A DNA stretch of 64,000 nucleotides from Bacillota bacterium. Its GTDB lineage: Bacteria > Bacillota > Clostridia > Oscillospirales > Oscillospiraceae. This document shows, in pieces, positions 1 to 64,000 of the stretch. The number at the start of each line of letters is the position of its first letter. The first letter of the stretch is position 1. The stretch lies in the NCBI GenBank assembly GCA_030535235.1, contig JAUNCL010000001.1, forward strand, positions 13,518 to 77,517. The letters are read 5' to 3'. The translations under genes and the position numbers were made by a program. The notes under the pieces are model-generated. The model worked only from the letters and a program-made list of their open reading frames with translations, ran no database searches and had not been told where the DNA came from.

Positions 1-2167
1 AGATCCCCATTTTTGCGGCGATACTCACCACCCCGTCCAGAATGGCCTTGTTAAAGTCTTCCACGGCAGAGTAGTAGTCCTTGTCCAGCAGCTCCTTTTC
101 GATGAGCTCCCCAATGCACTCGTGGGCCAGATAGGGGTTCACAGCCCGGGCGCCGAACCCCAGCAAGGTGGCAAAGTGGTGCACATCTCTCGGCTCCGCG
201 CTCTCCAACACCACGGAAATGGCCGTACGCTTTTTGGTGCGAATCAGGTGCTGTTCCAAGGCGGATACCGCCAGAAGGGAGGGAATCGCCACATGGTTTT
301 CATCCACCCCCCGGTCGGAGAGAATAATCACATTGGAACCGTTGCGATATGCCTTGTCACAGCTGACGAACAGGTGGTCCAACGCCCTCTCCAGGGAGGA
401 ATTTTTGAAGTACAGCAGGGATACGGTCTCTGCCTGGATCCCCGGCATCTTCATATTTTTGATTTTCAGCAGTTCCATGCTGGTGAGGATGGGGCTGTTC
501 AGCTGCAGGACCCGGCAGTTTTCCGGCGTATCACAGAGTAGGTTGCCGTCAGACCCCACATAGACCGAGGTATCCGTGACAACCTCCTCCCGCAGGGCGT
601 CGATGGGCGGGTTAGTCACCTGCGCAAAGAGCTGCTTGAAGTAGTTAAACAGAGGCTGCTGCTGGTCCGACAGCACCGCCAAGGGGATATCCGCCCCCAT
701 GGACATGGTGGGCTCGCGCCCTGCCTTGGCCATAGGCAGGATGGACTGCCGCACATCCTCATAGGTATAGCCAAACACGGTGTACAGCTTGTCCCGCAGG
801 GCCTGGTCGTGAATAAGCACCCGTCGGTTGGGCGCGGTCAGATCGTCCAGGGTGACCAGCTCCCGGTCCAGCCACTCCCCATAAGGGCTGGCGGAAGCGT
901 AGCGACCCTTGATCTCTCCGTCTCTCTGGATCTTTCCGGCAACGGTATCCACCAGGATCATCTTCCCTGGGCCAAGGCGGCCCTTTCGCACAATGTGCTC
1001 CGGCGAAATATCCAGCACGCCGACCTCCGACGAGAGGATCAGAAAACCGTCATCGGTCTCATAGTACCGGGCCGGGCGCAGGCCGTTTCGGTCCAGGCAG
1101 GCCCCAACCACATCTCCGTCGGAGAAGAGAATGGCCGCCGGACCATCCCAGGGTTCCATCATGGTGGCGTAGTAGTGATACATGTCCCGTATGCCACGGG
1201 GCATGTCCCGGTTGCGTCTCCAGGGCTCCGGGATGGTGACCATCACCGCTTTGGGCAGCTCCATGCCGCTGAACATGAGAAATTCCAGGGTATTATCCAG
1301 CATAGCCGAGTCCGAGCCGCTCGGGTCCACCACCGGCAGAATCTTTTCCATCTCGCTGTCCAGCACGTCCGTGTGCATGGTCTCTTCCCGGGCCAGCATT
1401 CGGTAGACGTTGCCCCGGATGGTGTTGATTTCCCCGTTGTGCAGGAGAAGCCGGTTGGGATGTGCCCGCTCCCAACTGGGATTGGTATTGGTGGAAAACC
1501 GGGAGTGGACCAGCGCAATGGCGGTTTCATAGCGGGTGTCCTGAAGGTCCCCGTAGAACTGGCGCAGCTGGTGCACCAGAAACATCCCTTTATAAACGAT
1601 CGTCCGGCAGCTGAGGGAGGCCACATAGGTGTCCCGCACCGACTGCTCATACTCCCGGCGGACAATGTATAGCCGACGGTCAAAATCCAGGTCCCGCGCC
1701 GTCTCCACCGGCCGGCGGACAAATCCCTGCCAGATAGACGGCATGCAGTCCCGGGCTCTCTGCCCCAGGACCTGGGGATTCACCGGCACCGGCCGCCAGC
1801 CCAGAAACTCCATGCCGTCCTTTTCCACCAGGATCTCAAAGAGCTTTTTCCGCTGGCTGCGATGGAAGCGATCCTGAGGAAAGAAAAACATGCCGACGGC
1901 ATAGCTCCGCGCCCCCTCCAGATGGATCCCCTGCTCTGCTGCCGCCGCAGAAAAGAAGGCATGGGAGATCTGAAGGAGAACCCCCACGCCGTCGCCGGTC
2001 TGCCCGGAGGCGTCCTTGCCGGCTCGGTGTTCCAGCTTCTCCACGATCTTCAGCGCGTTATCTACCGTACGGTAAGATTGTGTCCCGGCGATGTTTACCA
2101 CCGCACCGATTCCACAGGAATCATGCTCGAATCGTTCGTCGTATAATTTACAAGAAGAACGTTCCAT
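1..2167 (-). CDS. gltB: Glutamate synthase large subunit, 5' part (runs off the left window edge, so absent from the ORF track)
   Basis: Reverse strand from ATG at 2167 reads MERSSCKLYDERFEHDSCGIGAVVNIAG, the class II GATase N-terminus (HDSCG). The reverse frame also gives typical GltB segments such as HSRFSTNTNPSWERAHPNR and HNGEINT. RBS-like AGGAAG lies upstream. Confidence 0.93.
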   Translation of the reverse strand, partial: MERSSCKLYDERFEHDSCGIGAVVNIAGTQSYRTVDNALKIVEKLEHRAGKDASGQTGDGVGVLLQISHAFFSAAAAEQGIHLEGARSYAVGMFFFPQDRFHRSQRKKLFEILVEKDGMEFLGWRPVPVNPQVLGQRARDCMPSIWQGFVRRPVETARDLDFDRRLYIVRREYEQSVRDTYVASLSCRTIVYKGMFLVHQLRQFYGDLQDTRYETAIALVHSRFSTNTNPSWERAHPNRLLLHNGEINTIRGNVYRMLAREETMHTDVLDSEMEKILPVVDPSGSDSAMLDNTLEFLMFSGMELPKAVMVTIPEPWRRNRDMPRGIRDMYHYYATMMEPWDGPAAILFSDGDVVGACLDRNGLRPARYYETDDGFLILSSEVGVLDISPEHIVRKGRLGPGKMILVDTVAGKIQRDGEIKGRYASASPYGEWLDRELVTLDDLTAPNRRVLIHDQALRDKLYTVFGYTYEDVRQSILPMAKAGREPTMSMGADIPLAVLSDQQQPLFNYFKQLFAQVTNPPIDALREEVVTDTSVYVGSDGNLLCDTPENCRVLQLNSPILTSMELLKIKNMKMPGIQAETVSLLYFKNSSLERALDHLFVSCDKAYRNGSNVIILSDRGVDENHVAIPSLLAVSALEQHLIRTKKRTAISVVLESAEPRDVHHFATLLGFGARAVNPYLAHECIGELIEKELLDKDYYSAVEDFNKAILDGVVSIAAKMGI

Positions 2168-2227
2168 AGATTCACTTCCTTTCCTGGTATATCTGGGATA
2201 TTACCCGCTGCTTCCGGGAAAGTCAAC

Positions 2228-2269
2228 AAAAAAGGCGCAGGGCTGAACAATTTCAGCGCTCCGCCTTTT
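2228..2269 (-). terminator. Terminator-like hairpin in the gltB 5' leader
   Basis: Minus strand AAAAGGCGGAGCGCTGAAATTGTTCAGCCCTGCGCCTTTTTT is an imperfect stem plus T6, about 60 nt upstream of the gltB ATG. Confidence 0.5.
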
Positions 2270-2750
2270 CTTGTTATTTTTAACAAATTATAAGTGTGCA
2301 TTTTGACAAAATAATCAAATCAGACTATTTCTTCCAGAAATTTTTCAGATTTGATCCATCCCATGGAAAAGTTTTTTCAGGTACCTGCTCTCACATTTTT
2401 TGCAGTTATCAAAAGTATTTCCTGCAAATTCGATTCCATTGGACTTCCTATCATGGTTCCCCTGTCAAGACGAACCCGTGAACACTCCGTCTCACAGATA
2501 CCGAGCGTAAGGTTTTTGTCTCAGGTGTCCAACTTGCGATTGCAGTTTGCGTTTTGAATGCGTGTTTTCCCTGTGCTGCACAGGTAGACGTCACTCACCT
2601 TCACATAGCAAAGGTGCCGTCAACAGGTCCCTTATTGTACATTATCAGGGGACAATGCCATATTTCAGGCATTCCTTGAAGAGGAAAAGATATCCATTCG
2701 TCTGCTTATCCAATTCCCCTTTCTCCAAACCAGAGGGGTTCATGGCGCAA

Positions 2751-2791
2751 GAGAGGCCGTCACATGGAAAATCGCCATGTGACGGCCTCTC
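2751..2791. terminator. 17-bp perfect hairpin downstream of the C26 lipoprotein gene
   Basis: GAGAGGCCGTCACATGG-AAAATCG-CCATGTGACGGCCTCTC. Confidence 0.65.
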
Positions 2792-2840
2792 GTTTCTCAT
2801 TTCAGTTTAAACTGCGTCAGCCAAAAGGGCCTGACTGGAA

Positions 2841-3884
2841 TCATTGTGCTGCGTAGCTTACCAGGGTACGGAAGAAGTTGAGACAGGTATCCAGGTCGCA
2901 CAGAGCAGCCTCAGCATCGCCCTCATACAGAGCCAGGGCGCAGTCATTTTCAGGGTGGAACTGAACACCCAGGCAGAAGGTCTTATCCTGACGCTCAATA
3001 CCCTCCACCAGGGTCACATCATTGAGGGTAGCAGTGGCCACCACGGTCAGGTTGGTGCCTTCCACGCTATCCACGTTCTGGTGATGCCAGGAGGACACGT
3101 TTTCCAGGGTGTCTGCGCCGACGATGTCGCCCAGCCACTTGGAGTTATCCAGAATATCGACGGTGTGGCGTGCATAGGTGCGGTTCTCCATGCCGGGAGC
3201 CATTCTGTGGCCGCCGTCATAGACCTCTTCGTAGCCCTCCACGCCCTGGGCGGCATAATAGTTGGGAATGTCCTGGATGAAGGTACAGCCGGAGACGATG
3301 CCCATCATCTGCTCGCCGCGGCAGGCGGCCAGGGTGGGGACGTCGTTGTCAATGCAGTAAGCCATCAGGGTATAGTCAGAGATATCGCGGGTGGCATTGA
3401 TCTCCTCGCCGTTGTTGTCCAGGGCGGTGGGCTCGGCATAGAGGGAGGGGCTGATATCCTCGCCGCCAATGAAGAAGACGCCGTCAATGCCGTCCATGAC
3501 CTCTTCCACGTTGGTAGAGGCATAGTCGCAGGCCTTCACCTGGTCTGCATACTCCTGCAGGAGCATACCGTTCTCGTCCACATACTCGGGCAGGATCACG
3601 CCGTTTTCATCGTAGCCGACGGAGGTGGTGGTGACCTGTGCCAGGTTGACGGGCACGCCGCCTGCTTCCTCGATGACGGCGGCATAGCCTTCGTACTCGG
3701 CGATCACGTCGGGATCTTCGGTGTCGGTATAGGCCCAGGTGATGCCGATGACGGGAGCGGTGGCCTCCGGGGAGGTTTCGGGTTCCTCAGCGGGGGCTTC
3801 TTCCGGGGTGGAACCGCAGCTTGCCAGCATCAGGCTGCAGACCAAAGCCAAAACCAGCGCCAGTGTTTTCTTGGTGTTGAACAT
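2841..3884 (-). CDS. Lipoprotein gamma-glutamyl-gamma-aminobutyrate hydrolase-like enzyme (peptidase C26 / class I GATase fold)
   Basis: Signal peptide with lipobox LMLASC and a Pro/Glu linker. Motifs FIGGEDISPSLY, nucleophile elbow AACRGEQ, VSSWHHQ and GVQFHPE. Confidence 0.85.
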   Translation of the reverse strand: MFNTKKTLALVLALVCSLMLASCGSTPEEAPAEEPETSPEATAPVIGITWAYTDTEDPDVIAEYEGYAAVIEEAGGVPVNLAQVTTTSVGYDENGVILPEYVDENGMLLQEYADQVKACDYASTNVEEVMDGIDGVFFIGGEDISPSLYAEPTALDNNGEEINATRDISDYTLMAYCIDNDVPTLAACRGEQMMGIVSGCTFIQDIPNYYAAQGVEGYEEVYDGGHRMAPGMENRTYARHTVDILDNSKWLGDIVGADTLENVSSWHHQNVDSVEGTNLTVVATATLNDVTLVEGIERQDKTFCLGVQFHPENDCALALYEGDAEAALCDLDTCLNFFRTLVSYAAQ

Positions 3885-4077
3885 GGGACTTCTCTCCTTT
3901 TTGAGATTAATTTAATGACAGTTTGACAGAAAAAATATACATTTTGAACGCATATTTTTTACAAACATTGAGAACCGAACAATCCAATGTTTGGACACAA
4001 GAACCGTTTTATTGGGCGCAGGGATGCGGATGAAAGTTGGGCCTCCATAAGAAAAAATGTGCTCGTACAAATATGAA

Positions 4078-4440
4078 TGTCAGTGAATTTCTTTACCATT
4101 GACACTGAAATTGTTTACCACCTTTTCACTTTCCATCCGAACTGTTAGCCTGAACTGCGAATTCCGCCCGGTAGGCCTTGCCGGAATTCATGTTCGAAAC
4201 AAAACTGCGGTAAGTCAGCCGGTCAATCATGTTTCGACTTTACTGCACATCTTTGTCCTGTGCGGTATTACCTTAGATATGGCAGGACTTAAAAAGGATG
4301 ATATTACTCCGATCATCGGCGCCGTCTTCTGGCAGAGGGATCTTGTAGGGTACTTCTGCCGCTTAATATATGACAGCATGACAGCCATCACTGACTGGCT
4401 CAACCGCCATTCGCTTTCTTTGAAACCGCTCAAGACATTG
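4078..4440 (-). mobile_element. Degenerate IS21-family remnant (IstB C-terminus plus one end)
   Basis: Minus 4230-4126 translates MIDRLTYRSFVSNMNSGKAYRAEF, like the IstB C-terminal DRL..xxMN.xSYR. It is followed by TGTCAGTGAATTTCTTTACCATTGACACTGAAATTGTTTACCA (plus strand 4078 onward), which has a TG end and an internal repeated TTTACCA unit as in IS21 ends. Confidence 0.5.
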
Positions 4441-4457
4441 TCTTTTAGAACCCCTGG

Positions 4458-5717
4458 TCAGAGAGACAGTTGAGGATGCCGGCGCACGACGCGGCCCCGC
4501 TGAAAGACGCCGCCTACGGCGTCCGCCTCCAGGAAAACCTCGCTGTGGAGCGGGTCCCGATCCAGGAGGAGGGCGTCAAATTGGAACCCAGGTGCCAGGG
4601 CACCCAAAGTATCAGCACAGCCGCAGAGCTCCGCCCCCCGCTTTGTGGCGGACAACAGGGCCTGCTCGGGGGTGAGTCCGGCCTGCCGGAGCCAGTAGAT
4701 CTCCTCCAGGCTGTGGCCGTGGGTGCCGCGGCTGGCAGAGTCGATGCCCAAGGCAATGGGGACCCCAGCCTCATGGGCCATGCGCACCGACTGGCCCAGC
4801 TGCGCTGCCAGCTTCTTGCCGCTGCGGACCAGAGGGGGCGGCAGCGGTGAGTCCGGGGCCGCAGCCAGGGCCGCCAGATGCTGATAGACCGTCAGGGTGG
4901 GTACCAGATAGGTCCCTTTCCGGGCCATCAGGGCCACCTGTTCCTCCGTCATGAAGACGCCGTGCTCCAGAGAGCGGACCCCCGCCTCCAGCGCCCAGGT
5001 CACGCCCTCGCCGCCTACGGCGTGGACCATCACGGGTTTTCCCGCCTTGCGGGCCTCCCACACGGCCACAGACAGTTCCTCGGGAGAGAGCTGAGGCGCC
5101 AGGGCGCCGTCAGTTCCGCTGAAAATGCCGCCGGTGGTGCACAGCTTCACCCAGTCCGCACCGGCACGGATGACCTGCCGCACCGCCCGGCGCATCTCCT
5201 CCGGCCCGTCCACCAGAAAAGGGGGGCGGCCGGGGGCGGGCGGCATGAACCCCTCAGTGGAAGCAGACACATCCGCCCCCTGGAGGTAACCGTCCATGTG
5301 GCCGCCGGTCTGACAGAGCAGGTTGACCGACACCTGCAGCTCCGGCCCCTCGATCTCGCCCTGGGCCAGGGCTGCCCGCACGCCGGCATCTGCGCCGCCA
5401 GCGTCCCGGACAAAGGTCACCCCGGAATGGAGCATGGTCCGCAGGTTCCCCGCGGTCTGCAAGACCCGCAGGGAGTAGGAGGTGTTGTGGTTTTCCCAGG
5501 CGTCATCGGTGCTCATGCCCACGTGGGCGTGGCAGTCAAACACGCCAGGCATCAGCCAGAGGCCCCGGCAGTCGTAGCGGACCGCGTCACGGGGCAGACT
5601 GCCGCCGGCGGTGATGGCACGGATGATCCCATCCTCCACCAGCACGTCCCGGGGATCGGAAAAGCCGCCGTCCTCCTCCATAACGTAAGCCCCGCACAGC
5701 ACAAAGGAACCCTCCAT
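4458..5717 (-). CDS. Metal-dependent amidohydrolase (Xaa-Pro dipeptidase-like subgroup)
   Basis: MPGVFDCHAH (HxH), GVTFVRDAGG, WVKLCTTGG (Lys), VMVHAVG, SLEHG, ALGID. Confidence 0.88.
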   Translation of the reverse strand: MEGSFVLCGAYVMEEDGGFSDPRDVLVEDGIIRAITAGGSLPRDAVRYDCRGLWLMPGVFDCHAHVGMSTDDAWENHNTSYSLRVLQTAGNLRTMLHSGVTFVRDAGGADAGVRAALAQGEIEGPELQVSVNLLCQTGGHMDGYLQGADVSASTEGFMPPAPGRPPFLVDGPEEMRRAVRQVIRAGADWVKLCTTGGIFSGTDGALAPQLSPEELSVAVWEARKAGKPVMVHAVGGEGVTWALEAGVRSLEHGVFMTEEQVALMARKGTYLVPTLTVYQHLAALAAAPDSPLPPPLVRSGKKLAAQLGQSVRMAHEAGVPIALGIDSASRGTHGHSLEEIYWLRQAGLTPEQALLSATKRGAELCGCADTLGALAPGFQFDALLLDRDPLHSEVFLEADAVGGVFQRGRVVRRHPQLSL

Positions 5718-5735
5718 CTCTGTTCCCGCCTTTCG

Positions 5736-6635
5736 TCAGTCTCCCACAAACTTCTGCGCCGTGCCGCCCAGGAAGAGGGCCAGCTCCTCCGGCGTGAAGT
5801 AGGGGGCGTGGAGCTTAAAGCAGTCGATGTTCTGCTTGTACTTCATCTCATCCTCAAACCAGGGCCAGTCGGTGGCATACATCAGCCGGTCGGCCCCCAC
5901 GGCCTCCTTCAGCCGCTTCACCCGGGCCTGGAGGTTCTTGAAGGGATACTCGCAGCCGTCATCCCAGACAGCCCCGGGCATGGCGTTGGACAGGTAGAGG
6001 TTTTTGTGCTTCTTCACCAGGTCCACCACCAGCTGTCCCTTGGGCAGCAGGGGGTCGATGCAGCCTGCATGGAGCAGGGCCACCGGCAGGTCAGGCACTT
6101 CCGTCAGCATCTTGTCCAGCTGGGCCAGGTAGCCCTCGATGGTCAGGGTCTTGGGGGGCAGCAGGAACTCGTAGGAAATCAGCAGGGTGGATTTCTGCTC
6201 CTGGAGATAGCGGCAGATATCCAGCCAGAAGTCGCTGGACAGATCGCAGGCGATGAAGGCAGGGAAAAGCTTGAAGCCCCGGGCTCCCCGCTCAATATCC
6301 TGGCGGATGAGATCCTTGGTGTCGTACAGGCGTGCGTCCTTGATGACAGAATACCAGTAGAAGCGGTCAGGATACTTGGCGATCTCCCGCAGGCAGTATT
6401 TCTTTCCCCCCGCGAAGTCCTCCATGTCAAAGCCCGCCACCTGGGCGGCAAAGCGGGTGTCCTCACCGTCGTAGCTGATCAAAAAGGTCTTGTCCACCCC
6501 GGCGTGGTCCATTTCGGCCACCAGCAGGTCGGCATTGTGCTCGTGCCAGGTGTAGTGGCGGCGCATGGTCTCCTGGGGGTTGGTCCGGCAATTTCTTGCC
6601 CAGTAGAACAGATGGGTCTCAGTATCGATTACCAT
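5736..6635 (-). CDS. Amidohydrolase_2-family TIM-barrel hydrolase
   Basis: VIDTETH, RGFKLFPA, VALLHAG, YLSNA, RLMYATDWPW, LFLGGTAQKF. Confidence 0.8.
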   Translation of the reverse strand: MVIDTETHLFYWARNCRTNPQETMRRHYTWHEHNADLLVAEMDHAGVDKTFLISYDGEDTRFAAQVAGFDMEDFAGGKKYCLREIAKYPDRFYWYSVIKDARLYDTKDLIRQDIERGARGFKLFPAFIACDLSSDFWLDICRYLQEQKSTLLISYEFLLPPKTLTIEGYLAQLDKMLTEVPDLPVALLHAGCIDPLLPKGQLVVDLVKKHKNLYLSNAMPGAVWDDGCEYPFKNLQARVKRLKEAVGADRLMYATDWPWFEDEMKYKQNIDCFKLHAPYFTPEELALFLGGTAQKFVGD

Positions 6636-6653
6636 AGGGATGCTCCTTTTCGC

Positions 6654-7652
6654 TTATTGTTCGGCTGTTGCCGCGCTCCCATCGCAGAGATGGCAGCGCA
6701 CGATGTGTCCCGGCTCCACCTCCCGTTCCACCGGGTCGATTTGGGTGCAAATCTCCTGTTTGAAGGGACAGCGCAGGTGGAAACTGCAGCCGGTGGGGAT
6801 GTGGACCGGCGAGGGGATCTCCCCCACCGATTCCACCCGCTGGGGCCGCAGGGCCTCCTCCTCTTCGGAGACCACCGGGATGGCCGAGAGCAGCATCTGC
6901 GTGTAGGGATGCAGGGGATTGGTGAAGAAGGTGAGGGTGTCCGCCACCTCGCACACCTTGCCCAGATAGAGAATGACGATCCGGTCGGCAATGTTTCGCA
7001 TCAGACTCAGATCATGGGTGATGAACAGATAGGTCATTTCCCGCTCCCGACGGAACCGCATCAGCATGTTGATGACCTTGGCCTGGATGGATACATCCAG
7101 AGCCGAGGTGGGCTCGTCCAGGATCAGGAAGGCGGGGGCGCAGGCCATGGCCCGGGCGATGCACACCATCTGCCGCTCGCCGCCGCCGATGGAACCGGGG
7201 GCCTTGTACATGAAGCTGGGCGGCAGCTGCACCATCTCCAGCAGACGGACCACCTCCCGGGTCAGCTGGTCGCCCCGCAGGTCTTTGCGGAAGAGCTTTA
7301 AGGGCAGGGAGAGGATCTGGTGAATGGTCTGGTTTGGGTTGAGGGCCGAGGCCGGGTCCTGAAAGACGATCTGCAGCTGCCGCTTCAGGGCCTGGGGACG
7401 CCGCTGATAGGGCTGGTCCAGAGAGACGCCATCCAGGCGGATAGACCCCGCCGTCAGCCTGTTGATGCCCATGACCGTGTAGGCCAGGGTGGATTTGCCG
7501 GAGCCGGATTCTCCCACCAGGCCCAGCACCTCGCCCCGCCGCACATCCAGGGAAACCCCGTCCAGGGCGCGGACGTAGAGCTTTTCCCGAGAACTCTCCA
7601 CGGGGAAATAGGTCTTCACATCCCGCAGGCTTAAAATGATATCATCACGCAT
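6654..7652 (-). CDS. Oligo/dipeptide ABC transporter ATPase (OppF/DppF-like)
   Basis: GESGSGKST, IVFQDP, IGGGERQ, LILDEPTSALD, C-terminal PTGCSFHLRC. The ATG at 7652 has a GGAGG RBS. Confidence 0.93.
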   Translation of the reverse strand: MRDDIILSLRDVKTYFPVESSREKLYVRALDGVSLDVRRGEVLGLVGESGSGKSTLAYTVMGINRLTAGSIRLDGVSLDQPYQRRPQALKRQLQIVFQDPASALNPNQTIHQILSLPLKLFRKDLRGDQLTREVVRLLEMVQLPPSFMYKAPGSIGGGERQMVCIARAMACAPAFLILDEPTSALDVSIQAKVINMLMRFRREREMTYLFITHDLSLMRNIADRIVILYLGKVCEVADTLTFFTNPLHPYTQMLLSAIPVVSEEEEALRPQRVESVGEIPSPVHIPTGCSFHLRCPFKQEICTQIDPVEREVEPGHIVRCHLCDGSAATAEQ

Positions 7653-8643
7653 TGGATTCCTCCCCATATAGGAAGCAGGCCACGAAGTGGCCGGGAGACA
7701 GCTCTTTCATGGCGGGGCGGGCCCTTTGGCAGCGTTCCGTGGCCTGGGGACAGCGGGCGCAGAAGCGGCAGCCCTCCGGCACGTTGTGGTAATCCGGGAT
7801 ATAGCCGTAAATACCCTCGGAGAACCGCTGGCCGGTCAGCTTGGGCACCGCCTCCAGCAGCCCCCGGGTATAGGGGTGCAGGGTGTTGGCAAAGAGTTCC
7901 CCGGTGGGGGCCGTCTCCACGATGGTGCCCGCGTACATAACATAGATGCGGTCGGTCAGCTCCCGGGCCACCCCCAGGGAGTGGGACACCAGGATCAGGG
8001 ACATCCCCTGCTCCTCGTGGAGGCGGTTGATAAGGCGATACACCTGGGCCTGAATGGTCACATCCAGGGCCGTGCCCGGTTCGTCCGCGATGAGCAGATC
8101 CCGCCGGGCCATAACCGCCATGGCAATGCACACCCGCTGCTTCATCCCGCCGCTGAGCTGATTGGGATAGCAGGTCAGGATGCGGGCCGGGTCGGGGATC
8201 AGCACCTGGGCCAGGGCCTCGACGGCCCGGTCCCGGCATTCCTTTTTGGACAGGCGCACCCCCTTGGCCGCCTCGGCGCTGCGGACCACGTCCACCATGT
8301 GGGCGCCGATGGTGAACACCGGATCGAGGGCGCTGGCCGGTTCCTGGAACACCATGGAGATACGCCGGCGCAGCAGGGCCGCCCGCTCCTTTTCCGGCAG
8401 AGGGCCCAGGGCCTGTCCCTCCAGGAACAGCTCCCCGGTGGGGATCCTGGCGATACGCTCCGGCAGAAGGTGCATCAGGGCTTTCATCGTGGTGGTTTTG
8501 CCGCAGCCGGCCTCCCCCACCAGGCCGATCTTCTCGCCCCGGTGGATGTGAAGGTCAACGCCGTCCAGCACCTTGGCGTAGCCCTGATAGCTGTTGTACC
8601 ATACACGGAGGTTTTTTACCTCCATCAGAGGTGATTGACTCAT
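7645..8643 (-). CDS. Oligo/dipeptide ABC transporter ATPase (OppD/DppD-like)
   Basis: GEAGCGKTT, LSGGMKQR, LIADEPGTALD, PEGCRFCARC. Likely start MSQSPLMEV at 8643 (ATGA overlap with the upstream stop). Confidence 0.93.
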   Translation of the reverse strand: MSQSPLMEVKNLRVWYNSYQGYAKVLDGVDLHIHRGEKIGLVGEAGCGKTTTMKALMHLLPERIARIPTGELFLEGQALGPLPEKERAALLRRRISMVFQEPASALDPVFTIGAHMVDVVRSAEAAKGVRLSKKECRDRAVEALAQVLIPDPARILTCYPNQLSGGMKQRVCIAMAVMARRDLLIADEPGTALDVTIQAQVYRLINRLHEEQGMSLILVSHSLGVARELTDRIYVMYAGTIVETAPTGELFANTLHPYTRGLLEAVPKLTGQRFSEGIYGYIPDYHNVPEGCRFCARCPQATERCQRARPAMKELSPGHFVACFLYGEESNA

Positions 8644-9527
8644 GTTTCCTGATCTCCCTTTGAAAGCGCGTCCCGCAGGCCATCCCCAAAGAGGTTGAAG
8701 CCCAGAATGATGATGGCGATGGCCAGCGAGGGGAAGATGGTCATCCACCAGTACTCCGGCATGTAGCTCACGCCGTCGGAGAGCATCTGCCCCAGGGAGG
8801 GTGCGCCGTCCTGGACACCCAGACCCACATAGTTCAGCGTTGCGCCGATCAGAATGACCCAGCCCACGTCCAGGGCCATTTTGGTGAACACCGGAGACAG
8901 GCAGCCCGGCAGGATCTCCCGGAATAGGATGTGCCCCCGGCTGGCCCCCATCAGTTCGGCGCTGATGACGTAGTTCTCGCTACGCAGAGAGGAGGCCATG
9001 CTGTAGACCACCCGGCAGTACCAGGGCCACCACATGATGGTCACCGCCAGCATGGTGTTGGTCATGTTGGCCTCCATCACCGCTGCGATGGCCAGGGCCA
9101 GAAGGATGGGCGGAACGGAGAGAAACACATCGGTGACCCGCATGATGATGGTGTCCACGATGGTCCCCCGCAGATAGCCGGCCAAGAGGCCCAGCATGAC
9201 CCCCACCGGCACGGCAATGGACAGCACCAGCAGGGCCATGGACAACGCGCTGCGCAGGGAAAAGAGGATACGGGTGAGGATATCCCGGCCAAACACATCG
9301 GTGCCGCAAAGGTGCTGAAGGGACGGGGCCTGGCTGGCGTTGGCATAGTCGATAAAGATATCCGCATGGTCGGCATAAGGAGTAAGGAAAGGGGCAAAGA
9401 CCGCCAGCAGAAGGATCAGGATGACGATGGCAAAGCCCACCAGGGTCAGCTTATTCCGGGAAAAGAGGAACCATTTCCGGTGCAGCTCATCCTTCCAACG
9501 GATGCTGCGGGTATATTTCTGTTCCAT
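8640..9527 (-). CDS. Oligo/dipeptide ABC permease (OppC/DppC-like)
   Basis: HLCGTDVFGRDILTR, SAELMGASRGHILFREILP, GFNLFGDGLRDAL. Confidence 0.93.
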   Translation of the reverse strand: MEQKYTRSIRWKDELHRKWFLFSRNKLTLVGFAIVILILLLAVFAPFLTPYADHADIFIDYANASQAPSLQHLCGTDVFGRDILTRILFSLRSALSMALLVLSIAVPVGVMLGLLAGYLRGTIVDTIIMRVTDVFLSVPPILLALAIAAVMEANMTNTMLAVTIMWWPWYCRVVYSMASSLRSENYVISAELMGASRGHILFREILPGCLSPVFTKMALDVGWVILIGATLNYVGLGVQDGAPSLGQMLSDGVSYMPEYWWMTIFPSLAIAIIILGFNLFGDGLRDALSKGDQET

Positions 9528-9531
9528 GCCG

Positions 9532-10554
9532 TCACACCGCCTTTAATCGGATGCGGGGATCCAGATAAGCGGAAATCACATCCACCACCAGGTTGACGAG
9601 GACAAACACAATGCCGTACACGATGATGACCCCGGCAATGGCGTTCAGGTCCTTGTTGAGCATAGCCGTCATGCCGTACTTGGACAGGCCGGGCCAGTTG
9701 AAGATGGTCTCGATCATAAATGCGTTGCCCATGAGGGTGGCAAGGTCCATGCCGAGGGTGGAGACCGCCGGGATCACCGAGGGCTTGAGCAGATACTTGC
9801 CTATAATCTTCCACCGGGGAAGCCCGTAGGACTTCATCAGCAGCAGATAATCCCGCCCCTTGTTGTCGGTCATGGCGGAGCGGATGATCCGGGCCTCCTG
9901 GAACATGGGTCCGGCAGCCAGCGCCAGGGCGGGCAGGAAAGCATGGCCCAGCACATTCCAGAAGGCGGGAAGATCCCCCGCCAGCAGGCAGTCAATGGAC
10001 ATGAAGCCGGTGACGGCTGCCGGCGTGACGTACTCGCTGCCCAGCCGCCCGATCACCGGAATGATGGGGTTGATGTAGCCAAAATACAGCACAAAGAGCA
10101 CCGCCAGCACAAAGGAGGGCACCGCCACGCCCACATAGGAGAGCACACGGATGAGGTTGTCCAGGAAGGAATCCTGAAAGGCGGCGGCCAGGGTCCCCAG
10201 CAGGATGGACCCAATGACCAGCATCAGGCCGGCTATCACCACCAACTCCAGGGTCCGGGGCAGGTAGGTGAGGATATCGGCCTTGACTGCGTTTTGGGTG
10301 ATCAGGGACTGGCCCAGGTCGCCGTGGAGGGCGCTTTTCAGCCAGTAGAAATACTGCTGGGGGAAGCTGTCGTTCAGGTGCATCTGCTCCGTCAGGGCCG
10401 CCACCGCCTCCGGCGTGGCCCGGGCTCCCAGGGCGAGACGGGCCGGGTCGCCGGGGACCACTCGGGAGATGACAAAGATCACGATGGAGAGCCCGAAAAT
10501 GACGAATACAGAGATCAGCAGTCGTTTTCCGATGTATTTCAGCACGATCAGCAC
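9532..10554 (-). CDS. Oligo/dipeptide ABC permease (OppB/DppB-like)
   Basis: VVPGDPA, GDLGQS, IETIFNWPGLS, DVISAYLDPRIR. Confidence 0.93.
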   Translation of the reverse strand: MLIVLKYIGKRLLISVFVIFGLSIVIFVISRVVPGDPARLALGARATPEAVAALTEQMHLNDSFPQQYFYWLKSALHGDLGQSLITQNAVKADILTYLPRTLELVVIAGLMLVIGSILLGTLAAAFQDSFLDNLIRVLSYVGVAVPSFVLAVLFVLYFGYINPIIPVIGRLGSEYVTPAAVTGFMSIDCLLAGDLPAFWNVLGHAFLPALALAAGPMFQEARIIRSAMTDNKGRDYLLLMKSYGLPRWKIIGKYLLKPSVIPAVSTLGMDLATLMGNAFMIETIFNWPGLSKYGMTAMLNKDLNAIAGVIIVYGIVFVLVNLVVDVISAYLDPRIRLKAV

Positions 10555-10572
10555 CCTCCCGGGAATCGAAGT

Positions 10573-12201
10573 TTAAGAGACATATTGGAAGTCGCGGATA
10601 TACAGGTCATAGCCTGCCGTGGCGGTGAAGGGCTCCCCATTCTTGTGGGCCTCTGCCGCAGGCCAGACAAGGTAGTCCTGATAGGCCCGCTTGGCCGCCG
10701 CGTCGTACAGGAAGATGGAGGGAGCCAGGTCCACCAGCTCCTTCTGGATCTCCCCGTACTTCTCCATACGGGCGGCGTAGTCGGTGGTGGCGATGGCATC
10801 CTCAATCGCCGCGTCGATCTCGTCGCTGCACAGCCACTCGGCCTGCTCCCAGGTACCGGTGGAGCTGGAGTGATACTTGGACTCCAGCACGGAGCCGGCC
10901 TCGTCATAGTAGGGGTCCACGTGGACGATGGTGATGTTGGGGGTGTCCTCCACGGTGGCCACCAGGTCCACGAAGCTGGCCCAGGGCACGGACTTCACCT
11001 CTACGGTGATGCCGATCTCAGCGGCGTTCTGCTTCAGCAGAAGCGCCAGCTTTTCCTCGTCGGGCACGTCGGTGACCCAATAGAGGGTGACGGGATGGCT
11101 GTCCAAATCGTCTGCATACTTGGACTGGGCCAGCTCCTCCCGGGCCTTGTCCAGGTCCTGCTTTACCTCGGGCAGATCGGCGTTCCAGCCGGCCAGCACC
11201 GAGGAGATGGGGCCGTTGGGCACCTGGGAGCCGGGGAAGATGGTCTGGATGGTCTCGTAGTCCAGGCAGTAGGACAGGGCCTTTCGGAAGTGGATATCAT
11301 CGGTGGGGGCGCTCTGGGTGTTGAGCATCATGTACATCAGATGGCCGGTCATGTAGGTGTTGACGTCGATCCCGTCGATGGCGTCCAGGGCGGTGATAGA
11401 GGCCTCCGTCTGCCAGGAGTCGGAAATGTCGATCTGCCGGTTGGACATCATGGAGCGGATGGTGGCGGCCTCGGCCTGGTTGATGATCTCAAAGCCCTCG
11501 GGGGCGTTTTCACCAAACCCGTTCCAGTAGTCATCGAAGCGGGTGGCCTTGTAGCTCTCCTGGATGGCCACTTCCTGGGTCATGTAGGGGCCGCTGCCGG
11601 CGTCGTGGGTCAGCAGGTAGTTCTTGCCGTAGTCGCCGTGCTCGCCATAGGGGCCTTCCGCCAGGTTGGCCTCCACCACAGCCTCCTCCAGGATATACAC
11701 CCGGCAGAGGGTGGACAGGAACGGACCGTAGGTGTTGTTCAGGGTGATCACCAGGGTCTGGTCATCGATGGCCTCCGCAGAGGCGATGCGGTTGGAGAAC
11801 AGGTAGGCGTAACCCTCGCCAATGTCAATCAGTCGGTGGAGGGAGTAGGCCACGTCGCTGGCCTTCAGGGGGTTGCCGCTGTGGAACTTCACGCCCTCCC
11901 GGATGTGGAAGGTCCAGGTCAGACCGTCGGGAGAGGTCTCCCAGCTCTCCGCAACGGAGGGGGCGGGTTCGCCGCTGCTGGTGGGGAAAACCAGGGTGTC
12001 GTAAATGTTGACAAAAACCTCCACGCTGGCGGAGTCGGAGCCCACAGCGGGGTCGATGACCGGCGCGCCGGACTCCGCGATGCGAACGATCCGGTCGGCG
12101 GAGGGGGTGTTGCCGACAGTCTCCTGCTGGGCCGGCTTGGCACCGCAGCCGGACAGAATCAGCAACAGGGCCAGAGACAGTGTGATTAGGCGGTGTTTCA
12201 T
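10573..12201 (-). CDS. Family-5 solute-binding lipoprotein (OppA/DppA-like)
   Basis: Lipobox LILSGC, NIYDTLV, AESWETSPDGLTWTFHIREGVKFHSG, AGSGPY. Confidence 0.93.
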   Translation of the reverse strand: MKHRLITLSLALLLILSGCGAKPAQQETVGNTPSADRIVRIAESGAPVIDPAVGSDSASVEVFVNIYDTLVFPTSSGEPAPSVAESWETSPDGLTWTFHIREGVKFHSGNPLKASDVAYSLHRLIDIGEGYAYLFSNRIASAEAIDDQTLVITLNNTYGPFLSTLCRVYILEEAVVEANLAEGPYGEHGDYGKNYLLTHDAGSGPYMTQEVAIQESYKATRFDDYWNGFGENAPEGFEIINQAEAATIRSMMSNRQIDISDSWQTEASITALDAIDGIDVNTYMTGHLMYMMLNTQSAPTDDIHFRKALSYCLDYETIQTIFPGSQVPNGPISSVLAGWNADLPEVKQDLDKAREELAQSKYADDLDSHPVTLYWVTDVPDEEKLALLLKQNAAEIGITVEVKSVPWASFVDLVATVEDTPNITIVHVDPYYDEAGSVLESKYHSSSTGTWEQAEWLCSDEIDAAIEDAIATTDYAARMEKYGEIQKELVDLAPSIFLYDAAAKRAYQDYLVWPAAEAHKNGEPFTATAGYDLYIRDFQYVS

Positions 12202-12281
12202 GATACGCTCCTCTTTTCTTTACCTTTTGTTTCTTCCTTTTCAATACGGTGTCACAGGGCTTTCCGAGGGCGGCCGGACAG

Positions 12282-12310
12282 AAAAAAGCCCGGGAATGTG
12301 GCTCCCGGAC
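12282..12310 (-). terminator. Intrinsic terminator inside the leader of the ABC operon
   Basis: Minus GTCCGGGAG-CCACA-TTCCCGGGC-TTTTTT: 9-bp stem plus T6, between the promoter and the first gene. Confidence 0.75.
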
Positions 12311-12434
12311 TGCATATGTCGGCTCTCTCAGGATGAACGGCAGACGGTGGACGCGGCAAATGGGGAAATGGCTCTGCATCCTGGCCCACGCTTCTCTTTC
12401 CTAAACCCTATTTTACCGATTGGTTGTAAAAATC

Positions 12435-12463
12435 ATTATAGGACTCCGCCACTGTCTTGTCAA
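12435..12463 (-). promoter_or_regulatory. sigmaA promoter of the ABC/amidohydrolase operon
   Basis: Exact TTGACA-N17-TATAAT on the minus strand. Confidence 0.85.
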
Positions 12464-12501
12464 TCCCGTTTTGGTGAAAACGAGAGCCGGCTTACATTGT
12501 G

Positions 12502-12718
12502 TGAATATTCCGTCCCGCGGAGCACTGCGAATCCGTTAAAACGGAAACCGCTCCTCAACTCCCCTATCATGCAGCTATGCGTTCTGCGCAAATACGTTAT
12601 AGGTGCATTCCTCTAACTCGTAAAACGCGCCAATCGAAAACAGAACGTCGCCAAAATCCATCAAAATCTGTGCTTTTCTATCCTTTTTTCATGGGAGGAA
12701 TGCGATATTGCGGCACAT
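12502..12718. repeat. Copy 1 of a diverged direct repeat (partner at 33687-33925)
   Basis: Shared blocks TGAATATTCCGTCCCGCGG, CTCCCCTATCATGCAGCT.TGCG.TCTGCGCAAATACGTTATAGG.GCATTCCT and GGAATGC.ATATTGCGGCACAT, in the same orientation. Confidence 0.9.
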
Positions 12719-12966
12719 GCCACCCCAAGAAGCATGGTCATTCAGCACCACGGTAGGCGAACCGCAAGTGCTCAAGTACTTGCGCCACAGTCGTTTCCAA
12801 GGCGGCAAATTGTTGACGCTGTATGATTTGAGGACTTTTACAGCAATTGTGAACCCGACACAAGCTGTCACCAATCAACATTTTTAAAGCCGCACAGAGA
12901 AGATCATCACCCGGTTCGGAAACATCAGTCAAAAACCACATGCTGCTTTCAAACCTATGCCTTTGC

Positions 12967-14430
12967 TTACCACGTCAGGTTGCAGCACAGTACAAGACTG
13001 AAAATGGCGTACAGCCCAGTCAGTCCAACCACGCCTTTCCTGAACAGGCACTTCCTGTTTTGCGGTATTTCCTCCCACCATTTCGCCAGAAATACCGCAC
13101 CGATCAGGGCAGTTGGCACAACATACCGAAAATCCATGGTACAGCCAAAGGGATATTGGATGTTGAAATTAATATAGGACCCCATCAACACCAGCCAGAA
13201 GCAGATCAAGACTGTCCATTGAGCCGTGCGATGCCGGATCAACACAAGAGCCATTGCCGCAAGGCTGAGCAGGATCAGCAGCAGATTGATAAGAATCAGC
13301 AGACCCGGGATAACTTTCCCCATGTTAAACGAAAATTCGCCAAATAATGATCCCTTTAACAAGTAGGACCATACATTGTAATCTTCAAATGGATGGTCGT
13401 AAATCTCAAAGTTTTTGATCAGCCCGAATCGTTCCCAAAGGCTATAGCCTCCACAATAAACCTCCGATTCCTCTGATATCCGCAGCACGTAATTGAACGG
13501 CTGTTGGAACAGGATTAGGTTCCGAATGGGATACCACAGCCCCAGCGGGAAGGCGATCAGGCCAAAGACGACGAATTGCCGGATAATCGGCAGCCCATTC
13601 TTTTCCCGGAGGCGGCGGTACAGGACCAGAATCATCACGCAGCCGGTGACCAGGGCAAACACGCCGACAGAGATCTTCGTCATCATACCCAGGCCAAAGC
13701 AGAGAGCCAGCTTCACCAGCGCTCCCCATTCCTGCCGCTTATACCACCGGAGCGTGTAGTACAGAATGGCCGTCATGAACATGACCGCCAACGAATCGTT
13801 GTTCACACGACCGGCCAGGAGATAGTGGTTGGGCAGGAAGGCCGCCAGGCTAACAGCGATCAATGTCGCCTCGTCGCTCAGGCGCAACTGCCGGCACAGA
13901 TTGCGGGCATAGAACAACGTCACAATAGACGCAGCACAGGATACGGTCTTAGCTGCTTCCAGCAACTGTCCGGGATCGGAAAAGCCGCTCAGCGCCCGGT
14001 AGCAAGCCATCGCAATGGCAGAAAGCGCATGGAAAAGCGGGGGGTGATAGAACTGGTAACTGTTGTTGGGCGGCAGCTCTCCCTGCAGCAGATGCAGAAT
14101 ATAGGCCACGTGGCCGTTGCTGTCCAAAGAGCACTTCCCCAAATCATGACCCCGCACGTATGCCGGGGTATAAAGCATGTATCCCACACGCATCAGAATC
14201 CCCAGCACGAGAATCAGCCACAGGAAGATCTCGCTTCGGTCCAGTTCCGGATGCGTCAGCATGATCCAGACCGCGGCGCCAACCATGATCAATACCCCAA
14301 CCTGCATGAGCAGTTGGATCGTCAGTGTGTGGGTTGCCAAAACAGTGGTGAATACTGCGTAAAAAGCGATCAGCATCAGCAGGCAGGAGCCTGCCGCTGC
14401 AATTCTTTCAACGTTTTCTTGCTTCTTCAT
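12967..14430 (-). CDS. GT-C fold integral membrane glycosyltransferase (GT39/ArnT/PMT-like)
   Basis: Multiple TM segments, [31 protein letters not shown]. Confidence 0.75.
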
Positions 14431-15970
14431 GCTGTACCTCTTCGTGATACTCCGATCCGGTATTCACGTTCCACACGCTCTGCTTGTCATAAGAACCGGA
14501 GACGATGGACTGCACCGCCGCGAAGGCCGTCTCCATGGAGTGGTCCATGTTGTTGTAGCGGTGCTGGCCGTTGCGGCCCACACAGAACAGGTTTTGGATG
14601 CCGTCCAGATACTCCCGCAGCTCACCCAGCCGTTCGTAAGTATCAAAGTAGGCCGGATAGGCCTTCCTGACCCGCTCCCTGTGCCAGTCCAGCACCTTGC
14701 TGTTTTCGTCCAGCACGCCGATCTGCTTTAGTTCTCTGACGCTCAGTTCTCCGCATTCCTGTTCGGAGAGGTTCCAGAAATCGTCACCCTCCTCACAGAA
14801 GAATTCCACGCCCAGCCAGACGGTGTCTTCCGGCTTTTCCACCAGATAGGGGGACCAGTTATTGAACACCTGGATGCGGCCCATCTTCACGCCGGTGTCC
14901 TGCACGTAGATCCAGCAATCCGGAATGATGTTGTTCATCGTCAGCAGCTTCGTCTCGTTCTGCAGAGCCAGCCGGTCCACCAGAATACCCATGGTGACGA
15001 AATCCCGGTAGGGCAGACCCTCGGCGACATCCCGAATCTCCTGGGGCACATCGTCCATTCCCGACACCAGGTCTTTCAGCGGCATGGAAGAGATCACGAT
15101 CTCGCCGTCGTAGAGCCGGCCGCCGGCTTCCACGCCCACCGCTTTTCCATTTTCCACCCGAATCTTGTCCACGCAGGCGTGGCGCACCAGCTTTCCGCCC
15201 ATGCGCTCTACCTCTGCCGCAGTGGTCTCCCACAGCTGACCGGGGCCGAACTTGGGATAGCGGAAGGATTCGATCAGCGATGTCTCCACATGGCCGGTGT
15301 CCTTGCTGCCGAAGGTCTTCCGAAACACATCCGCAATCAAAGCGCGGATAGACAGGCCCTTGACCCGCTGGGCGCCCCAGTCCGGAGCAATAGCGCTGGG
15401 ATGCCGGCCCCACAGCTTCTCCGTGTAGCCCTCAAAGAACATGGAGTAGAGCACTTTTCCGAACCGGTTGATGTAAAAGTCCTCCAGAGAGCGTTCTTCC
15501 CGCTTGAATATAGTCCCCCACAGGTAACTGCAACCTGCCCGTACGGTGGTGACAAGTCCCATATTGATGAAGGTCTGGGGCTTCATGGACAGCGGATAAT
15601 CAAAAAAATGCCGCTGATAGTAGATGCGGGATACGCGGTTTCGCATCAGCATCACCCGGTCCTCTTTGTCCGGATCCGGGCCGTTTTCTGCCACTGCGCA
15701 GGGACGGCCCAAGACCTTGTCATCGTAAGACGGTGAACCCTGATCGGGCATCATGTCTTCCCACCACTTGCAGACCTGGGGATCCTTTGAGAAGAATCGG
15801 TGGCCGCCGATATCCATGCGGTTGCCGCCGTGGCAGACCGTGCGGGAGATACCACCCACTGTTCCACTCTCCTCCAGGACCGTCACATCATAGTCCTCGC
15901 CGCTGCGCAGCAGTTCATAAGCTGCGGTCAGACCAGCCGGACCTGCGCCGATAATCACAACTTTTTTCAT
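14408..15970 (-). CDS. FAD-dependent oxidoreductase of the Glf/HemY superfamily (UDP-sugar mutase-like)
   Basis: IIGAGPAGL Rossmann motif, [39 protein letters not shown]. Confidence 0.8.
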
Positions 15971-16002
15971 AGTTCTCTCTCCCGAATTCTATATTGGCCC
16001 GC

Positions 16003-16413
16003 TTATCTCCGATAGATCCAGAGTTTCCGGACAAAATAATTCCATGCAAACACCAGAATAGTTGCGAAGATCTTTCCTGCTATCTTCGCCAGCCCCACCA
16101 TCTGGACAAACAGGTACATCAGCAGCAGATTGAGCAGCAGACCGATTACGCTGACCGCGTAGATCTTCGCAAGCTCCTGCAAAACGTGCTGCTTTTCCGC
16201 GCCCCGAAACGTCAGGAGCCGTCCCGCCAGCCAGTTGGCGGCGGTGGAGATGGAAAAGGCCAGCACGGTGGACATCAAATAGTGGATATGTGCCTGATAG
16301 GAAAACATGTAAAAGCAGACCCACTCCACAATCGTTGCAATCCCGCCAACGACTAAATAGGAGAACATCTGGCGAAACCCCTGGCTGTTCAACAGTATCT
16401 TCAAGTTCATCAT
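16003..16413 (-). CDS. GtrA-family flippase
   Basis: About 136 aa, 4 TM segments, YLVVGGIATIVEW, WNYFVRKLWIY. Confidence 0.85.
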   Translation of the reverse strand: MMNLKILLNSQGFRQMFSYLVVGGIATIVEWVCFYMFSYQAHIHYLMSTVLAFSISTAANWLAGRLLTFRGAEKQHVLQELAKIYAVSVIGLLLNLLLMYLFVQMVGLAKIAGKIFATILVFAWNYFVRKLWIYRR

Positions 16414-16584
16414 GTACCCATCTCTCTGTTACAATTTCCTGCTGGTTTATAAAATGCGGTTAAAGCCAGCGGATAATCAAGTCCCAGCACAATTCCATAA
16501 GGCAGGCCGCCGTGCAGTTCGATAACCGGAACCATGAAAGCAGGGGGCTTAGCCAGTTTTCCAACTGTGGTTGCTGTTAGATTT

Positions 16585-17790
16585 TCAAGTATTTCTTTTT
16601 CCTGTGCAGGGGATTCCTTCTTGTGTTTTTTCTATCATACCGGGTTGATACTCTTTTTTCAAAAAATAGATATATGCACAGTATAAAAACAGGTTTGCAC
16701 ATGTTAAGAAAGACCAGTTTCCGGAAATCCCAAATAAATATATTCCGTATGTATTCATGCTGATGGCAAGCAAACCCGTACACAGAGGGATCGTCTTCGG
16801 GATCAAGATTGCTAAAATAATTGCCAATACTTCGTACAGATATCCGTATCGTTCGTGCATGGACGGCAAGAATAGTACGCACGTATACACCAGCAGGAAC
16901 GCCATCATCCACAGATTCTTCCCTGTTGGCGCGTAAGCTTTCCTGATCCACCAAACCATCAGCATTGCCAAAACAAATACTGCCACAATAATGGCAGCAT
17001 TTTTCAGGTATGCATATTGTGTCTGTTCCTGCGCCTGACACAAAAGCAGCCACGGAGACGGGTAATTCATTGACATCGCCTGATACGTACCGGTTTGATT
17101 GAAATAAATTTTAACTACCTCAGTCAGACTTCTCCCCCACAGGACGATGGGCGATGACAAAATCGCCATGGTACAAGGAACAAGCAAAAACCGGGCGGCA
17201 GAAAACTTCCGCTCCGTGAAATACACAAACAGGAAGAGCGGCAGTACAAATACAGCCTGCAGCTTAAATGCAAAACTGACCCCCAAAAAACACATCGCCT
17301 TGTTATACTGTTTTCTTTCCAAATGCAGGATAGCCAACAGTGCAAAAGCACTGTAAATCGCATCGCATTGTGCCCATGCCGCCGAGTTCAGAAAAACGAT
17401 AGGAGACAGCAGCACCGCGCAATATGCAAGGCACCCGGCCCATTCTCTCTCTTGCGTTGAGATGCGGCGAACGATCACGCCGGCAGTAATTGCAAGGACC
17501 CAGTCAAAAACGCACGAACAGATCTTATACGCATATAGAGAGGGGATCTGTATTTTAGTCAATATCCAGATGATGAATTGATAGAGGAAATTGTAGTCGC
17601 CAACCTGTTGGGACAATCCGTTGGCGGAGATCAAGTTATACCACGGCAGCAGAAAGATATTGTAATCGTCGCTGACGATCTCCCGCAGCGAAACCCGGAC
17701 GGCAATTCCCAAAAGCGTACACAAAGCCGCCAGCAAAAGCGGAAGGTGCCGGTCCGCGAAATCAAGAATTCTCTTTTCAAATTTGGTCAT
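16585..17790 (-). CDS. GT-C fold membrane glycosyltransferase (mannosyltransferase/GT87-like)
   Basis: Polytopic membrane protein with SDDY, GDYN, NSAAWAQCDAIY, FKLQA and HERY motifs. Lower GC than its neighbours. Confidence 0.65.
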   Translation of the reverse strand: MTKFEKRILDFADRHLPLLLAALCTLLGIAVRVSLREIVSDDYNIFLLPWYNLISANGLSQQVGDYNFLYQFIIWILTKIQIPSLYAYKICSCVFDWVLAITAGVIVRRISTQEREWAGCLAYCAVLLSPIVFLNSAAWAQCDAIYSAFALLAILHLERKQYNKAMCFLGVSFAFKLQAVFVLPLFLFVYFTERKFSAARFLLVPCTMAILSSPIVLWGRSLTEVVKIYFNQTGTYQAMSMNYPSPWLLLCQAQEQTQYAYLKNAAIIVAVFVLAMLMVWWIRKAYAPTGKNLWMMAFLLVYTCVLFLPSMHERYGYLYEVLAIILAILIPKTIPLCTGLLAISMNTYGIYLFGISGNWSFLTCANLFLYCAYIYFLKKEYQPGMIEKTQEGIPCTGKRNT

Positions 17791-17806
17791 AGACGCTCCT
17801 TATTGC

Positions 17807-18223
17807 TCATACAGATCGCTTTCCCCGAAACGCAAAGAACCGCTGCCCCAGGTAATTCAGGCCGGTATACAGGCACATGCCCACCAGCATCGCTATATTC
17901 TCCTGAACGCGCACAGCCTGTCCTTCCAAAAGCCGCATCACAAGGGGCTTTGCCAGACCGTATCCCAGCAGGTAGCATACTGCGACATTGAGCGCGAATT
18001 TCCACACCTGTGCCCATTCCCACTTTTTGTTCTCAAACGTAAAATATTTGTTCAGGAAAAAGCTCACGATCCCGCCGACAATATAGTTGGCGGCAGAAGA
18101 AACCCAGTAGGAGCAGTGGGCCAGATTATACAGCAGGAACATTGTCCCGCAACCAACCAACGTGTTAAACACGCCTACGATCAAAAACTTGAAAAGTGTG
18201 TTATCCTTCCAGTTTATCCTCAT
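17807..18223 (-). CDS. GtrA-family flippase
   Basis: FLIVGVFNTLVG, SFFLNKYFTF, NYLGQRFFAF. The GTG start overlaps the upstream stop. Confidence 0.87.
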   Translation of the reverse strand: MRINWKDNTLFKFLIVGVFNTLVGCGTMFLLYNLAHCSYWVSSAANYIVGGIVSFFLNKYFTFENKKWEWAQVWKFALNVAVCYLLGYGLAKPLVMRLLEGQAVRVQENIAMLVGMCLYTGLNYLGQRFFAFRGKRSV

Positions 18224-19188
18224 ACGCGGCCCTCAGAGTTCTTATCATCGAGAATTTCACGGATAATGAAGCGGGGACGGTCCTTCGTCTCCAGATAGAT
18301 CTTTCCGATATATTCTCCGATCACGCCGAGAGACAGCAGGATCAGGCTGCCGATGGCCCACACGGAGCAGATCACACTGGCCCAGCCCGCCACGGTATTG
18401 CCCGCAAACCATTGTACGATAAAATGAATCAGCATCAGGATGCTGATGGCGAAAATCAGAAAGCCCAGCGCCGTGATACACTGCAGCGGCTTTGTGGACA
18501 GGGACGTAATACCCTCCGCCGCAAAAGCCAGCATTTTCTTCAGCGGATACTTGCTCTCGCCCGCGAAGCGCTCTCCCCGCTCATACTCCACCACGCCGGT
18601 CTGATAGCCGATCATAGGCACGATGCCCCGCAGGAAAAGATTCACTTCCTTGAACTGGGCAAGGCCCTCCAGGGTCCGTTTGGACATCAGGCGGTAGTCC
18701 GCGTGGTTGAACACCGTATCAGCACCCAAAAAGCTCATGGCGCGGTAAAAGCTCTCTGCGGTGAATTTTTTGAAGAACGTGTCCTGCTCCCGCGAAGATC
18801 GCACGCCGTACACAATGTCGCAGCCGGCATAGAACTTGTCTATCATCTCGTCCACCGCGCCGATGTCATCCTGCAGGTCCGCGTCCATGGAGATGACCAT
18901 GTCGGCTCTCTCTTTCGCCGTCATCAACCCAGCCAGCAGAGCATTCTGATGGCCCCGGTTCCGGGAGAGATCCACGCCAGAGAATAACGAGTCCTCTTTA
19001 TGTAATTTGCGGATGATGGGCCAGGTCTGGTCCGTCGAACCATCGTTGACAAACAGGACGCGGCTCTCCGGACTGATTTTACCGGACTCTATCAAGCAGT
19101 TCATCTTGTCTTTCAGCCGCCGTGCCGTTTCCGGTAAGACCTCCTGCTCTTTGTAGCAGGGGACCACGATATAAAGAATCGAATTCAT
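18220..19188 (-). CDS. GT2 polyprenol-phosphate glycosyltransferase (GtrB-like)
   Basis: VVPCYKEQE, VNDGSTD, SRNRGHQNAL, SMDADLQD, ADYRLMS, two C-terminal TM segments, GEYIGKIYLETKDRP. Confidence 0.92.
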   Translation of the reverse strand: MNSILYIVVPCYKEQEVLPETARRLKDKMNCLIESGKISPESRVLFVNDGSTDQTWPIIRKLHKEDSLFSGVDLSRNRGHQNALLAGLMTAKERADMVISMDADLQDDIGAVDEMIDKFYAGCDIVYGVRSSREQDTFFKKFTAESFYRAMSFLGADTVFNHADYRLMSKRTLEGLAQFKEVNLFLRGIVPMIGYQTGVVEYERGERFAGESKYPLKKMLAFAAEGITSLSTKPLQCITALGFLIFAISILMLIHFIVQWFAGNTVAGWASVICSVWAIGSLILLSLGVIGEYIGKIYLETKDRPRFIIREILDDKNSEGRV

Positions 19189-19263
19189 TTTCCTTTCGAG
19201 GCGCGTGGGAATTCCCCCTTCTCTGTTTTATGGAAACAGGCATTGCGCCTGCTAATCTTTTGG

Positions 19264-19294
19264 AAAAGGACCGGGGGTTTCCCCGGTCCTTTTT
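19264..19294. terminator. Bidirectional intrinsic terminator directly after the small peptide gene
   Basis: AAAAGGACCGGGG-GTTT-CCCCGGTCCTTTT. Confidence 0.85.
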
Positions 19295-19341
19295 CTGCAA
19301 TCGTGCGTTGAATCGGCAGCTTAGTCGGCGGTGTTGTCGGG

Positions 19342-19524
19342 TTAGAAGCTGGGGGCGACGCTGGAGGTGTCGCTGGGGTCGCTGGGGTCGCTGGATTCGG
19401 CGCTGGCGGGTTCGCTGGGGGCGTAGCTGGGGGCGACGCTGGAGGTGGAGTAGGAGTTGGTGATTACATCCTGTGCCTCAAACTTCACCACATCCACAGA
19501 CAGGGCTTCGTACAACTTTCTCAT
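19342..19524 (-). CDS. 60-aa Ser/Pro/acidic-rich peptide; candidate RiPP-type precursor
   Basis: AAAGGAG RBS and ATGA overlap with the peptidase stop. Leader MRKLYEALSVDVVKFEAQDVITN followed by a repetitive Ser-rich core. Last gene before a terminator. Confidence 0.75.
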   Translation of the reverse strand: MRKLYEALSVDVVKFEAQDVITNSYSTSSVAPSYAPSEPASAESSDPSDPSDTSSVAPSF

Positions 19525-19979
19525 ATGCCATTTCTCCTTTCTGAAAGATGGTACAGCTTAAGTAACAAGCTGCGTAATATCGTAAACTGCCACAGCTCCC
19601 GGTACAGACGGTACCCGAAGCCGTCACAGAATACTTCCTTGTCATCCCGGAAAATCCGGGTCACCCGGCCGATAACCCAGTCCGGGGATACGCCGTGTTC
19701 CGGTCTGGTCTGGTTGTCTCCCCACAGGGTCAACCCATTTGGCGTAACCGAGCGTACCCGGTGCAGCACGAATCTGCCGTCGGGGCGCTGATAGAAGAGA
19801 ATGTCGTTTTTTCGGATGGGGGAGTCCAGCCGCCGCAGGGAAACCGAGTCCCGTCCCTGCCGCAGCAGGGGCCGCATACTGATTCCCCGGGGATAAAGCC
19901 GGAATTCACCGCCGGAGGCCAGCACCTCCCGAATCAGGCCGTCGTAGTCTGACAGATGTATCGGCTCATTCAAGGGCAT
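19521..19979 (-). CDS. S24/S26-family serine peptidase, no obvious TM segment
   Basis: RGISMRPLL (catalytic Ser), FVLHRV (His general base as in the SipW/SPC type), WGDNQ, VIGRV. Confidence 0.85.
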   Translation of the reverse strand: MPLNEPIHLSDYDGLIREVLASGGEFRLYPRGISMRPLLRQGRDSVSLRRLDSPIRKNDILFYQRPDGRFVLHRVRSVTPNGLTLWGDNQTRPEHGVSPDWVIGRVTRIFRDDKEVFCDGFGYRLYRELWQFTILRSLLLKLYHLSERRNGI

Positions 19980-20235
19980 CCGCCTCTTTCAGCGCCCCAA
20001 GGAAGCGATTCACATCCCCGCGGGCCGTTTCCTCGCTGACGTCGTACTCTGCAACGATGCGCCGTACCAGCTCGTCCATCGCGATACCCTCCTGCAAAAG
20101 CCGAAAGGCAAAAGCGCCGCTCTCATTCAGGCGCATCATGCCGTTAAAATTCTCGCTGGCCTTCCCAGTGGCTGCCACCACATACTGGATACCCACCTTG
20201 CGAAGAATAAAGCCATCCTTAATTTTCATTTTCAT
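19966..20235 (-). CDS. PqqD-family / RiPP recognition element (RRE) protein
   Basis: 89 aa: MKIKDGFILRKV, MMRLNESGAFAFRLL, IVAEYDVSEETARGDVNRFLGAL. Confidence 0.88.
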   Translation of the reverse strand: MKMKIKDGFILRKVGIQYVVAATGKASENFNGMMRLNESGAFAFRLLQEGIAMDELVRRIVAEYDVSEETARGDVNRFLGALKEADALE

Positions 20236-21163
20236 GTTCCTCTTCCTTTCGTTTCTCCTGTTCGGCTTTTTGCCGGTTTTTCTGACGGGTGGCCTTTGCC
20301 TTGTCCGCCGTACGCTTCTTTTTATACTGGAGCTGCTTATCCTTCAAGGCTTCATACTGCCCGGCGTATTCGGGAAGCTGCTGGGCGTACTCCCAGAACA
20401 GCCACGCCATCCGCCCCCAATACATTTCTGTCCAGGGCTTGCCGTTGCCGTTGAAGTGGAAGATTTTACAGCTTCGCCGAACGCGGTCTTCCTGCCGCTG
20501 ACGGGAAATGTCGTGGTCAAAGCAATTATAGACCCGATAATCCGCGAATTTTGTCAGCCCGTAGAACACCGCGTTCAGCACATCTTGATCGCCGTACTTC
20601 AGTTGCTTGTAGAAAAGCACCGGATACTCGTACAGGATGTTGGGGTCAATCTCCCGCCGCTGCCCAGACAGGTCATACAGCAACGTGCCTGCGTTGAAAT
20701 AGATGGTGTCCCTGGGCAGGGTCAACTGCTCTAAGCGCTTGGGGCCAACCCCTCCAGGACCGTGGCGGTTGCAGGCAACCAGCAGCTTGCCCTCAAAATC
20801 TTGATGATAGAATTCCTCCAGCGAGCCCATGACTACCATGTCCACATCCAGGTACAGCACCCGCTCCACGCTTTCCGGCAACATCTCCTGGGCCAGAAGC
20901 CGGTAGTAAGTCTCCCGGGAAATCCATTTCAGATGCAGGGGTGCGTCCTTGAATTTGTCGGGACCCACCGGCAGGAAAATCGCCTTCGCGATGCCGCTTT
21001 CCTCCGCTACTTGAGAAAACCGCTGGATTTCCTCGGTTTTTAGGTCTGCATAGAGCACATACACCCGGATTTCTCTGCACCATTGGTTGTTCACCAGCAG
21101 CGACTTCAGCAGCACCAGCGCGGGCATGTAGTAGTTGGAATTAAAGGATAACAGTATGTTCAT
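20219..21163 (-). CDS. Glycosyltransferase family 8
   Basis: TYYRLL, VLYLDVD, YFNAG, GDQDVLN, HFNGNGKPW. Likely start MNILLSF at 21163 (ATGA overlap). Confidence 0.9.
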   Translation of the reverse strand: MNILLSFNSNYYMPALVLLKSLLVNNQWCREIRVYVLYADLKTEEIQRFSQVAEESGIAKAIFLPVGPDKFKDAPLHLKWISRETYYRLLAQEMLPESVERVLYLDVDMVVMGSLEEFYHQDFEGKLLVACNRHGPGGVGPKRLEQLTLPRDTIYFNAGTLLYDLSGQRREIDPNILYEYPVLFYKQLKYGDQDVLNAVFYGLTKFADYRVYNCFDHDISRQRQEDRVRRSCKIFHFNGNGKPWTEMYWGRMAWLFWEYAQQLPEYAGQYEALKDKQLQYKKKRTADKAKATRQKNRQKAEQEKRKEEEHENEN

Positions 21164-21882
21164 TCCGGGGTTCCCTCCTTTACCGCCTGGTAGGCGCACA
21201 ATACGGACGCTTCCGATATATCGCAGTTCAGAATATAAAACGGGATTGCGCCAACCAGCTTGTCCGCCATATCCAGAAGCCGCAGCATCCGGTCCGGCTC
21301 TTTCGGCATCAGCAGCTGACGGAACAGCAAATCCACCTTCTGGGCGTTGGTAGCCGGAACAACCTCCGGTTCCCGACTTTGATTCAGGAAAAAGATTGCC
21401 TTCAGGGGAGCCGAATCGTTGCAGCCCAAGCCTTCCTTACCCCGCCAGGGGGTTCCGTAGGCATCAAACCGAACCGTTTCTCCGTCACACACCATACGGA
21501 TCAGGGGCTTGTCCCCGTTGATAACCCGAAGCCGGTGACCGAAATGCTGCTGCCACAGCCGGGTCTGGGTGGTTTTTCCCACGCCGCTGGGGGCGAGAAA
21601 GGCGTATCCTTCGCCATCCAGCTCCACCACAGAGCCATGCATCAGGAAAACATCCCGGTCCAGCAGGGCTGTGGCAGCTTTGCGGTGGCAGCAGACAGTC
21701 TCCAGGTAACCGTCGGGGAATACATCCGTCTGTTTGCTTCGTTCTTCCTCCAGTTCTTCACCGGAAACCTGAATACGTAACTGCGCAGGCAGGTCGGTTT
21801 CATAGCCCCGGCACAGCTCGGTCAGATGAGGGAACTGGTTGTCAAATTGCACGGGAATCCCGGCGAGCAAAACATTAACCAT
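21160..21882 (-). CDS. HprK-related P-loop kinase
   Basis: MHGSVV, Walker A APSGVGKT, INGDKPLIR, YGTPWRGKEG. Likely start MVNVLL at 21882. Confidence 0.78.
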   Translation of the reverse strand: MVNVLLAGIPVQFDNQFPHLTELCRGYETDLPAQLRIQVSGEELEEERSKQTDVFPDGYLETVCCHRKAATALLDRDVFLMHGSVVELDGEGYAFLAPSGVGKTTQTRLWQQHFGHRLRVINGDKPLIRMVCDGETVRFDAYGTPWRGKEGLGCNDSAPLKAIFFLNQSREPEVVPATNAQKVDLLFRQLLMPKEPDRMLRLLDMADKLVGAIPFYILNCDISEASVLCAYQAVKEGTPE

Positions 21883-23005
21883 GTCTTCCTCCTTCTCCAA
21901 AAACCGATCTAAGGTGCTGCCAGAAGGATTTCCCGTGCAGCATCATTGAAATCATACGTACGACCCAGAACACAGGCAGCAGAACGGGCGCTTTCTCCAG
22001 AATCAGGTAGTTCCGCCTCATCTCGGACAGGGGACAGAAAAACCGGGGGAGGCAGTAGGCAAAAACCCGAATTACGGGATTGCGGTACGTTTTACTCAGC
22101 CGCTCCATACGATGATGGGTTCTCATCTCCAGGTAACCGTAAGTTCCGGCAGCGCATACCTCCTGAGCCAGCGGTTCAAGCTCATCAGGAATTGCCTGCC
22201 CGGTTTCAAACCAGCACCGGGACAATGCCTGCACTTGCCGCGACAGTTCCAGAAGCCCCAGCGTTTTCAGCTCCCCTTCCAGATAAACCGCGTCCATATT
22301 GGGAAAGCACCGGGCGTAGATGCAGTTATCCAGAATGGAGCGAATACCGCTGCCGCTCTCGGACAGGTGACTGCTCAGATGGACAAGATAAAATAGGTAC
22401 TCATCCTCCGGTTTCAGCATGTACAGCCTGGGTGTCCCCTCCACGGGTATCGCCTTTTCCCAAATGTTTTGATAATAACCAGCGTGTTCATCGGTCTCGG
22501 GCAGGAGAAAGACATGCAGCTCCACCTCAGTATAGGGAGGCTTGAGGTAGGCGGTGTGATGGAAACAGACCTCTTCCTTCCGATAACCCATAGACAGCAG
22601 GACACGTTCCGCCAGAGCTGCGTCCCGGAGATGGATGAGCATATCCAGGTCCGACATCTGCCGGTCGTTGATATCCGGATACCGTTCCTTCAGCCAGCAG
22701 CCCTTTACCGGCATCACATCAATTCCGGCGGCTGTCAGATTCCGAATAATGTCGTCCCGCGCCTGAAGCTGGACAATGCTCTGCGCCAGCAGCAGATTGA
22801 CCCGGTTTTCCCATTGCTTCCAGACCGGATCATCCGGATCGGCGATCAACGGGCAAAGTTCCCGAAATATCAGTGCTTCAATAGAGTGGCTTCTGGAAAA
22901 GTCAAACAGTTCCTGTAGCGATAATCCTTCCGGAACCGGTGGAACCGGTTGTTCCTGCACCAGCGCCCGGATCAGGGATATGGTATAATCAGCAGTTTTC
23001 GTCAT
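21875..23005 (-). CDS. Uncharacterised nucleotidyltransferase (NTP_transf_5-like)
   Basis: PVKGCWLKERYP, RQMSDLDMLI, EVELH, YLVHLSSH. Likely start MTKTADY at 23005. Confidence 0.85.
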   Translation of the reverse strand: MTKTADYTISLIRALVQEQPVPPVPEGLSLQELFDFSRSHSIEALIFRELCPLIADPDDPVWKQWENRVNLLLAQSIVQLQARDDIIRNLTAAGIDVMPVKGCWLKERYPDINDRQMSDLDMLIHLRDAALAERVLLSMGYRKEEVCFHHTAYLKPPYTEVELHVFLLPETDEHAGYYQNIWEKAIPVEGTPRLYMLKPEDEYLFYLVHLSSHLSESGSGIRSILDNCIYARCFPNMDAVYLEGELKTLGLLELSRQVQALSRCWFETGQAIPDELEPLAQEVCAAGTYGYLEMRTHHRMERLSKTYRNPVIRVFAYCLPRFFCPLSEMRRNYLILEKAPVLLPVFWVVRMISMMLHGKSFWQHLRSVFGEGGRHG

Positions 23006-23030
23006 GGCGTTCCTGTATCCTTCCATTGTT

Positions 23031-23777
23031 TCAGCTGCGGTATGCGTTCTCATACATACGATACACTTCTTCCGTATCCCCAAATGCCATCATTTGACCG
23101 TGATCCAGCCAGATTGCTTTGGGGCAAAGCGCCTTAACCTGCTCCGCGCTGTGGCTGACGAACAGCAGTGTTGTGCCGCCGTCCAGCAGTTCCGCAATTT
23201 TCCTATGGCATTTTTCCCGGAAACGGAAGTCTCCCACAGCCAGCACCTCATCCACAATCAGGATGTCCGCCTTGATAATCGTCGCGATGGAAAAGCCCAG
23301 ACGGGCTATCATACCGGAAGAATAGTTTTTCAGCGGCACGTTGATGAATTCCCGCAGTTCGGAGAACTCCACAATTTCCTCAAAGTGCTGATCCATGAAT
23401 GCCCGGTTATATCCCAGAATGGCGCCGTTCATGTAGATATTTTCCTTCGCAGTCAGTTCCATGTCAAACCCGGCTCCCAGTTCGATCAAGGGCGCGATGC
23501 TCCCGTTTACTGTCACAGTGCCTTCCGTGGGATACATGACCCCTGCCAGAATTTTCAGCATCGTACTCTTGCCGCTGCCGTTTTTTCCAATCAACGCTAC
23601 GGCTTCTCCCCGTTTGACTTCAAAGGACACATTCCTCAGCGCATAGAATTCATTAAAATGCAGTTTCCCGGTGACCAGCTTCACAAAATATTCCTTAATG
23701 GTATCTGTTTTCTGCTCTGCAAGATTGAACCGCATGGCAACGCCGTTCACTTCTATAATCGTATCTTTCTTATCCAT
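23031..23777 (-). CDS. wzt: Polysaccharide ABC exporter ATPase (Wzt/TagH type), short form without a C-terminal carbohydrate-binding domain
   Basis: GKNGSGKST, LIELGAGF, YSSGMIARLGFS, IVDEVLAVGD; 248 aa. Confidence 0.92.
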   Translation of the reverse strand: MDKKDTIIEVNGVAMRFNLAEQKTDTIKEYFVKLVTGKLHFNEFYALRNVSFEVKRGEAVALIGKNGSGKSTMLKILAGVMYPTEGTVTVNGSIAPLIELGAGFDMELTAKENIYMNGAILGYNRAFMDQHFEEIVEFSELREFINVPLKNYSSGMIARLGFSIATIIKADILIVDEVLAVGDFRFREKCHRKIAELLDGGTTLLFVSHSAEQVKALCPKAIWLDHGQMMAFGDTEEVYRMYENAYRS

Positions 23778-23789
23778 GAGGTTTTTTCC

Positions 23790-24581
23790 TTACACGAAGA
23801 GGATGAAATTGCGCTGGAGCTTTCGGAAAACCAACACTCCCACCGTCAGCGACAGCGCGCTGAACCCGAAGCATCCGACCCAGTGTATTGCCGTGGGGAA
23901 TATGCCATACAGCACAACCTCCCGGAAGAATGTCACGTAATGATACATCGGGTTGAAGCGGATGAGAAAAGCAACCCATTCGGGCAGTGCGCTGACGGGG
24001 TAGAAAATAGGTGTCAAATACATCCATGCCATTACCAGAACGCTGTACAAATGCAACATATCCCGGAAGTAGACTGCCAGCGCCGACAGCACCATTCCCA
24101 CGCCCATACAGAATAGCAGCAGCAGAGCCAGAGGAATCGGGAACAGCAGCAGATTCCAGGTCAGCGGCACTCTGGTCAACAGCATTACAATCAGGATCGC
24201 AACGAGACTGAAACTCATGGTGACAAAGCTGGACAAGACCCGCGATACAGGAAAAATGTATTTGGGAATATAAACCTTTCGAATCAAAGCTCCGTTATAG
24301 ATGACAGAGGTCATGGCCATATTTGTGCTTTCATTAAAAAAGGACCATAGCGTCTGTCCGCAGATCAGGTACAGCGGATAATTCTGAATTTTGAAGCGGA
24401 ACATATAGGAGAATACCAGAGACATAATGGTCATCATCAGCAGCGGGTTCAAAAGGCTCCAGATATATCCCAGAAAGCTTCTGCGGTATTTAATTTTCAG
24501 GTCCCGCACCACAAGCTCACTCAGCAGGGGCTTATATCGGTTAAAGTGCTGAATTGTTACGGCGGCTTCAAGGGATTTCAT
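23790..24581 (-). CDS. wzm: Polysaccharide ABC exporter permease (Wzm/TagG type)
   Basis: RDLKIKYRRSFLGYIWSLLNP, YLTPIFYP, FNPM. The ATG at 24581 has a GAAGGAG RBS. Confidence 0.92.
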   Translation of the reverse strand: MKSLEAAVTIQHFNRYKPLLSELVVRDLKIKYRRSFLGYIWSLLNPLLMMTIMSLVFSYMFRFKIQNYPLYLICGQTLWSFFNESTNMAMTSVIYNGALIRKVYIPKYIFPVSRVLSSFVTMSFSLVAILIVMLLTRVPLTWNLLLFPIPLALLLLFCMGVGMVLSALAVYFRDMLHLYSVLVMAWMYLTPIFYPVSALPEWVAFLIRFNPMYHYVTFFREVVLYGIFPTAIHWVGCFGFSALSLTVGVLVFRKLQRNFILFV

Positions 24582-24641
24582 AACGCAATCTCCTTCAGGA
24601 TATGTCTCGGATTTAGACAATACCTAACCTATTTTAATCTC

Positions 24642-24670
24642 ATTATATCTATTTTTTTATGTAAAATCAA
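24642..24670 (-). promoter_or_regulatory. sigmaA promoter of the wzm-to-peptide operon
   Basis: TTGATT-N17-TATAAT on the minus strand. Confidence 0.65.
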
Positions 24671-24767
24671 CCCCGATAGAAAAAACTGCCTCCCTTCGGG
24701 TAGCTACTCATAAAACAGGTTTTGCGGAACAAGAATTATGGCAGTTGCCATGCAAGGGTTGCTGACA

Positions 24768-24801
24768 AAAAGGGTATGCACATCAAAATGCATACCCTTT
24801 T
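24768..24801. terminator. Bidirectional terminator hairpin
   Basis: AAAAGGGTATGCA-CATCAAAA-TGCATACCCTTTT. Confidence 0.75.
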
Positions 24802-24951
24802 GCCGTTTATGGGAGAGTTGCGGGTTTCTTCTTGCGTGTAGACTAATTAAGGGCAAAATCGAAAGAAATAGGGGTTGCGTATTACCTATACTCTGATTCT
24901 TGCTTAGAACGCAGAAAAGCTACCGTTTTCGACCTTGATCGCGACATAAAC

Positions 24952-26223
24952 TTAAGGCATAGCCGCGCAATCTTCTACGACATACATCTCACAGCGTCCA
25001 TCAGCACAACAGAAGAAATGCTTATGGTCGCTGCACCATCCGATGCGACTGTGATTTGCTTCGATAACAGTCTTACCATCATAAGTGATAAGACCTTCTT
25101 TGTAGCTGTCCTTTTCACCAACTCTGACAGTGAGATATGGATCCTTGCGCCCATGGATTTCATGGTAGATAGCAGGAATGATGATGTTGCCATCGTAGTC
25201 TTTCATGCCTTGTTTGCCGTTTTCTACGAAGCAAATTCTCTGCCGTTCATGGTAGAAGCCATTCCAAGGGACATCATAGATGCAGGGGAGGATCTCGTTA
25301 CCCTCCTTATCGATCAAACCATGTCTGGTACCGTCCTTATCGCGGATAACCACTTCATATGGATCATGCCAGGTATAGATCGAGGAATATATGGATTTGA
25401 AACGCTCCTTGCCGGATGGGGCAATGATCTTTTCAATCGTCCGGCCGAGTTCTTTATCGAAGACCTCAACTTCCATATCGCCGTTATCGTGGAAGGTGAC
25501 ATCAAGGAATTGGGGCTCGAAGAGGACTCTCTTTTGTGATAGATCATAGATGCCCATGGGGAGATCATCGCCCGTTGCATCCGGATCTTCAGCGTAAAAC
25601 AGGATTCTGTCCTTCCAGGTTTCATAAGAGAAACCTTCAAAGGTTGGTTCTGCGAGCCAGTTACCCTTGCAATCAACGACACCCCACTTACCATCTTTCC
25701 AACCACCATAATGGACCATGAACATATCAGAACGATCGGAGAAATGCTTGATCTCATCGAAGATAAAAGGAATAACCTCATTATCGTTTTTATCGATGGC
25801 TCCCCAGAGTTCTTCTTCTGTCCAATAACGGCCCTGATTGTATTCATTATCCCATTTGGGGTCAATTGTCCACTTGCCCTTTGCAACGATGGCGATACCA
25901 TTTTCAAAGTCAGTAGCATAGATATACTGGGGAGGAATAACCTCCTCGCCGGACTCATTTACAAAGCCCCAAGTACCTGCAATTTGATCATAATCCGAAT
26001 GATACGCCAAATCCATGAAGCGAAGCTTGAGCGTAGATACGCGACACATTCCTTCGGAATAATCGCCGATTTCTTGATAATTATCCTGTCGAATTCTGCC
26101 ACCAATCTCAAGCTCACAGCCATTTGGATCAACACAAAGCCACTTATCTCCGAGCTGCACTTTTGCTTTGCCGTCTCTGAAATCGTCAGCCTGATCATAC
26201 TTCATCGGAACAACGAACTTCAT
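24952..26223 (-). CDS. WG (KWG)-repeat protein; probably the 3' half of a frameshifted gene
   Basis: Repeats WGFVNESGEEVIPPQY, WGAIDKNDNEVIPFIFD, WGVVDCKG, GLIDKEGNEILPCIYD. The frame extends upstream of the ATG as YGFVDKD-M. Confidence 0.8.
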   Translation of the reverse strand: MKFVVPMKYDQADDFRDGKAKVQLGDKWLCVDPNGCELEIGGRIRQDNYQEIGDYSEGMCRVSTLKLRFMDLAYHSDYDQIAGTWGFVNESGEEVIPPQYIYATDFENGIAIVAKGKWTIDPKWDNEYNQGRYWTEEELWGAIDKNDNEVIPFIFDEIKHFSDRSDMFMVHYGGWKDGKWGVVDCKGNWLAEPTFEGFSYETWKDRILFYAEDPDATGDDLPMGIYDLSQKRVLFEPQFLDVTFHDNGDMEVEVFDKELGRTIEKIIAPSGKERFKSIYSSIYTWHDPYEVVIRDKDGTRHGLIDKEGNEILPCIYDVPWNGFYHERQRICFVENGKQGMKDYDGNIIIPAIYHEIHGRKDPYLTVRVGEKDSYKEGLITYDGKTVIEANHSRIGWCSDHKHFFCCADGRCEMYVVEDCAAMP

Positions 26224-27008
26224 GTCCTTATCAACAAAGCCATATGACTTTCCGCCTCAAACCCGGTAACCTCATCAGCGTGAAGGTCCTCCCAGTTGAA
26301 CAAAGCGTCTTTTAGTTCAGAAAAGCTGATTTTGACCCACTCGTTGCTTACATCAACACACGCAACCTCGCAGTAATCAATGTCCGGGCTGATCTGCAGA
26401 CCCAATCCATTTCTCAAACGAAGTGTTACATTTGAAACAAGCTCCCTCTGATACGGAGGCTCGTCAAAAGCACAGAAAAACATGGGATCCTTGTCTGTTA
26501 TGCGTGTATTGACTTCAACCGATACAATCTCCTGACCGACACAAGGAGAGAAGAGGACATCAGCTTCAGCATTTGGCTGATTTGTTCCAGCCTTGATCCA
26601 CCACGGGATACAGTTCATGCTCATCCGGAATTCCGGATCCTGCGGAGTATCGACTTCAAAGATATCTCCATCCTCGAACTCAATCAGAAAGGGTTCGTCA
26701 ATTTGAGCATATCGGCTAAACTGCATGGTGGGATCAATCGTTGGATAATTGGATTTGCGCTGGCGCTCCTCTTCTGGCAGGTGCTCGACCTGTCGATAAG
26801 CTGCTTCTTCAACCCAGTCACGGGTATGGAAATAGCTCAAGCTAATCAAACGCATGCGCTTAATTTTACGGCCGCACAGAGCAAAGCTGTCGATCCGTTC
26901 ACGGATTTCTTTTGGTGACACCATGGTAGGAGCAGACCACTCTCTTGCAGAAAAGGTGTAATCCTTAAAGCTGTCTCTGCCTTTGCTGTAAATCGTGTTT
27001 GAGATCAT
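26220..27008 (-). CDS. Hypothetical protein; probably the 5' half of the WG-repeat gene
   Basis: 262-aa ORF with a GAGGAGG RBS. Its end overlaps the first WG repeat, which is in another frame. Confidence 0.6.
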   Translation of the reverse strand: MISNTIYSKGRDSFKDYTFSAREWSAPTMVSPKEIRERIDSFALCGRKIKRMRLISLSYFHTRDWVEEAAYRQVEHLPEEERQRKSNYPTIDPTMQFSRYAQIDEPFLIEFEDGDIFEVDTPQDPEFRMSMNCIPWWIKAGTNQPNAEADVLFSPCVGQEIVSVEVNTRITDKDPMFFCAFDEPPYQRELVSNVTLRLRNGLGLQISPDIDYCEVACVDVSNEWVKISFSELKDALFNWEDLHADEVTGFEAESHMALLIRT

Positions 27009-27115
27009 ACGAGCACCTCCTCATGATAGAATTATATCGCCGTTATTGTACCATAAAACGGACTGCAGATTATATATTACCCCTCTGAGGACATTCGCCT
27101 TCAGAGGGGTAATGA

Positions 27116-27496
27116 TTAGAACATTTTTATCTGCTCAGGATCATCTTTGCTTTTGGACTTACCAGATGATTTCTTTGTGGCGACTGTCTTCTTAGGTGCT
27201 GTAGCTTTCTTTTTGGCCTCAAGTTCTTTCTTTTTTGCAAAGAAATACTTATTTACTTGGCTACGAGCGGCCTTTGTAGGAATTAGAGCAGCCATCTTTT
27301 CCAGTTTAAGATCGCTCTCGCGCATCTTCTGATAATGCCGTGAATCCTCGGAACACACCCAACGAGGCTCGTTTTTCATTGCGAACACATATGTTTGTGC
27401 TCCCGACAAAAGCAGTGGACATAGGGTGCAGGATGTACGGATCAGCCTCGCCTGTATCGGTTTCCTACCCGAAAGCATTATCACAGAAATGGTCAA
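27116..27496 (-). pseudogene. Possible gene fragment with a Lys-rich C-terminus
   Basis: C-terminal half looks protein-like (KKKELEAKKKATAPKK...EQIKMF). No convincing start or RBS. Confidence 0.3.
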
Positions 27497-27691
27497 TCAC
27501 GCAGCAGAAAGAAGAACAGCGTGACTTTACGCCACGCTGTTCTCACTAAACACTATAAACCTGTCTTATTACGAGTTGCCCTCTGTTGGTTGATTGTTTG
27601 CAAACCGGTTTTGCTCATTGCGTATCACTCCCATGCAGTACTTCGCAGTTCAATGTACTGCAATGACGCTTACCGAAGAATTACCTCTGCC

Positions 27692-27720
27692 TTGACACAC
27701 CTACCAATATATGATATCGT
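27692..27720 (+). promoter_or_regulatory. sigmaA-like promoter upstream of GT4 / O-antigen ligase genes
   Basis: TTGACA-N14-TGA-TATCGT (17-bp spacer with extended -10 TG). Confidence 0.6.
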
Positions 27721-27735
27721 GTAAAATAAGATGCC

Positions 27736-27772
27736 AAAGGCGCAGGCGAAGCAAGTCGCCTGCGCCTTTTTG
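27736..27772 (+). terminator. Intrinsic terminator between that promoter and the GT4 gene
   Basis: AAAGGCGCAGGCGA-AGCAAG-TCGCCTGCGCCTTTTT. Confidence 0.7.
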
Positions 27773-27788
27773 TTGGAGGCTGTACATA

Positions 27789-37712: not shown

Positions 37713-37865
37713 TGACGTTGAACCGATTTCTCTTGAAAGGAAAAAGGACTTATGGTAGAGTACGTTCAGAAGATTTTTTAGAAAGAGAGCCTTATCATGA
37801 CTATGCTCAGCACCAATGCCACCCGAATAACGGGCCCTCGTCCCTGCGCAGAGAAGGCGTGACCC

Positions 37866-38348
37866 ATGGATTTACAGGGTTTATTGAGCCAGTCCTTAGG
37901 GGGCGAACTGCTGTTTACCATGCTGGTTTCCATGCTGCCGGTGGTGGAGCTTCGGGGCGGGATCCCTTTGGGTATGGGGGCCGGTCTGCCTTTGCCGCTG
38001 GCAGTGATCGCCTCTGTTATAGGTAACATGCTGCCCATTCCCTTTCTCATTCTGTTTACCCGGCGGGTCTTTGCCTGGCTGCGCCGTCACCTCCCCGTGC
38101 TGGAGCGTTTCATTTCCAAGCTGGAGCGCAAGGCAGACGCCAAAAAGGAGCTTGTGCTCCAATACCAGTTTTGGGGCCTGTTAATTTTGGTCGCCATCCC
38201 CCTGCCGGGAACCGGCGCCTGGACAGGCGCCCTGGTAGCGGCCCTGATGGACCTGAGACTGAAAAGCGCCCTCCCCGCCATCTTTACCGGCGTCCTGGTG
38301 GCCGCCGGCATCGTGTCCTGCATTACGATGGGGCTGATTTCCATCTGA
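37866..38348 (+). CDS. Small multi-drug export family membrane protein
   Basis: SMLPVVELRGGIPLG, GNMLPIP, VAIPLPGTGAWTGAL. Confidence 0.88.
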   Translation: MDLQGLLSQSLGGELLFTMLVSMLPVVELRGGIPLGMGAGLPLPLAVIASVIGNMLPIPFLILFTRRVFAWLRRHLPVLERFISKLERKADAKKELVLQYQFWGLLILVAIPLPGTGAWTGALVAALMDLRLKSALPAIFTGVLVAAGIVSCITMGLISI

Positions 38349-38427
38349 CGCAGCACGACAGCATCGGAAGCCGCAAGGAATATGGCTTTCGGATCATGGG
38401 GAGCGGCTGCACATCACGAATGAATAT

Positions 38428-38472
38428 GCCAGCCCGCAGTTCTATCGCAAGAGCTGCGGGCTGGCCTTTTTT
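38428..38472 (+). terminator. Intrinsic terminator
   Basis: GCCAGCCCGCAGTTCT ... AGAGCTGCGGGCTGGC-CTTTTTT. Confidence 0.8.
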
Positions 38473-38846
38473 GAAGACCCTTCGGGAGCCCAGGGCGGAC
38501 CTTTTTGCACAGAAACCAGCCCACAAAATTGTTCACTTTTTTATGTCCTTCTTCTTGCAACCATATGTCGAAAGTGATATAATACCAAAAACAGAACTTC
38601 AATATGAGAGGAGCGTCTTTCTTTTTTGCACCATCGGTTACAAATTACAATAATTACACAACATTGATGTAATTGTCGCAATCTTTAATCGCAGCCATTG
38701 ATTCAACCACATCCCGGCAGCGTAACGGAGCCGGAACGATCAGCATTTGAACAGCGGCCCGGCATACCGGAACCACAGGAACACTTGAAACATAGCATCT
38801 CAAAGCCAAATAACAGATAAAAGAAAAACAGGAGGAGGAAATAAAC

Positions 38847-41800
38847 ATGAAGAAACGATTATTGGCAACCTTGTTGTCACTGTGCCTGGTGGTGGGATTG
38901 TTGCCCGTCACGGCCATGGCAGCGGATGGCGATACCGAAGGCGGTAACGCCACGCAGATTGAAAAAATTACGATAAAGGGTGCCGGCACACAGGCGTCTC
39001 CCTATCAGCTCACTTCAGCAGAACAGCTCAAGGCTTTTGCAGAAGGTACTTTGGTCAACAGTGAATCTGCACCCGTTGGCACAGACTACAATGATATGTA
39101 TTTCCATATTGCGAAGCAGATTGATGCCACTGACATCACCATTGAAAACCCAATTTATACAGCAGAGCATCCTTTTTCTGGAACAATCCATTTTACTTCT
39201 TATACCTATAGCCTCAGCAGAGATGATGTGACCACAGAGTATCAGCGTAGTTTCCCCGTCAAGTCTACCTCTGCTCTCATGGTAGTCAGCAGCGACGGAA
39301 CAGCAAAGGGTATGCCTGCAAACCTTTTCCAGACCTTTGTTTCCGGCAGCGGCACACAAAATGACCCTTATCTCATCAAAAGTGCGGAGCAGCTCTCGGC
39401 AATGAGCGGCTATCTCTCCGCCGGAAGTGCTGATAAAACCTTGGATAGCTACTGCAACCTTTTGGACGCAAGCGGCACACGCATTAGTACCAATTCCTAT
39501 TTCCGCATTGATTCCGATATTGACATGGACGGCTATAATTTCTGCGGCCTCGGAGCAAACCACTTTCAAACAGGCACCACCTACGGCCCCGGTTGGACAA
39601 CCTACCACCTCAATTTCAGCGGAAAGATTGACGGCGGAAATCACACAATTTCTAATTTGACCCATGTTCGGCCTGATAGTCAAATGGCAGGTTTCCTGAC
39701 CAGAGCTTCCGGAGCTGAAATCAAAGATTTGACGCTTGACCATTTTACCGCTGTCTACCTGGGCGGAACGGCACCGATGGGGAAAGTAGTCGGAGACTCT
39801 CGTTTTTCCAATGTCCATTTAACAAATTATAAGGGAATTACCCCTCATTCGGGTTATACATCCAATGCACATGCAGACGCTGCATTTATTGGCCAGGCAA
39901 TGGATACGGTCATAGAAAACTGTTCCAGCGAGGGTTCTATCCAGCTGAGAAGTGTTGGCTCCGGTGCCGGAGGTTTTATGGGCGTTGTAGAGAATTGCAC
40001 TTTGAAAAATTGCTCATTGACCGTGGATGTGACAGACACGAAGCTGGTTGGCGGGCACTATACCGGCCTGATGTTTGGTTATATTCTCGACACTTCCGAT
40101 ATTCAGGATTGCACGCTGAAAATCGGCACTACCGGGACGGATACCTTTATCATGCCGGGCGGAAATAACGAATCTATTTTAGCCTGTTCGATCGCTCCCA
40201 ATTCTTCAATTAGAAATTTCAGCATACAGGGTAATTTCGTTGTCCCCAATAGTACCTATATGGTCAGTAAATTGGCCGGGGTTGTCGATGGCCTGACTTT
40301 GACGGGGGATTTAAAGGTACAGCCAGGCCGCACAGCTTCTGTTATCATTGGTGACGCCCTTTATTATGGAACGAGTGCGTGGGGCGGTATTGCCGTTTCA
40401 CATAATGGACAGCTGCGCAACTTTTCTTGGACTGGAAACCTCCTCAGCAGTCAGGATGACACAGAGATTAAGAAAAGCCTCTGGGCCCCCTATGTGCACT
40501 TCATTGATACTCGTGTCGGCTGTACGGAAGTGAATGCGTCTTCCGGGACAGCAGAAATTCCGCTTCCACCTGTCGGTTATCATTATGGCAGCGACCAATG
40601 GCTCATAGATGATGAAACAAACTGGGATGGCTCTGTATCCGTTTCCAACACAAACACGCTAAAACTCACCAATTGCTCTGTCCCCAACACCTACACCATC
40701 AACTTTGTTGGCGGCGAGGGAGCAACCGGCACCACAGCCAGTGTAAATGCCACCTATGACACCCCGACCACGCTGACCGACAACGGTTTCACCAAGAGCG
40801 GATACAAGTTTGCTGGTTGGGATACAGATGCCATCGCGGACGAAGTTGTGTACTCCAACGGCTCTCAGGTGCTGAATCTGACCAGTGAGCAGGAGGGCAC
40901 CGTCCCCCTCTATGCCGTCTGGACAGCGAAAGAAAATGTTCCCGCACCCAATGTGACCGCTGAGACCAAGACCTATAACGGACAGGATCAGAGCCTGGAA
41001 CTGAGTGGCTTCACCGTCAAATACACGCAGGACGGTCAGGAGGCTACCCCCGTGGACGTGGGTACTTATGACCTGGAGATTATAAAAGACGAAACAAACG
41101 ACACCGCGGCTTACCACAGCTATCTCTATGCGGCCCTCACCATTGAGCCTGCCGAGCTGATTGTTGCCGCTGAGGACAAGTCCATGTATGTGAACGACCC
41201 GCTGCCTGTCTTTACCTGCACCATATCCGGCTGGCAGGGGGATGACGGAAAGAATGTGGCGATGCCTGACCCGCAGGCCACCTGTTCCGCCAACGGCAAG
41301 ACTGCCGGAACCTATGACATTATTCCCGGCCATATCAATGCCGGAGACAACTACAAAGTCATCTATGAGAAAGGCAAGCTGACTGTCAGCAAACACAGTT
41401 CCTCCAACACCACTACTTCCACCACCACCAATAACCCCGACGGATCCACCACGACCACCACGACCGACAAGACCACCGGCACAGTCACCGAGACCACCAA
41501 GGCTGCCGACGGCACCACCGTGGTGGCCACCACCGACAAGCAGGGCAACACCACCGTGACCGCCAATGTCCCCGCCGCGGCCGTCGACGCCGCCAAGGGC
41601 GAGGCCGTCGCCCTGCCCACCACCGTTTCCGCCGGCGAAAGCGTGAAGATCACCGCCGCCAAGGAAACCAAGGTGGAGATCCCCGTGGAGAACGTGACCC
41701 CCGGCACCGTGGCCGTTATCGTCAAGGCCGACGGCACCGAGGAGATCCTCAAGACCTCCCTGCCCACGGAGGACGGCGTGGTTCTGACCGTGGAAGGCGA

Positions 41801-42329
41801 TGCCACCGTGAAGATCGTGGACAACGCCAAGGAATTCGTGGATGTGAACCCCGTGAACCACTGGGCCGAGGACGCCATCGACTTCGTGACGGCCCGTGAA
41901 ATGTTCACCGGAACCAGTGAAACAACGTTCTCTCCCGACGTTCCCATGACCCGCGCCCAGCTGATGACCGTTCTGGCCCGCTTCGACGGCCAGGACACCA
42001 ACGGCGGCGCCACATGGTATGAGAAGGGTATGGAATGGGCCAAGGCCAACGGCGTGTCCGACGGCTCCAACCCCAGCGGCAGCATCACCCGGGAGCAGCT
42101 GGCCACCATGCTGTGGCGCTACTCCGGCAGCCCCGTTGTTGAGGGCAGCATGGACCACTTCACCGACGCAGAGGCGGTCAGCGACTATGCCGCCGACGCC
42201 ATGCGCTGGGCTGTGGAGACCGGCCTGATCAGCGGCGTGGACAACAACACCCTGGATCCCCAGGGCAACGCCACCAGAGCCCAGCTGGCCACCATCCTCA
42301 TGCGCTTCTGCCAGAATCTGGCCGAGTAA
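38847..42329 (+). CDS. Secreted cell-surface protein: GLUG/beta-helix-like N-terminus, InlB B-repeat and MBG-like domains, Thr-rich linker, C-terminal SLH domains
   Basis: Sec signal. G.GT..DPY.I.SAEQL twice. GYKFAGWDT and LYAVWT. SLH motifs HWAEDAIDFV, FSPDVPMTRAQ, ITREQLATML, DPQGNATRAQLA. Confidence 0.88.
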   Translation: MKKRLLATLLSLCLVVGLLPVTAMAADGDTEGGNATQIEKITIKGAGTQASPYQLTSAEQLKAFAEGTLVNSESAPVGTDYNDMYFHIAKQIDATDITIENPIYTAEHPFSGTIHFTSYTYSLSRDDVTTEYQRSFPVKSTSALMVVSSDGTAKGMPANLFQTFVSGSGTQNDPYLIKSAEQLSAMSGYLSAGSADKTLDSYCNLLDASGTRISTNSYFRIDSDIDMDGYNFCGLGANHFQTGTTYGPGWTTYHLNFSGKIDGGNHTISNLTHVRPDSQMAGFLTRASGAEIKDLTLDHFTAVYLGGTAPMGKVVGDSRFSNVHLTNYKGITPHSGYTSNAHADAAFIGQAMDTVIENCSSEGSIQLRSVGSGAGGFMGVVENCTLKNCSLTVDVTDTKLVGGHYTGLMFGYILDTSDIQDCTLKIGTTGTDTFIMPGGNNESILACSIAPNSSIRNFSIQGNFVVPNSTYMVSKLAGVVDGLTLTGDLKVQPGRTASVIIGDALYYGTSAWGGIAVSHNGQLRNFSWTGNLLSSQDDTEIKKSLWAPYVHFIDTRVGCTEVNASSGTAEIPLPPVGYHYGSDQWLIDDETNWDGSVSVSNTNTLKLTNCSVPNTYTINFVGGEGATGTTASVNATYDTPTTLTDNGFTKSGYKFAGWDTDAIADEVVYSNGSQVLNLTSEQEGTVPLYAVWTAKENVPAPNVTAETKTYNGQDQSLELSGFTVKYTQDGQEATPVDVGTYDLEIIKDETNDTAAYHSYLYAALTIEPAELIVAAEDKSMYVNDPLPVFTCTISGWQGDDGKNVAMPDPQATCSANGKTAGTYDIIPGHINAGDNYKVIYEKGKLTVSKHSSSNTTTSTTTNNPDGSTTTTTTDKTTGTVTETTKAADGTTVVATTDKQGNTTVTANVPAAAVDAAKGEAVALPTTVSAGESVKITAAKETKVEIPVENVTPGTVAVIVKADGTEEILKTSLPTEDGVVLTVEGDATVKIVDNAKEFVDVNPVNHWAEDAIDFVTAREMFTGTSETTFSPDVPMTRAQLMTVLARFDGQDTNGGATWYEKGMEWAKANGVSDGSNPSGSITREQLATMLWRYSGSPVVEGSMDHFTDAEAVSDYAADAMRWAVETGLISGVDNNTLDPQGNATRAQLATILMRFCQNLAE

Positions 42330-42380
42330 AACAGAAATGTCTTGTAAAAAGGCGCACCGCAAGATAGCACCCGAAAAGAC

Positions 42381-42575
42381 AAAACCACCGGTTTAACCGG
42401 TGGCCTGACCAAGCCCTACAAGGGCCTATTCCCTGTGGTTGCCCCTAAATGGGCAACGAATATCTGACAATCAAACGCGCATTACCGGCAGCCCCCAACA
42501 GGGGGCTGTCCTTTTTGCCGCTCTTTCCCGGATCTTCTTACCCGTAAGCGGGTCTGTAAATTCCTTCTAAGACCA
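42381..42575 (-). mobile_element. IS200/IS605-family remnant (tnpA 3' end and right-end hairpins)
   Basis: Minus strand reads S*KEFTDPLTGK, similar to the Firmicute TnpA tail SLKEYxDPFTG. It is followed by stacked hairpins GCCCC...GGGGC and the terminal CCACCGGTTAAACCGGTGG. Confidence 0.6.
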
Positions 42576-42602
42576 CGATGTGTCATCACGCCCGAAAGGC
42601 AT

Positions 42603-43649
42603 TCATTTTGTCTGCCCAGGCTCGAAGCCATTGGGGTTCTGTTTCTGCCAGTTCCAGCTGTCCCGGCACATGTCAACCACATCGTACTCCGCCTTCCAGC
42701 CGAGTTCCTTCCACGCTGTCCCCGGGTCGCTGTAGCAGCTTGCGATATCCCCGGCTCTCCGCTCGCCAATGACATAGGGAACCTTGACCCCGTTGGCCTC
42801 CTCAAAGGCATGAACCAGGTCCAGAACAGAGTACCCACGTCCGGTTCCCAGGTTGTACACCTCCACGCCACAGTTCCGCGCAATGGCTTGCAGAGCCTTC
42901 ACATGGCCCCTGGCCAGGTCAACCACATGGATATAGTCCCGCACCCCGGTGCCGTCCGGCGTGTCGTAGTCGTTGCCGAACACCGTCAGGTGATCCAGCT
43001 TCCCCACCGCCACCTGGGTGATGTAGGGCATGAGATTATTCGGGATGCCGTTGGGATTTTCCCCGATCAGGCCGGATTTATGGGCGCCAATGGGATTGAA
43101 ATACCGCAGCAGCACCACATTCCACGGGGCATCCGCCCCGTTCTTTTTATCTGCCGTGTGGAGGTCAGTCAGAATCTCCTCCAGCATGGACTTGGTCTGT
43201 CCATAGGGGTTCGTACACTTCCCCTTCGGGCAGTCCTCCGTGATGGGAATCACCGCCGGGTCGCCGTACACCGTAGCAGAGGAAGAAAAGATGATGTTCT
43301 TGCACCCGTGCTTCCGCATCACATCCAAAAGCACAAGGGTTCCCCCCACGTTGTTGTCATAGTATTCCCAGGGCTTGGAGACAGACTCGCCCACCGCCTT
43401 GAGACCCGCAAAGTGGATCACACAGTCAAAGGAACAGAGAGCGAACACCCTTTCCAGTCCCTCCCGGTCCCGGATATCCACCTCGTAGAAGGGAACCTCC
43501 GTGGAAGCGATCTCCTCCACCCGCCGGAGGGCTTCCCTGCTGCTGTTGCACAGGTTGTCCACCACCACCACGGAATGGCCGCTGTTCAGCAACTCCACTA
43601 CCGTATGGGAACCGATGAAACCGGCTCCCCCAGTCACCAAGATATTCAT
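42603..43649 (-). CDS. galE: UDP-glucose 4-epimerase
   Basis: MNILVTGGAGFIGSH, HFAGLKAVGES, FSSSATVYG, NPYGQTK, LRYFNPIGAH, PNNLMP, RDYIHV. Confidence 0.96.
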   Translation of the reverse strand: MNILVTGGAGFIGSHTVVELLNSGHSVVVVDNLCNSSREALRRVEEIASTEVPFYEVDIRDREGLERVFALCSFDCVIHFAGLKAVGESVSKPWEYYDNNVGGTLVLLDVMRKHGCKNIIFSSSATVYGDPAVIPITEDCPKGKCTNPYGQTKSMLEEILTDLHTADKKNGADAPWNVVLLRYFNPIGAHKSGLIGENPNGIPNNLMPYITQVAVGKLDHLTVFGNDYDTPDGTGVRDYIHVVDLARGHVKALQAIARNCGVEVYNLGTGRGYSVLDLVHAFEEANGVKVPYVIGERRAGDIASCYSDPGTAWKELGWKAEYDVVDMCRDSWNWQKQNPNGFEPGQTK

Positions 43650-43666
43650 TTCGCGTGCTCCTTTTC

Positions 43667-44431
43667 TCACCATTCAATGGTCTCTGGGTAGTCAAAGGTT
43701 GTCGGCCGCAGCTGGTAGATGCTGCAATCGTACTCCTTCGCGGCATCCATCAGCTCAGCGGCCATTTTTTGATAGGCCACCGGCCTCTTCATCAGGCGGT
43801 TTGCAATCAGTTTGATCTTGTTGGCCCGTTTCTCCAGCGGGGCAGACAGAAGCTCCACATTACACTTGTCCACATACTGAATCGCATAGCCTCTAAAATA
43901 CGGGAATCCTTCCTCGGCTTCCCGCACAATGCGCTCCGCCGCATCATCCCCGATGACCTCTGCCATCGCCGCAAAGATCCCCAGCCGCAGGTTTTCCAGG
44001 ATTCCCTTGTCCCGCAGGTACTCCCAATAGGGGGGCAGCGGAAGGTCGGGCTCTGCGCTTTTCTTGCTTGGATAGTAACGTCTCCCATACTTGCAAATGG
44101 TAGGGATGGCCTCCGCCACAAAGATGGCCAAGGGGAACAGCACATTCACGCTATAATACACATTTTGCTTGGGGGCGATTACCCCGTGGTACTTCATCAG
44201 ATCCTCCGTTATGCCGTTGTCCAGCATCCTGACCTCCCGGTCGCCCATGAAAGCATGACGAATATCATAGCAGATGGCAAGAAGTTGATTTTGAATCCCG
44301 TAATAGGGATGACTGTAATTCTCCTCCATCTCTGTCATGTTGTGCATAGCCTCCACAAGCTGATACAGGGTCTTATAGTCTCCGCTGATGGTCACACCGG
44401 TCAGGTGTTCTGTCGGTTTAATTTCCAGCAC
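43667..44431 (-). CDS. Conserved Clostridial hypothetical protein (DUF6904-like)
   Basis: TGVTISGDY..L..LV, LLAICYDIRHAFMGDRE, NVYYS. Upstream TTGACT-N17-TAGGAT promoter. Confidence 0.6.
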   Translation of the reverse strand: MLEIKPTEHLTGVTISGDYKTLYQLVEAMHNMTEMEENYSHPYYGIQNQLLAICYDIRHAFMGDREVRMLDNGITEDLMKYHGVIAPKQNVYYSVNVLFPLAIFVAEAIPTICKYGRRYYPSKKSAEPDLPLPPYWEYLRDKGILENLRLGIFAAMAEVIGDDAAERIVREAEEGFPYFRGYAIQYVDKCNVELLSAPLEKRANKIKLIANRLMKRPVAYQKMAAELMDAAKEYDCSIYQLRPTTFDYPETIEW

Positions 44432-44577
44432 GGGTATCCCCCTCTTCTGTCTTACGTTTCAGATTCTCTACACAGTACGCAGGAACAACTTTGGCCAGTC
44501 CCTGAGCGCGCCTCTATTTTTTTATCCTACCAGTTTTTCAATATGAAGTCAAACCGCAAAAACCCTCCTTCGTATGT

Positions 44578-44610
44578 CATCCCCCAGCTCTTGAACCGAG
44601 CTGGGGGATG
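44578..44610. terminator. 13-bp perfect hairpin (terminator or IS200-like end)
   Basis: CATCCCCCAGCTC-TTGAACC-GAGCTGGGGGATG. Confidence 0.5.
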
Positions 44611-44663
44611 TAATTTTTCAGCGCATCTCTTTGTGAGACCGCCTCATCTCTTTTTCCAAGTGA

Positions 44664-45920
44664 TCACCTGATTCGATCCCTGATACAAGCAATGTCGCTC
44701 CCCAACAGCGTTTCCCTGTCCAACAATGCCTGCTGCACTGCGATCATAAAATCATAGTTGTCTCGAAGAAGACGCTGTGCCCCTCGGTAAAGCTCCTCCA
44801 GCTTGGCCGCGGCAAGTGTTTCGTTCTTGGCAAGCATCGCCTCGGATGCGGACGTCTGCTCACATACGATCCCCACAAAGCCACTTCCGCCAAACGATTC
44901 GATCCACTGTCTGACATAATAGGCTGCTGTCTGGAGATCCTCCCTTGCGCCCATATCAAACTGGCCATAAACCATTTCCACCCCCGCCTTGCCTGCAAGG
45001 CTTTTGGTTGCTAAGTTCAGAAACTCTGATTCCGTCGAGATCTCTTTGTCCAAATAGTATTGGGTCATTCCCTGACCACAGCCATTCTTTCGCAGTGTCA
45101 CCAGGGATACGCTGTCAGGCTTCAGCACATCAGCTGCAACCACATGGGCCGCTTCATGAAGCGCAATCTGCGCGATATCAGGGTTTCTCTCCGTGTCGTC
45201 CTTCTTGATGTTATAGACGACCTGTAACACAGCATCGACCAGATCAGCTTTTTCAATTTTCCCGGCACCGCGATAACAGCTGTTGATGGCAGCCACATTC
45301 ATCACCGTCTCCAAAACCGCACAGCTTGTTCTGCCGCCCATAGCCTTTACAATATCAGAGACTATTCCCTCGTCATCCAAGGGCCTGTCCCTGAGGTAAT
45401 GCTCCGCGATGCGCACAGCCGTATCCCCTCGGGGTGGTTCCAGGTTTATCGTATAGTCGAAGCGGCCCGGGCGGAGCAGCGATTGCGGGATACAGGACGT
45501 GGTATTGGCTGTGGCAATGACAAATACATCGTCGCCCTTTACACCATCCATGGCGCTCTGCAAGGCTGCCCATTGGGTCCCGTAGGGAGACGGCGAATCT
45601 GCATAAAGGTTGATGTCTTCCAGGAGAAGCACAGAAGGGGCAGTCTCTTTTGCGTGAAAAAAAGCCTCCTTGAGCGAGACAAGGAAGCTTTCGTCGCTGG
45701 AATCCTTACGCAATACAGCACAGCACCGGTTGGATTCCTCCATAAAAGTGGCAGCCAACAGGCTCTTACCAAGCCCCGGCTCTGAAACCATCAGCAGCCC
45801 ATGCGGAAGCGCAGCCCCTCGCTGTTCATAGTCGCTTCTCCGCTTCAAGATATCCAATATCTGCCGCAGAACTTCTTTCGTGGCGTCATAGCCAATCACT
45901 CTTTGATCGAACAGATCCAT
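44664..45920 (-). CDS. Soluble FtsH-like AAA+ ATPase with peptidase M41 domain
   Basis: SEPGLGKS, ATANTTSCIPQSLLRPGRFD (second region of homology), ALHEAAH (HExxH), GAREDLQTA. No TM segment. Confidence 0.8.
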   Translation of the reverse strand: MDLFDQRVIGYDATKEVLRQILDILKRRSDYEQRGAALPHGLLMVSEPGLGKSLLAATFMEESNRCCAVLRKDSSDESFLVSLKEAFFHAKETAPSVLLLEDINLYADSPSPYGTQWAALQSAMDGVKGDDVFVIATANTTSCIPQSLLRPGRFDYTINLEPPRGDTAVRIAEHYLRDRPLDDEGIVSDIVKAMGGRTSCAVLETVMNVAAINSCYRGAGKIEKADLVDAVLQVVYNIKKDDTERNPDIAQIALHEAAHVVAADVLKPDSVSLVTLRKNGCGQGMTQYYLDKEISTESEFLNLATKSLAGKAGVEMVYGQFDMGAREDLQTAAYYVRQWIESFGGSGFVGIVCEQTSASEAMLAKNETLAAAKLEELYRGAQRLLRDNYDFMIAVQQALLDRETLLGSDIACIRDRIR

Positions 45921-45957
45921 TGTATTTATACCTCTTTCCATCAGTCTATGGCATCAC

Positions 45958-46485
45958 TTAAAACAGCGGTGTTGGGTTTCCGCTAATATAGTTCTGATAC
46001 CAGCAATTGATTGCTTTCTTAAGCAGACCCAGTTCATCATAAATAAAAAATTTTCTACCGTTCCACCAATTGATCGCTGAGACAGCGATATGAATATGTA
46101 CGTTATCGGTATCCGTATGCACCCCAAAGAAAGAGATATACCCTCGATTGAAATAGAAGGCCGCTACTTCTTTTGCCAGCATGAATGCCATGACAGGATC
46201 TTGACCTTCTTCGGCTTCGAAGGATATGACTCGGTGCATCACGAGACTTGACGGATGCTTGGGGAACAACATAATCTGGTTATAAAACAGCTTGTCCGCA
46301 CGCTCCCATGCTCCCGGCTGATCTGCTGAAATAATATCGGGCGCCATCCCAATCAAATACTGACCTGTCCCTTGAGGATACCTTGTTGCTTCCGGTTTAC
46401 TAATGTATTTCAGAAGATTTTCTACATCTTTGGGAAAGGCATACCGGCATTTGTTCTGTTCGTTCACTAATTTGATTATAAGCAT
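45958..46485 (-). CDS. Short HUH relaxase (MOBP/VirD2-like)
   Basis: LLKYISK (Tyr), HRVISF, GVHTDTDNVHIHIAVSAIN, GRKF. Confidence 0.82.
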   Translation of the reverse strand: MLIIKLVNEQNKCRYAFPKDVENLLKYISKPEATRYPQGTGQYLIGMAPDIISADQPGAWERADKLFYNQIMLFPKHPSSLVMHRVISFEAEEGQDPVMAFMLAKEVAAFYFNRGYISFFGVHTDTDNVHIHIAVSAINWWNGRKFFIYDELGLLKKAINCWYQNYISGNPTPLF

Positions 46486-46769
46486 GATTGATAGATACTC
46501 CTCTCTAAATCCTCCAGGTCAATTTGATAACCTTGTTTCCGGATTGTCTGCCTAACATTCTGGAATGCCATTGCAACCATCATTTGTCCTCTAAAGTATT
46601 CCTGTCGTTTTTTATTACTGATAAAGTCGGTATCCACCAAGGATAGTTCCCGAATCAGTTCACTGACAGGTACCCCTTCTCTTTTTGCCTTTTCCCGAAT
46701 AGCCGCAGCTTCATCCTCTGTTACGCGGATCGACAGGTTTACCGATCTTTGATTCTTGTTTTTTCTCAT
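46476..46769 (-). CDS. mobC: MobC-like ribbon-helix-helix accessory protein
   Basis: SIRVTEDEAAAIREKAKREGVPVSELIR; overlaps the relaxase start. Confidence 0.75.
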   Translation of the reverse strand: MRKNKNQRSVNLSIRVTEDEAAAIREKAKREGVPVSELIRELSLVDTDFISNKKRQEYFRGQMMVAMAFQNVRQTIRKQGYQIDLEDLERSIYQSCL

Positions 46770-47120
46770 AAATAGTTCTCCTAATATAATATTTCAAAAA
46801 ATGTAAATGTATTAGCTTCCAATGAATGTTAGTGACTATTCATTAGGCTATTATTCATTCTGAAGTTTCTATTCTGCATATTATTAATAATAACAGGATA
46901 TATAGGGATGTATTACATTTTCGATTGTCGAGGTGTTTTCAGATCGCAAAAAGCCCTACAGAAAACACCGATCTCCCATACCAATCCACTTCACTTTACC
47001 ACCCAATAAACAGCAGCCAGAACACAACAACGCGCATTACATTTTTTGATTATACTAATGTTACGAAGCGTGATAAAACTTTACCGGACACGCTGTTCTG
47101 TTAGCCCTACGTTGCTTCCG

Positions 47121-47266
47121 ACGGGTCAGGATAGCATTACAACAATTGATGCCCAGCATTTCCAGGTCTCTGACAGGAACCTGTCTCAGAAAATATCAGC
47201 GCAATAAAAAGCTACACAGCATACTACTATACAGTAAAAAATGTCAGCTGCGGGGCAGGATTGCTA
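47121..47266 (-). promoter_or_regulatory. Candidate oriT: two RP4-like nic motifs
   Basis: Minus GCTATCCTGACCCG (47122-47135) and GCAATCCTGCCCCG (47251-47264), compared with RP4 nic CTATCCTG/CCCGG. Located in the AT-rich region upstream of mobC. Confidence 0.45.
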
Positions 47267-47513
47267 TTACCGAGGTATCTGTGCGATTCGTAAGAACTGT
47301 GTTGGTAATGGTTCTATGGCAAAGGTCACCGCTTACTGATCTGTTCTGAACGCTATATATTTTTATCATATCCATCTCATTTCCTCTGTTATCCTTGATT
47401 TTCAAGGAAATATAATTTATAATTTTCCAAAACACAGCATTTCAAAAATTAATATTTTCAAAACAATCTACTATTTAAATGCAAAATTTTTAAAACAGAG
47501 GAGCCCCTTTCTT

Positions 47514-49427
47514 ATGACGACCCCACACAAAAACTTCTCTATTTCTAAAACCGAGCCCGACACGAATTCCCCTTCCCTTTTAGATCGTGTAAGATATGTG
47601 GCTGATGTCATATCGACAAAGAAAGCTTACAAAAAACAGGCTCTCCAACTATTACAATACATACAGGCGCAATACAAAGCGATCGAGGAAAACTACTGCG
47701 CTGCGGCAGGTTACCCGGGCACGATATTTCCTCTGAGCGCATTTTCCCTGCACATCGACAAAATTTATGTAACCTATCAAAAGTCAGGAAAACCTCCCAA
47801 GACCGTTCCCCTGACTCTGGAGTCCCTTAAAAATAGTCTGACACAACGGAGAATTCCCTACCATGAACAGGCGGCCAAACAATATCTGTACGATCTGTAT
47901 AATTTATATAATATGCAAATTCCCTACGATCCGTACGATTCTACGCGGTTATTAAGGTTAACACCCTGGGTGATGCAGATACTCCAGCTTGCACAAACAG
48001 GAAGCGGTCTCGCTTTCGAATACGTTATATCTATTCTTCCTTACACGTGCCTTCTCAATGGTCATTTCATTCTCCTCACTTCCCCTGAGTCTTCGTCGCC
48101 TGTACCAATAACAGATGCTATATTTCCCACTCTCCACCAAAAATACAGCTTGACCAAAGGACAGCTCCGGAATCTGCTTACTGCGTTTAAGCAGGAAATC
48201 GAAGGAAACCAAGACATTATGGCTCACTATAACAACGCCTTAAACGCCATGAACACAGCCGATGTAGTCTATTACAATAGCCAAGAAGCGTATCTCATTG
48301 GTTACAATAAAACATCCCACCTGCTCTCACTGATTGATAAAACCTGTGCTGTCTACCCCTACACCCAGAAAGCGCTTCCTATTTCAGTCCCTGTTTGCCT
48401 TCGCACTCAACCCAATGAATTCCTCGCCTCTTTGTTTGCCTTCACCGGAGGGAATACAGCATCTATCGACAGTCTCGCCAACCTTATTGCCTCCATTGCA
48501 GCCCCCACTCCGAAGAAACAACAGCTGTCCGTTCTGTTCACCAGGTACAACCAATCTCCCATACGAGCGTTTCTCCATCAGCTCTTTTCTCGACAGCCTG
48601 TCTATGAACTTCCTCTGAAAAAAAATGAGCATTTCCCCTCCATCTCTGAGCTATTGAAAAAGAAAAATCTCAAGTATCTGCTGCATGCTCAGGTCCACGG
48701 TAACTTCTTGATTCTTCTTAATGATGACCTTCCAACCCCATCTCATGATTCTGCTTTTCGCGCCATAATCCAGGGAGGAAGTATATCTGTGCCGGATACA
48801 CTTCTTTCCGACATATCCTTCCGCAATCAGATGCACCTCGTCTATGTCACATCCAATGAAACGTTGGCAACTACCTTGGTACAAGAGTATCGGGCAAACC
48901 TGGTGGACCTGAGTCCTTGGGAACAGCCTTGGACCGGACCAACGATTTCCTCCAGCGAAATTATCTGGCTTCAGCGAAATCTGCTGCTTCACGGCTGTCT
49001 TTGCAAACACCGCCTCAATTCTAAAATAGCGTCAAAAAAAGCGGACGCTTCTCCGCCCGCTTTCGTTGATCAGGAACTCCTGTATTTTCTGTCTCATCAA
49101 TGCTGCACTGCTCCTGAACTCCGCTGCTCTCAGGAGGAACTATATGCCGCCTATGTTGAATTCTGCACCCGTCTTCATGGAGTCCCTCCCACTGAAACTC
49201 CCATCCGCTTTGGCAAACGAGTGCGCCGTCATCTGCCGGGCGGCGTGGAATATAAGACCGTCCGTCACGGGCCGGAGAAAAAGACTCGCTCCTGCTATGT
49301 TGGCCTTGGAATCCGGAAGCAGCCATATACCCCGATGCCGCAAGCAGGCACAGATAGCTTGGCAACTTTTCGCGCCTATTTGGAAACGATGGAGTTTTCT
49401 TCTAACCAGATTTTTCCCATATATTGA
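47514..49427 (+). CDS. Degenerate D5/P4 primase-helicase-like replication protein
   Basis: C-terminal half follows the D5 layout (FTGG, IIQGGSI, HLVYVTSN, FLSHQC, ELYAAYVEFC, RFGKRV, YVGLGI), but the Walker A position reads TRYNQS. Confidence 0.5.
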   Translation: MTTPHKNFSISKTEPDTNSPSLLDRVRYVADVISTKKAYKKQALQLLQYIQAQYKAIEENYCAAAGYPGTIFPLSAFSLHIDKIYVTYQKSGKPPKTVPLTLESLKNSLTQRRIPYHEQAAKQYLYDLYNLYNMQIPYDPYDSTRLLRLTPWVMQILQLAQTGSGLAFEYVISILPYTCLLNGHFILLTSPESSSPVPITDAIFPTLHQKYSLTKGQLRNLLTAFKQEIEGNQDIMAHYNNALNAMNTADVVYYNSQEAYLIGYNKTSHLLSLIDKTCAVYPYTQKALPISVPVCLRTQPNEFLASLFAFTGGNTASIDSLANLIASIAAPTPKKQQLSVLFTRYNQSPIRAFLHQLFSRQPVYELPLKKNEHFPSISELLKKKNLKYLLHAQVHGNFLILLNDDLPTPSHDSAFRAIIQGGSISVPDTLLSDISFRNQMHLVYVTSNETLATTLVQEYRANLVDLSPWEQPWTGPTISSSEIIWLQRNLLLHGCLCKHRLNSKIASKKADASPPAFVDQELLYFLSHQCCTAPELRCSQEELYAAYVEFCTRLHGVPPTETPIRFGKRVRRHLPGGVEYKTVRHGPEKKTRSCYVGLGIRKQPYTPMPQAGTDSLATFRAYLETMEFSSNQIFPIY

Positions 49428-49430
49428 TCG

Positions 49431-50309
49431 TTAAATAAAGATATTGACAACGCCGATCACGGCACCGATGACCGCGCCCAGGTTTACGATGGCCTGGAGT
49501 TCGTTCTTCATGACGGAAAGGACCAGGTCCTCCAGTTCCCGGGCATCCATATCGTTGATCTTGTCCTCCACCACAGCTTTCACATCCAGGGAACCCAGAA
49601 CCGACTGGATGTTGTTCTCCAGCACATGGCCCACCACGGTCTCTAGCATGTTCCGCAGGACCTCCTCGGGGATGCCCAGGTCGTCCAGGTTCTCCCGGAT
49701 GGGCTTGTCCAGCATCCCGTCCAGCTCCTCCTTCACCATGGGGGCCACGAGCTCAGGGCCTTTCTCCTCCAGGTAGCTGCTGACCCCTGCGCTGAGTTTC
49801 TGGCAGAGGTTGTCCAGCATGCCGCCGCCCAGGAACATGGCAATCATGGGGTTGCCCAGGAGATCCCCAAAGGAGGTCTGGGCAACCTCAGCCACCAGGG
49901 CGTTCATGTCCACCTTCTTCAGTCCCTCCAGGATCTTTCCGCCAATAACCTGACTGATCTCCTGGGTGAGTTCTCCCTCCTCCTGGCAGGGAAGCAGGGC
50001 AGACAGAGGGGCAGACTGCTCAGTCAGTGCATCCTGGATGCTGTCAGTCAGTTTCTCCCGGAAGCCGGCCTGGGTGAGCCGGGCGGTCATATCCTCCCGG
50101 GTCAGGAGGGTTTCACTCACAGCCTTCCCCACAGCGGCGGCGATTCGGGGCTTGTTCCTGGGAATGACGCCGGGGGTGAAGGGCACCCGGAAGGAGCCGA
50201 TGCGCATCTCCTTCCGGGGCCGGAAGAGCATCTTGATGGCGATGTAGTTGGTCCCATAGCCGATGGCCGCACAGAGGGCAATGGGCAAAATAATGTGCAG
50301 TAAATCCAT
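49431..50309 (-). CDS. DUF445-family membrane protein
   Basis: AIGYGTNYIAIKMLFRP, PFTPGVIPRNK, ELQAIVNLGAVIGAVIG. Host-like GC. Confidence 0.88.
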   Translation of the reverse strand: MDLLHIILPIALCAAIGYGTNYIAIKMLFRPRKEMRIGSFRVPFTPGVIPRNKPRIAAAVGKAVSETLLTREDMTARLTQAGFREKLTDSIQDALTEQSAPLSALLPCQEEGELTQEISQVIGGKILEGLKKVDMNALVAEVAQTSFGDLLGNPMIAMFLGGGMLDNLCQKLSAGVSSYLEEKGPELVAPMVKEELDGMLDKPIRENLDDLGIPEEVLRNMLETVVGHVLENNIQSVLGSLDVKAVVEDKINDMDARELEDLVLSVMKNELQAIVNLGAVIGAVIGVVNIFI

Positions 50310-50366
50310 TTTTTCTTCCTCGATTCCAGTCGAACTGTGTTTCCTTTTATTTTACACCTCTTTCCT

Positions 50367-50390
50367 CTGGTTGCAAGAGAAAAATCCTCT
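50367..50390. repeat. 24-bp direct repeat, copy 1 (att-like)
   Basis: CTGGTTGCAAGAGAAAAATCCTCT, identical at 52618-52641. Confidence 0.9.
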
Positions 50391-51696
50391 ATTTGATAAA
50401 ACGGCTTAATGCGGAAATCAGATACAAGGGAATATTAAGAACCTCTTCGCCAGTAGTCTCACTCTTCATAGATGTTATCACAGAGTATTTGGGGCCGTAT
50501 TTCTTGCGATACTCAGCAAGGGAACGGGCCTTTACATTGCGCTCAGATTTCACTTCTATCGGAACGATCTCCACTCCAGACTGAAGGATAAAGTCAACTT
50601 CTGCCTTGTTTCCACTGGTCCAATAGTAGAGAGACTCATCGATCGATTTGACCAACTCACAAAGGACAAAGTTCTCGGTCAATGAGCCTTTGAATTCTCT
50701 GTAATTCGGCGTAGCATCCAGAATGACTTCATACGGCAGCTTGGAGATTTTTCTCAAAATACCGATATCAGACAAGTACAGTTTGAAAGCCGTATCATCT
50801 GCATAAGAAGAAAGGGGCATAAAGGGCTTCTCAATTTTACATACTTTATGAACCAATCCAGCCGCAACCAGCCATTCCAGAGCGTCCTCCAAATTCTTAG
50901 CTCTCCAGCCTTTCTTCACATGACTGAAAATGAACTTGGTGTTCTCTTTGGCAAGTTGTTCAGGAATAGAGCGCCAAATCGCAGTCAGCTTTGGAAAATC
51001 CTTTGTCGGCGCATGCTTGGCAAAGTCCAACTCATAGCTATTGATGATTGCCTGCTGTACTCGTTCCACTTCCTCTATGCTGTGTGTTTTACACCATACA
51101 TCCACTACCTCCGGCATACCACCGGTAATGTAATACTGTCTCAGGAAAGTAGAGAGTTTATCTGCAATCAGCTCAGGCAGAGTGTCCCCCTTTTTGAAGT
51201 TCTCCAAGTAGTCAGCCAATGACTCAGGCCCACAGGCACGAAGAAACTCTGTAAAACTCATCGGATACAGCGTGAGAAAATCAACCTTTCCAACAGGGAA
51301 AGACAATTGCTTCCGCAATGCAATGCCTAACAGAGAGCCTGCGCAAACAATATGATATTCCGGCGCATTCTCACAAAAATACTTCATTGCAGTCAGCGCT
51401 TTCCCGCACTCCTGGATCTCGTCGAGAATGATGAGTGTAGTGCCCGGAGTAATCGTCTTCCCGCCGAATAAACTGAGTTCAAATATAATGCGCTTCACAT
51501 CATAGTCTTTCTCGAACACGGTATTTAACGCATCTGTTTCCTCAAAGTTGAAATAAGCGACATTATCGTAGCAGCGTTTTCCAAACTCTTTCAGCAAATA
51601 TGTTTTTCCACACTGTCTAACGCCTTTGAGCACCAGGGGTTTTCTATTCGGCTTTTCTTTCCATTGCAACAGTTCAGTTAACAAAGTTCGTTCCAT
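50389..51696 (-). CDS. AAA_14 ATPase with DUF4143 C-terminal domain
   Basis: GVRQCGKT, ILDEIQ, AGSLLG, YYITGGMPE, KLYLSDIG, ENFVLCEL, AEVDFI, PIEVKS. Confidence 0.9.
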   Translation of the reverse strand: MERTLLTELLQWKEKPNRKPLVLKGVRQCGKTYLLKEFGKRCYDNVAYFNFEETDALNTVFEKDYDVKRIIFELSLFGGKTITPGTTLIILDEIQECGKALTAMKYFCENAPEYHIVCAGSLLGIALRKQLSFPVGKVDFLTLYPMSFTEFLRACGPESLADYLENFKKGDTLPELIADKLSTFLRQYYITGGMPEVVDVWCKTHSIEEVERVQQAIINSYELDFAKHAPTKDFPKLTAIWRSIPEQLAKENTKFIFSHVKKGWRAKNLEDALEWLVAAGLVHKVCKIEKPFMPLSSYADDTAFKLYLSDIGILRKISKLPYEVILDATPNYREFKGSLTENFVLCELVKSIDESLYYWTSGNKAEVDFILQSGVEIVPIEVKSERNVKARSLAEYRKKYGPKYSVITSMKSETTGEEVLNIPLYLISALSRFIK

Positions 51697-52139
51697 AACG
51701 CGAGCACCTCCGCATTTTAAGTGGAAAATTTGCTGTTATCCTCTGCAAAATCCGCACTTATTATACCTTTCGTTATTCAAAAGGTCAACTCATTTCTTTT
51801 GACACCCCTCAACAAAAAGCAGTTGAGCACTATAAAAGCGCTCAACTGCAATTGTTTTGTATGGCTCGAGTATTCCGACAGTATTCCGTCACGCATTCCA
51901 TCATGAATCCGGTCGCAGGAAAACAGCATTCCGATAATGTAGAAATCAAGATTCCAGGCACTTGGAAATCAAGGTGTATTCAATGACTCCTTGCTTGGGG
52001 GATTCGCCACACGCGACCATTACGGAAAGCCTTCAGTTCTTCACTGTTTAGCAGGCGGTAGACTGCATATTGTAGACAATCTTCAAGAGATCGCACAGTT
52101 CATCCACAGTTAAAAAGTCATCCTGGTGGTCCAGCATGC

Positions 52140-52460
52140 TCATCCCTCATCTCTCTGTTCCGGAGAGACAGAGCAGACTCTCTGAAACTCACACTTGTAG
52201 CATAAGCATTTTGGCTGCTTGCAATAAACTTTCCTCTCCTTGGGCGCTCTCATTACCCCCAAGGAAGTCAGTTGCTGGATAATTCCCAGTTCTGATCTCT
52301 GAAAACACAAAGCAAGTTCAGAGATTCCAACACCATCACTGTACAAATTAACCAGCTGCTGTCGTTCATCATCTCTCCAGTATTCACCATTTCTGGCAGG
52401 CACAACGGCGTTTTCTCGAATTGCTTTTATCAATTCTTTTTGGTTATATTCAATCTTCAT
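52140..52460 (-). CDS. Small putative HTH/Myb-like DNA-binding protein with a Cys-rich tail
   Basis: WRDDERQQLVNLYSDGVGISELALCFQRSELGIIQQL, then CxCxxC..C. GGAGG RBS. Confidence 0.55.
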   Translation of the reverse strand: MKIEYNQKELIKAIRENAVVPARNGEYWRDDERQQLVNLYSDGVGISELALCFQRSELGIIQQLTSLGVMRAPKERKVYCKQPKCLCYKCEFQRVCSVSPEQRDEG

Positions 52461-52617
52461 AGGGAAAAGGCCCTCCTTTAAAGTATTTTATCATTATGTT
52501 ACATTGTAAAACATTACATTGTTCAAAAGCACCCGTTTTGAGTTTGCTTTTTACAATCAAACAACAAAAAAGAAAACAGGTGACAGGAGGCTCCGAACGA
52601 GTCAGAACCCCTTTCCG

Positions 52618-52641
52618 CTGGTTGCAAGAGAAAAATCCTCT
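52618..52641. repeat. 24-bp direct repeat, copy 2
   Basis: Identical to 50367-50390. Confidence 0.9.
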
Positions 52642-52769
52642 GTCCACTGCCTCTGGTTTTTTCTTGCTTTTAATTTCTTCCAGTTTCACACAGATAATAT
52701 AATAGTGAAGACAATGCCTCCGAAGTCAGCCAACTTCGGAGGCAAATTTTTTTACTGGAGGTAATACGC

Positions 52770-52847
52770 ATGCTCAGGAACTTGATAGCGGCAGTCATCA
52801 TTGCCATTGCGGACGTGCTCCGCAGAGGAGGCTTTGGCCACAAATAA
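52770..52847 (+). CDS. 25-aa hydrophobic small peptide (not in the ORF track)
   Basis: GGAGGTAATACGC-ATG; MLRNLIAAVIIAIADVLRRGGFGHK. Confidence 0.5.
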   Translation: MLRNLIAAVIIAIADVLRRGGFGHK

Positions 52848-52868
52848 AAATAGAAAGGAGCCATTCCC

Positions 52869-53201
52869 ATGAAAGTCATTATTGTCAGACCTCTGGAAGA
52901 ACCCGTCGCTGCGGAAATCGAATATGGGCTGAAGCCCATGCAGGAGATTGTCGGCGGGTACATTCAGGCCGTCTATCCCTTTGAGGAGCCTGTCGCTCTC
53001 ATCTGCAATGAAGAGGCCAAGCTCCTCGGTCTTCCCCTGAATCGTGCTCTGCGCACGGAAACCGGTGAGATCTATGATATCATCGCCGGCACCTTCCTTC
53101 TCTGCGGCGCACCCCCGGACAGCGACCACTTTACCGACCTGACCCAGGAGCAGGTGGAGACCCTTTTGCACCTCTTCCGCCGACCAGAATTGTATCTATA
53201 A
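52869..53201 (+). CDS. DUF3846-like protein typical of Firmicute mobile elements
   Basis: LKPMQEIVGGYIQAVYP, LICNEEAKLLGLPLNR, DIIAGTFLLCG. Confidence 0.75.
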   Translation: MKVIIVRPLEEPVAAEIEYGLKPMQEIVGGYIQAVYPFEEPVALICNEEAKLLGLPLNRALRTETGEIYDIIAGTFLLCGAPPDSDHFTDLTQEQVETLLHLFRRPELYL

Positions 53202-53231
53202 CCCTATAATTTAGTAAGGAGAACGCTCACC

Positions 53232-54329
53232 ATGATTGAAACCTTTCTCTGTTCCCACTGCGGACGCCTCCATCCCATTTCCGCTCGTCATGAAATGGAT
53301 GACAAATCTCTCTGTCCGGATTGCCTAGAAGAGCAAACCGTTATCTGCTCCCACTGCGGCCAACGGATCTGGGCCTCTGACAATGCCGGTGATAGCAGCC
53401 GGTTCTTGTGTCAGGACTGCTGCGACGCATACTACCTCTACTGTGCGCAGTGCGGCTGCCTGCTGAGTATTGACGAGGCCTACATCGATGACGACAACGA
53501 TTATGTCTGCGCTGATTGCTACCATCGAGCCCAGAACAGTCAGGCGATCCACAACTATAACTACAAGCCTACCCCGATCTTCTATGGAGTTGGCGATCGG
53601 TACTTCGGTGTGGAGTTGGAAATTGACCGCGGCGGAGAAGATAGCGATGCCGCCCGTGCTTTGCTCTCTATTGCCAATGCGGAAGAGGAGCTCCTGTACT
53701 GCAAGCACGACGGTTCTCTGGACGATGGCATAGAACTGGTCACCCATCCGTTGACTTTTCAGTATCATTTGGAATCCATGCCCTGGAAAGATCTTCTTCA
53801 AAAGGCAATTTCTCTGGGGTATTACAGCCATAAGGGAGGCACCTGTGGCCTGCATGTCCACATCAACCGATCGGCCTTTGGGGAAACGGAGTATGAGCAG
53901 GAACCTGTCATCGCCCGGATCCTCTACTTCGTGGAGAAGCATTGGGATGAACTTTTGAAATTCAGCCGGCGTACCCCCAGGCAGTTGGAGCGTTGGGCTT
54001 CCCGCTATGGATACAAGGACCGCCCCAAGGATATTCTGGACCATGCCAAGAAGGGATACGGCGGTCGCTACTCCTCTGTCAATCTGGAGAACCGGGCCAC
54101 CATTGAGTTCCGCATCTTTCGGGGAACCTTAAAATTCAATACGCTCATCGCCACATTGCAGCTGGTCAACCGGATCTGTGATGTGGCTCTTTCTTTGTCC
54201 GACGATGAACTCCAGGCCATGTCCTGGACCACCTTTGTGTCTGGTTGTCAGGAGAAGGAACTGATCCAGTATCTGAAGGAGCGTCGTCTCTATGTCAACG
54301 AACCGATCACCACCGAGGAGGAGATTTGA
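53232..54329 (+). CDS. Amidoligase (COOH-NH2 ligase, Amidoligase_2-like) with N-terminal CxxC zinc-ribbon repeats
   Basis: Six CxxC motifs, YFGVELE, KHDGSL, ELVTHP, TCGLHVH, RYSSVN, TIEFRIFRGT. Confidence 0.85.
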   Translation: MIETFLCSHCGRLHPISARHEMDDKSLCPDCLEEQTVICSHCGQRIWASDNAGDSSRFLCQDCCDAYYLYCAQCGCLLSIDEAYIDDDNDYVCADCYHRAQNSQAIHNYNYKPTPIFYGVGDRYFGVELEIDRGGEDSDAARALLSIANAEEELLYCKHDGSLDDGIELVTHPLTFQYHLESMPWKDLLQKAISLGYYSHKGGTCGLHVHINRSAFGETEYEQEPVIARILYFVEKHWDELLKFSRRTPRQLERWASRYGYKDRPKDILDHAKKGYGGRYSSVNLENRATIEFRIFRGTLKFNTLIATLQLVNRICDVALSLSDDELQAMSWTTFVSGCQEKELIQYLKERRLYVNEPITTEEEI

Positions 54330-54332
54330 ACC

Positions 54333-55265
54333 ATGTGTTGTCTGTTTGGACTGATCGACTACGGCCACACTCTGTCTGGCCGACAGAAAACCAAGATAAT
54401 CCAGGCTCTGGCCCTGGAAAGCGAAGCCCGCGGCACCGATGCTGCGGGCATTGCTTATTATTCCAAAGGGATGCTTCGAGTGAACAAGCAGCCCGGACCC
54501 GCCCACCTGTCCAGGTTTCGTGTGCCTCGGGATGCCTGGACCATCATGGGTCACACCCGTCTGACCACCCAGGGGAATGCCAGACGCAATCGCAACAACC
54601 ACCCCTTCGTAGGGCACCTGGGGAAGAGGGAGTTTGCCCTGGCCCACAACGGCGTTCTTTATAATGACAAAACCTTAAGGCAAACCCTACACCTTCCCAA
54701 GACCAGGATTGAAACCGACAGTTATGTCGCGGTACAGCTGCTGGAGCGGGAAAATGCCCTGGACTTCTCCAGCCTTCAGAAGATGGCGGAGCAGTTCCGG
54801 GGCACGTTTGTCTTTACTGTGTTAGAACACACCAACAGTCTCTATTTTGTCAGGGGAGAAAATCCCCTTTGTCTGATCCACTTCCCCAAGGAGCGGCTCT
54901 ATCTCTATGCCTCTACCTCCAAGATCCTGATGGCCGCTGTCAGGAAGATCCCCCAGCTTACCAGAGCTATGCGGACGGAGGTTCCCTCCACCTGCGGTGA
55001 CATCCTGAGGATTGACAAAAACGGGGTCATTACCTCTGGGGCCTTTGATACCAAGAACCTGTGGGAACGCTGGTTCCTTCACTCCTTTCCCCCGGTGGCT
55101 TCCCCTGTAAGGGTATCTGCCACTGTCGATGACACCCTCTACTGGGAAGACCTGAAATCTGTTGCGGCGTCCTACGGATATACCCCCGATGTCATCGACG
55201 AGTGCCGTGAGCTTGGATTTACCACCGATGAAATCGAAGAGATGATCTACTTCGGCGAAATCTAA
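54333..55265 (+). CDS. Class II (Ntn) glutamine amidotransferase
   Basis: N-terminal MCCLFG, RGTDAAG, MGHTR, NNHPF, AHNG, ETDS. Confidence 0.88.
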   Translation: MCCLFGLIDYGHTLSGRQKTKIIQALALESEARGTDAAGIAYYSKGMLRVNKQPGPAHLSRFRVPRDAWTIMGHTRLTTQGNARRNRNNHPFVGHLGKREFALAHNGVLYNDKTLRQTLHLPKTRIETDSYVAVQLLERENALDFSSLQKMAEQFRGTFVFTVLEHTNSLYFVRGENPLCLIHFPKERLYLYASTSKILMAAVRKIPQLTRAMRTEVPSTCGDILRIDKNGVITSGAFDTKNLWERWFLHSFPPVASPVRVSATVDDTLYWEDLKSVAASYGYTPDVIDECRELGFTTDEIEEMIYFGEI

Positions 55266-55396
55266 TCGTCCCATTGGGTGTACCCCAGTAGGACAGTAAA
55301 AAACAGTGCCAATAGAGTCGTTTTCAGCCTTATGGAACGTCCCACGCGGTTGAACGACCCTATTGGCACGCATGATAGTGCAAAGGAGCTCTTGCT

Positions 55397-55948
55397 ATGA
55401 AAATAGGATATGTGCGAGTCAGCACAGAGGACCAGAATACCGCCCGCCAAGAGGCTCTGATGGAGAGTCTCGCGGTGGATGAACTCTTCCTTGACAGAAT
55501 GAGCGGAAAGAGCTGTCATAGGCCTGAGCTACAGCGGATGATGACCTTCGTCCGCAAGGGAGATACGGTTATCGTGGAATCCATCAGCCGGTTTGCCAGA
55601 AACACCCGTGACCTGCTGGATCTTGTGGAACAGCTGACCGAAAAGGGGGTGGAGTTTGTCAGCAAAAAGGAGGCCATCGACACTACCACACCCACCGGCA
55701 AATTCATGCTGACTGTGTTCGGAGCCGTAGCAGAACTGGAACGGGAATACATTTTACAGCGCCAGCGGGAGGGCATCGCCATTGCTAAAGCCAAGGGGAA
55801 ATATACCGGCAGAAAACCCATCCAGCACCCTGAGTTTGAACAGGTGCTGCAGCAGTGGCGGCGAGGTGAGATCACCGCTGCTGAGGCTATGAGAAAGTTG
55901 GGAATGGCAAAATCCACTTTTTACCGAAAAGCCCGGAAAACCACCTAA
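55397..55948 (+). CDS. Small serine resolvase/invertase
   Basis: IGYVRVSTEDQ, SGKSCHRPEL, SISRFARN, AELEREYILQRQREGI, C-terminal HTH. Confidence 0.93.
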   Translation: MKIGYVRVSTEDQNTARQEALMESLAVDELFLDRMSGKSCHRPELQRMMTFVRKGDTVIVESISRFARNTRDLLDLVEQLTEKGVEFVSKKEAIDTTTPTGKFMLTVFGAVAELEREYILQRQREGIAIAKAKGKYTGRKPIQHPEFEQVLQQWRRGEITAAEAMRKLGMAKSTFYRKARKTT

Positions 55949-56091
55949 CGCATGAGGGCAGCAACCTTTATTTTTTGATTTTTACCAATGAACCAACAAT
56001 CACTATATAGACCTTGTTGCTCCCCTGGAATGACCAATTCATACCGGAGTAACGCTACGAATATCCTATACCAGAAAAGGAGGTTCTTTCC

Positions 56092-56217
56092 ATGTCCTAT
56101 TATGCACAGCCTTCCCCGAAGCCCGTCCCCCGTCAGCACCGCATCCAGCGCCGCTTTGACGGCACCCGCCCGACCTGCGATGTCGTTCGCAGGTTAGTTA
56201 CCGCACACATCTCATGA
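56092..56217 (+). CDS. 41-aa small protein upstream of the recombinase (TnpW-like?)
   Basis: AAAGGAGG RBS; MSYYAQPSPKPVPRQHRIQRRFDGTRPTCDVVRRLVTAHIS. Confidence 0.45.
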   Translation: MSYYAQPSPKPVPRQHRIQRRFDGTRPTCDVVRRLVTAHIS

Positions 56218-56269
56218 ACCTACATAAGGGGGAGCAGAGCCTCTGCTCCCCCTGACCACAGAAAAGGAG

Positions 56270-57874
56270 GTGGCTTTTATGGGCCGCAGAAAGACAACTC
56301 CGGTTTCCTCCGGCCGTATTTGGAGGGCCGCCCTCTACGCCCGTCTCTCCCGGGAGGACGGCGACAGGGGGGAGAGCAACAGCATCGCCACCCAGAAGGC
56401 CATCCTGGAGGAGTACATCGCCGGGGACCCCACCCTGTCCTGCGCCGGGGTCTACGTGGACGACGGCTGCACCGGCACGAACTTTGACCGGCCCGGCTTC
56501 CGGCGGATGATCCGGGATATTGAGGCCGGCCGCATCGACTGCGTCCTGGTGAAGGATCTGTCCCGCTTCGGCCGGGACTACATCGACACCGGCCACTATC
56601 TGGAGCGCTGGCTCCCCGACCACGGGGTCCGGTTCATCGCCATCAGCGACAACATCGACAGCGCCAAAAACGCCTACGACCTGCTGCTCCCCTTCAAGAA
56701 CGTGTTCAACGAGCAGTACGCCCGGGACATCTCCCAAAAAGTCCGGGGCTCTGTCCGGGCCAAGCAGGAGAAGGGCCAGTTTATCGGGGCCTTCCCCTCC
56801 TATGGCTACCGCAAATCCCCCCACGACCACAACAAGCTGGAAATCGACCCCGTGGCCGCCCAGGTGGTCCGCCGGGTTTTTGACCTCTTCGAGTCCGGCA
56901 TGGGAAAGGTCCGCATCGCCAAGACCCTCAACGCCGAGGGCATCCCCTGCCCCAGCGAGTACAAACGGCTCAATGGCGACAACTACAACAACGGGCATCG
57001 GATCAGCAGCACCACCTACTGGACCTACTCCACCATCCACCGGATGCTCCAGAACGCCATGTATGTAGGGACCATGGAGCAGGGCCGCGCCCCCCGGGCG
57101 GGGATGCACGGCCAGCCCAAAATGCTGGACCCAAGCCAGTGGGTGCTGGTGCCCAACACCCACGAGCCCATCATCTCCCGGGAGCAATGGGACCGGGTGC
57201 AAGCCCTGCTCCAAAAGAACACCCGGCAGCTGACCTTTGACCAGAATCTCAGCCCCTTCGCCGGGTATTTGAAGTGCGGCGACTGCGGACGGGCCATGTG
57301 CAAAACCCGCAGCAACCAAATCATCCGATACGGCTGCGGGTCCTATAAGCGCTACGGCCCCACGGTCTGCTCCTCCCACTCCATCACCCACGAGGAGCTG
57401 TCTGCCATCGTTCTGGAGGATCTGAACCGGATCATCGGCAGCATCCAGGACCTAAAAAAGCTGGCCGAGGAGGCCACACCCTCCGTTCCCAAGCGGGACC
57501 TGTCCCTGGAGCGGGACCGTCTTCAGGCCAGCCTGGACCGAATCTACCGTCTGAAGAAAACCGCCTATGAGGACTACCGGGAGGGCCTTCTCTCCAAGGA
57601 AGATTTTCTCCGCTACAAGGCCGACTACGAGACCCAGGAGAAACACCTGACCAAGCAGCTGGAACAGCTCAGCGAAGAAAAGGAATCGAATGTGCTGGAC
57701 AACCCATGGGTCGCCAGCCTTCTGCAGCACGGCAAACTCACCGAGCTGGACCGGGCCACCATTGCCGAGACCATCCAGGAAATCCGGGTCTACTCGGACG
57801 GCCGCATCGCGATCACCTACCGCTTCGCCGATGACCTGGGCCTGTTCCCCGACACCGAACCCCCAGAACCATAA
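56270..57874 (+). CDS. Large serine recombinase (integrase of an integrative element)
   Basis: ALYARLSRED, KDLSRFGRD, recombinase domain, zinc ribbon LKCGDCG..YGC, coiled coil, IRVYSDGRIAITYRF. Confidence 0.93.
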   Translation: MAFMGRRKTTPVSSGRIWRAALYARLSREDGDRGESNSIATQKAILEEYIAGDPTLSCAGVYVDDGCTGTNFDRPGFRRMIRDIEAGRIDCVLVKDLSRFGRDYIDTGHYLERWLPDHGVRFIAISDNIDSAKNAYDLLLPFKNVFNEQYARDISQKVRGSVRAKQEKGQFIGAFPSYGYRKSPHDHNKLEIDPVAAQVVRRVFDLFESGMGKVRIAKTLNAEGIPCPSEYKRLNGDNYNNGHRISSTTYWTYSTIHRMLQNAMYVGTMEQGRAPRAGMHGQPKMLDPSQWVLVPNTHEPIISREQWDRVQALLQKNTRQLTFDQNLSPFAGYLKCGDCGRAMCKTRSNQIIRYGCGSYKRYGPTVCSSHSITHEELSAIVLEDLNRIIGSIQDLKKLAEEATPSVPKRDLSLERDRLQASLDRIYRLKKTAYEDYREGLLSKEDFLRYKADYETQEKHLTKQLEQLSEEKESNVLDNPWVASLLQHGKLTELDRATIAETIQEIRVYSDGRIAITYRFADDLGLFPDTEPPEP

Positions 57875-57983
57875 CCAGGGCAGACATTCCAATCGAATGC
57901 CTGCCCTGGTTTCTTTTTTATCAAAAGAAAGGGCAAAAAAACACGCAAGCCCGGCCCTTCAACAGGGTGGCTTGCGTGTTTTT
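57873..57983. terminator. Two convergent terminator hairpins
   Basis: AACCAGGGCAGACATTC..GAATGCCTGCCCTGGTT-TCTTTTTT and AAAAAACACGCAAGCC..GGCTTGCGTGTTTTT. Confidence 0.8.
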
Positions 57984-57994
57984 CCGTGTCTTTG

Positions 57995-59065
57995 TTACAG
58001 GTTTTTCATGTCCTCCACGGGGTCGTAGTCCGGGTCCTGGATGACCTTCTCCGTCATGGTGGCAAGCAGGGCTACGGCCTTGTCCTCCTCCATGTCCAGG
58101 AAGTTTTCCAGGCCCATGGCGTGGAGGGGTTTTCGTATGGCCCGGGTGATCTTGGAGTCCGCCCGGGTCCGCAGGGAGCCCCGGTGGATGCCTCTGGCCA
58201 GCGCCGTCAGGAGGCCCCCCAGGCCGTCCTGACGGTAGGCCCGGCTCAGGGGCATGACCTCCCACTTGGCGTAGCACAGGGGCCGGCGGTCGCTGGCGGC
58301 GCTGATAAAATAGACCTTGTCATCCTCGATGATGATCTTCTTGACGATCTCGTGGCTGGTCTCCTTCCGCCGCTTGGGCTTCGTGGTCCCGGCGGCGTAG
58401 CTGGGCAGGTTGGCCTTGCCGTACTTGCCCACCAGGTAGGTGCGGACCTCCTGGTGGAGCTGGGTGTCGTCGGGCATCATCACAGGGAGCCGCTGGAGGA
58501 GCAGGGAGAGGGGCCGGTCGTCCCCCTGTTCCCGGCACCGGTGAATGGTCTCCCGGGCCAGTTTTTGGAACTCGTTCCGGTACTTCTCCCGGTAGGGCTC
58601 CACCCAGGGGTCTTCGGACTTGGCCAGGAAGGGGCCGGAAAAGAGGGTCATCGCCGCCATGGCCAGCCGAAGCCCCGCCGGGTCCTTCTCCCCGCAGGCC
58701 CAGAACTTGGCCAGCAGGTCATTGAGCCGGTCCTCGTCCACATCCAGGTTGTACCGGGGATTGATGCGGTAGGCCCCGCGGCTGTACTGGACCAGGCCGT
58801 TCTTCCCGCCCAGGCCCAGCGTGTCCAGGGCGTCCCGGAGGCGGGTCAGCCGCACCCGGGCGGCATTGTCCGTGCCCAGGTCCGGCCAGAGGGCGTGCAG
58901 CTCCGTCAGGGTGACCTCCCGGTCCCGGTGGGCCAGGATGTACTTGAACAGCCGCCAGGGCTTGGCCTGCCGGGAGGGGTTCTCCTCCAGTTCGCCCATG
59001 TGGTTTTTCAGGGTCACCGTGCCGAAGAGGGTGACACGGAGGTAGTAGGTATCGGTTGTGGGCAT
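57995..59065 (-). CDS. SARP/BTAD-like transcriptional regulator (winged helix + BTAD) with an extra C-terminal domain
   Basis: LRVTLFG, LFKYILAHRDREV, LWP..ARVRLTRLRDAL, YRINP, VDEDRL, AMTLFSGPFL. Confidence 0.65.
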   Translation of the reverse strand: MPTTDTYYLRVTLFGTVTLKNHMGELEENPSRQAKPWRLFKYILAHRDREVTLTELHALWPDLGTDNAARVRLTRLRDALDTLGLGGKNGLVQYSRGAYRINPRYNLDVDEDRLNDLLAKFWACGEKDPAGLRLAMAAMTLFSGPFLAKSEDPWVEPYREKYRNEFQKLARETIHRCREQGDDRPLSLLLQRLPVMMPDDTQLHQEVRTYLVGKYGKANLPSYAAGTTKPKRRKETSHEIVKKIIIEDDKVYFISAASDRRPLCYAKWEVMPLSRAYRQDGLGGLLTALARGIHRGSLRTRADSKITRAIRKPLHAMGLENFLDMEEDKAVALLATMTEKVIQDPDYDPVEDMKNL

Positions 59066-59120
59066 GGCAGGCCCTCCTTTTGGGGAATTAGGAATCAGGC
59101 GTTAGGAATTGGGGGTGAGC

Positions 59121-59422
59121 CGCCTCCCTCTGATGAGGGAGGTGCCCCGAAGGGGCGGGGGGAGAGATACCCCGGCGTATAGGTACGCAATACCCTTTCA
59201 CATATTCTATCTCTCCCTCAGTCAGCGCTTCGCGCTGCCAGCTCCCTCATCAGAGGGAGCCAAGGGGTGGGTGGCAGACCACCGCCCATCGTAGGGGCGA
59301 TTCATGAATCGCCCGTGCCTCGTAGAGGGTATCTGACACGTTTCGGGCGCTTCGTGAAGCGCCCCTACGAAATGGGTGCGTGACGAACCACCGCCCGTAG
59401 GGGCCGATGACCACATCGGCCC
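59121..59422. repeat. Cluster of REP-like palindromes (GTAG family) and an inverted doublet
   Basis: CTCCCTCTGATGAGGGAG and its inverse. GTAGGGGCGATTCATGAATCGCCC and the inverted GGGCGCTTCGTGAAGCGCCCCTAC. GTAGGGGCCGATGACCACATCGGCCC. Confidence 0.8.
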
Positions 59423-59459
59423 ACCCACGTTGGGTGGCCGCACACACGGCGGAATGTAC

Positions 59460-59499
59460 CACAAACACCCCCCGGGCAAAGCCCGAGGGGTGAGTTTGT
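59460..59499 (-). terminator. Terminator of the S-layer gene
   Basis: ACAAACACCCCCCGGGCAAAGCCCGAGGGGTGAGTTTGT imperfect hairpin. Confidence 0.6.
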
Positions 59500-59548
59500 G
59501 TGTGAGTTGTAAGAGACTTACAATGTGGACTGAATCAGGGATTCAGGA

Positions 59549-62131
59549 TTAGTTGAAGACCTTCTTCTCAATGTCGTTCTGGACATCGGCAAAGATGTAG
59601 GTCAACTCGTAGTCGCCATCAGAGTTTTTGCTGCCATATGCAGCGTAAACATTCTTTTCCTTGCCGTCCTTGCCATCCAAGTCGGATGCAACCTTCAGTG
59701 CACCTTCAGCGCCCTTGGTATCCTGTGCGTTGATGTAGATGATCTGAGTGTCATCGGTAATCACATAGCTGTTGTCGTTGTCGTTGTCGAAGTAGAGGAT
59801 ATCGTCGACAGCACCAGCGCCAGTGAGGCCAGTGATAGCATAGTTGGTGCCAGTCAGCTCGGTCAGCTTGCTGTTTTCATACTTGACAAAGTCACCCTTA
59901 GCCACATCACTATAGGCGTTGGCAGACTTGACCTTGATGGTCTGTTCGCCAGTAGCAGTCCAAATCTTGAAGGAGCTGTACTTGGTGTCGCCTTCCTTGG
60001 TTTCGCCCAGCAGTTCAATCACATATGCATAAACTGCATCGGAGGAAGCATCGGGGGTATCCTGGCCAGCGGCCATCTTAACGACAGCCAGTTCAGTGTA
60101 AGCAACGCCGTTGGTCTTGTTTGCGTATGCGGTAGCACCGTTAGTAGCAACAGTGGTCTCGCCCCAAGCAGCAACGGATGCGCCGGTCTTGACAGAGACG
60201 TCGCCGTCCTTGTCAACGACAAAGACAACAGCATCAGCGTTCACGCGCAGACCTGCAATCTTGTCCTTGCCAACCTTGTTCCCGGTTGCAGATGTATCGA
60301 AGTCACCCTTATCGGTGCCAGCGCCATCATCAGTGGTGATGGTCTTCAGAGTGTACTCGCCGTCATCCAGGTCGAAGGAATACAGGCCATCAATAGCATG
60401 ATTGCCATTTGCCCCAATAGCAGCAATGATCTTCTGTTCACCAGTCTTTGCATTTTCAGTGCCTGCAGCATCATCCTGGTACTTGGAAGTCTCAACAACG
60501 TTAATTTCAGCGGTAGTACCGTCAGCGAAGGTTGCCTTGGCAATGACGGTCTCGGTGCCGTAATCGTTGTCGACCTTAGCGCCGGAGATGTAGACGATCT
60601 CATCCATAGATGCAATACCGGAAACCTTCTCTGCGTGGAAGATATAGCCGTTCACAACAACTGCCTCAACAGTATCGCCCAGCTTCAGAGCATCACCATT
60701 GATGTTGTTACCGATAACATAAACGGTACCGTCGATAGTGACCTTCTCTCCATTAACGACGCTCACTTCGCCAGAGATAACTTCTGCCTTAGCAAAAGTG
60801 TCCTTGCAGTCCACAGCGTTTGCCTTAGCGGTGATGATGGTGTAATCATCCTCAGCAATGCCCTCATAGACGTTTACCTTCTCGGTGGTGTAGGTATCAC
60901 CAGCCTGGAAGGACTTTGCGCCAACGAAGGTAACCTCTTTAACAGTGAAGGGATACACAACGATGGTGTCGATCTTGCCGTTGTCGTTGTTGTCAATAAC
61001 CTTGAAGGGGAATGCTTCGTAGCCGTCCATACCATTCGCATCGGCTCTCGCCTCAACCCCGTAGCCAATGACGTCGCGGACATCGGCAATCTTATCAGCG
61101 CCGAAATAGTAGCCAGTGGTTTTTTCCAGCTTGTAGTCAACACCGTCGATGGTGACCTCTTCGGTTTTACTGCCGATCTCGTCCAGATCGTCAATGTCAC
61201 CCAGAACACCTTCTGCAATGACAGCACTGTCGTTGGGAACGATACCATAGACATCCTTGTTCTTGTAGATGACCTTCACGTTCATGCCGAACAGATCAGT
61301 GTAGTCCTGGTCGGTGGTATAGAAACCGTTGCCAACTGCGTAGGTCCACTCACTCTTGTCGGAGTCATAAGTCCAGTCAAGCAACTGGCCTTTATCCTCA
61401 GAAGTGCCGTACTTGTCAACCATCAGGGTGACAGCATACTTTTCGTTGTCGCCATAGTAAGCGACCTTGTCCTTAACAGCAACCTGGGAAGTCAGGTTGC
61501 CGTTTGCATCAGTAACCAGAGTGTAGGTGTACTCAACCTCAGCAGCCTGGAGAGCGTTCCAAACCATCTGGGCAGCGTTGTCGCGGGTCAGAGCCACGGA
61601 GGGATCCATGGTCTCCAGGTCTTCGTACAGGCCCTTCTGAGTAGCCTTCACGTTAACATTGACTTCCCAAGCGGAGCCCACGAACTTCTCGTGGTCAGCG
61701 CTGAAGCCCAGAGCGGTCAGCAGCATCTTGGCGAACTGGGAGCCGGTGACGTTGCCAGCGGGGTCAAACTTGCCGCCGCCGACACCAGCAACGATGCCTT
61801 CGGAGTAGCAATACTCAATGTAACCCTCGGCCCAGTGGCCCTTGATGTCGGTGAAGGAAGCGGTAGCGTTGGTGCCCAGGACGGGCTCCTTGCCGCCGTT
61901 CAGGGCGATGCAGATCATCTTGCATGCCTCAGCACGGGTGATGTTACCTTCGGGCTTGAAGGAACCATCTTCGTAACCGTTGATGATGTTCAGTGCAGAG
62001 CACATGTCAACGGCCTCAGTGTTCACGATCTTTTCCTGATCCTTGAACGCTGCGCCTGCGCCCACGACCATGACGGACAGCATCACGGCCATGCAGAGCA
62101 CCAGGCTGAGAAGCTTCTTAAAGTTTCTCAT
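59549..62131 (-). CDS. S-layer protein with N-terminal SLH domains
   Basis: Sec signal ending AGA-A. IINGYEDGSFKPEGNITRAE, HWAEGYIEY, FDPAGNVTG, LTRDNAAQM. Acidic Thr/Asp/Val-rich body with strongly biased codons. Confidence 0.9.
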   Translation of the reverse strand: MRNFKKLLSLVLCMAVMLSVMVVGAGAAFKDQEKIVNTEAVDMCSALNIINGYEDGSFKPEGNITRAEACKMICIALNGGKEPVLGTNATASFTDIKGHWAEGYIEYCYSEGIVAGVGGGKFDPAGNVTGSQFAKMLLTALGFSADHEKFVGSAWEVNVNVKATQKGLYEDLETMDPSVALTRDNAAQMVWNALQAAEVEYTYTLVTDANGNLTSQVAVKDKVAYYGDNEKYAVTLMVDKYGTSEDKGQLLDWTYDSDKSEWTYAVGNGFYTTDQDYTDLFGMNVKVIYKNKDVYGIVPNDSAVIAEGVLGDIDDLDEIGSKTEEVTIDGVDYKLEKTTGYYFGADKIADVRDVIGYGVEARADANGMDGYEAFPFKVIDNNDNGKIDTIVVYPFTVKEVTFVGAKSFQAGDTYTTEKVNVYEGIAEDDYTIITAKANAVDCKDTFAKAEVISGEVSVVNGEKVTIDGTVYVIGNNINGDALKLGDTVEAVVVNGYIFHAEKVSGIASMDEIVYISGAKVDNDYGTETVIAKATFADGTTAEINVVETSKYQDDAAGTENAKTGEQKIIAAIGANGNHAIDGLYSFDLDDGEYTLKTITTDDGAGTDKGDFDTSATGNKVGKDKIAGLRVNADAVVFVVDKDGDVSVKTGASVAAWGETTVATNGATAYANKTNGVAYTELAVVKMAAGQDTPDASSDAVYAYVIELLGETKEGDTKYSSFKIWTATGEQTIKVKSANAYSDVAKGDFVKYENSKLTELTGTNYAITGLTGAGAVDDILYFDNDNDNSYVITDDTQIIYINAQDTKGAEGALKVASDLDGKDGKEKNVYAAYGSKNSDGDYELTYIFADVQNDIEKKVFN

Positions 62132-62323
62132 AGGAATTACCTCCTGTTAGAATATTTACATAAAGCCCGATGTGTCACCGGACATTATGCCATGTTGAGA
62201 GGCTCATTGTGTTTCGCGCTGTCGCGCGAAACACAAATAGGGACGTCCCTATTTGTGTACTTTCTAAACGAAAGCTTATTTCCTTGAGCCCTTGTCGGAT
62301 ACACTCCAACAATTTACAAGCGC

Positions 62324-62352
62324 ATTGTACACGGCGGAAACGCCCCTGTCAA
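62324..62352 (-). promoter_or_regulatory. sigmaA promoter of the S-layer gene
   Basis: TTGACA-N17-TACAAT on the minus strand. Confidence 0.75.
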
Positions 62353-62429
62353 TGCCCTCCGGCCCATTGTAAAATAACTGTAACATTCCACCCCACGTCA
62401 TGGTGGAGTCCGCTGCGTATCCGGTTTCC

Positions 62430-64000
62430 TTATCCGATTGGTTCAAAATCCGCGGCCCCGTGCTTGCACAGGGGGCAGACGATATCGTCAGGCAGGGTAT
62501 CTCCCTCGTAGACCCAGCCGCAGACCTTGCAGACAAAGCCCTTTTTCCCCTCGGTCTGAGGCTTGGGCTTGACATGGTTCTGGTAGTAGGTGTACGTCAT
62601 GGTGTCCCGGTCCGAGATCACCCGTGCTTCCGTGACCGAGCAGATAAACAGCCCGTGGCTGTCCAGATCGATATAGTTTTCCACCTTCAGGCTCATGAAG
62701 GCGTTGATATACCGGGGCAGGAAGCGCAGGCCGTTGTCACTGCGCAGCTCGTCGATCCCGGCGAACTTATCCGCCGTCCGGCCGCTCTGGAAGCCGAAGG
62801 TCTGGAACACAGAGAAGGGCGCGGAAACATCCAGGCAGTTGACATTCATGACGCCGGTCTTCTTAATGACGTCGTGGGAGTAATTTCGCTTGTTGATGTT
62901 CACCGCCACCCGCTGGGGATTGTCGGTCAACTGGGAAACCGTGTTGACGATCAGGCCGTTGTCCTTGGTCCCGTCGTGGGAGGTCACCACATACAGGCCG
63001 TACCCGATCTTGAACAGAGCGGTCATATCCTGCTTGTTGGCGGTGGCGTCCTGCTGGGCCAGATACTCCCGGCACAGCTCGTTGGCCATGGCTTCGATCT
63101 GCCCTCTGCTCCCCTCGTTCAGCGCAGACAGGATCCTCACCGTGGTTTTGGTGAAGGTCAGGTTTTTGCTCCCCGACAGCATCTCCCGCATCACTCTGGC
63201 TGCCATGGGCGCCCAGGAGCCGTTTTCGATGAGGCCCACGGTGCGGTTCTGGAAATCCCGCTCGGTCAGGTGGTGGATAAACTCCTTCATGAAGGGGAAG
63301 ATGTCCGCGTTGTAGGTGGTGGTGGCCAGCACCAGCTTGCCGTAGCGGAAGGCGTCCTCCACAGCTTCCCCCATGTCGCACCGGGCCAGATCGGTGACCA
63401 CCACCTTGGGGCAGCCCTTCTCCCGGAGCTTCTGGGCCAGCAGCTCCACCGCCGCCTTGGTGTTGCCATATACGGAGGTATAGGCGATCATGATGCCCTC
63501 GCTCTCCACCTGGTAGGAGGACCAAATATCATACAGCTTGAGATAATACCCCAGGTTTTCTGTCAGCACAGGGCCGTGAAGGGGGCAGATGATGTCGATC
63601 TCCAGATTCTGGGCCTTTTTCAGCAGCGCCTGCACCTGGGAGCCATACTTGCCCACGATGCCAATGTAGTACCGGCGGGCCTCGCAGGCCCAGTCCTCCT
63701 CCACATCCAGGGCGCCGAACTTGCCAAAGCCGTCGGCGGAGAACAGGACCTTATCATAGGAATCATAGGTCACGATGACTTCGGGCCAGTGGACCATGGG
63801 AGCGGTGACGAAGGTGAGGGTATGCTTGCCCAGCTCCAGGGTGTCCCCTTCTCCCACCACGATCCGGCGGCCGGCGTAATCCTCGCCGAAGAAATTCTGC
63901 ATCATATCAAAGGCCTTGGCGGAAGAGACCACCACAGCCTCGGGATAGGCTGCCAGGAAGTTGGCAATGTTGGCGGAGTGGTCTGGCTCCATGTGCTGCA
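62430..64000 (-). CDS. fprA: Flavodiiron (FprA/A-type flavoprotein) fused to flavin reductase and rubredoxin domains; 5' end beyond the window
   Basis: EPDHS, APMVHWPE, FSADGFG, PLHGP, flavodoxin YTSVYGNT, flavin reductase IGYGLYVVT..HGLFIC, rubredoxin CKVCGW..CPLCKH. Confidence 0.88.
   Translation of the reverse strand, partial: QHMEPDHSANIANFLAAYPEAVVVSSAKAFDMMQNFFGEDYAGRRIVVGEGDTLELGKHTLTFVTAPMVHWPEVIVTYDSYDKVLFSADGFGKFGALDVEEDWACEARRYYIGIVGKYGSQVQALLKKAQNLEIDIICPLHGPVLTENLGYYLKLYDIWSSYQVESEGIMIAYTSVYGNTKAAVELLAQKLREKGCPKVVVTDLARCDMGEAVEDAFRYGKLVLATTTYNADIFPFMKEFIHHLTERDFQNRTVGLIENGSWAPMAARVMREMLSGSKNLTFTKTTVRILSALNEGSRGQIEAMANELCREYLAQQDATANKQDMTALFKIGYGLYVVTSHDGTKDNGLIVNTVSQLTDNPQRVAVNINKRNYSHDVIKKTGVMNVNCLDVSAPFSVFQTFGFQSGRTADKFAGIDELRSDNGLRFLPRYINAFMSLKVENYIDLDSHGLFICSVTEARVISDRDTMTYTYYQNHVKPKPQTEGKKGFVCKVCGWVYEGDTLPDDIVCPLCKHGAADFEPIG

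Follow-up and report, generated by a model that had tools for sequence, protein, structure and literature searches.

The minus strand of the window (the whole 64,000-nt stretch of DNA that was analysed) carries eight genes that form a real operon in a gut Clostridia bacterium. With a probability of about 0.8 for the whole course proposed below, the unit is a RiPP cluster of the linear polyphosphorylated peptide (LPP) type in an accessory configuration that is as yet undescribed, with a sugar transferase built in and a pump of the surface-glycan type. The LPP route was first described in May 2026, for the lppA-K-B-S-D-N genes of Paenibacillus alginolyticus DSM 5050 (Popov et al., Nat Commun 2026; PMC13381572). 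For that organism, experiments demonstrated polyphosphorylation of Ser and a cut after Thr-1 that depends on the RiPP recognition element (RRE), with the phosphorylated substrate preferred (PMC13381572). Owing to that publication, the cyclase-less system described in a first-pass annotation of the present DNA is not unprecedented; the roles that the annotation gave to RRE, kinase and S26-like leader peptidase agree with the experiments on the homologous P. alginolyticus system (PMC13381572).

Organization of the operon

All eight ORFs are present, flanked by a promoter and a strong hairpin (Table 1), so that the single promoter-to-terminator unit of the first-pass annotation stands. The 106-nt stretch containing the hairpin folds at -37.4 kcal/mol (z = -5.2), with 0 of 200 shuffles folding as well, and was overlooked by a simple terminator scan because its U-run lies partly within the stem. 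The gene upstream of the unit has its own hairpin terminator at about 24795-24765. Gene starts were refined by reading the sequence, leaving one alternative each for the nucleotidyltransferase (23005 or 23026, with no overlap with wzt) and the peptidase (19979, or a TTG at 19973). From the nucleotidyltransferase to the peptide every junction overlaps and two are ATGA, exactly as had been annotated: the five consist of 8 nt (ATGGTTAA) between nucleotidyltransferase and kinase, an ATGA common to kinase and GT8 genes, 17 nt between GT8 and PqqD, 14 nt between PqqD and peptidase (8 nt from the TTG start), and a second shared ATGA between peptidase and peptide. No radical-SAM gene is found within the unit. 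Many metagenome contigs show the same order of genes, with proteins 59-87 % identical, and the arrangement is therefore not due to chance.

Table 1. Features of the operon and its surroundings (window positions; refined gene starts are the higher coordinates)
Feature	Position	Strand	Basis
Sigma-70-like promoter TTGATT-17-TATAAT, upstream of wzm	24642..24670	-	10/12 positions match
ABC-2 permease, Wzm-like, 263 aa from ATG at 24581	23790..24581	-	PF01061 ABC2_membrane, E 1.6e-22
ABC ATPase, short Wzt/TagH-like, 248 aa	23031..23777	-	PF00005 ABC_tran, E 4.4e-21
PF14907 (NTP_transf_5) nucleotidyltransferase, LppN/PsmN-like	21875..23005	-	PF14907, E 3e-41
HprK-like P-loop kinase, ScmC family, LppK-like, 240 aa	21160..21882	-	TIGR04249, E 8.7e-8; PF27840 in precomputed matches
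GT8 glycosyltransferase, Lys/Glu-rich tail, 314 aa	20219..21163	-	PF01501, E 3.8e-36; ATGA-coupled to kinase gene
Discrete RRE, PqqD family, LppB-like, 89 aa	19966..20235	-	PF05402, E 3.3e-15
Archaeal-type (Ser/His) signal-peptidase-I-like leader peptidase, LppS-like, 150-152 aa	19521..19979	-	TIGR02228, E 3.2e-5
Precursor leader, residues 1-22: MRKLYEALSVDVVKFEAQDVIT	19459..19524	-	Conservation in 68 homologues
Precursor core, residues 23-60 and stop: NSYSTSSVAPSYAPSEPASAESSDPSDPSDTSSVAPSF	19342..19458	-	Predicted phospho-acceptor Ser24 (core +2)
Intrinsic-terminator-like hairpin	19264..19294 (about)	-	13-bp G+C-rich stem, U-run
Possible extension, membership not shown: GT2 (PgfS-like), GtrA, GT87-like GT-C, UGM-like flavoprotein, PMT_2 GT-C	12967..19188	-	Family matches

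Modification proteins

By sequence comparison, each of the four core proteins has detectable homology, at low identity, to its counterpart among LppB, LppK, LppS and LppN, and the NTP_transf_5, PqqD and TIGR02228 models used for the published LPP set (PMC13381572) are those matched here. Searches with phmmer against ORFs of P. alginolyticus return E-values of 4.5e-10 for the nucleotidyltransferase with LppN, 1.9e-8 for the kinase with LppK and 6.2e-9 for the peptidase with LppS of the lpp locus (identity about 21 %), whilst the RRE matches LppB at 1e-5, with 30 % identity over 47 aa. A G-x16-DLD motif is visible in the translated nucleotidyltransferase, and the Walker A motif of the kinase, PSGVGKTT, is invariant across the family alignment. 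The AlphaFold model of the kinase (pLDDT 93.6) has HprK/P (E 2.7e-6) and ATP-dependent PEPCK as its top Foldseek matches. Some distant homologues in the order adjoin radical-SAM genes. The RRE matches models of lasso PqqD chaperones with scores below their cut-offs, and a sequence search of the PDB returns TbiB1 (E 9e-4) and PbaB1 (9x90; E 0.03).

With regard to the peptidase, comparison of its family profile with LppS by hhalign gives a probability of 98.6 % (E 1.4e-15). Residues S34, H73 and E94 are invariant among the 15 family members aligned, and align with the catalytic S29, H68 and D93 of LppS. The same profile matched signal peptidase I and SEC11A/C in the PDB, and the predicted fold is of the S24/S26 type, resembling LexA, SEC11A, SipA and SpsB.

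The precursor peptide

The last gene encodes a precursor of 60 aa, preceded by an AGGAG ribosome-binding site. Fifteen of the 22 leader positions are invariant across 68 homologues, and include a YxxLxV motif that is a variant of the YxxP motif for RRE binding. As in LppA, the leader ends in Thr (-1), with a hydrophobic residue two positions before it (-3). The cores of these 68 homologues are highly variable in length, no two being alike; they contain no Cys, carry a net charge of -1 to -9 and share no conserved ring position. A core Ser is nevertheless found at +2 in 67 of the 68, and at +3 in the remaining one. By precedent with LPP, cleavage is predicted after Thr-1 and the phospho-acceptor is predicted to be this Ser at core +2, rather than a C-terminal Ser.

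Exporter and glycosyltransferase

The Wzm/Wzt-like pair is the cassette's own part, and not a glycan exporter of the host. The permease is a single copy in this genome and has a homologue in 0 of 39 same-genus genomes (E ≤ 1e-10), and is thus no housekeeping gene of this lineage. The copy at related locus L051, whose flanks differ, shares 83 % identity with it, and the ATPase is 84-86 % identical to copies at L051 and L069. The complete eight-gene set also lies between pilus and adhesin genes at L051 and L073, with 73-87 % identity, and again in the abundant variant of L075-78. Thus the earlier description of RiPP genes fused into a glycan-export operon has to be reversed, as the exporter came with the cassette; the inclusion of both the ABC-2 pair and GT8 in the unit was justified, since both travel with the cassette into unrelated flanks. 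As to families, the best NCBIfam match of the permease, to the galactan exporter Wzm/RfbD, reaches 94.9 bits where the cut-off is 380, and the ATPase scores 226.8 bits to TagH, 200 to Wzt/RfbE and 126.7 to DrrA, all under the equivalog cut-offs.

The GT8 translation displays DVD and HFNGNGKPW motifs. Amongst the loci inspected, GT8 is present in the window and at L026-28, L051, L069, L070 and L073-78, and absent from L022-25, L049, L050, L071-72 and L079-84. In close relatives the pump is MsbA-like or missing, and L079-81 carry the ABC-2 pair but no GT8. Wzm/Wzt and GT8 are thus optional parts of the cassette, and the type of exporter is not strictly linked to a sugar on the cargo.

Proposed course of modification and alternative readings

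In the course proposed here, the PqqD-type RRE would bind the precursor through its conserved leader, and the HprK-like kinase would add one or more phosphates to the invariant Ser24. The PF14907 nucleotidyltransferase, probably with the operon-encoded GT8, would then place a sugar on that phosphate. With guidance from the RRE, the signal-peptidase-like Ser/His enzyme, either soluble or peripheral, would cut after Thr22, and the cassette's ABC-2 transporter would export the resulting phospho(glyco)peptide, 38 residues long, acidic and disordered. What we infer here is the addition of a sugar, the parts played by GT8 and nucleotidyltransferase, the cargo of the exporter and the biological role. 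Glycosylation of the peptide is plausible by analogy: a PF14907 enzyme is needed for the hexose on phospho-Ser in pseudomycoidin, and paeninodin-type kinases, which are HprK-like, phosphorylate a Ser, background that the first-pass annotation had stated correctly. According to the authors of the LPP study, LppN is inactive without an unknown partner (PMC13381572).

One could envisage a true lasso pathway with its cyclase and B2 protease overlooked or located elsewhere in the genome, as the leader is similar to those of lasso precursors, lasso B1 proteins are the best-scoring matches of the RRE, and the genome is a 51-contig draft. The draft is, however, 97.7 % complete, and contains no match to PF13471 (B2 protease) and no lasso cyclase, its sole gene of the Asn-synthase family being the housekeeping AsnB, which scores 627 bits where the cut-off is 499. 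Nor does a cyclase occur in roughly 25 inspected related loci, or amongst the 25 commonest families listed for 82 neighbouring ORFs of 20 order-level loci. Whilst an Asp or Glu might serve as acceptor, the acidic, length-variable cores do not offer a ring position that is conserved. A lasso pathway is hence scarcely credible; the lack of cyclase, B2 protease and radical-SAM genes reported earlier for the unit is confirmed, and for the first two it holds genome-wide.

Two further readings concern the glycan link. In one, which is considered unlikely, the ribosomal peptide is the primer or carrier of a surface glycan: a cytoplasmic Ser-(P)n-sugar would be extended, exported by Wzm/Wzt like an undecaprenyl-diphosphate-linked polymer, and end as a surface or matrix component instead of a diffusible peptide. 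The ATPase scores do place the exporter nearer to teichoic-acid and galactan pumps than to ABC-2 pumps for drugs or peptides, but this Wzt lacks a C-terminal carbohydrate-binding domain. The main product of the LPP kinase, diphospho-Ser (PMC13381572), would once capped by a sugar resemble the lipid-PP-sugar head group, and GT8 is translationally coupled within the operon; it is, however, the one cytoplasmic glycosyltransferase of a unit that has no polymerase, chain terminator or initiating phosphoglycosyl transferase. Homologues of the window's PMT_2 (GT-C) and UGM-like genes lie directly 3' of the cassette at L069 and L075-78. A GT-C transferase and a UGM-like mutase are downstream both in the window and in the most abundant variant (L075-78), and it is exactly there that the cores are of the Ser/Tyr/Pro-rich 'APSYAPSE' kind, although this association derives from about two independent lineages. 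LPP clusters of Bacilli are often situated within capsule loci, and a connection with biofilm is speculation on the part of their authors (PMC13381572). Against the primer role also stand the close relatives with the same leader, which lack GT8 and whose pump is MsbA-like or absent, the occurrence of the ABC-2 pair without GT8, and the lack of any visible anchoring signal in the peptide. The other reading, of two unrelated functions on one transcript, would have Wzm/Wzt and GT8 serve neighbouring cell-wall glycan genes, with the RiPP genes as an inserted passenger. The abundance of glycan genes in the window (GT2, GtrA, GT-C proteins, Glf and an O-antigen-ligase-like protein) and the status of this Wzm as the genome's only one would accord with it. 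It is nonetheless very improbable, given that glycan genes do not adjoin the set between pilus and adhesin genes, that the 39 same-genus genomes lack a Wzm homologue, that GT8 is set between kinase and RRE genes, its codons overlapping those of both neighbours, and that the strong hairpin parts the unit from the GT2-GtrA genes.

Comparison with known systems

The LPP-type unit shares with the paeninodin and pseudomycoidin lasso peptides of Bacillota an RRE, an HprK-like Ser kinase, a PF14907 enzyme and a similar RRE-binding leader motif. It differs from them in having neither macrolactam cyclase nor B2 cysteine protease, with a serine peptidase predicted to remove the leader instead, and in a predicted phospho-acceptor near the N-terminus of the core rather than at its C-terminal end. 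The exporter resembles the Wzm/Wzt and TagGH systems for O-antigens, galactan and teichoic acids in its two-gene permease and ATPase arrangement and its best family scores; those scores are, however, far under the equivalog cut-offs, the pair is co-transferred inside a RiPP cassette, an initiating enzyme that acts on a lipid carrier is missing from the unit, and the presumed cargo is a peptide. Like SipW and Sec11-type (S26B) enzymes, the peptidase has GxSMxP, HR and GD motifs, a Ser/His pair and the S24/S26 fold, but an N-terminal amphipathic helix replaces the membrane anchor, and its substrate is presumably an RRE-presented leader peptide rather than a Sec signal peptide. In LppS, such a helix docks on the RRE-leader sheet (PMC13381572). 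As in the SynChlorMet (Scm) cassette, a kinase-like protein scoring best to ScmC is paired with a PqqD protein, although the score is 31.8 against a cut-off of 125 bits and radical-SAM/SPASM genes are absent.

The closest counterpart is LPP itself, in which there is likewise no cyclase, each core protein here has an Lpp homologue, a conserved Tyr-containing leader ends in Thr, a conserved Ser follows shortly past the cut within a variable core, and glycan genes lie nearby. The leader motif is YxxLxV...DVIT-x-S here and YxxPxV...FET-xx-S in LPP, with Leu where LPP and lasso leaders keep a conserved Pro, a spacing from Tyr to the cut that is two residues longer, and Ser at +2 rather than +3. The strongly acidic cores contrast with LppA, which is rich in Gly, Asn and Lys. 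The peptidase has Glu as its third catalytic residue where LppS has Asp, and falls outside the main similarity cluster of the LPP study, its nearest relative among the proteins of that study being a Ruminococcus protein of minor cluster 9 (41 % identity). The host belongs to the Clostridia (Oscillospiraceae) rather than the Bacilli. Finally, an ABC-2 Wzm/Wzt-like pair takes the place of the defining MsbA-like LppD, and GT8 lies inside the operon; neither the pair nor GT8 belongs to LPP as published.

Organization of the unit and its host genome

All eight genes predicted by the first-pass annotation are present as open reading frames on the minus strand, in the order proposed there, and the unit it had drawn from promoter to terminator is borne out by a promoter-like site ahead of the genes and a hairpin behind them (see table). 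Reading frames overlap at each of the five junctions from the nucleotidyltransferase gene through to that of the peptide, with ATGA common to two, as had been described. Pfam and NCBIfam comparisons identify an ABC-2 permease, an ABC ATPase closest to TagH/Wzt, a PF14907 nucleotidyltransferase, a P-loop protein of the ScmC family, a GT8 glycosyltransferase and a PqqD protein, with no match in either collection for the 60-aa peptide. Directly upstream, and outside the unit, lies a gene for a 423-aa WG-repeat protein (PF14903, E 1.1e-39) that carries its own terminator hairpin.

The lack of lasso cyclase, B2 protease and radical-SAM genes, also remarked upon at first pass, holds for the genome as far as the first two are concerned, and for the eight-gene unit in the case of radical-SAM genes. 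Within the host assembly (2.25 Mb in 51 contigs, 97.7 % complete) there is no match to the B2-type protease family PF13471 and no macrolactam cyclase acting on the precursor, the sole asparagine-synthase-family (PF00733) gene being the housekeeping AsnB (627 bits against a cut-off of 499).

Coordinates of features in the window and in related loci
Feature	Sequence	Position	Strand	Remarks
Promoter-like site	window	24670-24642	minus	10/12 positions match
Eight-ORF unit	window	24581-19342	minus	wzm, wzt, nucleotidyltransferase, HprK-like kinase, GT8, PqqD/RRE, S26-type peptidase, 60-aa peptide
wzm	window	24581 (likely start)	minus	junctions read from sequence
Nucleotidyltransferase gene	window	23005 (likely start)	minus	junctions read from sequence
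Kinase gene	window	21882 (likely start)	minus	junctions read from sequence
GT8 gene	window	21163 (likely start)	minus	junctions read from sequence
GT8 C-terminal tail	window	20219-20320	minus	KKKRTADKAKATRQKNRQKAEQEKRKEEEHENEN
Precursor gene	window	19342-19524	minus	60 aa
13-bp hairpin	window	about 19294-19264	minus	containing stretch folds with z = -5.2
WG-repeat protein gene	window	24952-26223	minus	outside unit
GT2 (PgfS-like), GtrA, GT87-like GT-C	window	16585-19188	minus	between cassette and GT-C/flavoprotein homologues
Flavoprotein gene	window	14408-15970	minus	520 aa, PRK07208 family (742 bits)
Shortened precursor	L077	7450-7572		abundant variant
Serine-recombinase and UGM-like/TnpV genes	L076 and L078	630-1862 and 9070-10345		abundant variant, around cassette

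Core enzymes

For the RRE, kinase and peptidase, the roles originally proposed gain support from homology to a system characterised by experiment, the linear polyphosphorylated peptide (LPP) clusters of Popov et al. (Nat Commun 2026; PMC13381572), such as lppA-K-B-S-D-N of Paenibacillus alginolyticus DSM 5050. In that organism LppK loads core Ser3 with as many as four phosphates, and the peptidase LppS (S29, H68, D93), which favours phosphorylated precursor, cuts after Thr-1 only with the RRE LppB present; core-Ser polyphosphorylation and RRE-dependent cleavage after Thr-1 have been shown for the Paenibacillus system only (PMC13381572).

The window protein is a predicted kinase of the HprK-like kind that is a feature of LPP clusters, its model (pLDDT 93.6) having HprK/P as top fold match (E 2.7e-6), alongside ATP-dependent PEPCK, and its sequence aligning with the LppK ORF of the P. 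alginolyticus locus (phmmer 1.9e-8). Against the ScmC model it reaches 31.8 bits, for a cut-off of 125. Several hundred close homologues are found in gut metagenomes, with Candidatus Limivicinus sp. and Oscillospiraceae as named sources, and on the contigs that carry them the nucleotidyltransferase, ScmC-like, PqqD and 150-aa proteins and a short ORF always occur together. The ScmC-like, PqqD and 150-aa genes are likewise adjacent in 13/20 more distant loci belonging to the same taxonomic order. As a single query against genome contigs the kinase gave no confirmed relative.

Order-level genomes (loci L040-L048) hold more distant ScmC-like homologues, at about 30 % identity, without the peptidase and nucleotidyltransferase. 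Radical-SAM proteins account for 5/82 of the ORFs neighbouring such homologues, a tally confined to the 25 commonest families, from which a single cyclase could escape; the kinase-like protein thus has a part in further peptide pathways of the order as well.

The remaining core proteins have counterparts of differing closeness. The nucleotidyltransferase is a clear PF14907 member (E 3e-41) and matches LppN (phmmer 4.5e-10), whilst the RRE, a discrete PqqD-type protein (PF05402, E 3.3e-15) whose gene overlaps that of the peptidase, displays weak similarity to LppB (30 % over 47 residues). For the 152-aa peptidase, a weak signal-peptidase match (TIGR02228, E 3.2e-5) is accompanied by similarity to LppS, both to the ORF of the P. 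alginolyticus locus (phmmer 6.2e-9) and in a profile comparison (hhalign 98.6 %, E 1.4e-15), in which S34/H73/E94 align on LppS S29/H68/D93, the acid being Glu and not Asp. Across a divergent alignment of 15 sequences from this 150-aa family, the GxSMxP, HR, GD and Glu positions are invariant. The family profile matches signal peptidase I and SEC11A/C in the PDB, and the predicted fold is of S24/S26 type, with LexA, SEC11A, SipA and SpsB as matches. Direct sequence queries of the PDB with the peptidase and the kinase returned nothing meaningful, the informative structural comparisons being those by profile, hhalign and predicted fold only.

The LPP supplementary data employ the same family models as match here (NTP_transf_5, i.e. 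PF14907, which appears in Supplementary Data 2; PqqD; and TIGR02228) and place Clostridial peptidases in minor similarity clusters (PMC13381572), one of which contains a peptidase 41 % identical to that of the window.

The precursor peptide

Amongst 68 homologues of the precursor the leader is always 22 residues long, with 15 positions invariant and the consensus M-[KR]-K-x-Y-x-x-L-S-V-D-V-V-K-F-E-A-Q-D-V-I-T. The cores, by comparison, are different in all 68, ranging from 14 to 51 residues, rich in Pro, Gly, Ser, Thr, Glu and Asp, devoid of Cys and with a net charge of -1 to -9. Such a pairing of conserved leader and free-running core is what marks out a RiPP precursor, and demonstrates selection on the small ORF. 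Within the cores, Ser occupies position +2 in 67/68 homologues, and +3 in the other one.

Set against the LPP leader motif, YxxPxVLxHQxIxFETxxS, the window precursor keeps the Tyr and the Val, a -3 residue that is hydrophobic, the Thr at -1 and a conserved Ser close by, with cores again hypervariable; it differs in having Leu for Pro, Ser at +2 and a Tyr-to-cut spacing that is two residues longer. By LPP precedent, cleavage would occur after Thr22, with Ser24 as the acceptor. A cut immediately before Ser24, which would leave Thr at -2 in keeping with the lasso rule, appears less likely, because the precedent in LPP is cleavage after Thr-1. A C-terminal Ser as kinase target, in the manner of paeninodin, was rejected, as the C-termini vary (the commonest last residues being Leu, Arg, Met and Ser) whilst Ser +2 is near-invariant.

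In a near-identical assembly the precursor is the same but for one additional PSYA unit in the core (64 aa rather than 60 aa), indicating that core repeat number varies between close strains. In the related locus L077 a shortened core (...SGAVTTQEPPPQPWTTG) gives a precursor of 40 aa in all, which is possibly frameshifted or decaying.

Exporter and GT8

Within this clade the accessory gene content differs from one locus to the next. An ABC-2 pair together with GT8 is found in the window and in L051, L069 and L073-78, and is absent or partial in the other loci: L079-81 have the pair without GT8, L026-28 have GT8 and no pump, L022-25 and L050 have an MsbA-like pump (ABC_membrane + ABC_tran) and no GT8, and L049, L071-72 and L082-84 have neither. 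The rule that ABC-2 occurs only with GT8, which had held for the first five loci, was consequently rejected on account of L079-81. On a tree built from the four core proteins concatenated, these accessory states are interspersed, implying frequent gains and losses.

The possibility that Wzm/Wzt is the glycan exporter of the host was also rejected. The wzm copy is the only one in the host genome, no homologue is detected at E ≤ 1e-10 in 39 same-genus genomes, and elsewhere the full eight-gene set recurs, at 73-87 % identity, flanked by pilus and adhesin genes; the exporter therefore belongs to the cassette itself. Its best family scores are all below cut-off (galactan Wzm 94.9/380, TagH 226.8/538 and Wzt/RfbE 200/400 bits), and place it closer to teichoic-acid/galactan pumps than to drug pumps.

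The GT8 protein ends in a tail of roughly 35 residues, rich in Lys, Arg and Glu, which could bind the very acidic phosphopeptide or the membrane.

Glycan genes downstream of the cassette

The unit may extend further. Behind the eight genes, the most abundant variant (426 index blocks) and L069 both carry genes for a PMT_2-type GT-C transferase and a flavoprotein, homologues of which lie downstream in the window (30 and 59 % identity, respectively). The 59 %-identical flavoprotein homologue follows the cassette in L069 and L075-78; the best solved relatives of the flavoprotein are UDP-galactopyranose mutases (UGM) of the eukaryote type (E 1.8e-15), and not of the bacterial Glf type. Directly 3′ of the cassette terminator in the window, on the same strand, GT2, GtrA and GT87-like GT-C genes look like a three-part set for extra-membrane glycosylation, the GT2 being closest to the Streptococcus protein-glycosylation enzyme PgfS (216.8 bits, below cut-off). 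Ser/Tyr/Pro-rich 'APSYAPSE' cores occur exactly in those loci that have the PMT_2 GT-C and UGM-like flavoprotein. As about two independent lineages are involved, this association of GT-C/UGM-like genes with core type is a lead and not a result.

In L076 and L078 the UGM-like gene is truncated to 249 aa beside a TnpV gene; together with the serine-recombinase genes upstream of the cassette, this is a hint that mobile elements have been active around the cluster.

Possible product

The nucleotidyltransferase and GT8 may plausibly add sugar. In the pseudomycoidin study a PF14907 enzyme is required for hexose on phospho-Ser. LppN was inactive in a heterologous host, its authors suspecting a partner outside the core cluster, and LPP clusters often lie within capsule loci (PMC13381572). 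The first-pass annotation went further, casting the peptide as primer or carrier of a surface glycan. That role is speculation with little direct support: the unit encodes a single glycosyltransferase, lacks both polymerase and initiator, and has accessory genes that are optional.

A further reading, to which we give a probability of roughly one in five as a whole, would have a phospho-glycopeptide as the product, ending up as an anionic glycoconjugate that is carried on peptide and belongs to the cell envelope or matrix. It supposes jointly that a diphospho-Ser head group is sugar-capped and extended by the nucleotidyltransferase and GT8; that the capped head group mimics an undecaprenyl-diphosphate-linked glycan, which would explain the recruitment of a teichoic-acid/O-antigen-type ABC-2 pump; that in 'APSYAPSE'-core lineages, including the window, the exported Ser/Tyr/Pro-rich peptide is glycosylated further outside the membrane; and that the co-travelling GT-C enzymes use a furanose from the UGM-like mutase.

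Were this glycoconjugate reading correct, the window cluster would supply both the missing partner and the final product sought by the LPP authors. A candidate partner in these gut-Clostridia operons is GT8, whose translation is coupled to that of the kinase and RRE genes, and so compact a gene set makes the sugar-on-phosphate hypothesis directly testable. LPP-type chemistry would also reach common gut anaerobes, beyond soil Bacilli, in an abundant clade where a glycan-type pump replaces the exporter and one lineage adds a GT-C transferase and sugar mutase.

Comparison with known systems

Wzm/Wzt glycan exporters and TagGH teichoic-acid exporters would be expected to score above their family cut-offs and to share an operon with a lipid-carrier-linked glycan pathway. 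The window pair scores best to these families, though below cut-off; its unit has no initiating transferase, and the pair travels with RiPP genes. Lasso peptides depend on a cyclase (C) and a transglutaminase-like protease (B2), whilst the host genome has neither, AsnB aside. From the SynChlorMet cassette the unit is set apart by a sub-cut-off ScmC and by the absence from it of the radical-SAM enzymes ScmE and ScmF. With LPP clusters, by contrast, it shares a leader peptidase resembling archaeal-type signal peptidase I, with Ser/His/acid catalytic residues, a discrete PqqD RRE beside it, an HprK-like kinase, PF14907 and the lack of a cyclase. It departs from them in the exporter, the MsbA-like protein (fused TMD-NBD) giving way to an ABC-2 permease and ATPase pair. 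The text of the LPP paper makes no mention of Clostridia, ABC-2 or Wzm, and its neighbourhood table has only two occurrences of ABC2_membrane, the part of it considered here having none of GT8 (PMC13381572). On the homology of its proteins to those of LPP, the window unit belongs to the LPP-like group as a distant member from Clostridia, and is neither an unknown nor a new kind of system.

Follow-up and report, generated by a model that had tools for sequence, protein, structure and literature searches.

The stretch of DNA analysed here, 64,000 nucleotides in length and referred to as the window, carries an operon whose last gene encodes a short Ser-rich peptide. The operon is arranged in the order ABC-2 exporter, PF14907 nucleotidyltransferase, HprK-like kinase, GT8 glycosyltransferase, PqqD/RRE protein, S26 peptidase and precursor. 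The genes share the minus strand, overlap for the most part and have good ribosome-binding sites. The exporter (23031..24581) consists of a Wzm-like ABC-2 permease (23790-24581) and a Wzt/TagH-like ATPase (23031-23777). The LppN/PsmN-like nucleotidyltransferase occupies 21875..23005 and matches PF14907 with an E-value of 3e-41. It is followed by the LppK-like kinase of the ScmC family (21160..21882), the GT8 glycosyltransferase assigned with Pfam (20219..21163), the discrete PqqD-type, LppB-like RRE (19966..20229; PF05402, E-value 3e-15) and a soluble, LppS-like S26 peptidase of the SipW/Sec11 type with 152 residues (19521..19979). Pfam and NCBIfam models identify PqqD, GT8, PF14907 and the ABC-2 pair, while the kinase gives a weak match to ScmC. 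The peptidase matches the archaeal-type signal peptidase I model TIGR02228 at an E-value of 3e-5, below the cut-off of the model. The C-terminal ~35 residues of GT8 (20219-20320) lie outside the Pfam domain and are rich in Lys, Glu and Arg. Downstream of the operon, a set of glycosylation genes extends over 12967..19188, also on the minus strand. Between the precursor gene and a PMT_2 GT-C gene (12967-14430) lie a GtrB/PgfS-like GT2 (18220-19188), two GtrA genes (17807-18223 and 16003-16413) and another GT-C-like gene (16585-17790). A 520-residue FAD flavoprotein is encoded at 14408-15970. The GT2 scores 217 bits against the PgfS model, far under the model cut-off of 500 bits.

The precursor gene, which is LppA-like, spans 19342..19524 on the minus strand and encodes 60 residues followed by a stop codon. 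Its position and the sequence of its product agree with a preliminary description of this DNA. It is present as a single copy in the genome. An AGGAG motif precedes the ATG by 9 nt, and the start codon overlaps the stop codon of the peptidase gene in an ATGA. The operon ends at an intrinsic terminator hairpin (19264..19294, minus strand; -24.5 kcal/mol, z -5.1), which is followed by a U-rich stretch. A word-indexed search returned 94 homologous small proteins of the precursor. In codons 1-24, compared among 14 distinct gene sequences, pS is 0.45 and pN is 0.10, corresponding to a pN/pS of 0.22. From the ribosome-binding site, the ATGA overlap, the terminator, the 94 homologues and this ratio, we conclude that the ORF is a genuine gene and that its leader is under purifying selection. 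Of the features on which the preliminary description had made its reading depend, the leader pattern in homologues and purifying selection, the latter seen in the leader codons, are present.

The leader comprises codons 1-22 (19459..19524, minus strand), MRKLYEALSVDVVKFEAQDVIT, and contains the YxxLxV RRE-binding motif and a DVIT motif, with cleavage predicted after Thr22. Its earlier description as the lasso-type leader of a RiPP precursor is supported. Codons 23-60 (19345..19458, minus strand) form a hypervariable core that is 37% Ser, acidic and free of Cys, Gly, Lys and Arg. The preliminary description counted the core from Ser24 and gave 14 Ser, five Pro-Ser dipeptides, two copies of TSSVAPS, V-A-P at positions 7-9 and no Cys, Gly, Lys or Arg; recounting returns every one of these values. 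Core positions 7-9 are S, V and A if the cut is made after Thr22, or V, A and P if it is made after Asn23, and the first acidic residue is Glu38. The C-terminal residue is Phe and the last three residues are P-S-F. The internal repeats reported earlier are also found. A 22-nt direct repeat encoding TSSVAPS is present in exactly two copies in the window (19425..19446 and 19347..19368, minus strand), compared with none expected by chance. The 8-mer CCCAGCGA occurs three times within the ORF, and its window-wide count of 5 against 2.8 expected is not significant. Tandem Repeats Finder reports a period-12 array at 19348-19445 (8.7 copies, 71% matches) and a perfect period-9 array at 19369-19394. 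Two adjoining 12-bp units, CGCCCCCAGCTA and CGCCCCCAGCGA, are located at 19412..19435 on the minus strand.

Searches against PDB sequences gave no match for the precursor, chance-level matches only (E-value about 0.5) for the peptidase, both with a single sequence and with a profile, and HprK/P at an E-value of only 0.16 for the kinase profile. Predicted structures and Foldseek were therefore used for the two enzymes. The AF2 model of the kinase (pLDDT 91) best matches the HprK/P structures 1kkl, 1kkm and 1jb1, and its P-loop SGVGKTT and the upstream HGS motif are conserved. With the AF2 model of the peptidase (pLDDT 84), the structures matched are SipA of S. pyogenes, human SEC11A, LexA/UmuD and SpsB, and judged from this model the peptidase has the S24/S26 fold. 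Residues Ser34, His73, Asp88 and Glu94 of the peptidase are invariant in homologues down to 31% identity. When the peptidase is compared by eye with the LppS sequence, taken from the supplement of PMC13381572, its motifs GISMRP, LHRV and GDNQxxPE have the same spacing as S29/H68/D87..D93 of LppS. The Ser-His distance is 39 residues in both proteins (S34/H73 in the window peptidase and S29/H68 in LppS), Asp88 aligns with D87 of LppS, and Glu94 is found at the place of D93.

The RRE matches lasso-type PqqD NCBIfam models below their cut-offs, with the best scores among the lasso B1 models, and in the PDB it gives a weak match to lasso B1 structures, the best being TbiB1. LppB (9x8z) is not matched at E<=1. 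These matches and the lasso-like leader are what one would expect of a lasso precursor whose cyclase is encoded elsewhere. However, the genome is 97.7% complete and contains neither PF13471 (B2-type protease) nor a cluster-linked lasso cyclase. Its only full-length gene with an Asn-synthase domain (535 residues) is on another contig and unlinked to any PqqD gene, and the only PqqD gene in the genome is that of the operon. The S26 peptidase occupies the place of B2, and core positions 7-9 hold no Asp or Glu. With no B2 protease, no second PqqD and the only full-length Asn-synthase gene on another contig, the gene content excludes a lasso product, and a cyclase acting from a distant locus has a negligible probability. 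The preliminary claim that this precursor is unable to form a lasso is borne out by the missing protease, the missing linked cyclase and the missing acidic residue.

Alignment of the 94 homologues shows a fixed leader and variable tails. Columns M1, K3, Y5, S9, V10, V12-A17, D19, I21 and T22 are invariant. Ser24, two residues past the invariant Thr, is present in 93 of the 94, the lone exception reading T-G-P-S. Beyond residue 24 there is no alignable sequence, and the cores are abundant in Pro, Gly, Glu, Thr, Asp and Asn. No core among the 94 contains Cys, and 93 have a net negative charge. A loose tripeptide is seen at the C-terminus, with A, P, G or V (85/94), A, E or Q (67/94) and L, R, S, M or F (76/94) in successive positions; this pattern may be an export or recognition signal. 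The core of the window precursor has the highest Ser content of the set, 37% compared with a median of 9%. A profile search of 1.84 billion representatives extended the family to 177 clusters at E<=0.001. Among 142 further representatives at 50% identity, 138 have the motif D-V/I-V/I/L-T, and 137 of these 138 have Ser at +2. The third residue after Tyr is Leu in 75 and Pro in 26, and in none of these further representatives does Ser exceed 25%. The combination of a conserved leader with hypervariable cores, which had been predicted for the homologues, is seen in the 94 close homologues and in the wider family. Ser richness, which the preliminary description had expected of the homologous cores in general, is instead an outlier of this one member. 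Some precursors of the wider family are 100-119 residues long, and in 47 of the 138 representatives Cys-rich cores follow the same leader (Y-x-x-L/P and F-E-A-x-D-V-I-T-x-S). Given these Cys-rich cores, several peptide chemistries in Clostridia seem to share a single type of leader. The leader strings returned no match in the literature.

In 17 distinct close relatives, the peptidases of which are 75-99% identical, the cassette order nucleotidyltransferase, kinase, (GT8), PqqD, peptidase and precursor is constant. Scans with the peptidase gave only eight loci in genome contigs and five in metagenome contigs. The exporter is of the ABC-2 type in most of the relatives, MsbA-like (ABC_membrane and ABC_tran) in L059 and L073, and without an adjacent gene in L005. 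This bears on the reading of the peptide as a primer or anchor for a phospho-glycan polymer exported by Wzm/Wzt. Such a role would suit the Wzm/Wzt-like genes that open the operon and the setting of the locus within cell-wall glycan genes, and LPP clusters of Bacilli are also found in capsule loci (PMC13381572). However, the peptidases of L059, L073 and L005 are 83-87% identical to that of the window, and the cassette has neither a polymerase nor an initiating transferase as a conserved partner. We consider this role very unlikely. Since sister cassettes have an MsbA-like or no adjacent exporter, the ABC-2 pump appears interchangeable rather than tied to the mechanism of the pathway.

A wider search gave 563 related peptidase clusters at E<=1e-5. 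Of 401 sampled genomes of the order, 130 (in 66 of 177 genera) have homologues of the peptidase, which are absent from both other genomes of the genus of the window. This patchy distribution looks like horizontal transfer. The closest relatives of the peptidase (75-99% identity) are on metagenome contigs outside the 401-genome sample. Distant homologues also adjoin kinase and PqqD genes. At 38-50% identity no ORF with the same leader lies directly downstream of the peptidase; at some distant loci precursors are located elsewhere and were found when longer flanking stretches were included. In L022, L023, L029, L032, L033, L035 and L037, a small ORF is situated 19 nt past the peptidase stop codon. 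It begins with MD-x-RQDPQ and contains GCCLCF, and it could be either another precursor type or an out-of-frame artefact.

Two of the related loci show how the cores change. L052, which comes from a different sample, aligns with the window along 7569 bp without a single mismatch; the only difference is one 12-bp insertion, a third CGCCCCCAGCTA unit encoding APSY, next to the adjoining units described above. This extra unit confirms the suggestion in the preliminary description that strains could differ in their internal repeats. L054 is also close to the window, with 97.7% identity in the PqqD protein, 98.7% in the peptidase and 98.5% in the 130-nt 3' flank around the terminator, and yet its core is unalignable with that of the window, the variable segment extending from codon 23 to the stop codon. 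The insertion in L052 and the exchanged core between near-identical flanks in L054 show two routes of core change, slippage and the exchange of an entire core while the flanks stay conserved. In the window, the TAA stop codon of the precursor sits seven codons ahead of a second in-frame TAA (19321-19344). This second TAA is the stop codon of L054, and the conserved 3' flank begins there. It is therefore possible that a premature stop truncated the core of the window precursor, or that the core was exchanged together with its own stop codon.

The composition of the core varies with the presence of GT8. The fraction of Ser and Thr after position 2 is 0.16-0.42 in 12 cassettes with GT8 and 0-0.17 in five cassettes without it. 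A one-sided Mann-Whitney test, calculated before the fifth GT8-less locus was included and ignoring kinship, gives p 0.003. L073, the fifth of these, was predicted from its core to be GT8-less ahead of fetching its context, and it has no GT8. A stricter rule, by which GT8 would accompany only PSYAPS-type cores, was rejected: L057-L059 have GT8 and Thr-rich cores containing Gly, Asn and Lys. Because of these exceptions the claim was weakened to a quantitative trend in Ser and Thr, and because the 17 loci are related and the test makes no phylogenetic correction, the association in these sequences is only suggestive. Cores rich in Pro, Ser, Thr and Tyr, with few or no Lys, Gly and Asn, are found in the window and in L007, L011, L012, L014, L015, L053 and L054. 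In these seven loci a PMT_2-type GT-C gene lies directly downstream of the precursor; in the window it is further off. A flavoprotein 59-60% identical to the product of 14408-15970 is encoded in most of them, including L007, L011, L014 and L015; none was detected in L012, the gene is truncated in L053, and the contig of L054 ends before that point. The PMT_2 GT-C and the 520-residue FAD flavoprotein travel together beside GT8 cassettes in the window, L007, L011, L014 and L015. In L053 (4276-5860) the flavoprotein gene is cut to 34 codons and adjoins a large serine recombinase gene, which suggests insertion of a mobile element beside the cassette. Co-occurrence of the Ser-rich core with GT8, the PMT_2-type glycosyltransferase and the flavoprotein suggests O-glycosylation of the tail, and judging by these gene associations its modification by GT8 and/or GT-C enzymes is plausible.

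The same loci allow a simpler view of the tail as an unmodified, disordered and acidic spacer. Here only the phosphorylated or glycosylated Ser at the head would matter, GT8 would act on the phosphate-linked sugar, and the Ser richness would have arisen neutrally as a C-rich repeat underwent slippage. The cores are indeed hypervariable, low-complexity sequences, one 12-bp slippage event has been recorded, and GT8 also accompanies the only moderately Thr-rich cores of L057-L059. However, the Ser and Thr content of the core tracks the presence of GT8 and PMT_2, including the one case predicted in advance. The avoidance of Cys in all 94 homologues, the acidity of 93 of them and the loosely kept C-terminal tripeptide also indicate that core composition is constrained. 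We regard an unmodified spacer as doubtful.

The gene content is most similar to that of the linear polyphosphorylated peptides (LPP), described in 2026 and characterised in Bacilli only (PMC13381572, Popov et al., Nat Commun). The LPP system studied there is lppA-K-B-S-D-N of Paenibacillus alginolyticus, which encodes the precursor LppA, the HprK-like kinase LppK, the discrete RRE LppB, the SipW-like signal peptidase LppS, the MsbA-like exporter LppD and the NTP transferase LppN, and such clusters are often within capsule loci (PMC13381572). LppS, with catalytic residues S29/H68/D93, cuts after Thr at position -1 and requires the RRE. LppK places several phosphates on core Ser3 only, the substitutions S3A, S3T and S3Y abolish phosphorylation, and the unphosphorylated LppA precursor is cleaved poorly (PMC13381572). 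LppN was inactive in the heterologous host (PMC13381572). In pseudomycoidin, the phosphates are on the terminal Ser, and PsmN is needed for the addition of hexose to phospho-Ser (PMC6993621). Clostridia, GT8 and ABC-2 exporters are not mentioned in the main text of PMC13381572; its supplement has, in minor clusters of the network, a small number of uncharacterised peptidase-RRE pairs from Eubacteriales.

By analogy with these systems, the ORF is likely to be the LppA-equivalent precursor of a Clostridial branch of LPP. The pathway proposed here follows from homology and from the published biochemistry of relatives, while the proposed glycosylation of the tail is drawn from gene co-occurrence only. 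The discrete PqqD-type RRE would bind the leader through Tyr5-x-x-Leu8-x-Val10, and the HprK-like kinase would put one or several phosphates on Ser24 (19453..19455, minus strand; core position 2), the predicted lone (poly)phosphorylation site by analogy with Ser3 of LppA. The RRE would present the junction to the soluble SipW-type S26 peptidase, with the cut predicted after the invariant Thr22. The preliminary description placed the cut before Ser24, following the lasso rule with Thr at -2; cleavage after Thr22, following the LPP rule with Thr at -1, appears more likely. Cleavage after Ser24 is a possible alternative, as T-x-S fits the classical -3/-1 rule of signal peptidases. The PF14907 nucleotidyltransferase would probably attach a hexose to the phosphate, in the manner of PsmN in pseudomycoidin, and the ABC-2 exporter would release the product. 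The hypervariable tail most likely acquires O-linked sugars from the GT8 of the operon, and possibly also extracellularly from the PMT_2-type membrane glycosyltransferase; GT8 might instead extend the sugar on phospho-Ser. The outcome would be a short mucin-like phospho-glycopeptide in which the number of repeat units shifts between strains by slippage.

In this pathway the tail would not be a multi-site substrate of the kinase, and here it differs from the phosphorylation reading of the preliminary description, which regarded the tail as a multivalent acceptor for repeated phosphorylation or glycosylation of Ser. There are 14 Ser in the core and a kinase in the operon, and LPP as well as phosphorylated lasso peptides give several +80 Da species. 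However, all phosphates of LPP are on one Ser near the cut and are abolished by S3A (PMC13381572), and those of pseudomycoidin are on the terminal Ser (PMC6993621). Most homologues have the same kinase (67-83% identity) with tails nearly free of Ser (median 9%), and Ser24 is the sole conserved acceptor and the only invariant Ser near the junction. As kinases of this family act on a specific site, and tails almost without Ser are served by the same kinase, phosphorylation of many tail serines is unlikely.

A more elaborate version of the preferred pathway combines a phospho- or phospho-hexose head at Ser24 with a tail that is glycosylated inside the cell by GT8 and outside by the PMT_2 GT-C using a polyprenyl-phosphate sugar, and that evolves by cassette replacement and slippage. 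We put this forward tentatively, as possible rather than probable. If true, gut Oscillospirales would secrete the product, or carry it on their surface, as a hypervariable glycopeptide subject to diversifying selection, and the operon would be the first LPP-type system with later tailoring enzymes encoded in cis.

The window precursor is the most Ser-rich member of a large gut-Clostridia family. This branch offers hundreds of natural precursor variants on one fixed leader, a clear candidate acceptor Ser, and candidate partner enzymes in cis (GT8, PMT_2 GT-C and flavoprotein) whose presence tracks core composition. It also shows directly that operons nearly identical elsewhere can have their cores exchanged or changed in length. 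The silence of LppN in the published host is possibly due to a missing partner enzyme, and the operons described here are concrete starting points for learning what mature LPP-type products look like. They raise the possibility of strain-variable glycopeptides in gut bacteria.

O-glycosylated Ser/Thr-rich surface proteins include the serine-rich-repeat adhesins, which are extended by GT8 enzymes, the substrates of the S. mutans Pgf system and those of actinobacterial PMT. The window resembles these systems in having a disordered Ser/Thr/Pro-rich acceptor that adjoins GT8, a GtrB/PgfS-like GT2, GtrA and PMT_2. However, the adhesin acceptor is a large secreted protein with a signal peptide, while here it is a leader-dependent peptide of 38 residues, and GtfA/GtfB and the accessory Sec genes of adhesin glycosylation are absent at the window locus. 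The phosphorylated and phosphoglycosylated lasso peptides paeninodin (PadeK) and pseudomycoidin (PsmK/PsmN) share with the window the tailoring pair of HprK-like kinase, which in those peptides places several phosphates on one precursor Ser, and PF14907 protein, as well as an RRE-binding leader of the same type, but they also have a lasso cyclase, a B2 cysteine protease and a C-terminal Ser acceptor, none of which is found in the window.

Compared with LPP, several features argue against the assignment: the leader deviates from the consensus, the RRE does not match LppB at E<=1, the exporter is a Wzm/Wzt-like ABC-2 type rather than MsbA-like, and the third catalytic residue is Glu94 rather than the Asp of LppS. 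The last is a conservative change and is invariant in the branch. The leader motif is YxxP in LPP and YxxL in the window, with YxxP versions of the same leader occurring in other loci of the order. The Thr is 15 residues after Tyr in LPP and 17 in the window, and the acceptor Ser is at +3 in LPP and, as a candidate, at +2 in the window. Relative to the LPP consensus YxxPxVLxHQxIxFETxxS, the window leader retains Tyr, Val at +5, Thr and the Ser after it, whereas Pro is changed to Leu, the spacing shifts by +2 and -1, and the central residues differ. The hosts of LPP are Bacilli, whereas that of the window is a Clostridial, Oscillospirales-type gut MAG. The cores of Bacilli LPP are rich in Gly, Asn, Pro and Lys and basic, those of the window branch are acidic, and the precursor gene is first in the LPP operon but last in the window operon. 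GT8 within the operon, with PMT_2 and the flavoprotein nearby, sets the window apart from published LPP. Set against these differences, both systems combine a precursor with an HprK-like kinase, a discrete RRE, a soluble SipW-type peptidase and a PF14907 protein, with no cyclase. Both are located amid polysaccharide genes, and both have a Tyr-anchored leader, an invariant Thr closely before a Ser, and variable C-termini.
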